Below, in pieces: positions 1 through 64,000 of a stretch of DNA of 64,000 bases. The translations under genes and the position numbers were made by a program. Position 1 is the stretch's first letter; every line of letters begins with the position of its first letter. The stretch is from Anaerolineales bacterium. GTDB taxonomy: Bacteria; Chloroflexota; Anaerolineae; Anaerolineales; UBA6668. Where the stretch lies: contig JAHDIM010000001.1 in assembly GCA_020630805.1 (NCBI GenBank), positions 5,887 to 69,886 on the forward strand, written 5' to 3'. Below the pieces are notes generated by a model. That model searched no databases and was not told the origin of the DNA. It saw nothing but the letters and a program-made list of their open reading frames with translations.

Positions 1-839
1 ATTCCTGTACTGACGAATGCGATGAATAAACTCATTGCCATTGCTTCAGGCCGCAATGCAAGGTTCGTATCTGTATAGCTACGCCAAGCCAAGACAGAAA
101 GCGCCGATGGAAAGCGGCGGCCTAATAAGAACGGGATTTCAAATGCGCCAAAGGCAAATGCAAATACCAAAATAGATGCGGTCAGCACACTCGGCATGAT
201 CAGCGGTAGCGTGACATAGCGAAAGCGCTGCCATCTGTTTGCACCCAGTGAGGCAGCGGCGTTTTCATAGTCTTCCCCTACGCTTTGCAGGGTTGCCAGC
301 ACAATGGTGCCGATGAAGCAGGTTTCTTTCCAAACATATTCTGCAATGATGCCCAGCGCATAACGATCATTTACTAACGCCGGAAACTGCGCCGGATCGT
401 TGATCATCCCTGCAAGGTTAGCGAGCCGAGCGATCAGACCACTTTGTGAAAACAGCAGCAAGATCCCAATCGCACCGACGATGTGCGGAATTGGAATATT
501 GAGTTGAAACAAAAACGTGACTGCTTTTTTACCGCGAAACTGGCGTCGCAAGAGCAGGGCGCAAACAATGGCTAACACTGTAGAGAGCACGGTCGATGCG
601 ATCCCAATCCACAGCGTGAGGGCTAAAGACTGCCAAAATTCAGTCTTTTGAAAAATCGACTGCCAAGCGGCGAGACTAAAATCCGTTTTGCCAATGATGG
701 GCAGGTAGCCAAAGCTCTGCGCCAGCGCGAGCAGCAAGCCGCCGCCAAACAACACAATGATGATGGTTAGCGCAGGCGCTAACAGAATTGGGATACGAAA
801 ACGCTCCCAGAGAGTTTGGGAGCGTAGTGAGAAATTCAT
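1..839 (-). CDS. ABC transporter permease (C-terminal part lost at window edge)
   Basis: Minus-strand frame opens at ATG 839..837 (MNFSLRSQTLWERFRIPILLAPALTIIIVLFGGG...) and runs off the window, so it is absent from the ORF track. It has hydrophobic segments and an EAA-type permease loop (ENAAASLGANRWQRFRYVTLP). It lies directly downstream of the binding-protein gene. Confidence 0.75.
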   Translation of the reverse strand, partial: MNFSLRSQTLWERFRIPILLAPALTIIIVLFGGGLLLALAQSFGYLPIIGKTDFSLAAWQSIFQKTEFWQSLALTLWIGIASTVLSTVLAIVCALLLRRQFRGKKAVTFLFQLNIPIPHIVGAIGILLLFSQSGLIARLANLAGMINDPAQFPALVNDRYALGIIAEYVWKETCFIGTIVLATLQSVGEDYENAAASLGANRWQRFRYVTLPLIMPSVLTASILVFAFAFGAFEIPFLLGRRFPSALSVLAWRSYTDTNLALRPEAMAMSLFIAFVSTG

Positions 840-898
840 CAAAAGACCTAAGAACGAGGCGAGATCCTTCAAGGATCTCGCCTCGTATTCTAACGTGA

Positions 899-2131
899 TT
901 ATTGTTCTAGAACGTTTTCAATCCAGCCTTGTTCAATGGCTTCAACCCACGGCGCTTGCAATTCTGGCAAACGCGCCGCAGCAAGCTCAGCGGTTGAAAG
1001 CGTTGCTGGGTGACGTGGTAACGCGTCAAACGCGGCGGCGTCTTCTTCAGAGAGCAATGCAGGATTCAGCACTGGTAAATCGCCCCAAATGGCTGGGTCA
1101 GCCTTTTGAAGCTGTGCGTCTGGTGATAGCAAGACGTTTGCTAAGACCATAGCCGCTGCTTTGTTTGGAGAGTTATACGGAATGCCAACAAAGTGCGTGT
1201 TCGCAAGTGTGCCCGTTTCAAAGACAAAGGTACGTACCGTGTCTGGATACACACCGTCTTCGATCAGATTGCCAGCAGAACCTGGGTTGTAGTCCATGTC
1301 GAAGTGAACTTCGCCGTTGGCTAGCAGTTCTTTCATGCGCGCATCGCTTTCAGGATATTCGCCTTCGCGCCATAAGAATGGCTCAATTTCGTTTAGCAAG
1401 TCCCAGCACGCGCCAAATTTTTCATCAAACAATGCTTGGTCAAAGTCGCCCAAGAATTGTTCGTAACCGCCAGTGGCGTCATAGCAAACGTGACGAATAA
1501 ATGCACTCCCAATAAAGTCTGGTGCAGCGGGATATGTGAACTTGCCTGGATTGGCTTTGATCCATTCAACTAAGTCTGAAATGGTGGTTGGGGCTGCGTC
1601 TACATTGGCAGTGTCGTAGATCATGACGAATTGGGCTTTGCCATAAGGGCTTTCATAGCCTTCAACCGGGTAGCCAAAGTCGTTCAGAACGCTTGGGTCC
1701 GTTGCGTCTACAAATGCGTAGTTTGGCAGGGATTCACTCCAACCGCCAAAGAGAAGGTCGCCTTGACGCATGGTGCGGAAGTTTTCTCCATTGATCCAGA
1801 CCATATCTACTGACCCTTCGGTGTCTTGGCCAGCTTCTTTTTCACCGAGCACCTTGTTGACAGCTTCAGCAGTGTCATTGATTGGCACCATGTTTAAGGT
1901 GACGTTATAGTCCGCTTTGAGCGTTTCAGCAATTGGGCCGTTTACCCATGCGTTGATATTGTCAGCGCCACCCCACATAAACCAATTGACAGTTTGACCG
2001 TCAGCAGCGGCAACAACCGAGTCCCAATCTGCATAGTTCACTTCTTCTGTGGGGGTTACAGCACCTCCACAAGCACTAAGCACGACAGAAAATAGCGTTG
2101 CAACTATAGACAAATAAATATTTTTCTTCAT
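899..2131 (-). CDS. ABC transporter periplasmic/extracellular solute-binding lipoprotein (ligand unknown)
   Basis: 410 aa. Lipoprotein signal MKKNIYLSIVATLFSVVLSAC-GG. Size and composition fit a family-1 solute-binding protein. It sits upstream of the permease on the same strand. Confidence 0.7.
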   Translation of the reverse strand: MKKNIYLSIVATLFSVVLSACGGAVTPTEEVNYADWDSVVAAADGQTVNWFMWGGADNINAWVNGPIAETLKADYNVTLNMVPINDTAEAVNKVLGEKEAGQDTEGSVDMVWINGENFRTMRQGDLLFGGWSESLPNYAFVDATDPSVLNDFGYPVEGYESPYGKAQFVMIYDTANVDAAPTTISDLVEWIKANPGKFTYPAAPDFIGSAFIRHVCYDATGGYEQFLGDFDQALFDEKFGACWDLLNEIEPFLWREGEYPESDARMKELLANGEVHFDMDYNPGSAGNLIEDGVYPDTVRTFVFETGTLANTHFVGIPYNSPNKAAAMVLANVLLSPDAQLQKADPAIWGDLPVLNPALLSEEDAAAFDALPRHPATLSTAELAAARLPELQAPWVEAIEQGWIENVLEQ

Positions 2132-2199
2132 AAACCTTTCTTGTTATACAAAATAGTCTGCGCCACCAATTTCAGCGCAGAAAAAGCACTTAAACAAGA

Positions 2200-2235
2200 C
2201 GCGGCAGATACATCATGTATTACGTACCTGCCGCG
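2200..2235 (-). terminator. Probable terminator hairpin after the carboxylase operon
   Basis: CGCGGCAG (2200-2207) pairs with CTGCCGCG (2228-2235), and an inner ATACAT/ATGTAT stem is possible. On the minus strand it is followed by TCTTGTTT. It lies 34 nt after the BCCP stop. Confidence 0.4.
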
Positions 2236-2268
2236 AGATTGCATGTTATGAATTTGAATATGAAGGGC

Positions 2269-2781
2269 TTATTCTTCTGTTTCTGCGGTCACAATCACCA
2301 TGAGTTGACTGCCTTCTACGGAGTCTCCATCTTTGACGCGCACCTTAGTAACCGTGCCTGCCATTGGGCTTTTGAGCTCATTCTGCATCTTCATCGATTC
2401 AAGAATAATCAAAATGTCGCCTTCTTCAACGGCTTGGCCTTCAGTCACTGGAACGGTCACAACTAAGCCCGGCATTGGTGACTTGAGCTTAAATTCACCG
2501 CTTGCGCCGCCAGCGCCACCGCTCGCAGCAGCAAGCCGCTCTTGACGTTCGTCAACGACGTTCACAGAGTAAAGATCACCAAGCAATAAGACTTGCCAGT
2601 CTTCGGTCGTGCGCTCTACGCTTGCCAGATAAGAACGTCCATCAATCAACATTGAGTGCACATTGGAGCCACTTGCTGATTCCAAATCGATGGTGATTGG
2701 CCGGTCATTGACAAAGATTTCATTCGTATCTTTGATTTCAATGACGTGCCGCTTGTTGCCAACTGTAACAATATATTTCAT
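2269..2781 (-). CDS. Biotin carboxyl carrier (biotin/lipoyl attachment domain) protein
   Basis: 170 aa. The C-terminal biotinylation motif is EGDILIILESMKMQNELKSPMAGTV (MKM lysine). Confidence 0.85.
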   Translation of the reverse strand: MKYIVTVGNKRHVIEIKDTNEIFVNDRPITIDLESASGSNVHSMLIDGRSYLASVERTTEDWQVLLLGDLYSVNVVDERQERLAAASGGAGGASGEFKLKSPMPGLVVTVPVTEGQAVEEGDILIILESMKMQNELKSPMAGTVTKVRVKDGDSVEGSQLMVIVTAETEE

Positions 2782-2793
2782 CGTATTTGGCTC

Positions 2794-4302
2794 CTAACGG
2801 TGAATGCGCTCGTAGCGGCCAACCCATTTCCAGTTACTGGTATCACGGGCATTCTTGGTCACAACTTGGGCTGCCGCCTGATTTTCACGGTGTGCAATCA
2901 CTGCGGCCAAGATCGCTGCAATTTCGGCGTTTTCACCCTCTGCTGTGCTGATGTCAAATTCATTGTCAACAAATTGCGTGTTGAACACACCTGCCATAAA
3001 GCGGTGCGAGTCAAGCAACTGCTGATGGAATGGGATTGTTGTTTTGACCCCGAGAATTCGATATTCTTCCAGCGCACGGCGCATGCGTAAGATGGCCTCA
3101 GCGCGGGTGTCACCGCTACAAATCAGCTTGCTGATCATTGAGTCATAGTGAGGCGTAATTTCGTAGCCGGGGTAGACGGCTGTATCGACACGGACGCCAG
3201 GACCGGTGGGCAAAATGACGCTGCTGATGGTGCCAATTGATGGCATGAATTTTTGGAACGGATCTTCCGCATTTACACGACACTCAATTGCCCAGCCGTT
3301 CATTTTGACATCGTCTTGCAGCAATCTGAGGCGTTTGCCGCGAGCAATGCGGAGTTGCTCACGGACAATATCGACCCCAGTCACAATTTCTGTGACGGGG
3401 TGTTCCACCTGTAAGCGGGTGTTCATTTCAAGGAAGTAGAAGTTTTTGTCTTCATCCACCAAGAATTCGATGGTGCCCGCGCCAACATAATTCACGGCTT
3501 GGGCAGCTTTGACCCCAACAGCCCCCATTTGCTGACGCAGGTTTTCGTCGGTGCCAATAAATGGAGACGGGCACTCTTCAAGCAACTTCTGGTGTCTCCG
3601 TTGAATGGAACATTCCCGCTCGCCTAGGTGGATGGTATTGCCGAAGGTGTCGGCCAGAATTTGAATTTCAATGTGGCGCGCGCCCGTCACCAGTTTTTCC
3701 AAGTAGACCCGACCATCGCCAAAGGCAGCTAGAGCTTCAGCGCGGGCGCTTGCTATGGATTGTTCAATATCATCTGGACTATGAACTGCGCGCATTCCTT
3801 TTCCACCACCACCGGCAGCGGCTTTGACCAAGAGCGGGTAGCCCACATTGTTATTGGCCTCGTGGATGAGCTGTTCATCAGTCAAATCGCTTTCACTGTC
3901 GGTACCGGGCACGACTGGCACGCCAGCTTTTTGCATAATGCCACGGGCCGTAATTTTGTCGCCCATTTTGGTAATGGCGTCTGGTGATGGACCAATAAAG
4001 GTAATTCCAGCGTCTTTACAGGCTTGTGCAAATTCAGCACGTTCAGCTAAGAAACCATATCCTGGATGAATTGCCTGCGCCCCAGATTTCTTGGCGGCCT
4101 CAATAATTTTGTCAATTACCAAATAAGAGTCGCGTGCTGGAGCAGGACCAATGTTGTAGGCTTCACGGGCATAGCGGACATGTAAGGCATTTCGGTCAGC
4201 ATCTGAATACACTGCGACAGTTTGAAGCCCAATGTCTTTACAAGCCCGCAAAATGCGGACCGCAATTTCACCACGATTAGCAACGAGTACTTTTTGAAAC
4301 AT
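2794..4302 (-). CDS. accC: Biotin carboxylase subunit of acetyl/propionyl-CoA carboxylase
   Basis: 502 aa. N-terminus is MFQKVLVANRGEIAVRILRACKDIG. ATP-grasp glycine loop is KAAAGGGGKGMR. The EMNTRLQVEHPVTE motif is present. Confidence 0.93.
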   Translation of the reverse strand: MFQKVLVANRGEIAVRILRACKDIGLQTVAVYSDADRNALHVRYAREAYNIGPAPARDSYLVIDKIIEAAKKSGAQAIHPGYGFLAERAEFAQACKDAGITFIGPSPDAITKMGDKITARGIMQKAGVPVVPGTDSESDLTDEQLIHEANNNVGYPLLVKAAAGGGGKGMRAVHSPDDIEQSIASARAEALAAFGDGRVYLEKLVTGARHIEIQILADTFGNTIHLGERECSIQRRHQKLLEECPSPFIGTDENLRQQMGAVGVKAAQAVNYVGAGTIEFLVDEDKNFYFLEMNTRLQVEHPVTEIVTGVDIVREQLRIARGKRLRLLQDDVKMNGWAIECRVNAEDPFQKFMPSIGTISSVILPTGPGVRVDTAVYPGYEITPHYDSMISKLICSGDTRAEAILRMRRALEEYRILGVKTTIPFHQQLLDSHRFMAGVFNTQFVDNEFDISTAEGENAEIAAILAAVIAHRENQAAAQVVTKNARDTSNWKWVGRYERIHR

Positions 4303-4311
4303 CTGTTGCTC

Positions 4312-5862
4312 CTAGAGTGGCATATTGCCGTGCTTTTTAGGTGGATTGTCGTCGCGCTTATTTTGTAAGACTTCAAGCGCATTGATCAACCGAGGGCGGG
4401 TTTCGCTTGGCTCAATTACATCGTCAATGTAGCCATATGAGGCCGCAACGTAAGGGTTGGCGAAACGATCTTTATATTCTTCGATGAGTTCTTGGCGGCG
4501 TGGCTCAGGATCTTCCAATGCGGCGAGTTCGCGCCGGAATAAGACATTCACTGCACCTTGCGGACCCATCACCGCCAGTTCTGATCCTGGCCAAGCGAGG
4601 TTCAGATCGGAGCGAGTGCTTTTCGAATTCATCACACAATATGCGCCGCCGTAGGCCTTGCGCGTAATGACAGTGATTTTTGGTACGGTTGCTTCACAGT
4701 AGGCATACAGCAATTTTGCACCGTGGCGAATAATGCCGTTGTATTCCTGAGCAGTGCCGACCATGTAACCAGGCACATCCTCAAATGTGATGATTGGAAT
4801 GTTGAAGCAGTCACAGAAGCGAACAAATCGTGCGGCTTTTTCGGCAGCGTGAATGTCAATCACACCAGCTAAGACCGCTGGCTGATTGCCCACAATCCCA
4901 ACACTGTGACCACCAAGCCGCGCAAATCCAACCACGATATTGGCTGCATAATCCTTGTGAATTTCAAAGAAGTTGCCATCATCAACAACGTGCTTGACCA
5001 CGTCGCGAATGTCATAGGGCTTAGTCGGATCATCTGGCACGATGCTATTGAGTTCATCATCTTGTCGCAAAGGATCATCTGAAGACGCTTGATAGGGTGC
5101 ATCTTCCATATTGTTTTGCGGCAAAAAGCTCATCAAAATGCGGATGAGGAACAGACAGTCGGCTTCGCTTTCGGCGACGTAGTGACATACGCCAGACTTT
5201 GAGGCATGGGCACTTGCGCCGCCAAGCTCTTCATGCGTGACGTCTTCTTGGGTGACAGCCTTTACAACATCCGGACCGGTCACATACATATAAGACGTGC
5301 CGTCTACCATGAAAATAAAGTCGGTGAGGGCTGGTGAGTAAACCGCACCGCCAGCACAAGGCCCCATAATCGCGCTGATTTGGGGAACAACCCCAGACGC
5401 CATGGTGTTACGCAGGAAGATATTTGAATAGCCTTCCAAGCTCGTGACGCCTTCTTGAATGCGGGCGCCACCAGAGTCATTCAGACCAATGATTGGCGCA
5501 CCAGTTTTCATCGCCATGTCCATGACTTTACAGATTTTTTGGGCATGCACTTCTGAGAGTGAGCCACCAAAGACGGTGAAATCTTGTGAATAGACGTAAA
5601 CGAGGCGGCCATCAATGGTGCCCCAGCCGGTGACGACGCTGTCGCCAAGTGGGCGGTTGTTTTCAACGCCAAAGTCTCTGCCGCGATGCTGCACGAATGC
5701 GTCGAGCTCGCGGAACGACCCTTGGTCGAGCAAAATTTCAATCCGCTCGTGAGCGGTTAGCTTGCCGCGTTTGTGCTGCGCGTCAATGCGCGCTTGACCA
5801 CCACCGAGTTTGGCTTGTTCTTTGAGGTCTCGGAGTTTTTGAATTTCAGGTTTGATTGACAT
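4312..5862 (-). CDS. Acyl-CoA carboxylase carboxyltransferase (PccB/AccD5-like, fused beta-type)
   Basis: 516 aa. Typical methylmalonyl/propionyl-CoA carboxyltransferase sequence ([38 protein letters not shown]). Confidence 0.9.
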
Positions 5863-5974
5863 AAGTTCAGAATTGTCAGTTTTCGTACGACGCAGTAAAT
5901 AATGGGGCCTGATAGAGCGCTCCAGAAGAGGGGCGCATTGCCCACTCGCAGCGAAGCATAAGTGTCAAGAATTG

Positions 5975-6016
5975 TAACGTGTTCAGAAACACATAACGTG
6001 CTTAGAAAGTTACGTG
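5975..6016 (-). promoter_or_regulatory. Three direct CACGTWA repeats next to a TTGACA box upstream of the carboxylase operon (candidate operator)
   Basis: The plus strand has TAACGTG at 5975-5981 and 5994-6000, and TTACGTG at 6010-6016. The minus-strand TTGACA (5962-5967) follows immediately. Confidence 0.25.
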
Positions 6017-6099
6017 ATTCACAGCAGCAATTTTACGCGGTAGGCTAATCGTCGACTATGCTGGCAGTGGAAAGTGACTATTGCAGTTGTCTGTTAACC

Positions 6100-6124
6100 A
6101 AAAACGCGGCGCTATTGCGCCGCG
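6100..6124 (-). terminator. Intrinsic terminator of cspA
   Basis: 8-bp GC stem CGCGGCGC (6105-6112) / GCGCCGCG (6117-6124) with loop TATT. Five A (6100-6104) give UUUUU on the minus strand. It lies 35 nt after the cspA stop. Confidence 0.8.
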
Positions 6125-6158
6125 TCGTAGCAGGGTGACTGCAATCAGGACGATGAAA

Positions 6159-6371
6159 TTAGTTCACAATGGTGACATTATTGGCCTGATAGCCCTTGTC
6201 GGACTCGACCAGAATGTATTCCACTAATTGGCCATCGTTCAGCGTGCGATAACCAGCAGTGTTAATCTGGCTGTAATGAACAAACACATCATCGCCAGTG
6301 TGTCGTTCGATAAAGCCATAACCTTTGCGATTATTGAACCACTTTACTGTGCCGGTTTCTGTGTCCTGCAT
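6159..6371 (-). CDS. cspA: Cold-shock protein (CspA family)
   Basis: [36 protein letters not shown] carries the RNP1/RNP2 motifs. I chose the ATG at 6371 because GGGAG lies 7 nt upstream. The 24-aa extension in the track is unlikely to be real. Confidence 0.92.
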
Positions 6372-6547
6372 GTGATTTGCTCCCATGATGGAAAACGTTG
6401 CCGAAAAGCAATTCGATGAATCTGAGACACATAACCTTAGCATTGAAGGTAGAAAGTGTGAGTAATAAGTTAGTTATAGTTATCGTTGTTGCGTATAAAA
6501 ATTCTAACTAAGGCGGCAGGCACTTGCTTAAGCCCTCTACCGAAGTA

Positions 6548-7513
6548 TTAACGCCAAGCAGATATTTCAGATAGTGAGGCGCTTTCTTCCGCTGAAAGTC
6601 CAAAATCGATGGCGCCTAGATTGTCATTTAGTTGGTCCAGAGTGCGCGGCCCAATAATGGGCGACACAATTGTTTTCTGATCTAAAATCCAAGCCAGTGC
6701 CAGTTGTGACAGCGTTTTGTCGTGGTTGGCGCAGATTGCATCCATTGCGTCTAATAACGCCCAATTTTTCTCGGTCATGTAGCGCTGTACTGAGGCTGCT
6801 CGAACGCTGTCTGGCAGTGGTGCATCTTTGCGGTATTTACCCGTGAGAAATCCGCCACCTAAGGGGCTGTAAGGAATTACGCCAATGCCATAGTTGTCAC
6901 AAACGTCTTGGAGTTCCCGTTCAAATTCTGCGCGTTTGACAAGCGAGAAGTGAGGTTGCAAAGTTTCAAAACGCACATATTTGTAATATTCAGCTGCCCA
7001 AGTCGCTTCAGTGAGCCGCCAGGCGGGATAATTCGAACAGCCAATGTAACGCACTTTTCCTTGTTGGACGAGGTCATCCATCGCGCGCAGTGTTTCTTCA
7101 ATTGGTGTGTTTTCATCAAACCAGTGCGTTTGGTAGAGGTCAATATAGTCTGTTTGCAGACGACGCAGCGACTCTTCCACTTGCCACATAATGTGTTGGC
7201 GAGAAAGACCTTCTTTGTTTGGTCCGCTTTCTCGCATTTGACCGCGCACTTTGGTTGCGATGATCATCTCGTCACGCTTAACGCCAGACATCTTCAACCA
7301 ATTGCCAATAATGCGTTCTGAGACCCCACCTGGATTGCCATCAATCCAGCGAGAGTAGATATTCGCTGTATCAAAAAAGTTGATGCCGGCCTCTTGAGCG
7401 GCAGACATAATTTCAAACGAATCGGTTTGATTGACACTCCAGCCAAATTGCATGGTTCCCAAACATAATTCAGAGACTTGGACGCCGGTGCGCCCCAAAT
7501 TTCGATAATTCAT
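6548..7513 (-). CDS. Aldo/keto reductase
   Basis: MNYRNLGRTGVQVSELCLGTMQFG is a typical AKR N-terminus. I chose the ATG at 7513, two nt after the upstream TGA stop. The TTG at 7519 is an alternative start. Confidence 0.85.
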   Translation of the reverse strand: MNYRNLGRTGVQVSELCLGTMQFGWSVNQTDSFEIMSAAQEAGINFFDTANIYSRWIDGNPGGVSERIIGNWLKMSGVKRDEMIIATKVRGQMRESGPNKEGLSRQHIMWQVEESLRRLQTDYIDLYQTHWFDENTPIEETLRAMDDLVQQGKVRYIGCSNYPAWRLTEATWAAEYYKYVRFETLQPHFSLVKRAEFERELQDVCDNYGIGVIPYSPLGGGFLTGKYRKDAPLPDSVRAASVQRYMTEKNWALLDAMDAICANHDKTLSQLALAWILDQKTIVSPIIGPRTLDQLNDNLGAIDFGLSAEESASLSEISAWR

Positions 7514-7515
7514 TC

Positions 7516-8676
7516 TCAAAACTCCAGTGTTGCTAGCGCCAAATTAATATCATCAAATAAGGTAGCGCCTGTTGCGGCAAGCTTCTGTTGTTTGACGACC
7601 AATGGGGAGATGCCATATCCCAAAACACGCGTTGGAATACCGTGTGTATTCAAGAGTTCGCCTGCAGCTTGCCCACCTAGAATGCCGCTAGCAGAGTCTT
7701 CAAAGACTAAGAGGTCAATGTCGTGTCCGACAAAAGGCTGTAAATGTGGGGCAAGTGTATTGGTGCGTACCATTTCTTCAGCACTTAGGACCGCTTCACT
7801 TTGGGGAACCGCCAGTGCTGCCATGAGCCCAGCTAAGGCTTGGACAGGATTGGGTTTCAAAAAGTGTTCACCAGCGACGCCAAGTCGTTCTCCTAACCAG
7901 CGAAGCTTGCCTTCTGCAATAAGTGGTAAGCGGCTCAGTCCGACAATGTCTAACGCAATTTCTGCTTCGGGAGCATACCCCTGATGTCCAACTTCAAGAT
8001 CTAGCGGCGGGAATGAAGGACGCGCAGTGTAGACGGCTGCGTATATATGCTGATTGGTGACCCCGTTCATAATGCGCTTGGCGACATCGGCATAAATGAG
8101 AGGATGATCCATACTGGCCAGCAACGACTCAGTTTGGAGGTGTGCTGGAAAACCGTAAGTCTGTGCAAAATGATCGCTGCCAAGCGTGTAGTGCTGAAAA
8201 ATGCGCGTGGTTGCCGACTGATGTACGTCCCTAGTTGTCAACAAAATACTGCTGAGTAGAGGATCGGCTGCCGGCCATTTGTCGCCTGAAAAGCGCCGTA
8301 GAGCCGTTTCAGAGGGAATCTCACCTTGCCGATGATCTTCCATAATCCAAGTGCTGAGCAGTTTGTAATTGGGTGGGGTGCTAAGCGTAATGCGCCGTTG
8401 AACAATTAGTTTGAGCGCGTCTGAAAGCGTTTCTGGTAAACGTGGAAAGGCATTTCGGGCTTCTCTAAGTAAGATCGCTAAACAAATGGCGCATGAATCC
8501 CACTCGCTGGAAATGCCAATTGCTTCGAAGTGTTCTATGGTGTCAATGTCAGGGGCTTGGTCCCCCCAACGCATCATTTGCGAAAAATAGTTAACCGTGG
8601 CCTGTAACGCTGCGCGGTAACCAAGTGGATTGACTAAAACAGAGTCAACATCAAAGAGAAAAACTTGACGAGGCAT
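7516..8676 (-). CDS. HAD-superfamily hydrolase-like protein with a very large cap insertion
   Basis: 386 aa. All four HAD motifs can be read in order: FLFDVDSVL (DxD), YTARP, KPNP and VFEDSASG. About 200 aa are inserted between motifs I and II. Its start abuts the hisE stop (TAAATG). Confidence 0.6.
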   Translation of the reverse strand: MPRQVFLFDVDSVLVNPLGYRAALQATVNYFSQMMRWGDQAPDIDTIEHFEAIGISSEWDSCAICLAILLREARNAFPRLPETLSDALKLIVQRRITLSTPPNYKLLSTWIMEDHRQGEIPSETALRRFSGDKWPAADPLLSSILLTTRDVHQSATTRIFQHYTLGSDHFAQTYGFPAHLQTESLLASMDHPLIYADVAKRIMNGVTNQHIYAAVYTARPSFPPLDLEVGHQGYAPEAEIALDIVGLSRLPLIAEGKLRWLGERLGVAGEHFLKPNPVQALAGLMAALAVPQSEAVLSAEEMVRTNTLAPHLQPFVGHDIDLLVFEDSASGILGGQAAGELLNTHGIPTRVLGYGISPLVVKQQKLAATGATLFDDINLALATLEF

Positions 8677-8979
8677 TTACGGCTGAGAATTGATGGCTGA
8701 TGGCTGATGACGATTGCGTAGTTCGGCTTCGACTTCAGCGAGCGTAACGCCTTTATGCGCAAGTAAGACTAAGAGATGGTAGAGCAAATCTGCGCTTTCA
8801 GAAATAAGACGTTCGTTGGACTGTAACGCCGCTGCGATGACAACTTCAACGCCTTCTTCGCCTACTTTTTGCGCAATTTTGTCTAATCCTTTGTCAAAAA
8901 GCTTATTAGTATAGGACGCAGTTTGCGGATTGGCTTTGCGATCTGCAATGATCGCTTCAAGTTCGTGGATCATGGACAT
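8677..8979 (-). CDS. hisE: Phosphoribosyl-ATP pyrophosphohydrolase
   Basis: 100 aa. ASYTNKLFDKGLDKIAQKVGEEGVEVVIAA and LLYHLLVLL match the HisE family pattern. Confidence 0.9.
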   Translation of the reverse strand: MSMIHELEAIIADRKANPQTASYTNKLFDKGLDKIAQKVGEEGVEVVIAAALQSNERLISESADLLYHLLVLLAHKGVTLAEVEAELRNRHQPSAINSQP

Positions 8980-8993
8980 AGAATTTAGAACAT

Positions 8994-9035
8994 CCCATTT
9001 GTAGTGACATGGCTTGCCATGTCACTACAAATGGG
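8994..9035. repeat. Perfect 20-bp-arm palindrome in the hisI-hisE spacer (copy 1 of TTGTAGTGACNTGGC family)
   Basis: CCCATTTGTAGTGACATGGC, then tt, then GCCATGTCACTACAAATGGG. There is no U-tract. Confidence 0.9.
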
Positions 9036-9042
9036 GTCGTTA

Positions 9043-9360
9043 TTATGAATTGTCGGTATTGAAAAAACAGGACGTTGCGCCAGTGTGGCAGGCGGGCCCT
9101 GTAGGTTTGACTTGCAGCAAGAGCGTATCCTGATCACAGTCTGAAGTGATGCTGACCACTTTCATCACATTACCGGAAGTTGCACCTTTGTGCCAAATCT
9201 CTTGGCGGCTGCGGCTCCAAAACACGGCTTCACCGCGTTCTTGCGTGAATTTCAAGGAATCTACATTCATCCAAGCCATCATCAAGACTTGATTCGTGTC
9301 AGCGTCTTGCAGGATGGCAGGAATTAGCCCGTCGGCGTTGAATTTAGGCGCAAAGGTCAT
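9043..9360 (-). CDS. hisI: Phosphoribosyl-AMP cyclohydrolase
   Basis: [19 protein letters not shown]...[12 protein letters not shown]...[10 protein letters not shown]...ACHTG. I prefer the ATG at 9360 over the TTG at 9387. It overlaps the upstream HAD gene stop. Confidence 0.9.
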
Positions 9361-10000
9361 TGAGGGTATCGAGTGAAAGGTCAGCAATGCTGGTGATGAT
9401 TAAGTCTGCCGCACTGTAGTCATGCGCAGTGATATAAGGCAACGGTACGGCAACGGACTGTAATCCAGCGGCCTTTGCACTCATCACGCCAGTGTGTGAG
9501 TCTTCAATTGAAACCATCGTTTCTGGTGCAAATCCAATCCGCTCAGCGACCAAATTGTATAGATCAGGGTGCGGTTTGCCGCGTTCAACATCATCTCTAC
9601 AGACGACGGTTGCCAGTTTGGGCAGCAAGCCGTGGTAAGCCAGCCAGTTGTCGACCCAACTATGGATTGAGTTCGAAGCAACCGCAATAGTAATGTTGTT
9701 GGCAATTAGCGTGTCCATGAGCGCTTCAACGCCGTCCATTAGAGGCTGTTGGCGCACTTGTCGATTGATCTCGTAGCTAACGCGAGCCCGCGTGGCAGCG
9801 CGGTTGAACGCGTCACCTAATTTGTCTGCCAGCGGCTTGAGTGGATCGAACTCAAATGTTGCTAGTCCAATGACATGTTGCCAGTCTTCCATCGTAAGTT
9901 CGATGCCGTACTCTGCAAAAACAGACCGTCGCGCTTCAAATTCGCATGTCTCTGTGTCGACAAGCGTGCCGTCAAAGTCAAAAATTACTGCGTTTAGCAT
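9344..10000 (-). CDS. HAD-IA family phosphatase (candidate histidinol-phosphate phosphatase)
   Basis: 218 aa. Motifs are [13 protein letters not shown] (motif I), VASNS (motif II), GKPHPD (motif III) and [15 protein letters not shown] (motif IV). It is embedded between hisF and hisI. Confidence 0.8.
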
Positions 10001-10111
10001 AGTTGGCTGGTTGGTAGGTTTGTTAGCGGGTTAGTATCTTCGGTGTTAGCTGCCGGCGAAGATCTATCCTGATCTCACCAGCCAACCAACAAACTTACAA
10101 ACCAACCAACT
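10001..10111. repeat. About 110-nt intercistronic element closed by a 24-nt imperfect inverted repeat
   Basis: AGTTGGCTGGTTGGTAGGTTTGTT (10001-10024) against AACAAACTTACAAACCAACCAACT (10088-10111) gives 21 complementary positions of 24. An inner ATCTTCG/CGAAGAT stem is also possible. It fills the whole hisF-HAD spacer. Confidence 0.6.
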
Positions 10112-10886
10112 ACCCTTGCCTCCGAATTGAAATTCCTTGATCTGCAAGATAACTCTTCAAATCATCCACAGTATAGACTTTATCGTGGAAGATTGAGGCC
10201 GCGAGGGCAGCATCCGCTTTGCCGTTTGTTAGGACATCGGCGAAGTGTTCAGGCGTCCCAGCGCCACCGGATGCAATAACAGGAACGGAGACGCGTTCGG
10301 CAATGGCTTTGGTCAACGGAATGTCATAGCCGGCCGTCGTGCCGTCTGCATCGATGCTAGTGAGTAGGATTTCGCCAGCACCACGTTCAACGGCCTCAAT
10401 GGCCCACTCGACAGCATCGATGCCGGTTGGGGTGCGGCCCCCGCTGACATAAACTTCCCATTTTGGATCCTCGTCAGGAGCAGAAATAAGCTTTGCATCG
10501 ATAGACAGCACAATACATTGTGAGCCGAAACGTTCTGCGCCTTGGGTGAGTAATTCTGGCGTCCGAACTGCCGCGGAGTTGATGCCGACTTTGTCAGCGC
10601 CAGCCCGCAAAATGCGTTTGATGTCTTCAACTTTGCGAATGCCCCCACCAACAGCTAACGGCATAAACACTTGATCCGCAACTTCACGGACCATTTCTGC
10701 CACTGTGGCATGGCCTTCAGGCGTGGCACTGATATCTAAAAAGACCAATTCGTCTGCGCCCATTGCATCGTAAAGTTTGGCTTGTTCTACTGGGTCGCCA
10801 GCATCGCGCAAATTGACGAAGTTGACGCCTTTGACCACGCGTCCATTTTTGATGTCTAGACAAGGGATAATACGTTTCGCGTGCAT
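10110..10886 (-). CDS. hisF: Imidazole glycerol phosphate synthase cyclase subunit
   Basis: [24 protein letters not shown] chose the ATG at 10886, which overlaps the hisA stop (TAATG). The 20-aa extension in the track is rejected. Confidence 0.93.
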
Positions 10887-11602
10887 TACAACACCTCTGA
10901 AAGGTGGGCGATTGTGCCTTCGTACAAGGCGCGGCCAATGATGCAACCAGCGAGATCGGCAGCGCGAGCGCCATGGACATCAGCGGCAGTATGGACACCG
11001 CCACTGGCAATGACATTGAGTCCACTTTCGCGGGCAAGTTCTACAGTTGCATCTAAATTCAAGCCTGTTCCAACGCCATCGCGGGAAATATCGGTGAAGA
11101 TAGTCCACTCAACGCCTTGGGCGACCATTTGCTTGGCAAGTGTTAATGTCTCAATGCCAGAGGCTTCTTGCCAACCGTGAGTGCGGACAATGCCGTCACG
11201 CGAGTCAATGCCGACCGCAATTTTTGCGGCCCCATGCTTTGCTAGAGCGGCATCGACCAGAGCGGGGTTTTTGACAGCGGCAGTGCCGATCACGACGCGT
11301 GAGACACCTTGGTCGATGACACGATCGATGTCTTCAAGCGTGCGTAAGCCGCCACCGAATTGGACTGGCGTTCCGCGTTGCGCAATCTTGGCAACAGCGG
11401 CAAGGTTTGGGCTTTCTGTTTCGCCAAAAGCCCCGTCTAAATTGACGACGTGTAGCCATTGCGCACCTTGGCTAATCCATTGGTCGGCCATACTAGCTGG
11501 CTCAAAGGAATAGGTAGTTTGTTGGTTTGGGTCGCCAAGCTTTAGACGCACGACTTGGCCGTTGCGTAAATCGATGGCGGGGTAGACGTTGAAGGGAGTC
11601 AT
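10886..11602 (-). CDS. hisA: ProFAR isomerase
   Basis: 238 aa. [24 protein letters not shown] and the (beta/alpha)8 HisA pattern. Confidence 0.92.
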
Positions 11603-11732
11603 AATGCGTAAGGTGTAATTCGTAACTTATCCGCGTCATTTTGAGCGCGAACGACTTGGTCGTTGTCTGTTTCTAATTGTAAGCGTGCGTCCGAAGGTAA
11701 GGTGCAGCCGCTAGAATCTAATGGTCAGTTGC

Positions 11733-12341
11733 TTAGCAGTTTTCGACAAAGTTACGTAGGATCTTCAGACCGACGTGTTGGCTCTTTTCTGGGTGAAACT
11801 GGACCCCGTAAAGATTGTCAACTTGCACAACTGAACAGAAATCGCCGCCGTAGTTGGTTGTTGCCAAAACATGATCTGAATTGCTTGGACGACAGACAAA
11901 ACTGTGATTGAAATAGGCATAGCGGTCTGACGGTAAGTCATGCAACAGCGGATTGTCCCGCACCGGATCTAATTGGTTCCAGCCTGTATGCGGCACTTTC
12001 AGGTTTGCTATTTCAAAGCGGGTGCAGTTACCGGGCAAAACCCCCAATCCCTGATGTGTGCCAAGTTCCAAACCTTCTTCAAAAAACATTTGCATGCCGA
12101 CGCAAATGCCTAACAGTGGTTTTTCTTTGACAACCTCAAGAACGGTATCCACAAGGTCAAATTCGCGGACACCGCGCATGCAGTCGCCAAATGCACCGAC
12201 ACCGGGCAAGACCACTTTGTCCGCATTCAAAATTGTTTCGCGATCTTTGGACAGAATGATGTTGCCACCGACGGATTCGATCGCTTTTTCAACAGACCGT
12301 AAATTGCCGACACCATGATCAATCATCACAATTTGTTGCAT
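11733..12341 (-). CDS. hisH: Imidazole glycerol phosphate synthase glutamine amidotransferase subunit
   Basis: 202 aa. MIDHGVGNLRSVEKA, LPGVGAFG, GICVGMQ (catalytic Cys) and the FHPEKS motif. Confidence 0.93.
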   Translation of the reverse strand: MQQIVMIDHGVGNLRSVEKAIESVGGNIILSKDRETILNADKVVLPGVGAFGDCMRGVREFDLVDTVLEVVKEKPLLGICVGMQMFFEEGLELGTHQGLGVLPGNCTRFEIANLKVPHTGWNQLDPVRDNPLLHDLPSDRYAYFNHSFVCRPSNSDHVLATTNYGGDFCSVVQVDNLYGVQFHPEKSQHVGLKILRNFVENC

Positions 12342-12343
12342 GG

Positions 12344-12931
12344 TTAGAGCGCTCCTTTTGTTGAGGGGATAGCCCCGGCGCGGCGTGGGTCGATTTGTGT
12401 CGCGGCATCTAAGGCGCGGGCTAAGGCTTTGAAAAGTGCCTCGGTTTTGTGGTGGTCATCGCGGCCATATGGCACGCTGGCATGTAACGTTGACTTCGAG
12501 GTCACGGCAAACGATTCAAAGAAGTGTTCCACCAAGCTCGTTGGAAATTGTCCGATCATGGGCACTGCAAATTCAGCTTGAAACACTGAGTAAGGCCGGC
12601 CAGACAAGTCAATGACCACACGTGCCAGAGCTTCATCCATTGGAACAAATGACGATGCAGTGCGGACAATGCCTGCTTTGTCTCCAATGGCGTCAGCAAA
12701 GGCTTGTCCTAAAACAAGAGCCGTATCTTCAATGGTGTGGTGGGCGTCTATGTGGAGATCGCCAACAGTTTTGACCTCTAAGTCAAAGAGGCCATGCACA
12801 GCAAGGGCCGTCAACATGTGGTCTAAGAAGCCAACCCCAGTGCTGATGTTGTGCTGGCCTGTGCCGTCAATATTGACCGTGATGGCGATGTCAGTTTCTT
12901 TGGTTTTGCGGGTAACGGTTGCTGTTCGCAT
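12344..12931 (-). CDS. hisB: Imidazoleglycerol-phosphate dehydratase (monofunctional, no phosphatase domain)
   Basis: 195 aa. [29 protein letters not shown] and [10 protein letters not shown]. Confidence 0.93.
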
Positions 12932-12947
12932 AAAATTTTGTTGCCCT

Positions 12948-12981
12948 ATTGTAGTGACCTGGCTAGCCAGGTCACTACAAT
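12948..12981. repeat. Perfect 34-nt palindrome in the hisC-hisB junction (copy 2 of TTGTAGTGACNTGGC family)
   Basis: ATTGTAGTGACCTGGCT|AGCCAGGTCACTACAAT. It overlaps the last two sense codons and the stop codon of hisC. Confidence 0.9.
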
Positions 12982-14072
12982 AAGTCTTTCAATACCTCGA
13001 TCAATTTGTCGGTGTGCTCTGGCTTTCCAACCGAAATCCGGATCATATTGCTAACGCCGGGTTTATTGAAATGCCGCACAAGAATGCCATGGTCAGCCAA
13101 CGTTTGTTTCAAATCGGCAGCCTGTTTGTCTCCCGTGACATTACACAGTACAAATGCGGACTGAGTCGGCAACGGTTCCAGATAGTCAATCTCAGATAAC
13201 TTCTGGCTCAGTCGTTCACGTTCATCAATCAGCAATTGTAGGTTCGCTTGGAGATAGTCTAGGTCTTGCAAAGAGGCAATCGCGGCGGCATCTCCGGCCA
13301 CATTGATGTTATAGGGTTGCTTCATTGTCCAAAGATAAGGCATTAGCTCTTTTGGGAAAGCACCATAGCCTACGCGGAGCCCTGCTAGCCCAGCCCATTT
13401 GCTAAATGTCCCTAACACAATTAGATTGTCGTACTCTTCGACCCATGTCATGCGGCTAGCGCCTGGGCCAGCATAATCGACATAGGCTTCGTCTAGCACG
13501 ATTAGAATTGGCATGGACAATAAACGCTTCAAGTCTTTGTCCGAAATCACACCGCCATTTGGATTGTTAGGCGATGTAATGAACATGATCTTAGGACGAT
13601 TTTTGACGACCTGGGCCTGAATTTCATCCAAATCGAGCGAGAAGTCTGCTTTACGCGGGACCGAGATGACAGTGCCAGCATTGATAGCGGTGTCAAACGC
13701 ATACATGCCGAACGTTGGCGGACAATTCAAAATTGCTTCACCAGGTTCAAGAACCAATCGCAAAATGAGATCGATGAGTTCGTCGGCGCCAGCACCGCAC
13801 AGAATCTGGTCAGCGGGAACTTGCAAAAAATCCGCTAGCAAAGCGCGTAGCTTGCGGCTTTCCGGGTCCGGATAGATATGCGGAAACGGCAAGTTCTGTA
13901 CCGCAGCAATGGCTTTGGGGCTTGGACCGTATGGGTTCTCATTCGCATCTAGCTTGATGATGTCGTCAATTGGGCGGCCTAGCTGCTCCGAAAGTACATC
14001 AAACGGCACAATAGGCGTGTAGGGGGCTAGCGTGCGAAAGTGTTCGCGGACAAATTTGCTGGCTGTAATCAT
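12975..14072 (-). CDS. hisC: Histidinol-phosphate aminotransferase
   Basis: 365 aa. [13 protein letters not shown], the PLP-lysine context [16 protein letters not shown], and its position in the operon. Confidence 0.92.
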
Positions 14073-15082
14073 TAGCGCTGAGTTGGGTTGGCAAGCTCGG
14101 CTTGCAGTTCAGTGAAGCTAGCAGGTGCTTCCTCAAAAATGTACGTAATTGGCATCACCACTACACCAGTTGTGCCAATAGCGCGCAGTTGTTTGACGGC
14201 AGTGGCAATTTTGGGCTTCGGCACAATCACCTCAATTGCGTATGTATTGTTTGAATTTTGTCGGTCAACGACACGGGCGACCGTTGGGCCAGTGAGGCCG
14301 CCAACATCCGTTTTTTCAAAAAGAAGTTGTCCAATTGTCTCTGGTGAGTCGCCCCGAATATTGCCAATGAGGTGGTAGAACCCTTTCGCACGTAGATTAG
14401 CTTCCGTAAGCTCAAGCAATGTATTGGCGACAGCAAGTACAGCTTCATCTTTCAAGTTTTCGCGACTACCAATCAAGCAGGCTTGTGAGTTTAGAATACA
14501 ACCGCCGCTAATTGTTTTCATGCGATTGTCTTTCAAGGTTTGCCCAGACGACACTAGATCCACAATAAAATCTGCATAACCGAGTTCAGGCGCGATTTCT
14601 AAGGTGCCTTCAGGCGCAATTAGCTTGCAAGCATCAAGGTTGTTTTCTGCAAGAAAGCGCTGCGTGAGCACTGGGAACTTACTTGCTAAACGTGGTTCTG
14701 AAATTGATTTCAGATGTGCGCCTAAGTCAGCAACGGTGTCTACATCTGTCCAAGTTTCGGGCACGGCCAACTCTAGTCGACAACTTCCAAAGCCAAGAGC
14801 TGGGTGCATAACGACAACTTTTTGCTTCTCGCCACGATATTCTTCGGCAATGTCTAATCCTGTAATGCCAAAGTCTAGGCTGCCGCTGCGAACGCCGACA
14901 ACAATATCACCAGCGCGTTGAAAAACGACCTGTACGTTTGGCAACGCAGGCATCGTGGCAATATATTGACGTGAGTTGGGTTTGTATACGCTTAGTCCAC
15001 ACTGCTCTAAGAAACTGAGGGCAGAGTCGCGCAGTCGCCCCTTGCTAGGAATACCAATTCGAATTGTGTTTCGGTCACTCAT
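14072..15082 (-). CDS. hisG: ATP phosphoribosyltransferase, long form with C-terminal regulatory domain
   Basis: 336 aa. IRIGIPSKGRL, DIVVGVRSGSLDFGITGLD, DLVSSGQTLKDN, and a HisG_C-like tail. The stop overlaps the hisC ATG. Confidence 0.92.
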   Translation of the reverse strand: MSDRNTIRIGIPSKGRLRDSALSFLEQCGLSVYKPNSRQYIATMPALPNVQVVFQRAGDIVVGVRSGSLDFGITGLDIAEEYRGEKQKVVVMHPALGFGSCRLELAVPETWTDVDTVADLGAHLKSISEPRLASKFPVLTQRFLAENNLDACKLIAPEGTLEIAPELGYADFIVDLVSSGQTLKDNRMKTISGGCILNSQACLIGSRENLKDEAVLAVANTLLELTEANLRAKGFYHLIGNIRGDSPETIGQLLFEKTDVGGLTGPTVARVVDRQNSNNTYAIEVIVPKPKIATAVKQLRAIGTTGVVVMPITYIFEEAPASFTELQAELANPTQR

Positions 15083-15091
15083 AAGTTATTC

Positions 15092-15125
15092 AAATAAAAA
15101 ACCCACTCTCGGATGAAAGTGGGTT
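15092..15125 (-). terminator. Attenuator terminator in the his leader
   Basis: Minus-strand RNA is AACCCACUUU-CAUCCG-AGAGUGGGUU followed by UUUUAUUU. It ends about 9 nt before the hisG ATG. Confidence 0.85.
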
Positions 15126-15180
15126 CAGTTACATTTCCTGTGGCTATGTTGAAATAGCCCGCCGCATCCGTTTGCCGTCG

Positions 15181-15222
15181 TCAAAAACTATGATGATGGT
15201 GATGGTGCGTTGTGTTGCTCAT
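15181..15222 (-). CDS. hisL: Histidine operon leader peptide MSNTTHHHHHHSF
   Basis: ATG AGC AAC ACA ACG CAC CAT CAC CAT CAT CAT AGT TTT TGA has six consecutive His codons. It sits between the promoter and the terminator hairpin upstream of hisG. The symbol is by analogy with enteric hisL. Confidence 0.8.
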   Translation of the reverse strand: MSNTTHHHHHHSF

Positions 15223-15228
15223 GCGCAA

Positions 15229-15257
15229 ATAATAGCACACTCACATTGCTCTTGTCA
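15229..15257 (-). promoter_or_regulatory. his operon promoter (TGACAA - 17 nt - TGcTATTAT)
   Basis: On the minus strand the -35 is at 15257-15252 and the extended -10 TGc + TATTAT is at 15237-15229. The hexamer ends 6 nt before the leader ATG. Confidence 0.65.
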
Positions 15258-15291
15258 GTTGCGCTCGGCCTAATGAAACCCAAGTTTATTT

Positions 15292-15696
15292 GTGCTAAAC
15301 TCCCCACTTATGACTGCTCTAATTCCTATCTACACTGGTCTCTACAATACTGCGCTTCTGTTCTCAGCATTTATGGCGATTTGGAGTTTTTGGCTTTGGT
15401 TCCGTCGGGAAGAGCTGAACTCTAATTTCTGGGGCGCGTTGGTGATCAATGCGCTATTGCTCATTGTGCAACTTGTACTTGGGGGCCTGATGTATTTCAA
15501 CGGGATTGCCGCAGAACGCTGGGTGCATTACTTATACGACATCATGATGGCCATTACAATCCCAGCGATTTTTGCCTACACGCGTGGGCGTAGTAGCTAT
15601 CAAGAAGGGCTTGTGTACGCTGTGGCGCTATTTTTTGTTTGGGGCTTAGTGCTGCGAGCAGTTATTACAGGCGGGGGGCTATTGCCTGCCGCGTAA
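15292..15696 (+). CDS. Small integral membrane protein, unknown function
   Basis: 134 aa with four hydrophobic helices. The start is uncertain (GTG 15292 or ATG 15310). Confidence 0.55.
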   Translation: MLNSPLMTALIPIYTGLYNTALLFSAFMAIWSFWLWFRREELNSNFWGALVINALLLIVQLVLGGLMYFNGIAAERWVHYLYDIMMAITIPAIFAYTRGRSSYQEGLVYAVALFFVWGLVLRAVITGGGLLPAA

Positions 15697-15700
15697 TCCG

Positions 15701-16276
15701 ATGCACCGTTCAACCCTTTGGGTGGTAGTTGTTGTTTGTAGCTTGTTGGGTGTATTCCTGCTTGCATCGCAAATGATTTGGTTTTCTGACCGTCCGCAGG
15801 CAATTCCTACATTACCAAACCCGCATGTCGGGTGGAGAACGCCTGCGCCTGTCACAGTTGATGTTCAACGCTATGAGCATCCGACCAAGACATTTGCCGT
15901 CTTATATCCAACATCTTGGTCTGTAGAAACCTTGGATGCAAACGCAATCTTTACTGGTACAGAACCGATTTCTATGCAAATTGAAGTGCTGGACAATGCG
16001 CGGACGCACGCTGAGGTAGTTGGCTTTTATACATCCCTTACATTCCCACCAGAAACGCAACTTCAGCGTTGGTCGGAAACCAACAATAGTACAGTGTTGG
16101 CTTACGCAATCCATGACAATCATACGGATAAAATTAACCAAACATTAGTTTTTATAGATACATTCCCTCAATATACGTACGTTCAGACAATAATTCTTGA
16201 TCGTGAAGCGTATGAGCGGTACTATGATCTTGTTGGGCTCCTTGCCAATAACGTGGAATATATCCAAGGTCAATAA
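15701..16276 (+). CDS. Membrane-anchored or secreted hypothetical protein
   Basis: 191 aa. N-terminal anchor is WVVVVVCSLLGVFLLASQ. The start lies 4 nt after the previous stop. Confidence 0.55.
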   Translation: MHRSTLWVVVVVCSLLGVFLLASQMIWFSDRPQAIPTLPNPHVGWRTPAPVTVDVQRYEHPTKTFAVLYPTSWSVETLDANAIFTGTEPISMQIEVLDNARTHAEVVGFYTSLTFPPETQLQRWSETNNSTVLAYAIHDNHTDKINQTLVFIDTFPQYTYVQTIILDREAYERYYDLVGLLANNVEYIQGQ

Positions 16277-16282
16277 TTCATT

Positions 16283-17266
16283 TTGCAAATCAGATTTTTT
16301 TCTAGACGCTTGCCGCGTGCCATTGTTGTTAGCGTTCTTCTATGCTTCAGTGTGGTCACGATCGTGGCTGCACAAGCTGACACGCAGCCTTACATTGTCG
16401 TTCCAGGCGATTCGCTTTCCCGAATTGCGCAAAAGCACGACACCTCTGTAGAGACATTGCTCACGCTCAATGCCCTCGATAATCCAAATCAGTTATCCGT
16501 TGGGCAAACAATCTTAGTGCCAGCGCAAAACGTTGCGCCGCCAGCACCCGCACCGCAACCAGTTTCTCAACCGCCAACCGCGCCTGTCGCAGACCAAGCG
16601 GGTGAAATTGTTCCAGTGTTATATGTTGTTCAAGCGGGCGACAACTTAGCAAAAGTTGCGCGGAACCACGGCACGACGGTTGACGAGTTAATCAAGATCA
16701 ATGAATTGGAGAGCGATGTTCTCCAACTTGGGCAGCAGTTGATTGTTGGTTATAAGCTGGTCATTCCAGATCCCCCGCCGCCACCTGCCCCTGATCCATT
16801 AGATCGTGAGCCGGCCAGTGAACTTACCATTGATTTCCAGACTCCAACAATCGTTGAAGGTTGGATAACAGGGCCGCCAGAATTCGTGGCAGGGACTAGC
16901 GAAGCATTAGGGTGGTTGGCTGCATTTGAACCGGCTATCTATCAGCTTGCGCAGACGTACATTACTGAGATTATTCCTAGTAATGACCCTGGCTTGGCGT
17001 GGGCTCGTTTGCGTCCAAATGGAACCTGTCAAGTTGCCATGTTGGAAGGCGACATGATGGTCGTTGCTTCGGTGATTTATCATGAGGCGCTGCACTGTGC
17101 CCATTTCTTGCGCGGTGTATTCCTGACCGAAGAACAAGAAGAGGCTTATGCCTATGCCCATCAGCTTGAGTTCGCTAAACGACACAACATGCCGCAAGAT
17201 TTCATTGATGAACTGGAGCGTAAGTGGTTTTTGTTTGCGCTTGGCTTGAATCCCTATCGGGGGTAG
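16283..17266 (+). CDS. Secreted protein with two LysM domains, a Pro-rich linker and a C-terminal HExxH domain
   Basis: Signal peptide, then YIVVPGDSLSRIAQKHDTSVETLLTLN and YVVQAGDNLAKVARNHGTTVDELIKIN (LysM). Linker is PDPPPPPAPDP. The C-terminal region contains VIYHEALHCAHF. Confidence 0.75.
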   Translation: MQIRFFSRRLPRAIVVSVLLCFSVVTIVAAQADTQPYIVVPGDSLSRIAQKHDTSVETLLTLNALDNPNQLSVGQTILVPAQNVAPPAPAPQPVSQPPTAPVADQAGEIVPVLYVVQAGDNLAKVARNHGTTVDELIKINELESDVLQLGQQLIVGYKLVIPDPPPPPAPDPLDREPASELTIDFQTPTIVEGWITGPPEFVAGTSEALGWLAAFEPAIYQLAQTYITEIIPSNDPGLAWARLRPNGTCQVAMLEGDMMVVASVIYHEALHCAHFLRGVFLTEEQEEAYAYAHQLEFAKRHNMPQDFIDELERKWFLFALGLNPYRG

Positions 17267-17290
17267 CACTTACATCTTGAAATGTGAATC

Positions 17291-17325
17291 AAAAAAGGAC
17301 TGGATTTCGTGCCAGTCCTTTTTTT
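17291..17325. terminator. Bidirectional intrinsic terminator
   Basis: AAAAAA-GGACTGG-atttcgtg-CCAGTCC-TTTTTTT between the convergent LysM gene and the kinase gene. Confidence 0.85.
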
Positions 17326-17342
17326 GATTGTAAACGTTTTAT

Positions 17343-18917
17343 CTATTCAACCGGTTCTTGCTTCAAGATGGCATGCACTGGCAATGAGAATGAGAACGTG
17401 CTTCCTTTGCCAACTTCAGACTCAACCCAAACCTCACCTTCGTGGGCTTCAATAATTGATTTTACAATTGCCAAGCCAAGACCATGTCCTTCGGCATTTT
17501 TGCCACCAGCTTTGAGCTTTGTGAACTTTTCGAACAGTTTGTTCTGTTGTTCTTTCGGGATACCAGGACCAGTGTCTTTGACGTGGACCAGCACCTTGTC
17601 GCCCTTACTCTCGGCTTCAATGGTCACTAAGCCGCCAGATGGGGTGAACTTGAGCGCATTCCCAACCAAGTTGTTTAGCGCGAGCTCAAGACGCATATCA
17701 GCACCGAAGACCAATGGTAGTTCGCCATGAATTTCTGAGGTCAAGTTGACTTCTTTCTGGCTCGCAATTGGTCGATTTTGTTCCATGACTGACCGAATGA
17801 CAGGTGGAATTTCAGTCACTTCAAATTCAGCGCTAATGCCCATTTCAATGCGGCCGATGTCCAAAATATTTTCAATCAGGCTGCGCATGCGTTCCACAGA
17901 GTTAATAATCTGCACAACGTATTCTTTTTCTTCAGGGTTTAGCTTTGGAACTTCGTTGAGTAGCCAACCATAGCCATAGATGACGCCGAGCGGGGCCTTC
18001 AAGTCGTGTGCGACTTGGGAGACAAACTCGTTTTTCATCTCATCCAAATGCTTAAACGTGGAGATGTCATGCATGCTTAGCACTTTCCCAACGTTTGGCA
18101 ACTGCACTAACGCGCAGTCGAAGACACGACCGTCATTTAGCTCAATTTCGCGCGTAATCTGTTCTTCATCGCCAAAGGCTTGGAAGAAGTTCAAGATCGC
18201 TGGCTCTGTGACGGAATAGTTGATTGGATTGCCAACTGCGTCACTAGGGATAGAAAGGCTTTGTTGCGCTGGTTTGTTAGCCAGAAGCAGCCGATTGTGC
18301 AAGTCTGTGACGAGAACTGCATCGTGTCCGCCGCCGACAATTGCACGCAAAATTGAACGTTCGGCGTTTGCCTGTTGGCGCACCGTTGCATTTTCCAATT
18401 TCAGCGCCACCTGCACGCCAATCATCTCTGCCAGTGCTTGTTGACTAGCATTAAATTGGTTAGGAGTTGCGCTAATAAAGGCCAAACACGCAGGTACAGA
18501 AGTTTCTGTCACGACAGGAACGACCAGTGCGGAACGCATGAGCGGGACATCGCTACCAAGCTGTTGCCAATTCGGATCAAGCGCTGACTGCGCGACCAAT
18601 GCAGACGCTTTCGCTGTTTGCGACCAGTTCTTAAACGCACCAACGAGTTGTTGAATAGCAGTTGGAGACGGCCCAAGCATGCCAGTTTCTGTAGACCCGG
18701 TTGCTTGGAAGGTTGTCCGGACACTGCCACGGGGCGAAAACAGCAATAGTAAGCCGGTATCTGCGCCAAATAAGCGTGTCGTTTCATCCGTTACAACTTG
18801 CAATGCATCTTGTAACGAATGCTTCCCGGTAAGAGTTTTAGTAAGACGTTGAAGTGAGTCCATCTTCACGCCATCTTGTGGAGAGTTATTTTCATCAACT
18901 TTTGTTACGGTAAGCAT
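17343..18917 (-). CDS. Sensor histidine kinase with GAF-type N-terminal region (orphan, no adjacent response regulator)
   Basis: H-box FVSQVAHDLKAPL, N-box NLVGNALKF, G1 VKDTGPGIP and G2 GHGLGLAIVK. I chose the ATG at 18917 because TATAAT (18932-18927) lies 9 nt upstream. The upstream 95 aa in the track would overlap the divergent gene. Confidence 0.85.
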   Translation of the reverse strand: MLTVTKVDENNSPQDGVKMDSLQRLTKTLTGKHSLQDALQVVTDETTRLFGADTGLLLLFSPRGSVRTTFQATGSTETGMLGPSPTAIQQLVGAFKNWSQTAKASALVAQSALDPNWQQLGSDVPLMRSALVVPVVTETSVPACLAFISATPNQFNASQQALAEMIGVQVALKLENATVRQQANAERSILRAIVGGGHDAVLVTDLHNRLLLANKPAQQSLSIPSDAVGNPINYSVTEPAILNFFQAFGDEEQITREIELNDGRVFDCALVQLPNVGKVLSMHDISTFKHLDEMKNEFVSQVAHDLKAPLGVIYGYGWLLNEVPKLNPEEKEYVVQIINSVERMRSLIENILDIGRIEMGISAEFEVTEIPPVIRSVMEQNRPIASQKEVNLTSEIHGELPLVFGADMRLELALNNLVGNALKFTPSGGLVTIEAESKGDKVLVHVKDTGPGIPKEQQNKLFEKFTKLKAGGKNAEGHGLGLAIVKSIIEAHEGEVWVESEVGKGSTFSFSLPVHAILKQEPVE

Positions 18918-19036
18918 TACTCTTTTATTATAGAAAGTGAATAATGACAAATCATTGAGATTAGAAAACAGTTTGTTTAGAAAAGATTGAGCTTGCTCTT
19001 TTCTATATTTACCTGTTTTTGCCCATTCAATGCAAG

Positions 19037-19045
19037 TGCTATAAT
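19037..19045 (+). promoter_or_regulatory. Extended -10 promoter element TGcTATAAT
   Basis: Consensus TGnTATAAT lies 38 nt upstream of the ATG at 19084. Confidence 0.5.
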
Positions 19046-19083
19046 GCGAATGTAAGCCGTGAGAACGGTTTCTTAAAAGACTT

Positions 19084-19941
19084 ATGCAGCGTATCCGCGA
19101 CAATATCTTTATCGAATCGAACTTCTTTGGTGTCACAGTTGGTGCAATTGTCACGCCAAAAGGAATTCTGTGCGTCGATACGCCAACATCGCCCGTCGAC
19201 ACGCGTAAATGGCGTTTGCAGTTAGCACAACTGGAAGCGGGCTCTATACGTTATGTTATCAATACCGATCATAATCGAGATCGGATCATGGGGAATCAGT
19301 GGTGTGAGGCCCCTGTGATTGCACATACAGCCGCATATGCGCAAATTATCGCGTATCCTGAGGTGTATAAGTCACATAGCAGTCAGTCTGGCGGCGAGCA
19401 CGAATTGGTCAATGACCTTAGTGGTGTTCGAACGATTGCGCCGACACTGTCAATGCAGGGCAAAATGACGTTGGTAAAAGGGAAGGTTCATTGTGACCTT
19501 GTCCATGCCGGTGGTTCTGCCGCTGGTGCCATTTGGGTCGATGTGCCAACAAACAATACACTTTTTGTTGGGGACACATTGTTTGCCGGTCAGCATCCAT
19601 TTTTAGCAGATGCAGACATTGACAGATGGCTCGAAAACTTAACAGCGTTAACGCAGCCCAAATACAATGGGTATACAGTAGTAGCAGGGCGCAAGTCAAA
19701 ACGGTTTGAGTATTTGATTGATGAAATTGAGTACTGTATGTCTTACTTGACGTTCTTGCGGGAACAGTTGCATACGCTGGCAGACGGCCCAGTCCCTGGC
19801 TATGCAGTGAGTGACGTTGTTCGCAAATTGCTACAACGCTATCCAGTCGAAAATAACTGGATGCCACTTATGTCACGCCGGTTAACATCTGGACTTGAAC
19901 AGATGTTGGTGCGGACAATGAATTCCAAACAAAATAATTGA
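19084..19941 (+). CDS. Metallo-beta-lactamase-fold-like protein with degenerate metal motif
   Basis: 285 aa. The overall pattern resembles the MBL fold (VINTDHNRDRIMGN where HxHxDH is expected, and later DLVHAGG). The call is tentative. Confidence 0.45.
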   Translation: MQRIRDNIFIESNFFGVTVGAIVTPKGILCVDTPTSPVDTRKWRLQLAQLEAGSIRYVINTDHNRDRIMGNQWCEAPVIAHTAAYAQIIAYPEVYKSHSSQSGGEHELVNDLSGVRTIAPTLSMQGKMTLVKGKVHCDLVHAGGSAAGAIWVDVPTNNTLFVGDTLFAGQHPFLADADIDRWLENLTALTQPKYNGYTVVAGRKSKRFEYLIDEIEYCMSYLTFLREQLHTLADGPVPGYAVSDVVRKLLQRYPVENNWMPLMSRRLTSGLEQMLVRTMNSKQNN

Positions 19942-19966
19942 CCTTTGATGCTCACTATGATAGTAT
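19938..19966 (+). promoter_or_regulatory. infC operon promoter (TTGACC - 17 nt - TGaTAGTAT)
   Basis: -35 at 19938-19943 overlaps the upstream TGA stop. Extended -10 is at 19958-19966. Confidence 0.65.
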
Positions 19967-20032
19967 CTTGGGTCGCTGTTGAATGACATTTTTGTCGCCA
20001 TTTGAGCGGCAAATTTAACAAGGATTTGTAAA

Positions 20033-20599
20033 ATTAGAAGACGTAGAAGCAATGTTCAAAGACGGTCTAGCGGGCCGAAATTCAGGATAAATGAGCGTAT
20101 TCGCGTGCCTGAAGTTCGCCTCATCGGCCATGATGGTACTAACTATGATGTAGTATCGACTGATCGTGCGCGCGAGATTGCGCGTGAAGCAGGCCTAGAC
20201 CTTGTAGAAGTGTCGCCTACAGCGCGCCCGCCCGTGTGTCGGGTGCTTGATTACGGGAAATTCCTTTACGAACGTCAGAAGAAGGAAAAGGAAGCTCGTA
20301 AGCAACAAAAGCAAATAGAAATCAAGGAAGTTCGTCTCCGTCCAAAGACAACAGAGCATCATCGCAGTTTCAAAGTGCGTGATGCACGCCGTTGGCTTGA
20401 AGAAGGCAAGAAGGTCAAAGTGCGGGTGCGCTTCCGTGGTCGAGAAATTCAATACCCAGAGATCGCTCGCGAAGACATGATGGAAATCAAGGACGAGCTG
20501 GCAGATATTGCTCACGTTGAAGTCCCACCAAGTATGGAAGGACGCACAATGCTGATGATCTTAGCTCCGGGTGCGGACGAGAAAAAATCTAAATCATAA
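20033..20599 (+). CDS. infC: Translation initiation factor IF-3, probable AUU start
   Basis: VPEVRLIGHDG... is preceded in frame by RRRRSNVQRRSSGPKFRINERIR, which belongs to IF-3. There is no in-frame ATG, GTG or TTG between the stop at 20003 and GTG 20105. ATT at 20033 lies 8 nt after AAGGA (20020-20024). Confidence 0.8.
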   Translation: MRRRRSNVQRRSSGPKFRINERIRVPEVRLIGHDGTNYDVVSTDRAREIAREAGLDLVEVSPTARPPVCRVLDYGKFLYERQKKEKEARKQQKQIEIKEVRLRPKTTEHHRSFKVRDARRWLEEGKKVKVRVRFRGREIQYPEIAREDMMEIKDELADIAHVEVPPSMEGRTMLMILAPGADEKKSKS

Positions 20600-20601
20600 A
20601 A

Positions 20602-20622
20602 AGAGCCCCGTAACGGGGCTCT
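20602..20622 (+). promoter_or_regulatory. Intercistronic hairpin between infC and rpmI
   Basis: AGAGCCCCG-taa-CGGGGCTCT lies 3 nt after the infC stop. There is no U-tract. Confidence 0.5.
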
Positions 20623-20642
20623 ATTACTGGCGGGAGAATGAG

Positions 20643-20897
20643 ATGCCGCGTAAAAAGACACGAACTAAAAAATATAAGTTGAAAACGCATAAAGCAACAG
20701 CCAAGCGCTTTAAAGTGACTGGTTCTGGCAAGCTGATGCGCACCAAAATTGGTAAAGGTCACCTTCGCCGTAATACGTCAAAGCGTACTAAGGCATTGTT
20801 GGCAGAAACGCATGAAGTGCAATCAAAAGGCATCGCAAAGCGCGTTCGCCGCTTGGCACCTTACTTGCGCAAGTACAAGGCCAACCCACCTGGTTAA
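20643..20897 (+). CDS. rpmI: 50S ribosomal protein L35 (extended)
   Basis: MPRKKTRTKKYKLKTHKATAKRFKVTGSGKLMR. GGGAGA lies 6 nt upstream. At 84 aa it is longer than the usual L35. Confidence 0.88.
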   Translation: MPRKKTRTKKYKLKTHKATAKRFKVTGSGKLMRTKIGKGHLRRNTSKRTKALLAETHEVQSKGIAKRVRRLAPYLRKYKANPPG

Positions 20898-20922
20898 GTT
20901 TGGCTTTTAGGAGTTATCCAAA

Positions 20923-21270
20923 ATGACACGTGTAAAAACTGGTTTTGTACGCCGCCGCCGCCACAAAAAGATCATTAAAATGATGGAAGGGCAACATAGC
21001 ACTCGCCATCGCTTGTGGAAGCGCGCTAACGAAGCAATGCTCAAAAGCCTTTGGTATGCATATCGCGATCGCCGCCAACGCCGCCGTGACTTGCGTCGCC
21101 TTTGGAATACCCGCATCAACGCTGCTGCCCGCCAAAATGGCACTACCTACAGCCGCTTGATCCACAGCTTGAAGCAAGCAAACATCGATTTGAATCGAAA
21201 GATGCTTGCTGACCTTGCTGTACATAATCCTGAAGCGTTCGCTGCAGTTGTTCAAGCAACTGACTCATAA
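20923..21270 (+). CDS. rplT: 50S ribosomal protein L20
   Basis: [19 protein letters not shown]...[17 protein letters not shown]. An AGGAG SD is present. Confidence 0.95.
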
Positions 21271-21293
21271 GCGTTTACGGTTTGTATTTGATG

Positions 21294-21326
21294 AAAGAGC
21301 TGCCTATTTTTAGGTAGCTCTTTTTT
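21294..21326 (+). terminator. Intrinsic terminator after rplT
   Basis: AAGAGCTGCCT-attttt-AGGTAGCTCTT (one G-U pair) followed by TTTT. Confidence 0.8.
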
Positions 21327-21346
21327 ATTACCTGCGTTACATCAAT

Positions 21347-22123
21347 ATGAGCATCATTACTAGTCGGCAGAATTCGACAATCAAGCATATTCGTAAATTG
21401 CAGTCTAGCCGCAAGCTGCGCCGTAAGTTCCAGCAATATGTTGTGGAAGGCAAACGGTTAGTGCTTGAAGCCTTGGAGTCGACCGCGTCTTTCCATACCT
21501 TGGTTATTTGTGAAGACTACTTACAGAATGATGCTGACTTTTTAGCGCAACTTAGGAATACAGAGCACCTGAAGGTTTTTGTAACACCCGACGTGTTTGA
21601 GAGTTGTTCGGACACAGCGCATGGGCAGGGCGTACTCGCAGTGCTTGAAATAGCGTTAGAGCAGCCTGCGGCGCATCATTTTGTATTGGTTATCGATGAT
21701 GTTGCTGATCCTGGGAATTTGGGCACCATTCTGCGAACAGCGGCTGGCGCGGGTATAGATTGTGTGTATCTCTCTCAGAATAGTGTCGACTACCTAAGCC
21801 CCAAGGTTCTGCGCAGTGGCATGGGTGCCCATTTTCGGCTGCCAGTCATAGAACTGTCTTGGCCAGAGATCAAAGCCAATTTGCGGACACATGCAACCTA
21901 TATCGCTGATGTCACTAGCGGTGTTCATTATTTGGAAATGCCAGCTCAGCAAAACATGGCACTGATTGTTAGCAATGAAGCCGATGGTGCTAGTGCCGCT
22001 GCCCGAACTATTGCGACAAACGCCGTACATATTCCCATGGCAAATGCTGTGGAATCGCTAAATGTTGGAGTTGCGGCAGGTGTCTTGTTGTTACAAATGA
22101 TGCACGTGCGAAAAGGTCTTTAG
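21347..22123 (+). CDS. TrmH/SpoU-family RNA 2'-O-methyltransferase
   Basis: 258 aa. C-terminal SpoU motifs are GNLGTILRTAAG, LIVSNEADGAS and IPMANAVESLNVGVAAGVLL. Confidence 0.85.
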   Translation: MSIITSRQNSTIKHIRKLQSSRKLRRKFQQYVVEGKRLVLEALESTASFHTLVICEDYLQNDADFLAQLRNTEHLKVFVTPDVFESCSDTAHGQGVLAVLEIALEQPAAHHFVLVIDDVADPGNLGTILRTAAGAGIDCVYLSQNSVDYLSPKVLRSGMGAHFRLPVIELSWPEIKANLRTHATYIADVTSGVHYLEMPAQQNMALIVSNEADGASAAARTIATNAVHIPMANAVESLNVGVAAGVLLLQMMHVRKGL

Positions 22124-22128
22124 ACGCT

Positions 22129-22156
22129 TTGGGATCACGTCTCTTTATGATAGAAT
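22129..22156 (+). promoter_or_regulatory. rpsB promoter (TTGGGA - 16 nt - TGaTAGAAT)
   Basis: Extended -10 is at 22148-22156. It lies about 150 nt upstream of rpsB. Confidence 0.55.
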
Positions 22157-22162
22157 TTGGCC

Positions 22163-22187
22163 GGCGAGGAATACCCTCGCCAGTTTT
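22163..22187 (+). terminator. Hairpin plus U-run directly after the rpsB -10 box (trmH-family terminator and/or 5'-terminal leader hairpin)
   Basis: GGCGAGG-aatac-CCTCGCC followed by AGTTTT. Confidence 0.5.
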
Positions 22188-22308
22188 GTGTCTACATCTG
22201 TAGGCAAGTGAATAACACACTTTCTGACTGGTACGTCGTTCTAGCTGTGGCTAGTGTCTGTCTGGGTTGAGGAAAGTGAGAGAAATAAACGACGAGGAGT
22301 AATTACAT

Positions 22309-23199
22309 ATGTCTGCCGTTTCAATGAAAGCCCTCTTGGAAACGGGCGTCCACTTTGGACACCGCACCCGCAAGTGGCATCCGCGCATGAAGCCTTATAT
22401 CTTCACCGAGCGGAACAAAATCCACATCATCGACCTTCAACAAACAATTAAACAAATTGATGTTGCGTACAACTTGGTTCGCGACACTGTTGCTGGTGGT
22501 GGTACCGTTCTTTTTGTTGGTACCAAACGACAAGCCCAAGATGCAATTGCAACTGAAGCAAGTCGCGCAGGGATGCCTAACGTCACCACGCGCTGGTTAG
22601 GTGGCACCTTGACCAACTGGCGTACCATCAAAGAACGGATCTCTGAACTAGAACGCCTAGAACGTGGCCGTGACACTGGCGCTTGGGACTCATTGGTCAA
22701 GAAAGAACGCCTGATGTTGCAACGCCGCATCGACAAGTTGGAAGACCGCCTTGGCGGTATCCGCAACATGGGTGACTTGCCTTCAATGTTGTTTGTGGTT
22801 GACGTGCGCCGCGAAGAAAACGCAGTCAAAGAAGCAAACAAGCTGGGTATTCCAGTTGTTGCCATGGTGGACACCAACTGTGATCCATCAACAATCGACT
22901 GGGTTATTCCTGCTAATGACGACGCGATTCGCGCGATCAAGTTGATTGTTGGCACGATGGCAAATGCGTGTCTAGAAGGCGATGCGATGCGTAAAGACGG
23001 TGAAACTGTCCCGACCGGTGGCTCTGAAAGCACGTCTGATACCGTCTTCGCACTGGAAGATGATGATAACTTGCTTGGTGAATCGACCCTGCGTAAGCTA
23101 AGCTCAGGTGAGCTCGAATTTGAAGATGACGGTGCAACTCCAGCCGCAGATGCTGGTGAAGGTGACGCGGCAGCTTCTGACGAAAGCGCATCCGAATAA
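22309..23199 (+). CDS. rpsB: 30S ribosomal protein S2 with acidic C-terminal tail
   Basis: [41 protein letters not shown] is present. Confidence 0.96.
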
Positions 23200-23216
23200 A
23201 TTCAAATCCTAAAATT

Positions 23217-23240
23217 GGAGAGCTACATATGTAGCTCTCC
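23217..23240 (+). promoter_or_regulatory. Perfect 24-nt palindrome between rpsB and tsf
   Basis: GGAGAGCTACAT|ATGTAGCTCTCC. No U-tract follows. Confidence 0.6.
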
Positions 23241-23276
23241 TTCGAAAAATAAATCAAAATAAAAGGAGTACAAAAA

Positions 23277-23870
23277 ATGGCTATTACAGCTGCTGACGTA
23301 AAATCATTGCGCGAACGTACTCAGGCCGGGATGCTGGACTGCAAAAAAGCACTCGTTGCCTCAGACGGTGACATTGAAAAAGCAATTGAATGGTTGCGTG
23401 AAAAAGGTCTCTCAAAAGTTGCAAAGAAAGCAGGGCGTGACGCAAATGAAGGCGTCATTTCTTCATACGTGCACCAAGGCAGTCGCGTTGGTGTGATGGT
23501 TGAAGTCAACTGCGAAACGGACTTTGTTGCCCGTTCAGAAGACTTCCAAGCGTTTGTGCATGACCTCATGCTGCACATCACCATGGCAGATCCGCTCTAC
23601 ATGAATGTAGAAGATATTCCTGCTGAAGATTTGGATCGTGAAAAAGAACGTTTCAAGAAAATGGCAATGGATGAAGGCAAGCCAGAACATATCGCTGAAA
23701 AAATTGTTACTGGTCGTTTAGAAAAATTCTATTCGGAAACCGTATTGATGAAACAAGCGTTCATCAAAGATGAAGACATGACAGTGCTTGATCTTTTGAA
23801 TGCTACTATTTCAAAGATCGGTGAAAACATGATCATTCAACGCTTTACGCGTTACGAATTAGGCAGATAA
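23277..23870 (+). CDS. tsf: Elongation factor Ts (short form)
   Basis: [26 protein letters not shown]...[12 protein letters not shown]. An AGGAG SD is present. Confidence 0.95.
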
Positions 23871-24671
<801 letters not shown>

Positions 24672-24703
24672 TACGACTGCCCAGCGGTATACAAAATAGT
24701 TTG

Positions 24704-24733
24704 GTGAAACCACATGAAATCGTGTGGTTTCAC
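24704..24733 (+). terminator. 11-bp hairpin after pyrH (weak U-tract)
   Basis: GTGAAACCACA-tgaaatcg-TGTGGTTTCAC followed by TTAAT. Confidence 0.4.
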
Positions 24734-24977
24734 TTAATGCAGACTTGCAGCGTTCATTTGTTCAGTGTATTCTAGTGACGCTGACAACGTCTGTTTTCCC
24801 TCATTTGTGGTCTCAACCCAGAGACCATGTTGACTGTCCACTAATGACGAAGAACAGGAAGCAACACACCAAAATAGTGTTGCTGGTCGACCTGTATACT
24901 TGTCAGCACTGTATATCTGTATTGAATAGAAATACGACTAGACTTTATCCCGAACGCGTTTACGTAGGAGCTATACG

Positions 24978-25535
24978 ATGGTTGAAGATGCATTAGCCGA
25001 TGCCCAAGAGCGCATGGAAGCCGCAGTGCGTGTACTCAAAGGTAATTTGACTACGATCCGCACTGGCCGCGCTACGCCAGCACTTGTTGATCGCATTACA
25101 GTTGAATATTACGGTATGCAAACACCGTTGCAACAAATTGCCGCGATTTCTGTTCCAGAACCGCGCGTGCTTGCGATTCGGCCTTTTGATCAATCAACGC
25201 TGAAAGACGTGGAACGTGCAATTTATGCATCAGACCTTGGCCTAACGCCAAGCAATGATGGCAAAATTATTCGCCTTATCCTGCCCATGCTGACAGAAGA
25301 TCGTCGTAAAGATCTGATCAAGGTCAGTGGCGGGGTGGTTGAAGATGCACGTGTTGCGGTACGTAACATTCGCCGGGATGTGCTCAATGATCTTCGTGAA
25401 ATGGAAAAAGAAAAAATGATCACTGAAGATGATTTGAGCCGCGCTCAAAAGCGCGTTCAAGACTTGACTGACAAGCACGTCGATGAAATGAACGCGATGG
25501 GTAAGCGTAAAGAAGAAGAGATCATGCAAGTTTAG
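24978..25535 (+). CDS. frr: Ribosome recycling factor
   Basis: 185 aa. RTGRATPALVDRITVEYYG. An AGGAG SD is present. Confidence 0.95.
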   Translation: MVEDALADAQERMEAAVRVLKGNLTTIRTGRATPALVDRITVEYYGMQTPLQQIAAISVPEPRVLAIRPFDQSTLKDVERAIYASDLGLTPSNDGKIIRLILPMLTEDRRKDLIKVSGGVVEDARVAVRNIRRDVLNDLREMEKEKMITEDDLSRAQKRVQDLTDKHVDEMNAMGKRKEEEIMQV

Positions 25536-25570
25536 CTGCATGAGCCGCAGAAGTAACAAGCGAGTCATCC

Positions 25571-26317
25571 TTGCACGTTAAGCAAAACTCTCAAATCGCT
25601 ACGAAAGCCAAGCCTGCCCGCACTGTTGAACATGTCGCCATTATTATGGATGGCAATGGTCGCTGGGCAAAAGAGCGTGGCTTACCGCGTTTAGCAGGTC
25701 ACCGCGCCGGAACCGATAATCTCCGTCGGATTATTGAGTCCTGCGTCGAATTAGGCATTAAACGACTGACGATTTATGCATTTTCCACTGAGAATTGGAA
25801 TCGACCAAAGCTCGAAGTTCGCGGCCTCATGCGGATTCTTGAGGATGTATTAGATAATCAACTTCAAGAACTGCACGAAAATGATGTTCAAATTCATCAT
25901 ATTGGCCGTTTAGACGGTCTCAGTGAGCGGCTAGCAAACAAAGTCCAGTCGGCCACAGATTACACGCGTAACAATACTGGCTTAGTCCTGAATGTTGCTT
26001 TCAACTACGGTGGACGTGACGAAATTGTGCACGCCGTGAAGCGCATTGTTGCCGAAGGGTACAATCCAGAAGATATTACAGAAGAAACGATTAATCGTTA
26101 TCTGTTTACGGCTGGACAACCTGACCCAGATCTTATTATCCGGACGAGTGGCGAAATTCGTGTTAGCAACTTCCTAATTTGGCAAGGTGCGTACAGCGAG
26201 TGGCACTTCACGTCTCTCTACTGGCCTGAGTTTGGTCCAGAAGAACTCCGCAAAGCTTTAGATCAATTCCAAAAACGCGAACGCCGTTTTGGCATGATTT
26301 CAGAGCAGGTGTCCTAA
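25571..26317 (+). CDS. uppS: Undecaprenyl-diphosphate synthase (cis-isoprenyl transferase)
   Basis: HVAIIMDGNGRWAKERGLPR, FSTENWNRP and DLIIRTSGEIRVSNFLIWQ. TTG start as in the track. Confidence 0.92.
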   Translation: MHVKQNSQIATKAKPARTVEHVAIIMDGNGRWAKERGLPRLAGHRAGTDNLRRIIESCVELGIKRLTIYAFSTENWNRPKLEVRGLMRILEDVLDNQLQELHENDVQIHHIGRLDGLSERLANKVQSATDYTRNNTGLVLNVAFNYGGRDEIVHAVKRIVAEGYNPEDITEETINRYLFTAGQPDPDLIIRTSGEIRVSNFLIWQGAYSEWHFTSLYWPEFGPEELRKALDQFQKRERRFGMISEQVS

Positions 26318-26332
26318 CCACACCCGTTCGTT

Positions 26333-27142
26333 ATGCTAAAAGATCGGTTGCTGGTTGCAGCCATACTTGTTCCTATTGCAACAGTGTTGATGTGGGTAGG
26401 TGGTCTACCCTATCAGTTTGCAATGCTCTTACTGTTGGGAATTGGTGCGTATGAATATGCGCAAATGATGCCAGCACTAAAAGCACATTATGCGGAAGTC
26501 GCATTGCCGCTTTTCGTTGTTGCTTTGGTGTGTGTCAATGTATTCACGCCTCAATATGTGAGCTTGGGGAATGCAGTCGCGCTGATTAGCATTACTATAT
26601 TGTTTTTGCGCCGCTATGAGAAAGGCAATGCTACTTTACATAGCTGGGCATTTATGATTACCGGTGTCTTGTACCTTAGTATTCTCGGTAGCTATTTAGC
26701 GGCTATTCGGACGCTTGAGGCAGGGCGCACATGGACATTTTTGCTGTTGTTGAGCGTCTGGTTCGCCGATAGCGCAGCATATGTTGCTGGGCGGACACTA
26801 GGCAAGACTCGGCTAGTGCCTCGTTTGAGCCCAAACAAGACCTGGGAGGGCTTAATTGGTTCTCTTGTGTTGACAACACTCTTCGGCGGGCTATGGGCCT
26901 GGGTGTGGCTGCAGGTTGAACCAAGTTCGCCGCTGACATTACAGATAGGGGCAATTACTGGATTTCTAGTAGCATTGATTAGCCCATTTGGAGACTTAGC
27001 AATGTCGATGCTAAAACGAGAGGTTGCTGTAAAGGATACCGGGCGTCTCATGGGTGCTCACGGTGGGGTGCTGGACCGGATTGATTCTTGGTTGTTTGCT
27101 GCACCGTTAGTGTATTTCTTAGTTGTCCTAAGTTTTAGTTGA
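26333..27142 (+). CDS. cdsA: Phosphatidate cytidylyltransferase
   Basis: 269 aa, multi-TM, with the SPNKTWEGLIGS signature. Confidence 0.9.
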   Translation: MLKDRLLVAAILVPIATVLMWVGGLPYQFAMLLLLGIGAYEYAQMMPALKAHYAEVALPLFVVALVCVNVFTPQYVSLGNAVALISITILFLRRYEKGNATLHSWAFMITGVLYLSILGSYLAAIRTLEAGRTWTFLLLLSVWFADSAAYVAGRTLGKTRLVPRLSPNKTWEGLIGSLVLTTLFGGLWAWVWLQVEPSSPLTLQIGAITGFLVALISPFGDLAMSMLKREVAVKDTGRLMGAHGGVLDRIDSWLFAAPLVYFLVVLSFS

Positions 27143-27167
27143 CGTGAAAAATCGAGAATGCTACAAT
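27139..27167 (+). promoter_or_regulatory. rho promoter (TTGACG - 17 nt - TGcTACAAT)
   Basis: -35 overlaps the cdsA stop codon. Extended -10 is at 27159-27167. It is followed by an AT-rich leader of more than 180 nt. Confidence 0.65.
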
Positions 27168-27410
27168 CGATTTGAGGTTGTTCTCAATTCGAGCCACAGC
27201 AACCGTTTGCTCATTTACCCACTATATTAAAAGTACGAAAACTTATACAACAAACGCTGTATATATTTGCGTGTTTGTCGTTTGACCTGCTTAGAATGCG
27301 TCTTTACCTGAATTAATATTTAGGATCCCTACTAAACTTGTTGGAAATAAAAATTGAAACATCGGAACTCTTCTAACACCGACCGCCAACCAGCTGTTCG
27401 CTATGAAAAA

Positions 27411-28688
27411 ATGGACATCGCGATGCTGGAAAACCAAACGCTAAGTCAATTGCGTGTTAAGGCGAAAGAAATGGATGTGGCTGGCTATAGCCGCATGAAA
27501 AAGGAAGATCTTATCTTGAATTTGCTGCGAGCAAACGCAGAGCGTCAAGGTTTGAAATTGCGCGGTGGTGTGCTGGAAGTCGTCGAAGATGGCATCGGCT
27601 TTCTGCGTGCATCGAATTATCTTCCTGGACCTGAAGACATTTATGTCAGTCAGAGCCAAATCCGTCGTTTCGGATTACGCACTGGTGACATGGTTATCGG
27701 GCAAGTTCGTCCTCCCAAAGACTCAGAAAAATACTTTGGTCTGATTCGGGTTGAGGCCGTCAATGGGCTTGATCCTGAACAAGCAAAGCGCCGTCGGAAC
27801 TTTGAATCGCTGACGCCGATCTTCCCAGACGAACGGTTCAATCTCGAAACGGATCGATTCACGCTGTCAACCCGCATGCTCAACCTGATTGCTCCAATTG
27901 GGAAAGGCCAACGTGGTCTGATTGTGTCACCACCAAAGTCTGGTAAGACGACAGTGCTGAAAGAAGTGGCTAACGCAATCTCACGAAACTATCCTGGTGT
28001 GCACCTGATGGTGGCACTGATTGGTGAACGGCCCGAAGAAGTCACGGACATGGACCGCTCTGTAGACGCAGAAGTGATCGCCTCTACCTTTGACGAGCCT
28101 GTCAAGTCCCACGTTCGCGTTGCTGAAATGGTCTTGGAGCGCGCAAAGCGCCTCGTTGAAACGGGTCGCGATGTTGTGATTTTGATGGACTCTATTACAC
28201 GCCTAAGCCGAGCTTATAACTTGGTTGTAACGCCATCTGGCCGGACACTTTCTGGTGGTCTTGACCCTGCTGCGTTGTACCCACCCAAACGCTTCTTTGG
28301 TGCCGCCCGTAATATTGAAGATGGTGGTTCATTGACCATTGTGGCAACGTGTTTGGTTGACACCGGGTCACGTATGGATGACATGGTTTACGAAGAATTT
28401 AAAGGGACCGGTAACATGGAACTTCACTTGTCTCGTAAACTGCAAGAACGCCGTGTCTTCCCAGCCTTCAACATTGAACGCTCATCAACGCGTCGTGAAG
28501 AATTGTTGCTGGGTCCAGACATTACGCCGCGCGTATGGCTCATGCGCCGCATGTATGGTCAAATGATTTCACAGCCACCAACAGGGGCTGGGATGGATCA
28601 GATCCAAGCAACCGAAGCGGTGATGAACCAGATGCGTCAGACAGACAACAACTACGAGTTCCTAGAGCAACTCGGGAAAGTGAACTAA
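27411..28688 (+). CDS. rho: Transcription termination factor Rho
   Basis: Rho_N (LSQLRVKAKEMDVAGYSRMKKEDLILNLL), an RNA-binding domain and Walker A PPKSGKTT. The start is uncertain (ATG 27411 or 27423, or TTG 27354). Confidence 0.93.
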   Translation: MDIAMLENQTLSQLRVKAKEMDVAGYSRMKKEDLILNLLRANAERQGLKLRGGVLEVVEDGIGFLRASNYLPGPEDIYVSQSQIRRFGLRTGDMVIGQVRPPKDSEKYFGLIRVEAVNGLDPEQAKRRRNFESLTPIFPDERFNLETDRFTLSTRMLNLIAPIGKGQRGLIVSPPKSGKTTVLKEVANAISRNYPGVHLMVALIGERPEEVTDMDRSVDAEVIASTFDEPVKSHVRVAEMVLERAKRLVETGRDVVILMDSITRLSRAYNLVVTPSGRTLSGGLDPAALYPPKRFFGAARNIEDGGSLTIVATCLVDTGSRMDDMVYEEFKGTGNMELHLSRKLQERRVFPAFNIERSSTRREELLLGPDITPRVWLMRRMYGQMISQPPTGAGMDQIQATEAVMNQMRQTDNNYEFLEQLGKVN

Positions 28689-28715
28689 ACACTTTCAAAT
28701 TAAAACTGTTTTTTG

Positions 28716-28743
28716 ACGGCTCGCTGCACGCGAGCCGTTTTTG
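28716..28743 (+). terminator. Intrinsic terminator after rho
   Basis: ACGGCTCGC-tgcac-GCGAGCCGT followed by TTTTTG. Confidence 0.8.
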
Positions 28744-28852
28744 TTCCAATATTGTGAGACAACGCTGACACTACTGCACAGCAACTATTAATGCGTTTCC
28801 ACCGCTAGAGAAAGTAAGATTCAATTCTGTTATTGCACAATAAAAATATTTT

Positions 28853-30001
28853 ATGTCTGATTCTGAATCTGAAAAAACAATCACGTTTCAAGACCGCATT
28901 GAAAGCTTGCGGCGTTTTTTGCCACATATTGCGGTAATTGCCTCTGCAGTTGCCATTGGCTTATTTCTTCGTTTAGATCCTGTCAATCGGGTGCAAGCAC
29001 TAGATTTACCTGAAATCACGGATGCACCCCCAGTCGTGGAAGTTGCAGAGGAAGAAGTACCCATCATCCCGCAAGATTTTCCGCCAGACGACGATGTTTT
29101 ATTCATCCAAGATGATGCGACCATTATTCGTAAAGTAGATCCACAAACGAATATTCCAGCCCGGGCGCGGACATCCCCCGTAGAGTATGAAGTGTTGCCC
29201 GGTGACAGTTTATATGGAATTGCAGAAAAACACGGGCTGAATGCAGAAACAATTTTGTGGAGTAACGTGGCAGTACTTGCAGATGACCCGCATAATTTGA
29301 CTCCAGGTCAAGAGCTACTGATTCCGCCTGTTGACGGGGTGCTTTATCTTGTCCAAGAGCAAGACGGAATCAATGGTGTGGCGAAAGGCCTCAACGTGGA
29401 CGTTTCAACGCTCATTGATTACGAAGGCAACGACATTGATAAAGAAGAGCCTGATCTGATTCCAGGCACTTATGTGATGGCTGTTGGGGGGTCGCGGGAC
29501 TTGAAAATCCCTGGGCCAGTTCTGCAAGAAACCAATCAGACAACATCTACGGGACAGAAAATTTTCCGTGCCTTTTGGAGTGCCGCTGGTTCTGGCGCTT
29601 GTGCTGGCGAGGGAAGTTATCGTGGTCCAGTTGGGAATACCTCTTTTGTCTGGCCGGCAAATAACCGTTCGATCTCTGGTTACAATTATTCAGCAGTGCA
29701 TCAAGGGTTAGATATTGCGGCTGGGATTGGTGATCCGATTTATACGTCAGACAATGGTGTGGTGGTTTTCTCTGGCTGGAGCCATTGGGGCTATGGCAAT
29801 ATGGTCGTGGTAGACCATGGTAACGGCTTCCAGTCGGTTTATGCGCACCTTTCGCAGATCAATGTCGGTTGTGGACAAGGCGTTTCTCAAGGGGGCGTTA
29901 TTGGCCTTGCAGGGAGCACTGGGAATTCAAGTGGGCCGCACTTGCACTACGAAATTTTATTCAATGGCGCACGGCAAAACCCGTGGTCATATTTGCAGTA
30001 G
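28853..30001 (+). CDS. LysM domain-containing M23 family metallopeptidase
   Basis: TM anchor, LysM (YEVLPGDSLYGIAEKHGLNAETILWSN), and M23 motifs HQGLD and GPHLHYE. Confidence 0.88.
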   Translation: MSDSESEKTITFQDRIESLRRFLPHIAVIASAVAIGLFLRLDPVNRVQALDLPEITDAPPVVEVAEEEVPIIPQDFPPDDDVLFIQDDATIIRKVDPQTNIPARARTSPVEYEVLPGDSLYGIAEKHGLNAETILWSNVAVLADDPHNLTPGQELLIPPVDGVLYLVQEQDGINGVAKGLNVDVSTLIDYEGNDIDKEEPDLIPGTYVMAVGGSRDLKIPGPVLQETNQTTSTGQKIFRAFWSAAGSGACAGEGSYRGPVGNTSFVWPANNRSISGYNYSAVHQGLDIAAGIGDPIYTSDNGVVVFSGWSHWGYGNMVVVDHGNGFQSVYAHLSQINVGCGQGVSQGGVIGLAGSTGNSSGPHLHYEILFNGARQNPWSYLQ

Positions 30002-30094
30002 GCGGCTATAGCCTTTCAATATTGCATCAAACCTTCTAAAATGTGGCGGCTCTGTTTCTTAACATGACAGACCGTATTCAAGAATAGTTAGTTT

Positions 30095-30754
30095 ATGAAA
30101 TTATCAATCATCATGCCTGTATTCAATGAGGCAGAAACAATTCACGCCATTATTGAAAAAGTGCGTGAATTACCCATGCCGTTTGAACTGGTTCTCGTCA
30201 ACGATGCGTCATCTGATGGCTCAGGTGCAATTTTGGACGAATATGGCAAAGATGATGGTGTGCTGGTCTTGCATCACCCAGTTAATCGAGGGAAAGGCGC
30301 TGCACTCGCAACCGCTTTGAAAGCGGCGACGGGAGATGTTGCCGTCATTCAAGATGCCGATCTTGAATATGATCCACAAGACTTTGTGAAGATGCTTGCT
30401 GTCATTGAAACTGGTAACACAGATGTTGTTTATGGTGTGCGCGATCTAGCCAGCCAAAAGACGATTATGCGCTTTGGTAATAATCTGATGAGCTGGATTA
30501 CGAGCGTTTTATATGGCACGCGTTTACGTGACATGGAAACTTGCTACAAAATGATGTCTCGGAAAGCATTTGAACCATTGAATTTGGAATGCAAGCGCTT
30601 CGATGTTGAAGCCGAGATTACGGCAAAATTATTGAAAGCTGGCCACAAAATTGTTGAAATGCCCATTAGCTATGAGGCGCGCTACGAAAATAAAAAGCTG
30701 TCCCCATTGGACGGTATTCCAACCTTGTGGGCGCTACTGAAATATCGATTTTAG
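30095..30754 (+). CDS. Family 2 glycosyltransferase (polyprenol-phosphate sugar transferase-like)
   Basis: LSIIMPVFNE, VNDASSDGS and QDADLEYDP (DxD). Confidence 0.85.
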   Translation: MKLSIIMPVFNEAETIHAIIEKVRELPMPFELVLVNDASSDGSGAILDEYGKDDGVLVLHHPVNRGKGAALATALKAATGDVAVIQDADLEYDPQDFVKMLAVIETGNTDVVYGVRDLASQKTIMRFGNNLMSWITSVLYGTRLRDMETCYKMMSRKAFEPLNLECKRFDVEAEITAKLLKAGHKIVEMPISYEARYENKKLSPLDGIPTLWALLKYRF

Positions 30755-30780
30755 TAAGGCGCTAGTGCGTTAGAACAAGA

Positions 30781-30809
30781 GCCGGTTGCACTTGCAATCG
30801 GCTTTTTTT
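30781..30809 (+). terminator. Intrinsic terminator after the GT2 gene
   Basis: GCCGGTTGC-actt-GCAATCGGC (one G-U pair) followed by seven T. Confidence 0.8.
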
Positions 30810-30810
30810 G

Positions 30811-30838
30811 TTGAAATTTTTGGGCAAGCGAGTATACT
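30811..30838 (+). promoter_or_regulatory. rarA promoter (TTGAAA - 16 nt - TATACT), 6 nt before the ATG
   Basis: TATACT at 30833-30838, then gccgtc, then ATG at 30845. No SD. Confidence 0.55.
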
Positions 30839-30844
30839 GCCGTC

Positions 30845-32260
30845 ATGGATTTATTTGACTACGCCAACGAAAAACGCATGGAAACAGAGGCGCCTTTAGC
30901 TGCCCGCATGCGCCCGCGAACGCTTGATGAATATATTGGGCAGGAGCATGTCGTCGGTGAAGGACGTTTGCTGCGTCGCGCAATCAAAGCCGACCGGTTG
31001 TTTTCATCACTGTTGTTTTGGGGACCGCCGGGCGTTGGTAAAACGACACTAGCAAAGCTTATTTCACGGCATACCAAGGCGCACTTCGCAACGCTTAGCG
31101 CTGTGCTAGATGGCGTGCCTGCGCTGCGGGAGCAGATCAAATTAGCACAAGAACGCCGTAAGTTGTACAACCAGCGCACGTTGCTATTTGTGGATGAAGT
31201 CCATCGTTGGAGTAAGTCTCAGCAGGATGCACTGTTGCCTCATGTTGAGAACGGCACGTTTGTGTTGATTGGGGCCACTACAGAAAATCCATATTTCGAA
31301 GTGAATGGGGCGCTTGTGTCGCGTTCTCGTGTGTTTCAACTGCAACAATTGACAGCGGAACATATGACTCAAGTGTTGCAGCAGGCGTTGTCGGATCCCG
31401 AACGAGGCTATGGCAAGCGCAATATCAACATTGATGATGATGCCTTTGTCCACTTGGTCAATATCGCCGATGGAGACGCCCGCAACGCGTTGAATGCATT
31501 GGAACTTGCCGTTGAAAGTACAGATCCGGATGCAATGGGTGTCATTCACGTCACGCTAGATGTTGCGCAAGAGTCCATTCAGCGCCGGGCTGTGCTTTAT
31601 GACAAAGACGGTGACGCGCACTATGACACCATTAGTGCGTTCATCAAGTCTATTCGGGGTTCTGACCCAGACGCAGCTTTGTATTGGTTAGCAAAAATGC
31701 TATATGCCGGTGAAACGCCGCGCTTTATTATGCGGCGGCTTTTGATCTTAGCCTCTGAAGACATTGGGCTGGCAGATCCACAAGCGCTGGTTGTCACGAG
31801 CGCAGCCATGCAGTCACTGGAATTTATCGGGATGCCAGAGGGGATTTTTCCACTCACACAAGCGACACTGTATTTGGCGACTGCGCCAAAGTCCAACACA
31901 ACAACGCATTACTTCAAGGCGTTTGAACGCGTCTCTAAAATGGGGCAGTTAGATGTCCCGAAGCATCTTCAAGACTCAAATAGAGATGGCAAAGCATTGG
32001 GGCATGGGCAAGGCTATGTCTATCCCCATGCGCAAGACGACCACTGGGCAGCGCAACAATATTTGCCAGATACGTTGCTTGGGACTTACTTTTATGAGCC
32101 TTCAGATCAAGGCTATGAGCGTGAGGTTGAGTCTCGTCTAGCACGCTGGCGAGATGCGCAACGCGAGGCACTCAATATTGAACGCGAAGAGCGCTTTGCA
32201 GATTACAACGAAGAAAGCCTAGTTAAAATAAAAAGGACATTTGGAAATACCCTTCGGTAA
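30845..32260 (+). CDS. rarA: Replication-associated recombination protein A (AAA+ ATPase)
   Basis: 471 aa. MRPRTLDEYIGQEH, GPPGVGKTTLAKLI, LFVDEVHRWSK and a MgsA_C-type tail. Confidence 0.92.
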   Translation: MDLFDYANEKRMETEAPLAARMRPRTLDEYIGQEHVVGEGRLLRRAIKADRLFSSLLFWGPPGVGKTTLAKLISRHTKAHFATLSAVLDGVPALREQIKLAQERRKLYNQRTLLFVDEVHRWSKSQQDALLPHVENGTFVLIGATTENPYFEVNGALVSRSRVFQLQQLTAEHMTQVLQQALSDPERGYGKRNINIDDDAFVHLVNIADGDARNALNALELAVESTDPDAMGVIHVTLDVAQESIQRRAVLYDKDGDAHYDTISAFIKSIRGSDPDAALYWLAKMLYAGETPRFIMRRLLILASEDIGLADPQALVVTSAAMQSLEFIGMPEGIFPLTQATLYLATAPKSNTTTHYFKAFERVSKMGQLDVPKHLQDSNRDGKALGHGQGYVYPHAQDDHWAAQQYLPDTLLGTYFYEPSDQGYEREVESRLARWRDAQREALNIEREERFADYNEESLVKIKRTFGNTLR

Positions 32261-32294
32261 CCAAATGCCCTTTTGTCTCGGAAAAATGACAAGC

Positions 32295-33149
32295 TTATTC
32301 GTTTTCGTGGTCTTCTAGAAATGAGAGGTCACTAAACGCAGTGATTTCCACCTGACGTTCAGTGAGGTAAGTGTTGGGGATTACAACCCGACGACCGTCC
32401 ACCTCAATTTCACTATTGAGTGTGCCAATGCCTTCAAGCACACCTTCTTGCTCATTGATCTTGATCGTGTCACCTGTTGTGAACGTGTCACGCGCGTAGT
32501 GTCCGGCAAGAACATTCTTGGCAATATCGCGACCGCCAAGTGCAAACGTCAACCCAAAGCCAGCAGCGATAATAGCGAGCAGGGTGCTAAACGTGTTGGT
32601 GAGCAGCGTGACGTCCATCCCCAGTTGACCCAAGGCAACAATCGAAGCGATGATGACTACGAGCCCTTGGGCGATGTTGCCCAGCGTTTCATAAAACTCA
32701 ACCCCAATTCCATCCATTGCGACGGCAACGGTACGCCCCAAGAAACGCCCAAGCATGACCCCGACAATGAGCGTGATCAAAGCAGACACAACGCTTGGAA
32801 TGTAATTGATCAGGCTGCGGAGCGTGTCGACTAAGGCGGTAATGCCCAGAATTTCGAGCGGCACGATTAGCAAATTGATAAAAACGATCCAATAGATAAT
32901 GCGCTCAAGAATGTCACTTCCGCTTAATTCAATTCCAGCACGTTGCATATTGTCTGCAAGACCAAGCCGTTCTGGAAGCGCATCAATGCCAAAGCGTGCG
33001 CCAAGCGTGCGGACAACACGCGCAATAATTTTAGATATGAAATGCGTGATGATTAAAAAGATTGTCGCGCCAAGTAATCGCGGAACAAATTCAATCAGAT
33101 CACTGATAAGACCGTTTATTGAAGACTGAATAGTTTGAACAATTTCCAT
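32295..33149 (-). CDS. Mechanosensitive-channel-like (MscS family / conserved TM-helix) membrane protein
   Basis: 284 aa with several TM helices. It has a C-terminal MscS-type beta domain, GDTIKINEQEGVLEGIGTLNSEIEVDGRRVVIPNTYL. Confidence 0.7.
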   Translation of the reverse strand: MEIVQTIQSSINGLISDLIEFVPRLLGATIFLIITHFISKIIARVVRTLGARFGIDALPERLGLADNMQRAGIELSGSDILERIIYWIVFINLLIVPLEILGITALVDTLRSLINYIPSVVSALITLIVGVMLGRFLGRTVAVAMDGIGVEFYETLGNIAQGLVVIIASIVALGQLGMDVTLLTNTFSTLLAIIAAGFGLTFALGGRDIAKNVLAGHYARDTFTTGDTIKINEQEGVLEGIGTLNSEIEVDGRRVVIPNTYLTERQVEITAFSDLSFLEDHENE

Positions 33150-33151
33150 AG

Positions 33152-33481
33152 TTAACTTTTCTCTCTACGCTTGCGTCTAGAAACCAGCGCCTTTCGCTGT
33201 TGTTTATTCCGAGTAAATAGCGGGGAAAGTAATTTGAGGACGACTTGTACGAAACCAGCGCCTGCAAACGTCAAGGATCGGTTCGCTAGTGTGTCGCGTG
33301 CAATGCTGCCGCGCAGACGGTCTTCAATGTTTTGGGCATCTAATTCGTTGAGTTCAGGAATGTCTTCCCCAAGCATTCCTAAATCAGCGAGTAGTGCTTC
33401 CAATTCAGCATCTGTAACGTCGGTCTCTGTTGAGTTTGCGTTTTCGGGTTCTAGAGGGGTGTTTTCTTGTTGTGAACTCAT
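33152..33481 (-). CDS. Small hypothetical protein (acidic N-terminus, hydrophobic segment, basic tail); candidate sigma-factor partner
   Basis: 109 aa. The start overlaps the sigma factor stop (ATGA). The stop lies 2 nt before the MscS-like gene. No recognisable anti-sigma zinc motif. Confidence 0.5.
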   Translation of the reverse strand: MSSQQENTPLEPENANSTETDVTDAELEALLADLGMLGEDIPELNELDAQNIEDRLRGSIARDTLANRSLTFAGAGFVQVVLKLLSPLFTRNKQQRKALVSRRKRREKS

Positions 33482-34074
33482 TGCGCGCCTCCATTTTGTA
33501 ACTGTACGTAAGCCTCTTTTAAAGCGGCTCTAGCGCGTTGCACCCGCATTTTTGCTGCACTAACGCTAATGTCTAGCGTTTCAGCAATTTCAATATAGGG
33601 CTTTTGATGAATATCTTTAAGATAAATAATTTCACTGTCTGCTGAGCGCAGTTCAGCGAGCGCCTTCTTTAGCAAGGTCATGCGCTCATTTTTCAACCAT
33701 ATTGACTCTGGGCTGTCTTTTTGCGGCAATACTTCTGCTAAGTCGTCTATTGTGGTTGAACTATTGACAGGGCGTCTGGACCGGCGGCGCAACTCATTTT
33801 GGCTGGTGTTGATTGCAATGCGGTAGAGCCAAGTTTTGAATGAGGCTTTGCCTTGAAATTGCGCCATGCTACGGTAGGCCTTGACGAATACGTCTTGGGT
33901 CAGGTCTTCAGCGTCTTCTGAGTTATGAACAAACCGATAGCAAGCACGCCAGATCATCTTTTTATGTCGTGCAAAAAGAACACGAAATGGACGATCATCG
34001 CTGCCTCTACGCGCTATGGCGAGCTGGACTAACTCTTCGTCAGTCAGTTCGGTGAAATCTGTTTGCGCAGTCAT
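33478..34074 (-). CDS. ECF-type sigma-70 family RNA polymerase sigma factor
   Basis: Region 2 is EDAEDLTQDVFVKAYRS. Region 4 is YIEIAETLDISVSAAKMRVQRAR. I chose the ATG at 34074, because the track extension would run across a hairpin. Confidence 0.88.
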   Translation of the reverse strand: MTAQTDFTELTDEELVQLAIARRGSDDRPFRVLFARHKKMIWRACYRFVHNSEDAEDLTQDVFVKAYRSMAQFQGKASFKTWLYRIAINTSQNELRRRSRRPVNSSTTIDDLAEVLPQKDSPESIWLKNERMTLLKKALAELRSADSEIIYLKDIHQKPYIEIAETLDISVSAAKMRVQRARAALKEAYVQLQNGGAQ

Positions 34075-34082
34075 TCTGAAAT

Positions 34083-34119
34083 AAAAAAATGGTCGTGACG
34101 CGACCGCCACGACCATTTT
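34083..34119 (-). terminator. Terminator-like hairpin between the TM-helix gene and the sigma factor start
   Basis: Minus strand reads AAAATGGTCGTG-gcggtcgcgt-CACGACCATTTT followed by TTTATTT. It ends 8 nt before the sigma ATG. Confidence 0.6.
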
Positions 34120-34177
34120 ACCGTTAAGTCAGTAGACTGTTACACCGATTGCAGAAGTCTGCCAGTGTATTGGCGGA

Positions 34178-35356
34178 TTAGTTCAATTGGTTGTCGAAAC
34201 GTTCCAATTGCTTTTTCGCCCAGTCGCGACCACCTAAACCGAATGCGATAGCGCCTGCGACAGCTAATGCCATCACGATTGAGCTAAAGGCCAAATTGAC
34301 AATGTCGTCTGCCAAGCCCATGCGGCCCAATGCCATTGCACCGAACAGGAGCAATACTGCTGAGCGGGCGATGGTAGCAATCATGGCGGAATTCTTGCCA
34401 GCGCCACTTTGGATGGTGGTTGCAGCCAAATTTGCCAACCAAAGACCGATGATCAAAATCACTGAACCAAACAGGATGTTGCCACCGAAGCTGATTACAG
34501 TTGACACGATTTCGGTCAAGCTACCGAAGTTGAGCATGTCAACCGCTGCGTTTACAGCAATCAACATCAGACCAACCATGGTGATGGTGCCAACCAATTG
34601 TGATGGGCTGCGTTCACCGCGGTAGTTCAAGCCAATTGCGCTTGGAACGCGGTCAAAACCAATGCTGGTCAAGGCGCTAGCAACAATACTTGAAAGCAGT
34701 CGTCCAACGAAGTAGGCGATGTACAGCAGCAAGCCAGCACCAAAGATGCTAGGAATTGCACCCAAGAAGGTGTCAAGCATTTGGCTAGCAGGGGCTGCAA
34801 TTTCTTGCATGTCCATTGCGCCAAGCGCTTGGACAATACCTGGGATCAGGATCAAAGCGAAGACGATTGAACCGGCCAAGCTTGAAACTGAAGGATTTGA
34901 CATGCCTACGCGTTCGCTCAAGCGATCTGCGCCAACTGCTGCGAGCAGATTGCGCACGATGTTGCTTGCGACACGAGCGATCAAGTAGGTCACACCTAGG
35001 ATCAAAGCGCCGTTGATGATCTTAGGTACAGCAGTGAAGAAGCTGGCCAGCATTTCCTTGACTGGATCTAGTACACTTTGCAGACCTAGGTAGTCCAACA
35101 AGATCATTAGGACGAAGAGCATCAATACGTAGTAAACGAAAGTGCCAATGCCTTTTTCCAATTCCATGCCGTCACCGCCATCTGAACCCATTGCGTTTGC
35201 GACACGTTCATCTAGGCTGGTACGACCAAGTAAGCGAGCAACCATGTTGCCAACCCAACGGGCGATCATGCGGCCAATCAGGAAGATTGCAATTGCAATC
35301 AGTAAGTTGATGATCCAACTACCGAAAGTTGGAATTAGATTTGTTAGTTGATCCAT
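34178..35356 (-). CDS. Conserved-TM-helix repeat membrane protein (MscS-associated type)
   Basis: 392 aa. It is built from repeated units of the type LLIAIAIFLIGRMIARWVGNMVARLL / LILGVTYLIARVASNIVRNLLA / LLLYIAYFVGRLLSSIVASAL. GGAG lies upstream. Confidence 0.6.
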   Translation of the reverse strand: MDQLTNLIPTFGSWIINLLIAIAIFLIGRMIARWVGNMVARLLGRTSLDERVANAMGSDGGDGMELEKGIGTFVYYVLMLFVLMILLDYLGLQSVLDPVKEMLASFFTAVPKIINGALILGVTYLIARVASNIVRNLLAAVGADRLSERVGMSNPSVSSLAGSIVFALILIPGIVQALGAMDMQEIAAPASQMLDTFLGAIPSIFGAGLLLYIAYFVGRLLSSIVASALTSIGFDRVPSAIGLNYRGERSPSQLVGTITMVGLMLIAVNAAVDMLNFGSLTEIVSTVISFGGNILFGSVILIIGLWLANLAATTIQSGAGKNSAMIATIARSAVLLLFGAMALGRMGLADDIVNLAFSSIVMALAVAGAIAFGLGGRDWAKKQLERFDNQLN

Positions 35357-35413
35357 TTATCTATATCTCCTCGAACATTGAGCATGTTTGAATTTGTAAG
35401 GTTTCATTATCCT

Positions 35414-35440
35414 TGACCCCACATTTTCGAAAACGTTACA
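35414..35440 (-). promoter_or_regulatory. Weak candidate ECF-type promoter (TGTAAC - 17 nt - GTCA)
   Basis: Minus-strand TGTAAC at 35440-35435 and GTCA at 35417-35414, about 60-85 nt upstream of the operon start. This rests on a motif match only. Confidence 0.2.
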
Positions 35441-35554
35441 TCTGAACCTTAAAAGATTCAGATTGGTTTTGATATTTGTTACTAAAGCGACAAGTGTTCG
35501 GCAAAATCGCCGGTCGAATTCTACTTGTTGCTAAAGTAAGTGTAAATGGCTGCA

Positions 35555-35563
35555 TGGTAGAAT
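35555..35563 (+). promoter_or_regulatory. Extended -10 element TGgTAGAAT, 9 nt before the ATG at 35573
   Basis: Consensus TGnTAnnAT with no SD between it and the start. Confidence 0.5.
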
Positions 35564-35572
35564 TTTTTAACT

Positions 35573-36166
35573 ATGAAAATACTGCTTATTCGACATGGTG
35601 AAAACCAATATACCGCCACGGGAAAGCTAGCGGGACACCTACCTGTGGAGCTTAATGAAAAGGGGCATGCACAGGCTGCGCGGGTGGCAGACTATTTGAA
35701 AGAAGAGAAGTTCAAGGCGATCTATTCAAGTCCTTTGGTGCGGACTATGCAAACTGCAAAACCGCTGGCAGAGCAAAAAGGGCTAGAGGTTGTTGAGTGT
35801 CCCGAATTGATCGAAATTCGGTTTGGTGATTGGGAAGACCAATTGCTAAAAGACTTGCGCAAGGAAAAGCTGTGGAAAGCCGTGCAAAGCTATCCGTCTA
35901 CGGTTGTTTTTCCGAACGGCGAGTCGTTTAGAGCCGCCCAAGCCCGGGCGGTAGACAAAGTGGAAGCACTGGCCAGAGAGTATCCTGGCAAGAAAGACAC
36001 GATCGCTATTTTTGCGCACAGCGATATTATTAAACTTGTGATGGCGCACTATTTAGGGACGCCACTGGATCTTTTCCAGCGCATTGTAATTAGCACTGCC
36101 AGCATTTCAGTGCTGCACTTCATGAAGGGCGTGCCAATGGTGGGCGCAGTAAACCAAACCGTATGA
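35573..36166 (+). CDS. Histidine phosphatase (phosphoglycerate-mutase-like) family protein, MSMEG_4193-type context
   Basis: MKILLIRHGEN (RHG motif) and FAHSDIIK (second His). It is the first gene of the trio. Confidence 0.8.
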   Translation: MKILLIRHGENQYTATGKLAGHLPVELNEKGHAQAARVADYLKEEKFKAIYSSPLVRTMQTAKPLAEQKGLEVVECPELIEIRFGDWEDQLLKDLRKEKLWKAVQSYPSTVVFPNGESFRAAQARAVDKVEALAREYPGKKDTIAIFAHSDIIKLVMAHYLGTPLDLFQRIVISTASISVLHFMKGVPMVGAVNQTV

Positions 36167-36681
36167 GCGGCAACACAATAGAACTGAAACCAATCACACG
36201 CATTACCGCCAACTGTACCGGGCAGCCTGGTAATCGCACGTTTTATATCCAAGCGCGTCAGGACTTTCAACTAGTTACACTGTTGGTGGAGAAATTTCAG
36301 GTGCAGCAGCTTGCCACTGGAATTGCGCAGTTTGTACAGCAATTACAAGAACGTAATCCCGACCTTGAGCCAGCCACGAGTGATTATTACACCCCAAACA
36401 TGTTGCTAGAACCTCCAGTTGAAGCTATTTTTCGAGTAGGTCAAATTGGATTAGGGTATGACGAAGACATGGACCTAATCGTGCTGGTTGCACAAGAAAA
36501 TGAAGACGATCCCGACAACTCTCGGGTTGCACGGTTCTGGGGAACGCGGTCTCAAATGTTAGCCATGGGTGCTTATGGGGCTTGGGTTGCATCGCAAGGT
36601 CGGCCAATTTGCGGGAACTGCCTCAGTCCAATTGATGTGGATGGCCATTTTTGCCCACAACGCAACGGTCATCGGCACTAA
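36163..36681 (+). CDS. DUF3090-type protein
   Basis: 172 aa. The start overlaps the upstream stop (ATGA). The C-terminal Cys/His cluster CGNCLSPIDVDGHFCPQRNGH is characteristic of this family as I recall it. Confidence 0.65.
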   Translation: MSGNTIELKPITRITANCTGQPGNRTFYIQARQDFQLVTLLVEKFQVQQLATGIAQFVQQLQERNPDLEPATSDYYTPNMLLEPPVEAIFRVGQIGLGYDEDMDLIVLVAQENEDDPDNSRVARFWGTRSQMLAMGAYGAWVASQGRPICGNCLSPIDVDGHFCPQRNGHRH

Positions 36682-36693
36682 CCGTCAATATTA

Positions 36694-37443
36694 ATGTCTG
36701 AAGAAGACAATAACGCTGAAAAAAGCGTTTCCATTACGCCCCAAGAAATTATTCAAATTTTGACCGAAGGGACATTAGACCTCGAAGGGTTAATGCCTTA
36801 CGGGTCAAACTACACCTTCTTAGCGTATGTCAATACAGATACGCATAAAATTCCGGCAATCTACAAGCCGGTTCGCGGTGAACAACCATTGTGGGACTTC
36901 CCTTCTGGGACGCTAGCCTTCCGCGAAGTCTGCGCTTACCATCTTAGTGAGGCCTTGGGTTGGAATTTTGTGCCACCAACGATTTACCGTGATGGCCCGC
37001 ATGGGCATGGGTCAGTCCAGTTCTACATTCATAACGATCCTGAAGTGCATTACTTTACCCTGAGTGATGCTGAAAAAGACTCGTTGCGTCCTGCTGCATT
37101 ATTCGATTTCATTGCAAACAATGCCGATCGGAAGGGCGGTCATGTAATTAAGGCAGATGACTCTAGGTTCTGGCTTATTGATCACGGGCTGTGCTTCCAT
37201 GCAGATTACAAGCTGCGTTCAGTCATCTGGGAGTTTGCGGAACAGCCAATTGCGGACGAACTGTTGGCGGCAATTACAGCGTTTCGAAATGCGCTGGACA
37301 CCCCAGAACTCCAAGCTACATTTGTTCCACTTCTTCAGGAAGATGAGTTCAAGGCCATGTTGGAGCGCACAGAGTTCCTCATTGAGACCAAACAATATCC
37401 AGCGCCAGGTCCGGGCCGGCATTACCCGTGGCCGCCGGTCTAA
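36694..37443 (+). CDS. SCO1664-type protein with PI3/PI4-kinase-like catalytic motifs
   Basis: 249 aa. NNADRKGGHV and LIDHGLCF resemble the DRHxxN / IDFG loops of lipid and protein kinases. Confidence 0.65.
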   Translation: MSEEDNNAEKSVSITPQEIIQILTEGTLDLEGLMPYGSNYTFLAYVNTDTHKIPAIYKPVRGEQPLWDFPSGTLAFREVCAYHLSEALGWNFVPPTIYRDGPHGHGSVQFYIHNDPEVHYFTLSDAEKDSLRPAALFDFIANNADRKGGHVIKADDSRFWLIDHGLCFHADYKLRSVIWEFAEQPIADELLAAITAFRNALDTPELQATFVPLLQEDEFKAMLERTEFLIETKQYPAPGPGRHYPWPPV

Positions 37444-37701
37444 CTCACAATCCACAATAATCACGCCTAATGTTAAGCGTTAGGTCATCCCGCATTAAGC
37501 TTTCGAAAGCGCCTCATCGTTATACTAATTGCATCCACACCCTGAATTCCAGTACCCTGTGAGTTGGAATTCGGCGAATATCGCGCCAATTTAGATCAAA
37601 TATGAAGAGCAAATAAGCAAATGTAAGAAATATACATTTGGGACGCTCCGAAGCTACGTAAACATTTACAACAAATATCACAGCAATTGAAAGGTGAAAA
37701 G

Positions 37702-38676
37702 ATGAGCCAGAAAATCCGATCTTCAGAAATTACACCAGAGCACGTGTACTTGAGCCGCCGCCAATTCATGAAAACGGCAGGCATACTTTCGTTAGGTGGC
37801 GTTGTGGCTGCCGCTTGTGGGACGTCTCCAAGTGCTGAAACTGCCACCTCAGATGCTGCGGTTGAAAGCGCTGGTGGAGACGCCAGTGGCGCTGCTGCAG
37901 ATGCCATTGTTGACGAACTTGGTCGTGCCGCCAACACATTCGAAGAAATTACGAATTACAACAACTATTACGAATTTACGACCGACAAAGAAGACGTTGC
38001 CCAAATGGCAGCAAACTATGTCACCTCACCTTGGCAAGTTGAAATTGCGGGGCATGTCAACAATCCCGGCGTGTATGGCATGGAAGATCTACTGACACAA
38101 TTTGACCAAGAAGAACGCATTTACCGCTTGCGTTGTGTTGAAGCATGGTCAATGGTTATTCCTTGGAGCGGCTTCCCATTGCGTAAGTTGTTGGAAAAAG
38201 CAGATCCAACCTCAAAAGCAAAGTATGTGCGCTTTGAAACCGTGTTTGATCCAGACAACATGCCGGGATTACGCTCACCGTTCTACACCTGGCCATATCA
38301 AGAAGGGCTGCGGATTGATGAAGCAATGCACGACTTGACCTTGATGGCAACTGGCATCTATGGCAAAGAATTGTTGCCACAAAATGGTGCGCCAATTCGC
38401 TTGGTTGTGCCTTGGAAGTATGGCTTCAAGAGCATCAAGTCTATTGTCAAGATTGAATTGACCGAAGAACAACCTTCAACGCTTTGGATGGATGCCGCAC
38501 CAAACGAATATGGTTTTTATGCCAACGTAAATCCTGACGTGGACCATCCACGTTGGTCTCAAGCATCAGAACGCCCAATTGGCCAGTTCTCGCGGATTCC
38601 AACGTTGAAGTTCAACGGCTATGAAGAAGAAGTTGCCGGTCTTTATACGGGCATGGACCTTAGTGTCAACTTCTAG
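37702..38676 (+). CDS. msrP: Protein-methionine-sulfoxide reductase catalytic subunit MsrP (YedY-type molybdoenzyme)
   Basis: Tat signal [40 protein letters not shown] and [13 protein letters not shown]. An AAGGTGA SD lies before the ATG at 37702. Confidence 0.9.
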
Positions 38677-38707
38677 ATCAGTAATTTGTAACTAAGCGAG
38701 GCTTGCG

Positions 38708-39349
38708 ATGACTCTTCCAAAAAACTGGCTCAACTGGGCAGTCCACTTAGGCGCACTCTATGTCGCGTTCTTGCTCTGGCAAGACTGGGACACTGTGAAC
38801 CCAATTCAAGCAATGACGCTGACGACAGGGAACGCAGCACTTATTTTCTTAGTGTTGTCTCTTGTGGTTACGCCCTTGCAGTCCATGTTCCGTTTCCGCA
38901 AACTGCGTGTGGTTCTGACTCGGAAACCACTTGGCCTTTGGGGATTTGCCTTTGTGACGGCGCACCTGTTGATTTTTATCGGCTTAGAGTATGGTCTGTT
39001 CTTGGGAAGCTCGCTAAGCGACTCTTTGAATTTCATCTGGCTAGATCTTTCAAGTAAGCGCTATATCATTGTGGGCTTCATTAGCTTCTTGTTGATGGTG
39101 CCTTTGGCAATTACGAGCACGAAAGGGTGGCAAAAGCGCCTGAAGAAAAATTGGCGTAAACTACATCAGTTGGTTTACATCGCAATTCCGTTAGGGGTTG
39201 TACACTACTACTGGCTTGTCAAAGCTGATGTGACCGAGCCACTACTGTGGGGCGCTGCAGTTGCCTTGTTGTTGATTGCACGGATCCCACAAGTCAAGAA
39301 GCAGTTGAATGTGCCAGTCAAGTGGGCCCAAGCGCGCATGGCAGCCTAA
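38708..39349 (+). CDS. msrQ: MsrQ (YedZ-type heme-binding membrane subunit)
   Basis: 213 aa with six TM segments. Conserved His residues lie in TM helices (FVTAHLLIF, LGVVHYYW). It is downstream of msrP. Confidence 0.85.
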   Translation: MTLPKNWLNWAVHLGALYVAFLLWQDWDTVNPIQAMTLTTGNAALIFLVLSLVVTPLQSMFRFRKLRVVLTRKPLGLWGFAFVTAHLLIFIGLEYGLFLGSSLSDSLNFIWLDLSSKRYIIVGFISFLLMVPLAITSTKGWQKRLKKNWRKLHQLVYIAIPLGVVHYYWLVKADVTEPLLWGAAVALLLIARIPQVKKQLNVPVKWAQARMAA

Positions 39350-39368
39350 TTCAACATTGCAGAATTAC

Positions 39369-39407
39369 AAAAAAAAAGCGCTCTGAGATTTTCAGAGCGC
39401 TTTTTTT
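39369..39407. terminator. Bidirectional intrinsic terminator
   Basis: A-run, then AGCGCTCTGA-gattt-TCAGAGCGCT, then seven T, between convergent genes. Confidence 0.88.
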
Positions 39408-39408
39408 A

Positions 39409-40380
39409 TTACCGACAAGTTTGCATCATTTGCTGCCAGAGAGTTTGAAACTGTGCTGTTGGAAAGTCAACCGTACTGTCCCCTTCAGAAGCACTCGTGT
39501 ACGTCTTGATGGAGAATGGAATATTGGCGGCGTCATCAAAGCTCCAAGTAAAAGTTTCTGCTTGCTTGATGACAGTGCCTTCATAATCTGTCGGCTGCCC
39601 GTCTTGATCATAAACAAGATTGAGGGTGTTGCCATCTGCCAGCGTGCGGTTTGCAAACCGCTGATCTCCTAGATAGAGTTCAACACCTTCGAACGTCCAA
39701 ATATACTTGCCATCGTCTGGTTCAGCGTTGGTGGCCCGTACTAACATGCCTCCTTCTGGTCCAAACTGCCTTTCTACGGTGAGTACGTCTAGATTTGGCA
39801 CCAAACCACGCACGTCCTCAAACGGGTCTGACATATGTTGGGCGCGTAGATCACCAGCCGGATTTCTAACTTCCCACATATTCATAGCGGGATCAAGAAT
39901 GAGCGTATGCCCCGGTTCATAAAATTCAGGGAGCGTGAACTCCGCAGGCAGTGGGGCGTTATGGATAATCATGACTTGGCGAACACCACCAGGAAAGGTA
40001 ACGGGCGCTTTGAAGCTAATCGGGCCGCCGCGAGTCTCTAAAATTTGCACTTCTTCCGTTTGACGCCACACCAGTTCATACATCACCATTTCCAAAATGC
40101 CATTTTCGACGGTCAGTGGGCTTAGACAAGGAAAGGTACGTGGCACGGCTGTGGGTGTGGTCACAATTTGCGCTGCAGCCGTGGGGTCTATCCATTTTGT
40201 ACCAAAGGGTGTTGGTAATTCTTGCGGAACATTGTTTTCCTCTTCTTCCACGACAACCGCTGTCGCTTCTGCTTCTGGGTTGATAAAAGGAATATTTTCC
40301 GGAATATACGGTTCAATAGCGCTGCAGCCAACGGCTGCCATACTAAGCAAAACGATTACGAGACGATTGAATACTTTCAT
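39409..40380 (-). CDS. Hypothetical lipoprotein
   Basis: 323 aa. Lipobox LLSMAAVGC. No recognisable catalytic motif. Confidence 0.6.
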   Translation of the reverse strand: MKVFNRLVIVLLSMAAVGCSAIEPYIPENIPFINPEAEATAVVVEEEENNVPQELPTPFGTKWIDPTAAAQIVTTPTAVPRTFPCLSPLTVENGILEMVMYELVWRQTEEVQILETRGGPISFKAPVTFPGGVRQVMIIHNAPLPAEFTLPEFYEPGHTLILDPAMNMWEVRNPAGDLRAQHMSDPFEDVRGLVPNLDVLTVERQFGPEGGMLVRATNAEPDDGKYIWTFEGVELYLGDQRFANRTLADGNTLNLVYDQDGQPTDYEGTVIKQAETFTWSFDDAANIPFSIKTYTSASEGDSTVDFPTAQFQTLWQQMMQTCR

Positions 40381-40424
40381 AACAAGTTGGACAGAATTTT
40401 ACCGTTAGTCGTGCCAAACGCGAT

Positions 40425-40430
40425 TAGAAT
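40425..40430 (+). promoter_or_regulatory. -10-like TAGAAT, 6 nt before the GTG at 40437
   Basis: cgatTAGAATcggtgcGTG, the same geometry as at several other genes in the window. Confidence 0.35.
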
Positions 40431-40436
40431 CGGTGC

Positions 40437-41549
40437 GTGCAAGTAAGGTTTAGGCATGTAATCGTTATGATCGTGGTGTTGGCGTATAGCTGGCCATTGA
40501 CAGATAAGCTTGTGGCGCTCGGGCCACCGCAGATTGTGGCAACGCAACATTCAAATGTCTGTTTCCACACGCGTCTGACAGATGAAGTGGAGACGGTCAA
40601 AATTCAGCAAACGCTAGCGTTGGTGCGCGAAGCGGGTGCAACAGCCATTGTTGAATATTTTCCATGGGCATATGTCGAGGGGCAACCAGGGCAATATAAC
40701 TGGTATCACCCGGATCGCATTATTGACATTGCCACACAAAACGGCATTGAAGTGATTGCGCGAATTGGCGTTGTGCCAACTTGGGCAAGGTATGCACCGC
40801 ACGAAACGATTCCAGACGACGGTATCGACCGTACTGACACCTATTTGCCGCCAGAACGCTATGCCGATTATGCCGATTATATTGCCGCATTTACCGAGCG
40901 GTATGAAGGCAAAATCAACTATGTCATTCTTTGGAATGAACCGAACCTCGCGCTCGAATGGGGATTTCGCCAAGTTGATCCAGAAGAACATGTCAATATG
41001 TTGCAGCAAGCCTACTTAGGGGCGAAGCGGGGTAATCCAGCGGTGCAAGTGTTAGGAGGGGCGGTTGCTCCAACGCTGGAGCCAGTTGGCTCACCCAATG
41101 GGATGCACGACCTAACGTTTCTAGAGCGAATGTATGCCGCCGGTTTGGCAGACACATACGACATTTTGTCTATCCACTCGTATGGCTTAGGGCATCCACA
41201 CGACGAAGCGCCGGCAGCAGAACGGCTGAATTATCGACGGGCTGAGCTTGTGCGGGACCTAATGGTGCGCAATGGGGATGCGCACAAACGTACCGCTATT
41301 ACCGAGTCAGGCTGGAACGATTCGCCTTATTGGTTGCATGCAACAAACCCGGCAGATCGGATTTCGCAAACGATTGGCTCTTATCAATATGCGGAACAGA
41401 ATTGGGCTTGGAACACTTGGGTTTGCACGTGGGCCTTTCGCTATCCGCAACGCTATTACAGCTACTTTGACCAATATGCATTTGTGGCACCAGACTTTGA
41501 GCCACTGCCAATCTACAGTGCTGTCCAAGATTACACTCAGCAACGATGA
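40437..41549 (+). CDS. Clan GH-A glycoside hydrolase (GH5/GH39-like)
   Basis: VILWNEPNL (acid/base Glu context) and AITESGWN (nucleophile Glu context). The start is uncertain (GTG 40437 or ATG 40467). Confidence 0.65.
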   Translation: MQVRFRHVIVMIVVLAYSWPLTDKLVALGPPQIVATQHSNVCFHTRLTDEVETVKIQQTLALVREAGATAIVEYFPWAYVEGQPGQYNWYHPDRIIDIATQNGIEVIARIGVVPTWARYAPHETIPDDGIDRTDTYLPPERYADYADYIAAFTERYEGKINYVILWNEPNLALEWGFRQVDPEEHVNMLQQAYLGAKRGNPAVQVLGGAVAPTLEPVGSPNGMHDLTFLERMYAAGLADTYDILSIHSYGLGHPHDEAPAAERLNYRRAELVRDLMVRNGDAHKRTAITESGWNDSPYWLHATNPADRISQTIGSYQYAEQNWAWNTWVCTWAFRYPQRYYSYFDQYAFVAPDFEPLPIYSAVQDYTQQR

Positions 41550-42346
41550 ATAAAGCTATTCTGGCAGCCGTCTTGATGGCAATTGCCACAGGGCTGATTC
41601 TGTTGAACTATCCGCAAGCTGAAGACGAAATTTGGCGCGATATTCAGCAACGCGGAACGCTAGTGTTTGCCGTAGATGCGACATTTCCGCCGTTTTCTGC
41701 TTTAGACGGCAATGGAAACTACGGTGGCTTTGATGTCGAGTTTGCGCGACTACTCGCAGCCGAAATGAACTTAGCCCCACACTTTCGCTTGGTTAGCTTT
41801 GACAGCCTGTTAGGCTCAACCGTAGTCCGTCAAGCGGATATCGCGGTTTCAGCCTTAGTTCCTCAGCCAGCGCGCACTGAAGATGTGTTTTTCTCCACAC
41901 CGTATTTCAATGCGGGTACACGTCTAGTTTCGCCAAATACGGTAATTGAACGTCCGATTGTTGAGTGGGTTGAAGGAAAAACAATAGTGGTTGAGCTAGG
42001 TTCTCAAGGTGATGTTTTAGTGCGCCGTTGGGAGCAAACAATGCCAGCGTTGGATGTAATTCGTGTAACGAGTAACGCGGAAGTTGAGGCTGCCCTAAAT
42101 GCGGAAACAGCGGATGTCGGCTTGGCCGATGTCGTTGCTGCATTCGCGATGACTGAATCGAATTTGGATTGGGACGGAACGCATGTGGAAACGGTCCCAT
42201 ATGTGATGGCAAGTTCTAGACAAGCACCAGTGCTGCATCAGGAAATTGAAGCTGCCATTATGCGCTTAGAAGAAAGTGGAAAGTTGCCTGCCTTACGGGC
42301 GAAGTGGTTTGGGTTAGAAGCCAGCACGCTTAGCTTCGCACCGTAG
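41546..42346 (+). CDS. Family 3 solute-binding protein (amino-acid-type)
   Basis: 266 aa. TLVFAVDATFPPFSALDGNGNYGGFDVEFARLLAAEM. It overlaps the upstream stop by 4 nt. Confidence 0.75.
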   Translation: MNKAILAAVLMAIATGLILLNYPQAEDEIWRDIQQRGTLVFAVDATFPPFSALDGNGNYGGFDVEFARLLAAEMNLAPHFRLVSFDSLLGSTVVRQADIAVSALVPQPARTEDVFFSTPYFNAGTRLVSPNTVIERPIVEWVEGKTIVVELGSQGDVLVRRWEQTMPALDVIRVTSNAEVEAALNAETADVGLADVVAAFAMTESNLDWDGTHVETVPYVMASSRQAPVLHQEIEAAIMRLEESGKLPALRAKWFGLEASTLSFAP

Positions 42347-42347
42347 A

Positions 42348-43526
42348 TTACCAATCTTCTTCGGGTTGCAAAATTACAAATGCAACCTGTCCGGCGGAGA
42401 GGCCAACTTCAGCTTTCACCGGTTGTCGATCCACCGTAGTTTCTACCGTACAGTTCCCCGCAGGCAAGTCGCTGATGACAAAATTTTCAACCAGAACGTC
42501 GTCTGCAGGCGTGCCCTGATCCCAATATGTCGCGACTCTGCGTTTGATCTTATCGCCGCACGTCACGAAGACATCGTTGGCCGACACAAAGCTGCCGTTT
42601 TGATCAATCACGCGCCCAGCCAGCACGCCGTGCCCCCCAATAGGGCTGTACCACAGCTCAGGGTTGCGCACAGCCCAGTAGTTTTCAGGTGAGCCTAATC
42701 GCATTTCAAAGTGTAAGTGGGGTGAAGGTGCGACGCCTGTGCTGCCAACGCTGCCGACTGTTTGCCCAATGGCAACTTGGCTGCCAGTTTCCACGAAGAC
42801 TTCATGTAGATGGCCATAAAGCGCATAGATAGGCTGTCCACGCCAAGCATCATTCATTTGTAGTACGACTAAATTTCCGAAGAAATCTGTGCGAGGGCCA
42901 AACTGACGCTCTAGATCGTTGCCTGCAAAATAGACGGTGCCATTGCCAATGGACGCGACTGCCTGCCCCGTATTCCCCGCAATATCAACGCCATGATGTG
43001 GCGGCAGTACACCGCCAAACGTCATCCCAAACCGATACTGTGAGCTTGGGGCTGAGTTGCCGCTGGTAATCGGACGGCCAAACCATAAGTGCTGATCTAA
43101 ACTGACGCCTTCAGGTGGCTTGATGAGTGAACCTCGTGGGGCAGGTTCATAGATTGGCGCTGTGGTTGGCGTGAAGAAGACATAGGCTGCATCAACCACT
43201 TGGCGCTTTCCGAATCCCTCTAAGTTGCCAAGCTGTGATGCATCACGTAACTCTTCAGGGCTAAGTGTCGGTGTCGGTGAGGGCGTTGGTGTAAGGGTGG
43301 GTGTAAATGTTGGTGTTGGCGATGGTGTTAACGTAAATGTCGCCGTCGGCGTTGGGGTAAACGTTGGCGTTGGTGTTGGCGTATTTGTTTGGGTGGCCGT
43401 AAACGTGATTGCGGGCGTAGGCACCGCAGCAATCGGTTCTGGATTGGGCGTATTACAAGCGGCTAGGCACAGGAATGTACTGACGCAGACTATGCTGACG
43501 CGAATTGAAACGGGCAAATACGACAA
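42348..43526 (-). CDS. M23 family metallopeptidase with PT-rich linker and C-terminal beta-sandwich-like domain
   Basis: Lipobox LCLAAC, a (T/S)P linker, HHGVD and SPHLHFE. TTG start as in the track. Confidence 0.85.
   Translation of the reverse strand: MSYLPVSIRVSIVCVSTFLCLAACNTPNPEPIAAVPTPAITFTATQTNTPTPTPTFTPTPTATFTLTPSPTPTFTPTLTPTPSPTPTLSPEELRDASQLGNLEGFGKRQVVDAAYVFFTPTTAPIYEPAPRGSLIKPPEGVSLDQHLWFGRPITSGNSAPSSQYRFGMTFGGVLPPHHGVDIAGNTGQAVASIGNGTVYFAGNDLERQFGPRTDFFGNLVVLQMNDAWRGQPIYALYGHLHEVFVETGSQVAIGQTVGSVGSTGVAPSPHLHFEMRLGSPENYWAVRNPELWYSPIGGHGVLAGRVIDQNGSFVSANDVFVTCGDKIKRRVATYWDQGTPADDVLVENFVISDLPAGNCTVETTVDRQPVKAEVGLSAGQVAFVILQPEEDW
43260..43421 (-). repeat. Low-complexity GTTGG(C/T)G-type DNA encoding a Pro/Thr linker
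   Basis: Encodes PTPAITFTATQTNTPTPTPTFTPTPTATFTLTPSPTPTFTPTLTPTPSPTPTLS. Confidence 0.8.
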
Positions 43527-43535
43527 GAGACTATT

Positions 43536-44807
43536 TTATGGGTCGGGCGCAGAAACTGCTGGCAACGCAGGCGGTACAACATCGCGAAATTCTATCCATG
43601 ACAATTTGCCACGCTCGACAACAACTTTGGTAGTACGGCTTGTGAAATCTGTTCGCACGCCGACAGAGTATTCACCGGGTGGCAGATCTGTGATGCCGAA
43701 ATTTTCGCCGTATTCATCATCTGGATTGACAGGGCCGTGATAGGTATCAACATAGCGTGTAATGCCGTTGAAGTCAGCATGCTCCATGTTCTCACCTCGA
43801 ATGATGATCTGCGCACCACGGACAAGATTACCGTCTTCGTCGACAACGCGGCCTGCTAAGGCACCCCAGCCTGGAGCAGGCTTGAGCCAGAGTTCAGGGT
43901 TACGGGTGGACCAGTAATCGTTATAGCCAACGCGAACTTCGAAGTGTAGGTGAGGCCCACCTTGTGCTGCCCCAGAACCACCAACTAAGCCAATGACTTC
44001 GTTTGCCTGCACACGGTCACCCGTTTCAACGAGTGCTTCGCTCATGTGACCATACAAAGTGTAGACAGGTTGGTCTTTGTAGACGACATCATGCTTCAAC
44101 ACGACCATTGTGCCGTAGAAAAATAACATCGGGCCGAATTGGTCTTCCCAGTCTGGACCTGAAAAGACAACTTCACCAGATCCAACAGCCAAGATTGGCG
44201 TGCCAGTAGGGTTTTCAAGATCAATGGCGTAGTGCATCGGCAGCAGACCATCTTGGGTTTCACCGTACCGATAGTTTGGTGATGCAAAGTCTTGATTGTC
44301 CGCGCCAATCGGTCGATTGAACACAAAGTGCGGTTCAATGGGGCCATTGTAGGCTTCATAAGTCGCAACTGGCGTATCGGTCACACCAGGCACCTTAGTA
44401 GGGAAGGGCGTAAACGTTGGCGTTGGGGTTGGCGTGTTCGACGGTGTGAATGTTGGCGTTGGTGTCGGCGTATTAGACGGCGTCAGCGTAAAGGTTGGCG
44501 TAATGCTTGGTGTTAAGCTTGGTGTAGACGTCAACGTTGGGGTTAGCGTTGGCCCAGTTGGCGTAAATGTTGGGGTTAGCGTTGGTGTACTACTAGGGGT
44601 GAGTGATGGCGTGAACGTTGCCGTTGACAACGCGATTTTTGGAGCAGGCAACGTATTCGTTGCAGTTGGCTCAAAAGATGCAATGATGTCAGTAGCCGTT
44701 TGACAAGCCAGCAGCGTAAATGCAGCGCCAACGCAAAATACCAATATAGATAACGAACGGCGCAAACTTGTTCTTTTTTCCGTTAAGGAATGGTCAGTAG
44801 TAGCCAT
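43536..44807 (-). CDS. M23 family metallopeptidase, tandem paralog with PT-rich linker
   Basis: MHYAID, GGPHLHFE, and the same C-terminal NPELW...LAGRVVD module as its neighbour. I prefer the ATG at 44807, because the TTG at 44819 lies inside a U-tract. Confidence 0.85.
   Translation of the reverse strand: MATTDHSLTEKRTSLRRSLSILVFCVGAAFTLLACQTATDIIASFEPTATNTLPAPKIALSTATFTPSLTPSSTPTLTPTFTPTGPTLTPTLTSTPSLTPSITPTFTLTPSNTPTPTPTFTPSNTPTPTPTFTPFPTKVPGVTDTPVATYEAYNGPIEPHFVFNRPIGADNQDFASPNYRYGETQDGLLPMHYAIDLENPTGTPILAVGSGEVVFSGPDWEDQFGPMLFFYGTMVVLKHDVVYKDQPVYTLYGHMSEALVETGDRVQANEVIGLVGGSGAAQGGPHLHFEVRVGYNDYWSTRNPELWLKPAPGWGALAGRVVDEDGNLVRGAQIIIRGENMEHADFNGITRYVDTYHGPVNPDDEYGENFGITDLPPGEYSVGVRTDFTSRTTKVVVERGKLSWIEFRDVVPPALPAVSAPDP
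44400..44624 (-). repeat. Low-complexity DNA encoding a Pro/Thr/Ser linker
   Basis: Encodes TATFTPSLTPSSTPTLTPTFTPTGPTLTPTLTSTPSLTPSITPTFTLTPSNTPTPTPTFTPSNTPTPTPTFTPFP. Confidence 0.8.
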
Positions 44808-44826
44808 AAATCCGTGCAAAAATAAA

Positions 44827-44844
44827 GCCGACGCAAACGTCGGC
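44827..44844 (-). promoter_or_regulatory. GC hairpin plus U-tract at the predicted 5' end of the M23 transcript
   Basis: Minus strand reads GCCGACG-tttg-CGTCGGC followed by TTTATTTTT. It starts 7 nt after the -10 hexamer. Confidence 0.5.
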
Positions 44845-44850
44845 GGCGAG

Positions 44851-44859
44851 ATTATACCA
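44851..44859 (-). promoter_or_regulatory. Consensus extended -10 promoter TGgTATAAT for the M23 paralog
   Basis: The reverse complement of ATTATACCA at 44851-44859. Confidence 0.6.
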
Positions 44860-45088
44860 ATCCGCTATTGTTGGTTGGTTAGAAAACGGCAATAGTTCTG
44901 CGACCGTTTAGTGGTCGTCTTTTTATCCAACGCGTTTGTATATGGATGAATCTTTTGCGAAATAGTCTCAACTTCGCAGAACAGGATGTGTACAAGTTGA
45001 TCTAAACGTGGTCGGTAATGTTTCGGGTAAAATTTGGTTAGAAAATGGTGCGCAGTATAAATTTCAACATGAATGTGCATCTCATTAA

Positions 45089-46672
45089 ATGAACAAAGTT
45101 TTTGAAATTTTTGGTCGTAAGTGGCTAGGGATTGGTATCCCTATATTTGCGATGACCCTGAGTATGTTAGCCTGTGCGCGCGGCGTAGGTCCGGAAGGAA
45201 ACGTAGATTTGCGTGGTCGTGTGACTCTCGTGGGGCCTACTGAATCCGTTCAAGAAGTTATTACGCCTCCCGCGGCGATTGAAGTGGTCGTTCAGCCGAC
45301 GGCTGTGGTCACTGTAGAAGTGATCGGCACACCCACGCCAAACCCAGTAGATGACGCTGATGTGCTATCTAGCGTGCCTGACCAGCCGTATTTCATTCAA
45401 AATGGCGATACATACGCCATTATTGCGGAGCGTTTTGCTATTCCAGTTGAGACACTATTGTCATATAACGACTTGACTGAAGATGAACTACTCTACGCGG
45501 GCGACATGCTGCTCATCCCGAATGATGTCTTGCCAACCGGGCCAACGTTCAAAGTTATTCCTGACTCAGAATTAGTTTACGGACCTGCAACCGTCAATTT
45601 TGATGTTGAGCGTACAGTAAGTAGCTATGCAGGCTATTTGGCCTCCTTTACGGAAGTGGATCAAGGCACTGGAGAAGTCCGTACAGGCAGCGAAATTGTG
45701 GCCCTTGTCTCCCGACGGTACTCAGTCAACCCAAGATTGTTGCTAACGCTGTTGGAATATCAGGCGGGCTGGCTGACGAATCCTGCTCCGGCAGAGGAGA
45801 CGTTGACCTATCCAATGGGGCAAATTGAAGGCGGTCGCGAAGGCTTGTTGCGCCAATTATCATATACAGCAAACCAGTTGAATGCTGGGTTTTACGCGCA
45901 TTACTATGACAATCCGGTCACAATCAACGTAAACAACGGACCGTTTTTGAACGTGGGCGAAGGTGTCAATGCAGGCACAGTCGCAGTTCAGCGCTATCTT
46001 GGGTTATATTATGAAGAGGCAGCTTGGCAGACTGCGGTGAGCGCGGACGGCGTGTACCGCACCTATTCACAGCTTTTTGGTAATCCATTTTCTTATACTG
46101 TGGACCCGTTGGTGCCGAATGGATTAGGTGCGCCAAGTCTCACGCTACCATGGTCTGTTGGTGAAACATGGTTCTTCACCGGTGGCCCGCACGGTGGCTG
46201 GGATAGCGGTAGCGCTTGGGCATCAGTTGACTTTGCGCCACCTTCACAGGTCGGGTGTGGTGCAGCGCCAGAGTGGGTCATTGCGTCGGCTGATGGTCTT
46301 GTCGTTCGATCTGAAGACGGTACAGTGATGCAGGATCTGGATCGCGATGGGAATGAACAAACCGGCTGGGTGATTTTCTATATGCACATTGATACAGAAG
46401 GTCGTGTTCCGGTCGGTACAGAGCTAAAGCGTGGTGACCGCGTTGGGCATCCTTCTTGTGAAGGGGGCTTTTCAACGGGAACGCACTTGCACTTTGCTCG
46501 TAAATTCAATGGTGTCTGGATCAGCGCAGATGATCCAAACCTGCCATTCAACTTAGATGGATATCAACTTTCCTCGACTGGCAACGAATACGATGGTTAC
46601 TTACAGCGCGGCGATGGCTCGATTGAAGCTTGGAACGGTCGCGGTGAAATCAATGCCGTGTTACGCAACTAA
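45089..46672 (+). CDS. LysM domain-containing M23-like peptidase
   Basis: Signal/lipobox LSMLAC, LysM (YFIQNGDTYAIIAERFAIPVETLLSYN), and the HxxxD and HxH motifs (GPHGGWD, GTHLHF). Confidence 0.8.
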   Translation: MNKVFEIFGRKWLGIGIPIFAMTLSMLACARGVGPEGNVDLRGRVTLVGPTESVQEVITPPAAIEVVVQPTAVVTVEVIGTPTPNPVDDADVLSSVPDQPYFIQNGDTYAIIAERFAIPVETLLSYNDLTEDELLYAGDMLLIPNDVLPTGPTFKVIPDSELVYGPATVNFDVERTVSSYAGYLASFTEVDQGTGEVRTGSEIVALVSRRYSVNPRLLLTLLEYQAGWLTNPAPAEETLTYPMGQIEGGREGLLRQLSYTANQLNAGFYAHYYDNPVTINVNNGPFLNVGEGVNAGTVAVQRYLGLYYEEAAWQTAVSADGVYRTYSQLFGNPFSYTVDPLVPNGLGAPSLTLPWSVGETWFFTGGPHGGWDSGSAWASVDFAPPSQVGCGAAPEWVIASADGLVVRSEDGTVMQDLDRDGNEQTGWVIFYMHIDTEGRVPVGTELKRGDRVGHPSCEGGFSTGTHLHFARKFNGVWISADDPNLPFNLDGYQLSSTGNEYDGYLQRGDGSIEAWNGRGEINAVLRN

Positions 46673-46675
46673 TTC

Positions 46676-48448
46676 ATGAGTTCTCAGTCTTCGGTTCTTG
46701 CCACCATTTACGCGCGTCTCCCAGACGATCGCGTGTTGGTGTACGACTTATATTCCACGCCAGTTACGATTGGGCGCGGCATTGATGCTGAAATCTCTTT
46801 GCCGCATGCCTCAGTTGCAACCCGCCATGCGTTACTCGCACAGCCAGCCAAAAGCCTCGCAATTGAAGATCTCGGCTCAACGTTAGGGACAGAACTCAAT
46901 GCAGTGCGCCTAGAAAAAGGAGAGCTGTATGAGGTTCTGACTGGCGCGACCGTAAAAATTGGGGATGTTTATCTTTCCATTGTAGGGGCTGGTGAACAGC
47001 ACCCACAGTGGGCACAAAAAGCAGAGCTTAAATCCAAGTCTGGGACGCCTCCAGACGGTGCCGCGACTTTTTTGGTCGCAGAAGGCATTGTCAAACAGAC
47101 GGCCTTAGAGCAGACCGCAGAACAGATTAGTGCGGTGTCGGCAGATATTCTAGAGCCGGAAGATCCTAATCCGGATCCGGAAATTGAGAAGCGCCAAGTT
47201 ATTCAGGCTGTTGATACAGCCCAGATTTCTGAGCCTGTCCAAGATTCAGAGTTTGCCATCAATCCGACGGCAGACCTTTCGAGTGATGACTTTGGGCTAG
47301 ATGATCCTGATTTCTCCGAATTAGCCATCACAATTGATCCGCCGGAAAGTAGCGATCAGTTTACAGTAGTGGTTACCAATACGAGTGAGTTACCGCTGAC
47401 GGTTGAGATCAATGTGGCGGATCAGCATGGCAAGCTTTCTTACAACTGTAACCCAAACTTAGTTGACTTAGACGCGGGGCAAAGTGCCAGCGCGACGTTA
47501 GATGTAAATCTGCTAGAACGTTCGCGTCGTCGCCGCTATCCATTCCGAGTCTTGGCGTTGGTGGATGACCTGCCATTGGCAGAAACCACGGCGGCGTATA
47601 TTCGGAAGCCACTGTCAGTTGGTTGTTTAGCCAGTATTTTGGGCGGTCTGGCCTTGCTTTTGCTGGCTGCATTTGGTGCAACAGCAGCAGCGTTTTGCCC
47701 GACTATGTTGGACAATAATTGTCCGGTAGACGTGCCAGTGAATCGGTTGAGTTTGCTTGTTGCAACGCCAATTACACCAGAGCCAACGTTGCCACCGCCT
47801 ACGCAACTTCCTACCGCCGAGCCAATTACACCAGTCCCGACATTTACAAATACAGCCGAACCTGAGCCGGAGCCTACGGCAACGCTGATTGTGACAGCCG
47901 AGCCGACAGCGCTTCCAACTCCAACGCCGGGCGAACGCAGAAGTTTCTTCACTTACAAGGTAGTTGAAGATGACATCGTGTCCTTATTTAGTCAAGTTGA
48001 TGGCAATGGACCGGTAGCGCTTGTAACCGGCGTTTCTGATGCCCAAGTGCTGAGCGCAACGGCTGGCGATGGTGGCAAATATGCCTTGAACGTTTCAGAA
48101 TTTGGAGCAGAGTCGCTCTGGATTGTCGATGTCAATGGTGAAGTGTTGGCCCGAGATATCCAAGGTGACTGGGATGTACTGCTTGATGCGCAATGGTCAC
48201 CAGATGGACAGTGGCTGACAGTGACTGCATCTTCGGAAGTTGATGAGCGCTTTTTCATTACCTATGATGGGAATTCTGGCGCAGTCATTAGCGTGCCAGC
48301 GTTGGTTGCTGAGTTCCCAACATTGACCCCTGAACCGACTGAAATTGTTGAAGAGTCTACGGTTGCGCCAGAAGCAACGCCTGAAGGGGCTGATGGTGCT
48401 GACGCTGAGGCAACGCTTGAACCGACTGAAACCGAGGAGGAAGGATAA
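46676..48448 (+). CDS. FHA domain membrane protein with PT linker and PD40-like C-terminal region
   Basis: N-terminal FHA (VTIGRGIDAEISLPHASVATRHALL...LGSTLGTELN), one TM (LASILGGLALLLLAAFGA), a Pro/Thr/Glu linker and DAQWSPDGQWLTV. It starts 3 nt after the upstream stop. Confidence 0.8.
   Translation: MSSQSSVLATIYARLPDDRVLVYDLYSTPVTIGRGIDAEISLPHASVATRHALLAQPAKSLAIEDLGSTLGTELNAVRLEKGELYEVLTGATVKIGDVYLSIVGAGEQHPQWAQKAELKSKSGTPPDGAATFLVAEGIVKQTALEQTAEQISAVSADILEPEDPNPDPEIEKRQVIQAVDTAQISEPVQDSEFAINPTADLSSDDFGLDDPDFSELAITIDPPESSDQFTVVVTNTSELPLTVEINVADQHGKLSYNCNPNLVDLDAGQSASATLDVNLLERSRRRRYPFRVLALVDDLPLAETTAAYIRKPLSVGCLASILGGLALLLLAAFGATAAAFCPTMLDNNCPVDVPVNRLSLLVATPITPEPTLPPPTQLPTAEPITPVPTFTNTAEPEPEPTATLIVTAEPTALPTPTPGERRSFFTYKVVEDDIVSLFSQVDGNGPVALVTGVSDAQVLSATAGDGGKYALNVSEFGAESLWIVDVNGEVLARDIQGDWDVLLDAQWSPDGQWLTVTASSEVDERFFITYDGNSGAVISVPALVAEFPTLTPEPTEIVEESTVAPEATPEGADGADAEATLEPTETEEEG
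47761..47935 (+). repeat. Low-complexity DNA encoding a Pro/Thr/Glu linker
   Basis: Encodes ATPITPEPTLPPPTQLPTAEPITPVPTFTNTAEPEPEPTATLIVTAEPTALPTPTPG. Confidence 0.75.
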
Positions 48449-49389
48449 TGCTAAAACGTGTGTTGCTAATTGTTTTTAGCGTCTTCCTTGCTGCTTGTGG
48501 CGGTGTCGGCGTAAGTTCATACAGTGCAACCAGTGACTTAGTCACTATCGTGGATTTTGACGGATTATATGCAGTCTCGCAAGATGGTGAGTCTGAAATC
48601 TACTTAGCCGAAGATGTCAATCCACATTACAGCACGCTTGTGATCGGCGAACAAGTTGTCTTTGTAGATTCAGACGGACAGCTTTTGGCAGTTCCACAAA
48701 CCGGCGGCGACGCTATCCTTGTACGTGAAGAACGTGTTTCTCCAGATAGTGGGTTTATCTTTGCGCTGCCTTCAGACGAAATCTTGCTGCTTGATGAGCG
48801 CGTGCTTGGTGGCACCCGCTATGCACAGGTAATTGACCCAGCAACGGGTCAAATTGTGAGTCAAATTGAAGGGATTGCAGGGGTCTTTATTTCAGATGCC
48901 GCGCTCATTGCCCGACCCAATGAAGAAGGTTGGTATACACCTGCGTTAGCAGATGGACAACTCAAGCTTATTTTTCAAGCCGAAGACGACCCTGATTTGC
49001 TGTTTTTGTACAGCGCTAATGCCTCAGGATTTGAGTTTGTCGAAATTTTGCCGCGTGAACTTAGTGAAGATGATCAGGCGCTACTTGCGTTACGTAATCT
49101 AACAAACCTGCGGAGTGGGGTGTTGACGCCCGATGGCCGAAATCTTGTGCTGCACACCGAAACGGAGACCGCGCCAATTACCCATGGCCTCTGGCTGATT
49201 CCGCTTGATTCGGACGCTCCTGCGCGCAACTTATACACAGGTCTTGGCGCAGCGCCAGAGTTTGCAGTTTCGCCACTGGATAACCAAATCGCCTATACGT
49301 CAAGTGCTGGTGTCTTGGAAGTTTTGGACATCGACTCGGGTACGGTTACGCAATTGCCTGCCGGTGCTCAAGCCCCAGATTGGCGCTAG
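48448..49389 (+). CDS. Hypothetical lipoprotein with beta-propeller-like (PD40-type) segments
   Basis: Lipobox FLAACGG and LTPDGRNLVL. The start overlaps the FHA gene stop (TAATG). Confidence 0.6.
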   Translation: MLKRVLLIVFSVFLAACGGVGVSSYSATSDLVTIVDFDGLYAVSQDGESEIYLAEDVNPHYSTLVIGEQVVFVDSDGQLLAVPQTGGDAILVREERVSPDSGFIFALPSDEILLLDERVLGGTRYAQVIDPATGQIVSQIEGIAGVFISDAALIARPNEEGWYTPALADGQLKLIFQAEDDPDLLFLYSANASGFEFVEILPRELSEDDQALLALRNLTNLRSGVLTPDGRNLVLHTETETAPITHGLWLIPLDSDAPARNLYTGLGAAPEFAVSPLDNQIAYTSSAGVLEVLDIDSGTVTQLPAGAQAPDWR

Positions 49390-49485
49390 ACGGCTGACCA
49401 AATTTATTCTTAATCTACGTCTAGACTACGATTGTGTATATTTTCACAATTGGTCATAAATCGTACCCCAAACTCACTTTCTGAG

Positions 49486-49494
49486 TGCTAGAAT
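49486..49494 (+). promoter_or_regulatory. Extended -10 TGcTAGAAT, 6 nt before the ATG at 49501
   Basis: gagTGcTAGAATctaggcATG, with no SD. Confidence 0.55.
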
Positions 49495-49500
49495 CTAGGC

Positions 49501-50202
49501 ATGGCTCATTTATCCGGAACTGAACGCGCTCAATATGTTCAAGGGATGTTTGCACGCATCGCTGGACGCTATGATTTGATGAATCGTCTAATGACGTTTG
49601 GTCAAGATGTTGGATGGCGTAACATTGTGCTCGACAAGGCGCAACTCAAGCCAGGCGACTCATATCTTGATCTCGGAACAGGGACAGGTGACTTGGCGTT
49701 TGCCGCTAATGAACGTGTACCGCTTGATGTTTGCGTTGGCGGTGACTTTACTGTCGAAATGATGTTTGTCGGCCAAGATCGCCCGAAAGGTGATCAGATT
49801 GAATGGTCAGGCACAGATGCCCTCAATCTGCCATTTCCGGAAGACAACTTTGACGTTGTCACCTCTGGCTTTCTCATGCGGAATGTGATTGACGTGCAGC
49901 GCGCGTTTGAAGAGCAATATCGCGTTCTGAAAGACGGTGGGCGCATTGTGGTGCTAGATACCACGCCGCCACCCGACAACATGCTAAAACCTTTCATCAA
50001 TTTCCATATGCATACGGTTATCCCGACCATTGGCAAAGTGCTGACTGGAGCGGGGGATGCATACAACTATTTGCCTGACTCTACCCAAGGCTTTCTCAAA
50101 GCAGAGCAACTTGCCATTCGTATGCGCAATGTAGGCTTCCGTGACGTTGGCTTTAAGCGCCTCAACTTTGGCACCATCGCAATCCATTGGGGAGTAAAAT
50201 AG
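49501..50202 (+). CDS. ubiE: Demethylmenaquinone/ubiquinone C-methyltransferase
   Basis: VQGMFARIAGRYDLMNRLMTFGQDVGWR and the SAM motif LDLGTGTGD. Confidence 0.88.
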   Translation: MAHLSGTERAQYVQGMFARIAGRYDLMNRLMTFGQDVGWRNIVLDKAQLKPGDSYLDLGTGTGDLAFAANERVPLDVCVGGDFTVEMMFVGQDRPKGDQIEWSGTDALNLPFPEDNFDVVTSGFLMRNVIDVQRAFEEQYRVLKDGGRIVVLDTTPPPDNMLKPFINFHMHTVIPTIGKVLTGAGDAYNYLPDSTQGFLKAEQLAIRMRNVGFRDVGFKRLNFGTIAIHWGVK

Positions 50203-50302
50203 TCAACGATCAATTGACAATAGTCAACTTTCAATGCTCGGTTTCTTAGCGACTTAGGCCGTTGAAAAATGACTGCTGATCATTGGAAATTGACCATTGA
50301 CG

Positions 50303-51028
50303 ATGCATTCCGATAAAGCCGCCCTCCGGGGTGAACCCTCTTATGTTTGGCGCGATGGACAACGTCGCCGCCTTGAAATGATCCTCGATTCAGCACCAAC
50401 GCTGGCAGGCGAGCGCGTGCTCGTCGATGGCTGTGGCGTTGGGAGTTATGTCCATCGGCTGAAAGATCATTGTCTCGCTGTTCATGGTCTAGACATCGAA
50501 TTCGATCGACTTACTAATCCTGTCGCGCCTTTACCTGATCTCACAAATGGCGTGGGCGAATATTTGCCTTATCCTGACAATACGTTTTCATTAGTGCTGT
50601 CTCATGAGGTCTTGGAGCATGTGCAAGACGATCGACTAGCAGCGAAGGAAATTGCGCGCGTATTGAAGCCGGGTGGACGCGCAGTTGTCTTTGTACCGAA
50701 CCGTGGCTATCCTTTTGAAACCCATGGCATTTATTGGCGCGGAGAGTATAAGTTTGGCAACAAGCCACTTGTGAACTATCTGCCCATGCCGTTACGGAAT
50801 CAGTTGGCGCCGCATGTCAAGGTGTACTCCAAACGCGACCTGCAACGCTTGTTTTCACATCTTTCACTCAAACTCGTCTCCCATCAGGCCATTTACGGGG
50901 GGTACGACAACATCATTGCTAGAATGGGCGCGAATGGTAAACGCATTCGCGATGCGCTATATAAACTCGAAGGAACCCCGCTACAGTGGTTGGGGTTGTC
51001 TCACTTTGCTGTTTGGGAGAAGGTGTAG
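50303..51028 (+). CDS. Class I SAM-dependent methyltransferase
   Basis: VLVDGCGVGSY (motif I) and LKPGGRAVVFVPN. I prefer the ATG at 50303 over the TTG at 50297. Confidence 0.8.
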   Translation: MHSDKAALRGEPSYVWRDGQRRRLEMILDSAPTLAGERVLVDGCGVGSYVHRLKDHCLAVHGLDIEFDRLTNPVAPLPDLTNGVGEYLPYPDNTFSLVLSHEVLEHVQDDRLAAKEIARVLKPGGRAVVFVPNRGYPFETHGIYWRGEYKFGNKPLVNYLPMPLRNQLAPHVKVYSKRDLQRLFSHLSLKLVSHQAIYGGYDNIIARMGANGKRIRDALYKLEGTPLQWLGLSHFAVWEKV

Positions 51029-51033
51029 GCAAG

Positions 51034-52308
51034 TTGAGCGCGCCAACATCATTTCTCTCTGCAGTCCGTCAAGTCCGATATTTCCCCCGTAATGTAAAGC
51101 TGCTGTTCCTCAGCGCTGCATTTTCGGGTCTCTCGTTCGGCGTTTTTCAATTCCTTTTCAATTTTTATATTCTTAGTCTGTCGCGTGGTTATGATGAGCA
51201 GTTCATTGGCACGTTGCAGACAGTTTCGTCGTTAGGCGCAATTATGGTCGCGCTGCCAATTGCGTGGCTGGTCGAGCGTTGGTCTCCGCGAAAAGCGCTG
51301 ATCACCGGTGCAGTGCTAAGTGTTTCATCTGTCGCAGGTGTGTTGTTATTTGAATCGGCTGCGGCGCTGCTGTTCTTCCGCATGCTGGGCGGTATGTCTA
51401 TTGCATCGCAGAATGTGGCCCGCGCACCGTTTCTGATGCGCAACACCTCAGATGATGATCGGCAATGGGTGTTTAGCTTCAGCTTTGGTCTAATGACGAT
51501 TGCCGGGTTCGTTGGGAATTTGCTTGGTGGGCAAGCGCCAACGTGGGTATCACGAGTGATTGATGCAGGGCCAACCGACACGATTTCGTATCGCTTAGCA
51601 ATGGCATTGATGGCGCTGTTGTTGTCTTGTGGGCTGTTTCCATTGTTCTCCCTGCGTGAATCGCCACGTAAGAAAGACGTGAAGCCAGCGCGCATCATCG
51701 ATTTGCTGCGTGAACACGGACGGACGCTTATTCGATTGCTAACGCCCCCGCTGATTATTGGTCTAGGCGCCGGCACCATGATGCCATTCATGAATATCTA
51801 TTTTCGTAATATTTATGAAAAACCAGATCCGCCAATTGCGATGCTGTTTGCCATTGGGGCGGTCGGGATGGCAATCGGGCAGTTCTTTGGCCCGCCGCTT
51901 GTGGAACGGCTCGGCAAGATCAAGTCTGTGTTGGTGTCGCAATATGCCTCTGTGCCTTTTCTAATTTTGTTAGGTTCTGGTGCTTATCTCGTGCCAACTG
52001 GATTAGTCTCAGCAAATGTCTTCTTCTATGTGGCGGCATTTGCATACATTATGCGACTCGCCTTGATGAACTTGGCGAATCCCATCTACCAGACGTTCAT
52101 GTTGGAAACCGTAAGTGAAGACGCACAAGCGCTGACGATGAGCCTTAGTGCAATTTCATTTCAATTTGGCTGGTTTCTAATGCCGCAAATTAGCGGCTGG
52201 CTGCAAGTCAAATTTGAGCCGTTTGGGTTTGTCTACGTCTTTTCAATTGTTGTGGCGCTCTACTTATTGGGCACGACCATGCAATGGGTGCTGTTTGGCC
52301 GCGAGTAA
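51034..52308 (+). CDS. MFS transporter
   Basis: About 12 hydrophobic helices. I chose the TTG at 51034 after GGAGAAGG. The track start at 50986 overlaps the upstream gene. Confidence 0.75.
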   Translation: MSAPTSFLSAVRQVRYFPRNVKLLFLSAAFSGLSFGVFQFLFNFYILSLSRGYDEQFIGTLQTVSSLGAIMVALPIAWLVERWSPRKALITGAVLSVSSVAGVLLFESAAALLFFRMLGGMSIASQNVARAPFLMRNTSDDDRQWVFSFSFGLMTIAGFVGNLLGGQAPTWVSRVIDAGPTDTISYRLAMALMALLLSCGLFPLFSLRESPRKKDVKPARIIDLLREHGRTLIRLLTPPLIIGLGAGTMMPFMNIYFRNIYEKPDPPIAMLFAIGAVGMAIGQFFGPPLVERLGKIKSVLVSQYASVPFLILLGSGAYLVPTGLVSANVFFYVAAFAYIMRLALMNLANPIYQTFMLETVSEDAQALTMSLSAISFQFGWFLMPQISGWLQVKFEPFGFVYVFSIVVALYLLGTTMQWVLFGRE

Positions 52309-52315
52309 AGTCCTC

Positions 52316-52321
52316 TAAAAT
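52316..52321 (+). promoter_or_regulatory. -10-like TAAAAT, 6 nt before the ATG at 52328
   Basis: ctcTAAAATaggcgtATG, with no SD. Confidence 0.4.
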
Positions 52322-52327
52322 AGGCGT

Positions 52328-55300
52328 ATGCGTAATCCGGTTACCCTCATTACCATCCGGCGCAAACGTCGGGCTCGCAATCAAGCGAAAGGGAATTCCG
52401 TTTGGGGATTCGCTGGCTTGGGCGTATCTGGCATTCTAATTGCGGCGCTAGCTGCCGTAGTTTTGGTTGTTGGTGGGATAGCTTCTGTCCTAACTCAGGT
52501 CTACACGTCGTATCTCACTGACTTGCCAACGCCGCGCGAAATTGAGGCAGCGTTCAACACCTCAAACGGCGCGTTTTTCCAAACCACAAAAATTTACGAC
52601 CGGACTGGACAACACTTGTTGTATGAAGTCATTGATCCCCGTGCTGGCGACCGGCAATGGTTAGCTGTCGATGCAATCCCCGAAGAATTTATTGCTGCGA
52701 CCATCTCAATTGAAGATAAAACCTACTATGAAAACCCTGGCTATGACTTAGAAGGGATTGGGCGCGCTTTTGTAAGCAATTTGCAGGGTGGACCTATTCA
52801 GGGGGGGAGCACCATTACGCAGCAGCTCATCAAAAATGTGGTGATTTCACCGAATGAGGTGGCTGCAATTAGCTATGAACGCAAATTGCGGGAAGTGTTG
52901 TTAGCAAATGAAGTGACCACGCGCTACAGCAAAGATCAAATTCTTGAGCTGTATCTCAACACTAACTTTTACGGCAACTTGGCCTATGGCATTGACGCTG
53001 CGGCGCGCGTGTACTTTGATAAATCTGCCACAGAGCTTGATCTAGCCGAAAGCACGTTGCTGGCTGCTATTCCACAATTCCCCGCGCTCAATCCGCTAGA
53101 TGCGCCAGAAGAAGCCATCAAACGGCAAGGCCTAGTGTTAGATGCAATGCAGCAACAAGGCTATCTCACACCAGAGCAGGTCGAAGCCACAAAATCTGTG
53201 GATGTCCTGAGCCGACTCAAGCCTGCTCGGGATCGCTTCAATATTGTTGCGCCGCATTTTAGTTTTTACGTGCTGCAAAATCTTTTAGACCAGCTAGATC
53301 CACAGCTTGTCTATCGCGGTGGGCTTCGCGTTTATACGTCTTTAGACTATGACCTGCAAAGCCAAGTCGAGTGCGTTGCTCGAACGCATATCAATCACTT
53401 GAGCGGTGGTGATCCGAATGTGGTGGTTGACACAGAGAGCGGCGACGCTTGCATGGCTGCCAATTTCTTGCCGCCACTTCGCGCTGCTGACGTAGGCGTA
53501 GATCACAACGTTTCCAATGTGTCTGTCACAGTTTACGATCACACCAGCGGCCAGATTTTGGCGATGCTGGGGTCCCGTGATTACTGGGACGAAAGCATTG
53601 ACGGAAGCTTCAACGTTGCTGCTGATGGATTGCGCCAACCAGGATCTTCATTCAAGCCGTTTGCATACATCACTGCGTTTTCACAAGGCTACACCCCTGC
53701 AACAATGGTCTTAGACGTGCGCAAAGGCTTTGATGCTGGCATCAATGAACCTTATGTGCCTGAGAACTATGACCGTCGTTTCCATGGTCCAGTCAGCTTG
53801 CGACAAGCGTTGGCTCGCTCTTATAACGTGCCTGCCGTTGAAGTGACAAACTGGGTCGGAGTGGAAAATGTCATTCGGACTGCGCATCAAATGGGCATCA
53901 ACAATCTGACGGATGACTCTAGTCAGTATGGGCTGGCGCTTAGCCTTGGTGGGGGCGAAGTGACCTTGTTGGATATGGCTGTGGCCTACGGAGTGATGTC
54001 CAATGGCGGCACGATGGTTGGGCAGCCGATTGATCCCGCAAACGTGCGCCGTGGGTTCCGCGCCTTAGACCCGATTTCGATTCTGCGTATTGAAGACAGT
54101 GTTGGCCAAACCTTGCAAGTCTGTGGAGTGTCACACGACCAAGCCTGTGACTTCACGGCCCCAAGTGCGCAACAAGTCTTAAGCCCGCAGTTGAGCTATC
54201 TCATCACAGATGTGTTGTCTGACAACGAGTCGCGGATTGCGGCGTTTGGGAGCCCAAACCCATTGGAAGTGGGGCGTCCAGCAGCAGCCAAAACGGGGAC
54301 CACGAATAATCTGGTTGACAATTGGACCATGGGTTATACACCGCAGCTGACTGTTGGCGTTTGGGTGGGCAACACGGACTCTACACCCATGGAGGATATT
54401 TCAGGTGTGACCGGAGCCGGTCCAATTTGGAACGCTGTCATGAAATATGCAACCCAGAATTTGCCACCCGTTGGTTGGGAGCAACCGTCTGGGATTTCGC
54501 AGTTGCAGGTGTGTTATCCATCTGGATTGTTGCCATCACGCGAGTGTCAACAATACAAGAACGATATTTTCGTGCAAGGCACAGAACCACAGCGTGCCGA
54601 CAATATTTGGCGCACGTATCAAATCAATCGGGAGACGGGCAAGCTGGCAACAATTTACACTGCGCCAGAACTAATTGAAGAGCAAACATTTCAAGTACTG
54701 CCAGATGAAGCCAATGACTGGATTTTGGCGGCAGGCATTGCCCAGCCGCCAACGGAGTATGACACGCTAGGTCCGCAATTTGACGGTAGTCAGAATGTGG
54801 TAGTGACCTATCCATTGCCATTCGACTATGTGCGCGGCGTATTTGACATTACTGGCATAGCGAAAACAGAAGGCTTTTCGTTTGCCAAAGTACAGTTTGG
54901 CGCGGGGCTAAATCCGACTGAATGGACACAAATTGGCCCAGACAAGGTCGAGCCGCTCGAAGAAGAAGGGCGCTTAGAAACCTTCAATACCAGCGGATTT
55001 GAAGGTCTTTACACATTGCAGGTGCTGGTAGTGCGTGAAGATCAGTTGTTTGAGCAGGTCAATGTGCCAATCACAGTGGATAACACGGTGCCATTTGTAG
55101 AGTTGGTCGCACCACTAAATGGAGACGTTATCTCGCTTGACGATGAATCCTTAGTCGTTCAACCAAATGCCGCTGACAATTTGGCATTAGAGAGCGTCAA
55201 TCTGTTTGTGAATGGCGGGCTTGCGGAGACCACTAGTGTTGCACCGTTTACGATGCGCTGGAAGCTACCTAGCATCGGCAACTATGCTTTGTATGTAGAA

Positions 55301-55363
55301 GCGCAAGATGCTGCTGGAAACATTGCGCGGAGCGAGACCGTCACAGTGACGGTAGAAGAATAA
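52328..55363 (+). CDS. Bifunctional class A penicillin-binding protein (glycosyltransferase + transpeptidase) with long C-terminal extension
   Basis: GT51 motifs IEDKTYYENPGYD and GGSTITQQLIKN. Transpeptidase motifs SSFKPF (SxxK), SYN (SxN) and KTGTT. About 250 aa of extra beta-rich C-terminus. Confidence 0.92.
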   Translation: MRNPVTLITIRRKRRARNQAKGNSVWGFAGLGVSGILIAALAAVVLVVGGIASVLTQVYTSYLTDLPTPREIEAAFNTSNGAFFQTTKIYDRTGQHLLYEVIDPRAGDRQWLAVDAIPEEFIAATISIEDKTYYENPGYDLEGIGRAFVSNLQGGPIQGGSTITQQLIKNVVISPNEVAAISYERKLREVLLANEVTTRYSKDQILELYLNTNFYGNLAYGIDAAARVYFDKSATELDLAESTLLAAIPQFPALNPLDAPEEAIKRQGLVLDAMQQQGYLTPEQVEATKSVDVLSRLKPARDRFNIVAPHFSFYVLQNLLDQLDPQLVYRGGLRVYTSLDYDLQSQVECVARTHINHLSGGDPNVVVDTESGDACMAANFLPPLRAADVGVDHNVSNVSVTVYDHTSGQILAMLGSRDYWDESIDGSFNVAADGLRQPGSSFKPFAYITAFSQGYTPATMVLDVRKGFDAGINEPYVPENYDRRFHGPVSLRQALARSYNVPAVEVTNWVGVENVIRTAHQMGINNLTDDSSQYGLALSLGGGEVTLLDMAVAYGVMSNGGTMVGQPIDPANVRRGFRALDPISILRIEDSVGQTLQVCGVSHDQACDFTAPSAQQVLSPQLSYLITDVLSDNESRIAAFGSPNPLEVGRPAAAKTGTTNNLVDNWTMGYTPQLTVGVWVGNTDSTPMEDISGVTGAGPIWNAVMKYATQNLPPVGWEQPSGISQLQVCYPSGLLPSRECQQYKNDIFVQGTEPQRADNIWRTYQINRETGKLATIYTAPELIEEQTFQVLPDEANDWILAAGIAQPPTEYDTLGPQFDGSQNVVVTYPLPFDYVRGVFDITGIAKTEGFSFAKVQFGAGLNPTEWTQIGPDKVEPLEEEGRLETFNTSGFEGLYTLQVLVVREDQLFEQVNVPITVDNTVPFVELVAPLNGDVISLDDESLVVQPNAADNLALESVNLFVNGGLAETTSVAPFTMRWKLPSIGNYALYVEAQDAAGNIARSETVTVTVEE

Positions 55364-55364
55364 G

Positions 55365-55548
55365 CCAAGCCTAGTGGTTTGCCAATCTTGATATCAAGGT
55401 TTGAATATTTTGCTCTTGAAATCAAGCAGAGGCGCCACCTTGACCCCTGGCACAGTTGCAGCATATTCGCTGGAGCCTAGGAAGCTCCTCTGCCTTAGGC
55501 CAGCAGAAAAGACACCGAGTTTTTATCTATGACAAACCACTAGTTTGG
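55365..55548 (+). other. About 184-nt region with nested long-range helices (candidate structured 3' UTR or sRNA)
   Basis: CTAGTGGTTTG (55371-55381) pairs with CAAACCACTAG (55533-55543). TTTTGCT (55408-55414) pairs with AGCagAAAA (55502-55510). GCAGAGG (55426-55432) pairs with CCTCTGC (55487-55493). The strand is not established. Confidence 0.3.
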
Positions 55549-55555
55549 TTAAAGC

Positions 55556-55589
55556 AAAACGCGCTAGTCATTGACTAACGCGTTTTTTT
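55556..55589. terminator. Bidirectional terminator between PBP1A and the DtxR-family gene
   Basis: AAAACGCGcTAGTCA-t-TGACTAaCGCGTTTTTTT (one mismatch). Confidence 0.75.
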
Positions 55590-55607
55590 GATCCTGCTAA
55601 ATTCTGC

Positions 55608-56315
55608 TTACTCGACCCAAATGTCAGCGGCCAATTCTGCGCCAACCACTTGCTCGTCACGATTGTTAATCTTGACACGAATGGGGCCATTGAAGGGCGC
55701 ACGATTAACCACTTCAATTTGCTGACCCGGTGTCATTTGAATCTCGGCCAAATACAGCAATTTGTCACGCGAGTGACTTTTGATCCGGCTGATTTTGCCT
55801 TTTGTGCCAATCTCAACAGTTGCCATTGGCAGGTCATTGATTGTTTCAATGACGCCTTCTTTTGAAGGAATTGGTTCGCCATGCGGACAGCGCGTTGGGA
55901 AGCCACATAGCATATCCATGCGGTCTTCTACTTCTTGAGACAAATCTTCGAAGTCGTGCGCGTACTGATGCGCTTCATGCCAGCCAAAGTTCATCACATC
56001 AACCAGAAAGCGTTCTACCAACCGATGGCTGCGAATTTCACGGAGTGCTTCGCGGACGCCTTTTTCAGTCAACGTCACACCTTTATAAGGCTCACGACCA
56101 CAGTAGCCATCACACACAAGGCGACGGATCATCTTAACTGCTGCAGGCGGGGAAACGTGAAGCCGCTCTGCCAACAAGTTTGTTGGAACCTTGCCACCAT
56201 TTTCATCATGAATGCGATAGATCTCAGCCAAATATTCGCGTTGTGGCTGTGTCAGCGGTGGTTCCTTACCCGGATAGACCGGTTTATTGTGCAGATGTGA
56301 GTAATACGTTTCCAT
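55608..56315 (-). CDS. DtxR/MntR-family metal-dependent transcriptional regulator with C-terminal FeoA/SH3-like domain
   Basis: Winged HTH LLAERLHVSPPAAVKMIRRL. Metal-site region is SHRLVERFL...HEAHQYAHDFEDL and CPHGEPIP. The start is uncertain. Confidence 0.85.
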   Translation of the reverse strand: METYYSHLHNKPVYPGKEPPLTQPQREYLAEIYRIHDENGGKVPTNLLAERLHVSPPAAVKMIRRLVCDGYCGREPYKGVTLTEKGVREALREIRSHRLVERFLVDVMNFGWHEAHQYAHDFEDLSQEVEDRMDMLCGFPTRCPHGEPIPSKEGVIETINDLPMATVEIGTKGKISRIKSHSRDKLLYLAEIQMTPGQQIEVVNRAPFNGPIRVKINNRDEQVVGAELAADIWVE

Positions 56316-56421
56316 TTTTTACCTAGGCTAATTTTAGCAGTAATGCCCTCCAAATGTACATAAAAGATATATTTTTAATGCATCAATTCCCGCGAATTGA
56401 AATCGAGTACACTGAGTTTCT

Positions 56422-57843
56422 ATGCTGAAATTCTTCCATCGCTGTTTCTTGCCTTTACTTCTGGTCACAGTTCTGCCTTTGTTGGGCTGTAACCTGCTGA
56501 GTTTGGCTTTAGAAGATAGCCCGACTGTTGATCCCAAACCTGAAGCAACTCAAATTTCCATAACTGCAACAACAGCAGAACAGGACGCTACGTCTTTAGT
56601 CCAATCCTCAACGGCAACTCCTGCTCCTCCCTTAGTTGAACTTGTCCAAGACTATGAAATTTCGGATGGAAAACCAACCCCATTTCCGGCTGTTCACACT
56701 GATACCAGTCAGCAAACGGCAGTTCTTGAAGAATACTGGGCATATTTAGAGACGGACCATGTGTATCGGTTAGCGCTAGCGGATTTGTTTGCAGAACTGC
56801 GCCCAGAATCAGAAGCCCGGTTAGCGGCAGGAATGTCTAATGCAGAATTTTGGGCGATGCTCAGTGAAATGACCTACGCTTTAGGCGATGAGCATTCGTA
56901 TTTCTTCACAGCAGATCAGTCTGAGGGTGTGCGCAATCTTAGCCGCGGTGCAAGCGGATACTCTGGCGTTGGCGTGGCGCTGGTTGGGCTTCCTGAAACC
57001 CAAACCGCATTAGTGGGATGGGCAATTCCAGACAACCCAGCATCGCAGGTCGGTATCCGAGCTGGTGATCAGATTTTGGCTGTGGACGGATTCCGATATT
57101 GCTGCGCAGGCAATGGCGAACCATTTAATTTCCTGTCAGGCCCAGGCGATGTGCCGGTTGAGATCCTTGTACAAAAGCCCAACGGTGATGTTTTAGAAGT
57201 CACTGTAAATCGGGCTCCAATCCAGTTGACATCTGAAATTGAGGTCGCGCGCTTTGGTGACATTGGCTATCTCCGCATCAATACATTTTTTAGTCATGAC
57301 ATTCGTGCCAAGTTTGAAACCGAATGGCAAGCGCTTAATGCGAAGCAAGACTTAGCGGGCTTGATTATTGATTTGCGGACGAACACAGGCGGCCTGATCA
57401 ACCCTATGCACAATATATTGGCAAACTTTGTCGATGGTGATTTGCATTGGTATTACGAGCCGTATGCCGAAGACGGCAAACTAATTCCGCGAAATATGCG
57501 TGGCGATGATGTTCTTGGCTCGCAATCTATTCCACTTGCAGTGCTTGTGAGCGCAGCGACCAATTCAGGCGGTGAACTTTTTGCTGGTTATTTGTCCGTC
57601 AATCAAGGCCATCGGACAACCATTATTGGCATGCCGACTCATGCGAATATCGAAAAGATTACGCCATATGAATTGAGTGACGGCTCAACGTTGTACCTAG
57701 CCACCGACACAATTTGGCCGTTAGAAGGCAACTGGGAAGAGGACGGCGTACCGCTAGACATCCAAATGGAATTTGATTGGCAGCATCTTGGCGATCCAGA
57801 CTTAGATGCGGTGCTAAACAAGGCGTTAGAGGTGCTAAATTGA
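56422..57843 (+). CDS. S41 family C-terminal processing peptidase with PDZ domain
   Basis: Signal peptide, PDZ (GIRAGDQILAVDG), LIIDLRTNTGG and SAATNSGGELFAG. Confidence 0.85.
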   Translation: MLKFFHRCFLPLLLVTVLPLLGCNLLSLALEDSPTVDPKPEATQISITATTAEQDATSLVQSSTATPAPPLVELVQDYEISDGKPTPFPAVHTDTSQQTAVLEEYWAYLETDHVYRLALADLFAELRPESEARLAAGMSNAEFWAMLSEMTYALGDEHSYFFTADQSEGVRNLSRGASGYSGVGVALVGLPETQTALVGWAIPDNPASQVGIRAGDQILAVDGFRYCCAGNGEPFNFLSGPGDVPVEILVQKPNGDVLEVTVNRAPIQLTSEIEVARFGDIGYLRINTFFSHDIRAKFETEWQALNAKQDLAGLIIDLRTNTGGLINPMHNILANFVDGDLHWYYEPYAEDGKLIPRNMRGDDVLGSQSIPLAVLVSAATNSGGELFAGYLSVNQGHRTTIIGMPTHANIEKITPYELSDGSTLYLATDTIWPLEGNWEEDGVPLDIQMEFDWQHLGDPDLDAVLNKALEVLN

Positions 57844-57861
57844 GTATCCCAATTAAGCAGA

Positions 57862-59166
57862 GTGTGCTACCCTAAACAAGAAGCCACCGCCACAACTGAG
57901 AGGATTGTTATCACTGCTAAAGTCACCTTGCCGCCCCCATCTATCACCTTAACAAAAGCCGATGCACGGCGCTTTATGTTGGCGCATCAGCGGTTGTTGA
58001 CGCCGCGTCAATTGATGGGCAAGCAGGGGGTTTTAGACTTTGTCAAACACGTGGGATGTATCCAGTATGACCCCATCAACGTGGTGGGACGCAGTGCAGA
58101 CATTACCTTGCAAGCACGCGTCGGGGATTACTCGCCCGCTTATCTTGAGCAGTTGCTCTATCAAGATCGTAAGTTGGTTGATGGATGGGATAAGGTTGCG
58201 TCTATCTATGCGATGGAAGATCGGCCTTATTTCGAACGTCATCGTAAAGCCATGCAAGATCGGCATATCAAAAGTCCTGCGCGTGAAATTCTTCCGCATG
58301 TCTTGAAAACCATTGAAGAACGGGGGCCACAACGGGCGCAAGACTTTCAGCATGCAGCATTGGTAATGGGGGGCTGGGGTAAACCTATTCGCATGGCGCG
58401 TGAGGCGCTCAACGTCTTATATGACGTTGGAGATTTAGCGCTGCACAACCGCGTGGGCGCAATTCGCGTGTTTGATTTAGCTGAGAAACTTGTCCCGGAA
58501 GATATTCTGCACGCTGAGGAGCCCAATCTGAAAGATGTGGACTATCAGGATTGGCATGTTATGCGTCGCATTGGCAGTATGGGCATTGTTCAAGCGTTTG
58601 CAGGTGATCACTGGAATGGGATTACCAACGTAAAAAGTATTGCTCGCAAAGCGACAATTCGGCGGCTGGTTGAGGCGGAGCAGCTCACTACTGTTGAAAT
58701 TGAGGACTTACCGCAACGTCAGTTTTATGTTCGAACGGCAGATCTGCCACGGCTGCACTTGCTCCGCTTAAAAGAGCCAGTGCCAAACGCTTGTCTCATT
58801 GGGCCGCTCGATAATCTTATCTGGGATCGTGACCTTATTCGTGCTATTTTTGACTTTGACTATGTCTGGGAAGTTTACAAACCAGCAGTCAAACGCCAGT
58901 ATGGATACTATGTATTACCTGTAATCTATCAGGATCGCTTCATTGCCAGAGTTGATCTTGGCTTTGACAAGAAAACGCGAATGCTCAGCATTGAAAACTG
59001 GTGGTGGGAAGCTAATGTTACGCCAGATGATGCCATGCGAGGCGCGCTCATAGAGGCCTTTCAGGCGTTTATGCGCTATTTAGACACCCGCCAACTGCAA
59101 CTTGGGGAATCATATGTAGGGGAGATCCTCTTGGACAATATTGTATCCAAGGCTAGAATGTCCTGA
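57862..59166 (+). CDS. YcaQ-family winged-helix protein (AlkZ-like crosslink-repair glycosylase family)
   Basis: 434 aa. ITLTKADARRFMLAHQRLL, GCIQYDPINVVGRS and YGYYVLPVIYQDRFIARVD. GTG start as in the track. Confidence 0.7.
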   Translation: MCYPKQEATATTERIVITAKVTLPPPSITLTKADARRFMLAHQRLLTPRQLMGKQGVLDFVKHVGCIQYDPINVVGRSADITLQARVGDYSPAYLEQLLYQDRKLVDGWDKVASIYAMEDRPYFERHRKAMQDRHIKSPAREILPHVLKTIEERGPQRAQDFQHAALVMGGWGKPIRMAREALNVLYDVGDLALHNRVGAIRVFDLAEKLVPEDILHAEEPNLKDVDYQDWHVMRRIGSMGIVQAFAGDHWNGITNVKSIARKATIRRLVEAEQLTTVEIEDLPQRQFYVRTADLPRLHLLRLKEPVPNACLIGPLDNLIWDRDLIRAIFDFDYVWEVYKPAVKRQYGYYVLPVIYQDRFIARVDLGFDKKTRMLSIENWWWEANVTPDDAMRGALIEAFQAFMRYLDTRQLQLGESYVGEILLDNIVSKARMS

Positions 59167-60042
59167 CTTCCTCTGTTGCTCCAATTTAAGCGGGTCAATT
59201 GTCAAGTGGCCTAAAACGGCATAGTGATCCATCCCAGTGCCACCATCCAAGCGATTGGTGCCATCTGTTAGCCCCAGTACGACGCTTTCACCTTCTGCAA
59301 AGTTTGACACAATATGATCTAGCGTAAAACTACGCCACAAAAACTGATGGGTGGCCTCTGGGCGCTGCGATTTATCTTGTCTGGCATGATGCCGGTAAGG
59401 TTTGCTTGCGTCTGGCAGGCCCGCATATTTGTTCCACTCTCTTGCTGAAGAGTCTGAAGTGCGGAATGGATCAAAATTTAAATCCCCAACAATCAGATTG
59501 TATTTGCCGCTAGCTAGGGGCCGAACGCCATTGCCTGTTTTGAAGATGCTGCGAATGGCATTGACTCGCCAAGTGACGCTCCGAGATGAGAAGTGTGCAA
59601 AAACAATATTGAATTCAAAGTCGCCTAAGTAGGCTGGCACGCTAGAGACACAAAACTTGTCAAAGGGGTCAGGCGCGAAACTGATTGTGCGCGCGGCGGC
59701 AGGGTAGTACGCGCCCTTGGAGCAGCCTGGAAAGCCACCATGATCGACATGAATTGCGACACAAGTGTGGTAATAGGTGCTATCTGTGATGATGGTGTAA
59801 TCATTACCGAGCAAGCGACGTGCTTGCGTGTTTTGATAGTCAGCCCATTTTTCCTGTGGCGTGTCGTTATAGTTGATTTCTTGTAACGCGACAATGGCTG
59901 GTTTGTGATGACGAATGCGTTTGGCAATGGCACGCTCTATCTTCGCTTCACAGAGGTTGTACTTCTTTTTGCGGCACTTCAAACTCAAATTGCCAACATT
60001 GGCTGTTAGTACGGAAAATCTACGTAATACTGAATCTTTCAT
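59110..60042 (-). CDS. Endonuclease/exonuclease/phosphatase (EEP) family protein
   Basis: FSVLTANVGN, IVALQEI, LIVGDLNFDP and GMDHYAV. The 3' end overlaps the convergent YcaQ gene by 57 nt. Confidence 0.8.
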   Translation of the reverse strand: MKDSVLRRFSVLTANVGNLSLKCRKKKYNLCEAKIERAIAKRIRHHKPAIVALQEINYNDTPQEKWADYQNTQARRLLGNDYTIITDSTYYHTCVAIHVDHGGFPGCSKGAYYPAAARTISFAPDPFDKFCVSSVPAYLGDFEFNIVFAHFSSRSVTWRVNAIRSIFKTGNGVRPLASGKYNLIVGDLNFDPFRTSDSSAREWNKYAGLPDASKPYRHHARQDKSQRPEATHQFLWRSFTLDHIVSNFAEGESVVLGLTDGTNRLDGGTGMDHYAVLGHLTIDPLKLEQQRKSGHSSLGYNIVQEDLPYI

Positions 60043-60265
60043 ATCTCACAACTACCTTTACTATTACACACTAAAATCCGTTGGAATGCGGTTATAAATT
60101 AGGTGTAAGGTCGTGTGAAATTGAGTAAGATTAGTAAAAACAAAAAAATAATGTCTTTTTTTGTAAGGTTCTATTGATGCGTGGTTTGTAAATGTATCTA
60201 ATGGCGCAGAATAGATGTATTGTTAAGTTTAGTGTCTGTAGAGCTTGCCTTTCCTTCAACAGAGA

Positions 60266-62665
60266 CTAAATTCCCATCGGTGCCCAAACATTTTTGACCT
60301 GAGTGGCCTGTCGGAGAAAGACTTCCCCTTCACTTTCGGTACTAAGCCAGTCAATGTTTTTTCCATTACTGACCCATGTGCGCTTCATATTGTCGGCTGA
60401 ACGGAATTCGATTTCGCGACTGCCAAGTGCATCGCCAAAATACCACATGGCGTCTACATCGTCGTGTTCTACAAGTGTCTTGCTGAGGTGATCCCGATTG
60501 CCAGTGACGATGTTCACAACACCGCCAGGCAAGTCTGACGTTTCAAAAATCTGATACAGATCCGTGGCACACAGTGGCGCGTTTGGACTTGGAATTGCGA
60601 CTACTGTGTTACCACGTGCGATTGCTGGCCCAACGAGCGAAACAAATCCGAGCAGAGGCATGTCATCTGAACAGGCAATACCAATGACACCGACAGGATC
60701 TGTCATGCCAACGACAAGGCCGTATAACGGCGTTTCTTGCACTGTCCCACCGTATTTGTCGGCCCAAGCCGCATAACTGAACAGCCGCGAAATACTGGTT
60801 TCAACTTCCGCGTCAGCAGCCTTTCGGCTCTTGCCAGTCTGCGCTCGGATCCGATCGGCGAATTCAGCCGCGCGTATGCTCATATTTTCAGCAATGTAGT
60901 ACAGAATTTGCGCACGATTATGGGGCGTGCGATCGGCCCAGCCTTTCGCGCTATGGGCGGCAGCAACGGCATTGCGAATATCTTTTCGATTACCATCACT
61001 GGCATAGCCGACAAAATTACCTTTTGGTGACGTCACTGCATAGCTGTAGTGACCGTCAGGACGCGCTTGCTTACCACCGATATACAGCTTAGAAGTGCGG
61101 TCGACTGCATCGTTAGTGCCATTAGTGGGGATTGGAAACGCAGGGGTATGCTTGCCCCAATTTAGGTCACGTTCTGGCAACTGGTTCAGATCGGCGCGTG
61201 CGGAATCCGCTGGGTGAACGTACTCATAAAGACCTTCTTTGCCACCTTCGCGTCCAAATCCACTTTCGTAGTACCCGCCAAATCCGGCGGCGGCATCAAA
61301 CTGGTTAGTGCAATTGATCCAAATAGAACCAGCGCGGACTTGGGTTGCCACTTCTAGTGCCACGTTGATATTCTCAGACCAAATGCTGGCTGCTAACCCA
61401 TACCGCGTGTTGTTTGCCAAACTGACCGCTTCGCTTTTCATGCGGAATGTCATGCCAACCAACACTGGACCAAAAATTTCTTCGGTTACGACAGATGAGG
61501 CTTGATCAAGCCCGGTCAGCAGCGTGGGTGGATAGTAAGCGCCTCCCGTTGGGATAACACAGTTAGCTTTGTAGCATTCAGCCCCTTCGCTGATACCAAG
61601 TTGTACCCAACTGTCAATTTGCTGATATTGCGCGTCGTCAACAACTGCCCCCATGTCAATAGTTTTGTCGAGTGGATGCCCGACACGCAGTGTATCCATA
61701 CGGCGTTTGAGCTTTGCGAAGAATTCAGTCGCGATGCTTTCTTGCACAAGCAAGCGTGAGCCTGCGCAGCAAACCTCGCCCTGATTGAACCATATCGCAT
61801 CGACTAACCCTTCAATGGCGGCGTCTTGATCGGCGTCCGCAAAAACAATAAACGGCGATTTTCCGCCTAACTCAAGCGAGAGTTTGACATCGCGTCCAGC
61901 CGTTGCGCGGCGAATGATCTTGCCGACTTCGGTAGAGCCGGTAAACGCTAATTTATCGAAGCCAGGGTGTCCGGTAATGGCTTTCCCAGTTTCATCATCG
62001 CCCGGCACAATGTTGACCACGCCCTTTGGCAAGTCCACACTTTGGCAGATTTCTGCAAAGAGCAGAGCCGTCAGCGGGGTCGCTGGGGCTGGCTTGATGA
62101 CGACTGTATTGCCCATGGCTAACGCTGGGGCAATTTTCCAAGCTAGCATTAGCAGTGGGAAATTCCACGGAATCACTTGCCCAACCACGCCTAGTGCTTT
62201 GTAACCAGACATCGTTTGTGACATCAGTTGGGCCCAACCGGCGTGATGGTAGAAATGACGGGCGACTAAGGGCACATCAATGTCGCGGGTTTCACGGATT
62301 GATTTACCGTTATCAAGTGCTTCTAGCACGGCAAACAAGCGATCATGCTTCTGAATATTGCGTGCAATTGCGTACAGATATTGCGCGCGCTTGTGATCAC
62401 TCAGTTGTGACCAGCTGGCATGCGCAGCTCTAGCACTCTTATAGGCCGCTGCGACATCAGCAGGCGTCCCGATGGCAACATCTGCCAGATGCTGACCATC
62501 GGCTGGGCAATGTACAGCTAAGGTGTCATTGTCAAGACCGACCATGTCGCCATTGATGAATAAGCCAAACTTACGACCATGGGCATTGAGCCATGCTTGG
62601 GCAGCAGCATCAGATTCCATAGCGGGGACGTAGTCTAAGGTGTCGAGAGCAGTTTTGAGATCCAT
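60266..62665 (-). CDS. Aldehyde dehydrogenase fused to a second, truncated ALDH-like module
   Basis: 799 aa. Module 1 has PWNFPLLM, LELGGKSP and GEVCCAGSR. Module 2 (from about aa 520) repeats the NAD-binding half (GVIGIACSDDMPLLGF..., GGVVNIVTG) but has VSNGKN in place of ELGGK and no catalytic Cys segment. Confidence 0.85.
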   Translation of the reverse strand: MDLKTALDTLDYVPAMESDAAAQAWLNAHGRKFGLFINGDMVGLDNDTLAVHCPADGQHLADVAIGTPADVAAAYKSARAAHASWSQLSDHKRAQYLYAIARNIQKHDRLFAVLEALDNGKSIRETRDIDVPLVARHFYHHAGWAQLMSQTMSGYKALGVVGQVIPWNFPLLMLAWKIAPALAMGNTVVIKPAPATPLTALLFAEICQSVDLPKGVVNIVPGDDETGKAITGHPGFDKLAFTGSTEVGKIIRRATAGRDVKLSLELGGKSPFIVFADADQDAAIEGLVDAIWFNQGEVCCAGSRLLVQESIATEFFAKLKRRMDTLRVGHPLDKTIDMGAVVDDAQYQQIDSWVQLGISEGAECYKANCVIPTGGAYYPPTLLTGLDQASSVVTEEIFGPVLVGMTFRMKSEAVSLANNTRYGLAASIWSENINVALEVATQVRAGSIWINCTNQFDAAAGFGGYYESGFGREGGKEGLYEYVHPADSARADLNQLPERDLNWGKHTPAFPIPTNGTNDAVDRTSKLYIGGKQARPDGHYSYAVTSPKGNFVGYASDGNRKDIRNAVAAAHSAKGWADRTPHNRAQILYYIAENMSIRAAEFADRIRAQTGKSRKAADAEVETSISRLFSYAAWADKYGGTVQETPLYGLVVGMTDPVGVIGIACSDDMPLLGFVSLVGPAIARGNTVVAIPSPNAPLCATDLYQIFETSDLPGGVVNIVTGNRDHLSKTLVEHDDVDAMWYFGDALGSREIEFRSADNMKRTWVSNGKNIDWLSTESEGEVFLRQATQVKNVWAPMGI

Positions 62666-62718
62666 AAGTTAGTTGGATGATTTGCAAGTTGATAAGTGCG
62701 ATTCTGGCTGCATTAGTA

Positions 62719-63681
62719 TCAGCTAATTGGCATATAGCGGTTAGACGCATAGCGTCCAGTGACATGGTGGGACAGCTGCCGCTCAAGGTCACCGAGCAAA
62801 CTACTTGCGCCAAAGCGATATAAGTCCGGCTGCATCCAGTCGTTGCCGAGTTCTTCTTTCATCAGAGACATCCAAGTGAGCGCATCTTTGGCAGTCCGGA
62901 TGCCGCCAGCAGGCTTGAAACCGACTTTGTAGCCGCTGACCGCTTCATAATCTCGAATTGCACGCGCCATGATGAGACCAAACGGCAAGGTGGCATTGAC
63001 CTTGGTTTTGCCAGTTGAGGTCTTGATAAAGTCACTGCCCGCCATCATTGCAACTAAGCTGGCTTTGTAGACGTTGGTCAGCGTACTGAGTTCGCCCGTC
63101 TCTAAAATCGATTTCAGATGAGCACCTTCACCACAGGCTTTGCGATAGTCTTGGATCTGATCGTAAATGGCTTGCCAGTTGCCGGTGTAGACATGTTCGC
63201 GTGAAATGACAATATCGATTTCTTGCGCACCATATTCCACGGCTTGCTCAATCGCATCGAGTTGGGGGGCAACCGGAACTTGCCCGGTGGGGAAGCCAGT
63301 TGACACGACAGCGACTGGAATGCCTGAGCCATGTAAGGCTTCGACAGCATCACGGACGCGGTTGTGATACACGCAAACTGCGCCGACCTTCAAGTCTAAG
63401 TCGGCTACGCCGAGCGCGTCGAGAATGTCTGTGCGCACAGGCTGTTTAGCCTTGGCACACAAGCGTCGGACGCGTTGACCCGTGTCATGGCCTTCAAGCG
63501 TTGTCAAATCAATCAGTGAGATGGCTTTTAGTTGCCAAGCAATTTGGGCAACTTTCTTGACGGAACGACGCCCCGGCAGTGTTTTGACTCGGCGGCTGAC
63601 CGCGCTCTTATTGACGCGCGAACGGTTGACCCAACCGAGATCTAAAGGAATACCAGCATTACGTGGATGTGATGATGTCAT
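62719..63681 (-). CDS. deoC: Deoxyribose-phosphate aldolase (long form)
   Basis: 320 aa. The Schiff-base lysine context is SDFIKTSTGK. GAVCVY and FKPAGGIR are also present. Confidence 0.88.
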   Translation of the reverse strand: MTSSHPRNAGIPLDLGWVNRSRVNKSAVSRRVKTLPGRRSVKKVAQIAWQLKAISLIDLTTLEGHDTGQRVRRLCAKAKQPVRTDILDALGVADLDLKVGAVCVYHNRVRDAVEALHGSGIPVAVVSTGFPTGQVPVAPQLDAIEQAVEYGAQEIDIVISREHVYTGNWQAIYDQIQDYRKACGEGAHLKSILETGELSTLTNVYKASLVAMMAGSDFIKTSTGKTKVNATLPFGLIMARAIRDYEAVSGYKVGFKPAGGIRTAKDALTWMSLMKEELGNDWMQPDLYRFGASSLLGDLERQLSHHVTGRYASNRYMPIS

Positions 63682-63719
63682 AGTTGAATTATAAGACAGG
63701 GCGGTGCTACCGCGCTGCT

Positions 63720-64000
63720 TTAGGCTTCAATTCTCCGAAGTGCCCAAAAGGCGGCGTGGAGGAGTTTGTTTTTCCCAGTGCAAGCTTTATGGACTTGAAC
63801 ATACTTTTCGATTGCAGGAATTGCGTCCGCGGCTTTGAGCTTGCCTAGGGCGCGAATGACGTAATACTTGTCGCCATCAGACGTGTCTGGCGACTCGAGT
63901 TTTGCAATCAGTTCAGGAATGGCATTCCTGTTACCAAGTTTACCGAGCGATGTAGAAAAAGATGCGATGCAAGAGGGTGCTTCTGTGAAGCGTTGTAACA
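63720..64000 (-). CDS. HEAT-repeat (PBS-lyase-type) protein, N-terminal part outside the window
   Basis: The minus-strand frame ends ...LGKLGNRNAIPELIAKLESPDTSDGDKYYVIRALGKLKAADAIPAIEKYV...FWALRRIEA, with the stop at 63720-63722. The repeated (A)LGKL..(A)IP.L motif is HEAT-like. Confidence 0.6.
   Translation of the reverse strand, partial: LQRFTEAPSCIASFSTSLGKLGNRNAIPELIAKLESPDTSDGDKYYVIRALGKLKAADAIPAIEKYVQVHKACTGKNKLLHAAFWALRRIEA

Follow-up and report, generated by a model that had tools for sequence, protein, structure and literature searches.

The his operon of an Anaerolineales bacterium is very probably controlled by ribosome-mediated transcription attenuation through a leader peptide, to judge from the sequence upstream of hisG. 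The window analysed here, a stretch of 64,000 nucleotides, carries on its minus strand the gene string hisG-hisC-hisB-hisH-hisA-hisF-HAD-hisI-hisE (8677..15082), which is the proposed regulated operon. Within it, hisG occupies 15082-14072 with its ATG at 15082 and without an SD-like motif, the HAD gene encodes a HAD phosphatase, and hisD is absent. No convincing internal minus-strand terminator was found between hisG and hisE. An earlier sequence-only reading of this DNA had named the same genes and had taken the genome to be non-proteobacterial. The genes were confirmed, and the relatives of HisG belong to MAGs of Anaerolineales and Anaerolineae, which places the window in Anaerolineales.

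All features of the leader lie on the minus strand. The leader ORF, MSNTTHHHHHHSF, consists of 13 codons and a UGA stop (15222..15181, stop TGA at 15183-15181) and is located upstream of hisG. Six of its 13 codons are consecutive His codons (CAC CAU CAC CAU CAU CAU, 15207-15190), which form the candidate sensor and also the candidate region 1 of the alternative pairings described below. The promoter was read directly as the -35 hexamer TGACAA (15257-15252), a 17-nt spacer and the extended -10 element TGcTATTAT (15237-15229, hexamer TATTAT at 15234-15229). The same promoter was recovered by an independent consensus scan (10 of 12 matches, TG present), in whose version the -35 is CTGACA at 15258-15253 with an 18-nt spacer. 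The gap between the -10 hexamer and the leader ATG is 6 nt (ttgcgc). Downstream of the ORF, an intrinsic terminator with a 12-bp stem and a 4-nt loop (15126-15099), followed by UUUUUUAUUU with the U-tract ending at 15092, was identified by folding and by the consensus scan (-17.1 kcal/mol); the end of the stem is 16 nt, and the end of the U-tract about 9 nt, from the hisG AUG. The ORF, the promoter and the canonical terminator close upstream of hisG are thus all present as the sequence-only reading had described them.

Chance is excluded as the origin of this layout. Only one run of at least six CAY codons was found in the 64 kb on both strands, while about 1.2e-4 would be expected. A strict scan of the window, which demanded a good promoter, a start codon 5-11 nt past the -10, an ORF of 6-45 codons and then a terminator, gave a single match, at the leader upstream of hisG, and no further attenuator-like leaderless mini-ORFs. 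Folding of the complete leader gives -37 kcal/mol, with z = -3.45 relative to dinucleotide shuffles. Readthrough of the in-frame UGA was also considered. The frame is open to hisG in the window and in the close relative L001, but in the close relative L002 a UAG follows two codons on, and the open frame was regarded as a coincidence.

Conservation of the leader among Anaerolineae

Upstream regions were compared among 74 related hisG loci, which are phylogenetically non-independent and include some duplicates (L034 is identical to L042). A His-rich mini-ORF (ATG start, at least three His in seven residues, at most 300 nt upstream, sense strand) was identified in 52 of the 74 loci, compared with 1 of 74 on the antisense strand, 0 of 63 downstream and 1 of 84 inside hisG. 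No other amino acid had comparable enrichment upstream of hisG. When GTG and TTG starts and a distance of 450 nt were permitted, then of the 74 loci for which 300 nt or more of upstream sequence was present, just 11 had no mini-ORF. In the 63 relatives, His codons accounted for 19% in frame 0, while the other two frames had 1.8% and 3.6%, and both CAT and CAC were used. The leader ORF varies in length from 13 to 34 codons, and the peptide outside the His run is poorly conserved between subgroups. The leader peptides of L001 and L002 are MSNKTHHHHHHSF and MNTTLHHTHHHIK, and the His-codon run of L001 differs from that of the window at two wobble positions only.

A profile without base pairs (R1) was built from 15 other Anaerolineae leaders, the window and two close relatives being left out. 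In the window it gave a single significant match, at 15216-15093 (model positions 13-129, 12.9 bits, E of about 0.005 on a rough calibration), and the next-best match had E = 1.5. A terminator follows the leader in 61 of the 63 family leaders, at a distance from hisG of 15 to 234 nt; in L002, a U-A pair of the terminator is replaced by a compensated C-G pair. The nearest HisG relative outside the trio of the window, L001 and L002 (L084, 60% identity, a stand-alone hisG) has a terminator-like hairpin upstream and no His mini-ORF, so it could not be used to extend the window-type alignment.

The ORF, promoter and terminator are conserved across Anaerolineae, with constraints on both coding frame and geometry. 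The search of relatives that the sequence-only reading had proposed therefore returned His mini-ORF, terminator and promoter geometry in dozens of Anaerolineae loci, and its core proposal, that a His leader peptide steers a terminator/antiterminator switch ahead of hisG, gains support from them.

Transcription start and competing explanations

The A of the leader AUG (15222) is the seventh nucleotide after the -10 and the predicted transcription start, which would make the transcript leaderless. In 58 of 61 related loci, the distance from the end of the best -10 to the leader ATG is 6-11 nt. A promoter score of at least 9 was reached by 55 of 61 leaders and by 15 of 496 random ATGs (3%), which showed no positional preference. 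The TGn extension of the -10 is present in most relatives displayed, and a -35 of TTGACA or TTGCCA type stands at the equivalent position. The spacing is 6-7 nt in the trio, and +1 would therefore fall on or beside the A of AUG. None of 62 leader ATGs is preceded by an SD-like 4-mer, whereas 60 of 63 hisG starts are, and the rate at random positions is 8.9%. For this genome by itself, the lack of an SD at the leader carries no information, because the window is SD-poor (an SD-like motif at any candidate start in 18 of 58 long ORFs) and its own hisG has none. The case for a leaderless transcript is accordingly one of predicted geometry, carried by the conserved position of the -10 and not by the absence of an SD. 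Of the earlier claim of a leaderless transcript without SD, the promoter-to-ATG geometry has held up across relatives, whereas the absence of an SD is weak evidence in so SD-poor a window.

The leader might be a His attenuator and still not be leaderless, with a start further upstream or a misassigned promoter, and with SD-independent internal initiation on the ORF (e.g., by S1 on an A/U-rich region). Such initiation must exist in this organism, because its genes are mostly SD-poor and hisG is without SD. Furthermore, most relatives have 9-10 nt between the -10 and the ATG, so a 5' UTR of 2-4 nt is predicted there and not a strict 5'-AUG. We nevertheless consider this explanation improbable, since the intergenic space up to the ATG of the divergent gene (15310) is less than 90 nt and holds this sole minus-strand promoter-like site, and since a high-scoring -35/-10 pair at a fixed 6-11 nt from the leader ATG is conserved in 58 of 61 loci, is so rare at random ATGs and stands 6-7 nt away in the trio itself. 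Control of hisG translation or mRNA stability, and not of termination, has a precedent in the mycobacterial poly-Cys leaderless uORFs, where a sequestered RBS is unmasked, and the terminator stem of the window is near enough to the SD-less hisG AUG to influence initiation. However, the hairpin excludes the hisG start region and has the canonical form of an intrinsic terminator, U-tract included, in nearly all loci (61/63); a conserved RBS-sequestering role fits poorly because the distance from hairpin to hisG varies so widely, and we regard this kind of control as very unlikely.

Even less probable is a chance mini-ORF beside an ordinary structured 5' UTR or terminator, or a peptide or short RNA that acts in trans without control of the operon. 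Trans-acting attenuator products exist elsewhere, for example peTrpL and rnTrpL of Sinorhizobium, and the His-rich peptide or the short RNA may have an additional trans role. Against either version, a stretch of this size would be expected to hold only about 1e-4 such His runs, and the His enrichment is frame-specific and occurs solely upstream of hisG on the sense strand. A purely sensory ORF is favoured over a functional peptide, because the non-His residues are poorly conserved and the ORF length is so variable. Hardest to credit is another RNA sensor (a His T-box, a riboswitch or a protein-dependent attenuator) beside which the His codons would be incidental, although T-boxes and HisR control his genes in other Terrabacteria. 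At the gathering score, no Rfam family matched the window or 20 related loci. At E <= 10, the 401-nt region 15000-15400 gave nothing relevant, with RF00514 (His_leader) absent, and the weak matches in this region were terminator-like chance matches. A T-box is also unlikely because the leader, at 140 nt, is too short. Attenuation by a histidine leader peptide is thus the reading followed below.

Alternative pairings and the high-histidine step

The predicted antiterminator joins region 2, CGGAUGCGGCGGG (15170-15158, leader nt 53-65), as its 5' strand to region 3, the 5' arm and loop of the terminator, GAACCCACUUUCAUCCG (15126-15110), in which CCC (nt 100-102) and CAUCCG (nt 108-113) are the pairing segments. 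Its three helices, GGAUG:CAUCC, GG:CU and GGG:CCC, are mutually exclusive with the terminator, and its energy in the window is -15.0 kcal/mol, which inclusion of C53:G113 brings to -18.2. L001 and L002 are predicted to form this three-helix structure as well, with energies of -15, -15 and -13 kcal/mol for the window and the two relatives, and L004 retains it by two compensatory double changes (GGAUG:CAUCC to GGACA:UGUCC), in agreement with the antiterminator that had been proposed from the window's letters. Region 2 also has a predicted alternative partner in the His-codon region. The local hairpin GGCUAU-UUCAAC-AUAGCC (15159-15142), found by folding and overlapping G64-G65 of region 2, had been put forward as a competitor of the antiterminator pairing; it is shared by the window and L001 but has not been conserved in L002, which rules it out as a conserved competitor.

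Column-based counting of covariation was given up, the 6-nt terminator loop of L004 being one column off the 4-nt loop of the window in the MAFFT alignment, and RNAalifold on alignment A5 found no consensus pairs. For these reasons, per-sequence folds and an alignment-free comparison of cognate and non-cognate pairs were used. Family-wide, the pre-terminator RNA had a mean z of -2.1, and 72% of the 5'-arm nucleotides were paired upstream, against 46% in shuffles (mononucleotide or codon-order, as also in the tests of region 1:2 capture and of the partition function). Duplexes between region 2 and the cognate arm averaged -17.2 kcal/mol, while non-cognate arms gave -12.3, and for 75% of 60 loci the cognate duplex ranked among the top 10%. 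The antiterminator segment and the terminator arm therefore covary from locus to locus. The window taken by itself gives a modest signal (z = -1.04 against shuffles, rank 0.09 in the cognate test). Its own cognate duplex has -12.3 kcal/mol versus -8.4.

From these elements we infer the transcription start, translation of the ORF, the response to histidine and, in the short-ORF variant, the block of the antiterminator at high histidine. RNA polymerase would start at, or a few nucleotides from, the A of the leader AUG, and a start at the AUG would therefore let a 70S ribosome bind the 5'-terminal AUG with no need of a Shine-Dalgarno sequence. When His-tRNA is scarce, the ribosome would stall on the six His codons (leader nt 16-33) and leave region 2 free, which could pair with CCC and CAUCCG once the 5' arm and loop of the terminator emerge. 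The antiterminator so formed would preclude the terminator and permit readthrough into hisGCBHAF-HAD-hisIE. When His-tRNA is plentiful, the 13 codons would be read fast, the antiterminator would be prevented, the 12-bp hairpin and U-tract would form, and transcription would end 9 nt before hisG. Most likely, the high-histidine block would come from a ribosome that terminates at the weak-context UGA-C, abutting region 2, with the His-codon region re-pairing with GGAUGCGGC upon its release.

The block of antitermination at high histidine is the weak point of the short-ORF variant, and on this step the sequence-only reading was silent. The stop codon of the trio is located about 10 nt before region 2 and 15 nt upstream of the stop position in L004. 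A ribosome at the UGA of the window covers the RNA to about nt 52, and region 2 begins at nt 53; with the ribosome in this position, the predicted antiterminator is intact at -15.0 kcal/mol. The terminating ribosome covers region 2 in L004, L005 and 45 of 45 long-ORF relatives, whereas in the trio it leaves region 2 uncovered. Since the stop is too far upstream for such a ribosome to mask the antiterminator strand, the decision in these three would need another basis, if histidine is still sensed. In naked RNA, the helix between the His codons and region 2 was favoured in the window (P = 0.75) and L002 (0.80) though not in L001 (0.40), values that shuffled leaders matched in 6-33% of trials (not significant). 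Across the family, region 1 captured region 2 to the same extent as in shuffles (0.446 vs 0.441), and the pairing is thus unsupported as a family-wide feature. The modelled pairing of His codons with region 2 in the window is plausible, and no better than in shuffled sequence.

Taken together, these features allow a joint reading that we hold to be doubtful, in which the high-histidine decision of the short-ORF variant is made by something other than ribosome cover, the promoter is fused with start codon and sensor, and leaderless attenuation is perhaps ancestral in Terrabacteria. If it is true, one candidate would be timed release at the weak UGA-C stop followed by re-pairing of the His codons with GGAUG, and another a steric block right at the mRNA entry channel. 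Together with obligatory loading of 70S ribosomes at the 5' end, this would make a minimal attenuator with kinetics unlike the enteric paradigm, and leaderless attenuation could be an ancestral design of Terrabacteria and not an actinobacterial peculiarity.

Relation to known attenuators and implications

The closest parallel in logic is hisL of E. coli and Salmonella (RF00514). In both, an ORF with a His run (seven codons in enterics, six here) lies directly upstream of hisG, an intrinsic terminator is mutually exclusive with an upstream pairing, the His-codon stretch can pair with the next segment, plausibly so in the window, and the supply of His-tRNA sets readthrough, as is predicted here. 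The two differ in that no RNA homology is detectable (RF00514 fails even at E <= 10), in the host (Gammaproteobacteria against Chloroflexota), and in the start of the ORF, which in enterics has an SD inside a 5' UTR, while here the -10 box is 6 nt from the AUG. The enteric A-F model is a relay of hairpins; region 2 of the window would pair directly with the terminator arm and loop, a simpler arrangement.

Leaderless attenuators are known from S. lividans (trpL, ilvL, leuL and others) and C. glutamicum (the trpE, leuA, ilvB and aroF leaders). In Streptomyces lividans leader peptides are as a rule leaderless, such peptides also occur in Corynebacterium glutamicum, and for Deinococcus deserti 14 have been predicted. 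The claim that a leaderless start is an unusual combination for an attenuator was therefore overstated. Like the leader described here, those of Actinobacteria and Deinococcus have an ORF at the 5' end of the transcript, without SD and rich in the regulated amino acid, with hairpins downstream and often a U-tract, and their hosts belong, as Chloroflexota do, to Terrabacteria. Transcription starts are mapped in those systems, whereas the one here is predicted from sequence. The published list of Streptomyces leaderless leader peptides has no histidine member. In Chloroflexi, few leaderless genes have been predicted (about 4.7% in 4 of 12 genomes). Leaderless leader peptides are thus already documented in other phyla; for Chloroflexota we found no report of them in the literature, nor one of a his attenuator.

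Predicted His-leader attenuators also occur in Firmicutes (B. cereus group, Peptostreptococcaceae, Erysipelotrichales). They have 3-5 His codons upstream of his operons, a terminator and an antiterminator, lie outside Proteobacteria and likewise do not match RF00514. They belong to a different phylum, no leaderless geometry is reported for them, and the comparison is by description only. The short poly-cysteine ORFs of the mycobacterial 'Cys ribulon' are similar in being leaderless sensory uORFs at which a stalled ribosome remodels the downstream RNA. In contrast to the canonical intrinsic terminator here, they sense cysteine and act on translation through unmasking of the RBS.

The mechanism is a textbook one and leaves the understanding of attenuation unchanged. 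As a prediction, the leader adds Chloroflexota (class Anaerolineae) to the lineages with histidine leader-peptide attenuation. The approximately 60 loci could seed a new RNA family and help to annotate the sequence upstream of hisG in Anaerolineae MAGs better, and the prediction can be tested by experiment because the cultured relative Anaerolinea thermolimosa carries a member of the family. The variation in stop-codon position, which gives ORFs of 13 to 34 codons, provides a natural series on the share of the terminating ribosome in the attenuation decision. Furthermore, the conserved fusion of promoter and start codon would be indirect but strong evidence for leaderless translation in a group where it is predicted to be rare.

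Leader element and his operon in the window

Reading the minus strand of 14950-15500 revealed a promoter (-35 TGACAA at 15257-15252, then 17 nt to an extended -10, TGcTATTAT, whose hexamer at 15234-15229 ends 6 nt before the ATG), a leader ORF MSNTTHHHHHHSF (ATG at 15222, UGA at 15183-15181), the 5' strand of a predicted antiterminator, here called region 2 (CGGAUGCGGCGGG, 15170-15158), a small local hairpin (15159-15142), and a terminator with a 12-bp stem and 4-nt loop (15126-15099) followed by UUUUUUAUUU to 15092, upstream of the hisG ATG at 15082. All elements placed here by the sequence-only reading, which had proposed a His-codon leader peptide with attenuator, were thus present, and a consensus scanner found the promoter (10/12 matches, TG present) and the terminator again, independently of the reading. 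The fold of the leader RNA, which that reading had put forward as a check, gave -37 kcal/mol for 140 nt (z = -3.45). Across both strands of the window, the leader contains the sole run of at least six CAY codons (about 1.2e-4 expected), and a strict scan (promoter, start codon within 5-11 nt, ORF of 6-45 codons, terminator) matched the leader site only, so a chance origin of the leader is not viable.

The ORFs 3' of the leader are hisG (long form), hisC, hisB, hisH, hisA, hisF, a HAD-family phosphatase gene, hisI and hisE. The HAD-family protein encoded between hisF and hisI may be a histidinol-phosphate phosphatase. No hisD was found in the his cluster of the window (8677-15082), unlike in Anaerolinea thermolimosa, where the order is hisG-hisD-hisC, and no convincing internal terminators were found on the coding strand of the operon. 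Two perfect palindromes with the common core TTGTAGTGAC.TGGC lie within the operon, one in the hisI-hisE spacer (8994-9035, 20-bp arms, 2-nt gap) and the other in the hisC-hisB spacer (12947-12982, 18-bp arms, no gap). There are no other copies in the 64 kb and none in 87 related loci, including the two closest relatives, L001 and L002; possible readings of these palindromes are a REP-like element particular to this genome, a hairpin involved in RNA processing or stability, and an operator. The ATG at 15310 of a divergent plus-strand ORF, which extends to 15696, is conserved and follows TGcTAAACT and 8 nt without a Shine-Dalgarno (SD) motif (15293-15312), an arrangement also seen in L001 and L002. 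This gene, which has no match in Pfam or NCBIfam, probably also gives rise to a leaderless mRNA, from a position back to back with the his promoter.

His leaders and their starts in related loci

A HisG protein search retrieved hundreds of proteins from Anaerolineae and Chloroflexi at 50-60% identity, and the closest HisG in species-representative genomes came from two 'Anaerolineales bacterium' MAGs (92% and 79% identity); the earlier remark that the window does not look proteobacterial was correct. The leader peptides of L001 and L002 are MSNKTHHHHHHSF and MNTTLHHTHHHIK, both with a -10 box TGnTAT.AT ending 7 nt before the ATG and the same terminator downstream. The His run of L001 differs from that of the window at two wobble positions and nowhere else.

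Because 80 metagenomic loci were retrieved by HisG alignment, their selection was independent of leader presence. In 52/74 loci, the sense strand carries an ATG-initiated mini-ORF with 3 or more His in 7 residues no further than 300 nt upstream, against 1/74 on the antisense strand, 0/63 downstream and 1/84 within hisG, and no other amino acid gave a His-like pattern in the same test. With GTG/TTG starts and 450 nt permitted, a His mini-ORF was missing from just 11 of the 74 loci whose upstream sequence was long enough. In the leader frame, 19% of codons encode His, vs. 1.8% and 3.6% in the remaining two frames (CAT 204 vs. CAC 99), and a strong hairpin with a U-tract lies between leader and hisG in 61/63 leaders, so that the combination of His-run mini-ORF and terminator that the sequence-only reading had said to look for in relatives is widespread. 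Most family members have ORFs of 26-34 codons (e.g., MNNLSAQKHHHHHIQPPHGREVYVRVP), and the window belongs to a short-ORF minority. The cultured Anaerolinea thermolimosa shows TTGACA-17-TGgTAAGAT-7 nt-ATG, the peptide MQFNISLRHHHTSLPPA and a terminator. When a sequence-only profile was made from 15 leaders other than those of the window, L001 and L002, the leader element was its only significant match in the window (12.9 bits, E about 0.005, over nearly the full length).

Two loci without a His mini-ORF or leader upstream of hisG have other features there. L084, the nearest HisG relative outside the short-ORF trio (60% identity), has a stand-alone hisG adjoining an opposite-strand PAS sensor kinase gene, with a terminator-like hairpin (CACCCAC..GUGGGUG) and U-run at 1440-1475, which could represent a decayed attenuator or control of another kind. 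L003 (Chloroflexi MAG J111, 48% identity) carries short tandem repeats (cgtaatttcgtaatttcgtg and atacgaat units) at 1740-1830.

In 58/61 loci, the end of the best sigma-70-like promoter is 6-11 nt upstream of the leader ATG, with a commonest spacing of 10 nt (6-7 nt in the window, L001 and L002). Promoter scores of at least 9 were found for 55/61 leader ATGs vs. 15/496 random ATGs, at which promoters show no positional preference. In equal-sized windows, an SD-like 4-mer precedes none of 62 leader ATGs, in line with the earlier observation of a missing SD, but 60/63 hisG starts and 8.9% of random positions. These counts, together with the promoter geometry, indicate that hisG in this clade uses SD motifs and that the leader ORF always abuts its promoter. 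The leader AUG of the window has its A at the 7th nucleotide after the -10, i.e., at the canonical +1, and the commonest family geometry would be expected to leave a 5' UTR of 2-4 nt. Judged from sequence, the predicted leaderless arrangement is real as a conserved design. In many long-ORF relatives (L018, L024, L030, L031 and others), the 10-nt spacer between -10 and ATG (gccgcccaac) is conserved and GC-rich, which is unexpected if it is mostly untranscribed; the spacer may act as a discriminator element, or the transcription start may lie a few nucleotides before the assumed one.

The argument from the missing SD is qualified by the window as a whole being SD-poor, with an SD-like 4-mer at any candidate start in just 18/58 long ORFs, and by the start of its own hisG. 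Its hisG and that of L001 have no SD-like motif (gaauaacuuAUG; window 15083-15098, L001 1986-2002) and start merely 9-16 nt past the terminator; the hisG of L002 has one. The first start codon of several first-in-unit ORFs follows a -10-like hexamer at a distance of 5-10 nt (e.g., 30095, 30845, 35573, 49501, 52328, 43526 and 63681), a hint that the organism may commonly make leaderless mRNAs, although at a strict threshold only 5/58 ORFs pass, and two of the passing starts (14953 and 18917), well inside their ORFs, are probably false.

Antiterminator and the high-histidine branch

The antiterminator was folded with the His codons masked, as by a stalled ribosome, and with the RNA extending to the terminator loop (nt n, counted from the A of the leader start codon as 1, lies at window position 15223 - n). 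The MFE fold in the window, L001 and L002 is the same three-helix structure, in which 54-58 GGAUG pairs with 108-112 CAUCC, plus C53:G113, 60-61 with 104-105, and 63-65 GGG with 100-102 CCC (-15.0, -15.0 and -13.1 kcal/mol, respectively). L004, a further related locus, has the motif GGCGGGCUA in common and a CCCAC-type terminator, and keeps this architecture with GGACA:UGUCC replacing GGAUG:CAUCC, which amounts to two compensatory double changes. The mutually exclusive antiterminator claimed earlier is therefore predicted in all four loci. Across the family, pre-terminator RNA folds more stably than its shuffles do (mean z = -2.1) and sequesters 72% of terminator 5'-arm nucleotides vs. 46% in shuffles. 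In an alignment-free covariation test, the upstream segments of the loci paired better with their own terminator arm than with unrelated arms (-17.2 vs. -12.3 kcal/mol), and the cognate arm was within the best 10% in 75% of 60 loci; the window itself gave -12.3 vs. -8.4 kcal/mol (9th percentile). From the shuffle and covariation results, support for the predicted antiterminator is good for the family and reasonable for the window.

A ribosome at the stop codon would cover region 2 in each of the 45 long-ORF relatives and also in L004 and L005, and the predicted antiterminator then collapses (e.g., from -13.0 to -3.5 kcal/mol in L004), which is classical trp-type logic. One mechanistic loose end is limited to the short-ORF variant. 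There (window, L001 and L002), the UGA is 15 nt closer to the 5' end, the terminating ribosome would cover only to about nt 52, region 2 starts at nt 53, and the antiterminator energy does not change. As candidates for the high-histidine branch here, which we infer, the ribosome would be released and region 1 (the His codons) would re-pair with region 2, and/or a ribosome dwelling at the UGA-C stop would occlude region 2 sterically. The region 1:2 helix joins the His codons (CAUC) and the preceding CGC to GAUG..GCG and is the MFE structure of the naked leader, with the GGAUG core held at P = 0.75 (window), 0.80 (L002) and only 0.40 (L001), values attained by shuffled leaders in 6-33% of trials. 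L002 shows one apparent compensation (CGCAUC/GAUGCG to UGCAUC/GAUGCA), and across the family this pairing has no excess over shuffles. The local hairpin that the sequence-only reading had taken as a competitor exists in the window but is absent from L002. A stop codon followed by C is the weakest termination context in E. coli; such stops end 33/63 leaders (UAAC 12, UGAC 11, UAGC 10; UGAC in the window, L001 and L002), a signal confounded by the fact that the C often belongs to region 2.

Relation to known leader-peptide attenuators

His leader-peptide attenuators are established in enterobacteria and have been predicted in other Gammaproteobacteria, the B. cereus group, Peptostreptococcaceae and Erysipelotrichales; the Rfam His_leader model (RF00514) matches neither the leader of the window nor the Firmicute His-leader elements. 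The literature searched, whose coverage is incomplete, contained no his attenuator for Chloroflexi or Anaerolineae and none pairing 'leaderless' with a histidine leader peptide; few leaderless genes have been predicted in Chloroflexi. The leaderless start had been called an unusual combination for an attenuator, which is overstated, since leaderless leader peptides have been predicted in Deinococcus deserti (14, from mapped transcription starts), reported in C. glutamicum (trpE, leuA, ilvB and aroF leaders) and mapped in Streptomyces lividans (most of 8 leader peptides, several with Rho-independent terminators). The mycobacterial poly-Cys leaderless uORFs act on translation. The arrangement is thus precedented in other Terrabacteria.

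The interpretation of the window leader as a His leader-peptide attenuator is supported in its essentials and is the mechanism adopted here. The kind of regulator is well known; the leader adds a new case to it and, in effect, a new family that spans the class. Its value lies in annotation, in an Rfam family, and in evidence for leaderless translation in Anaerolineae.
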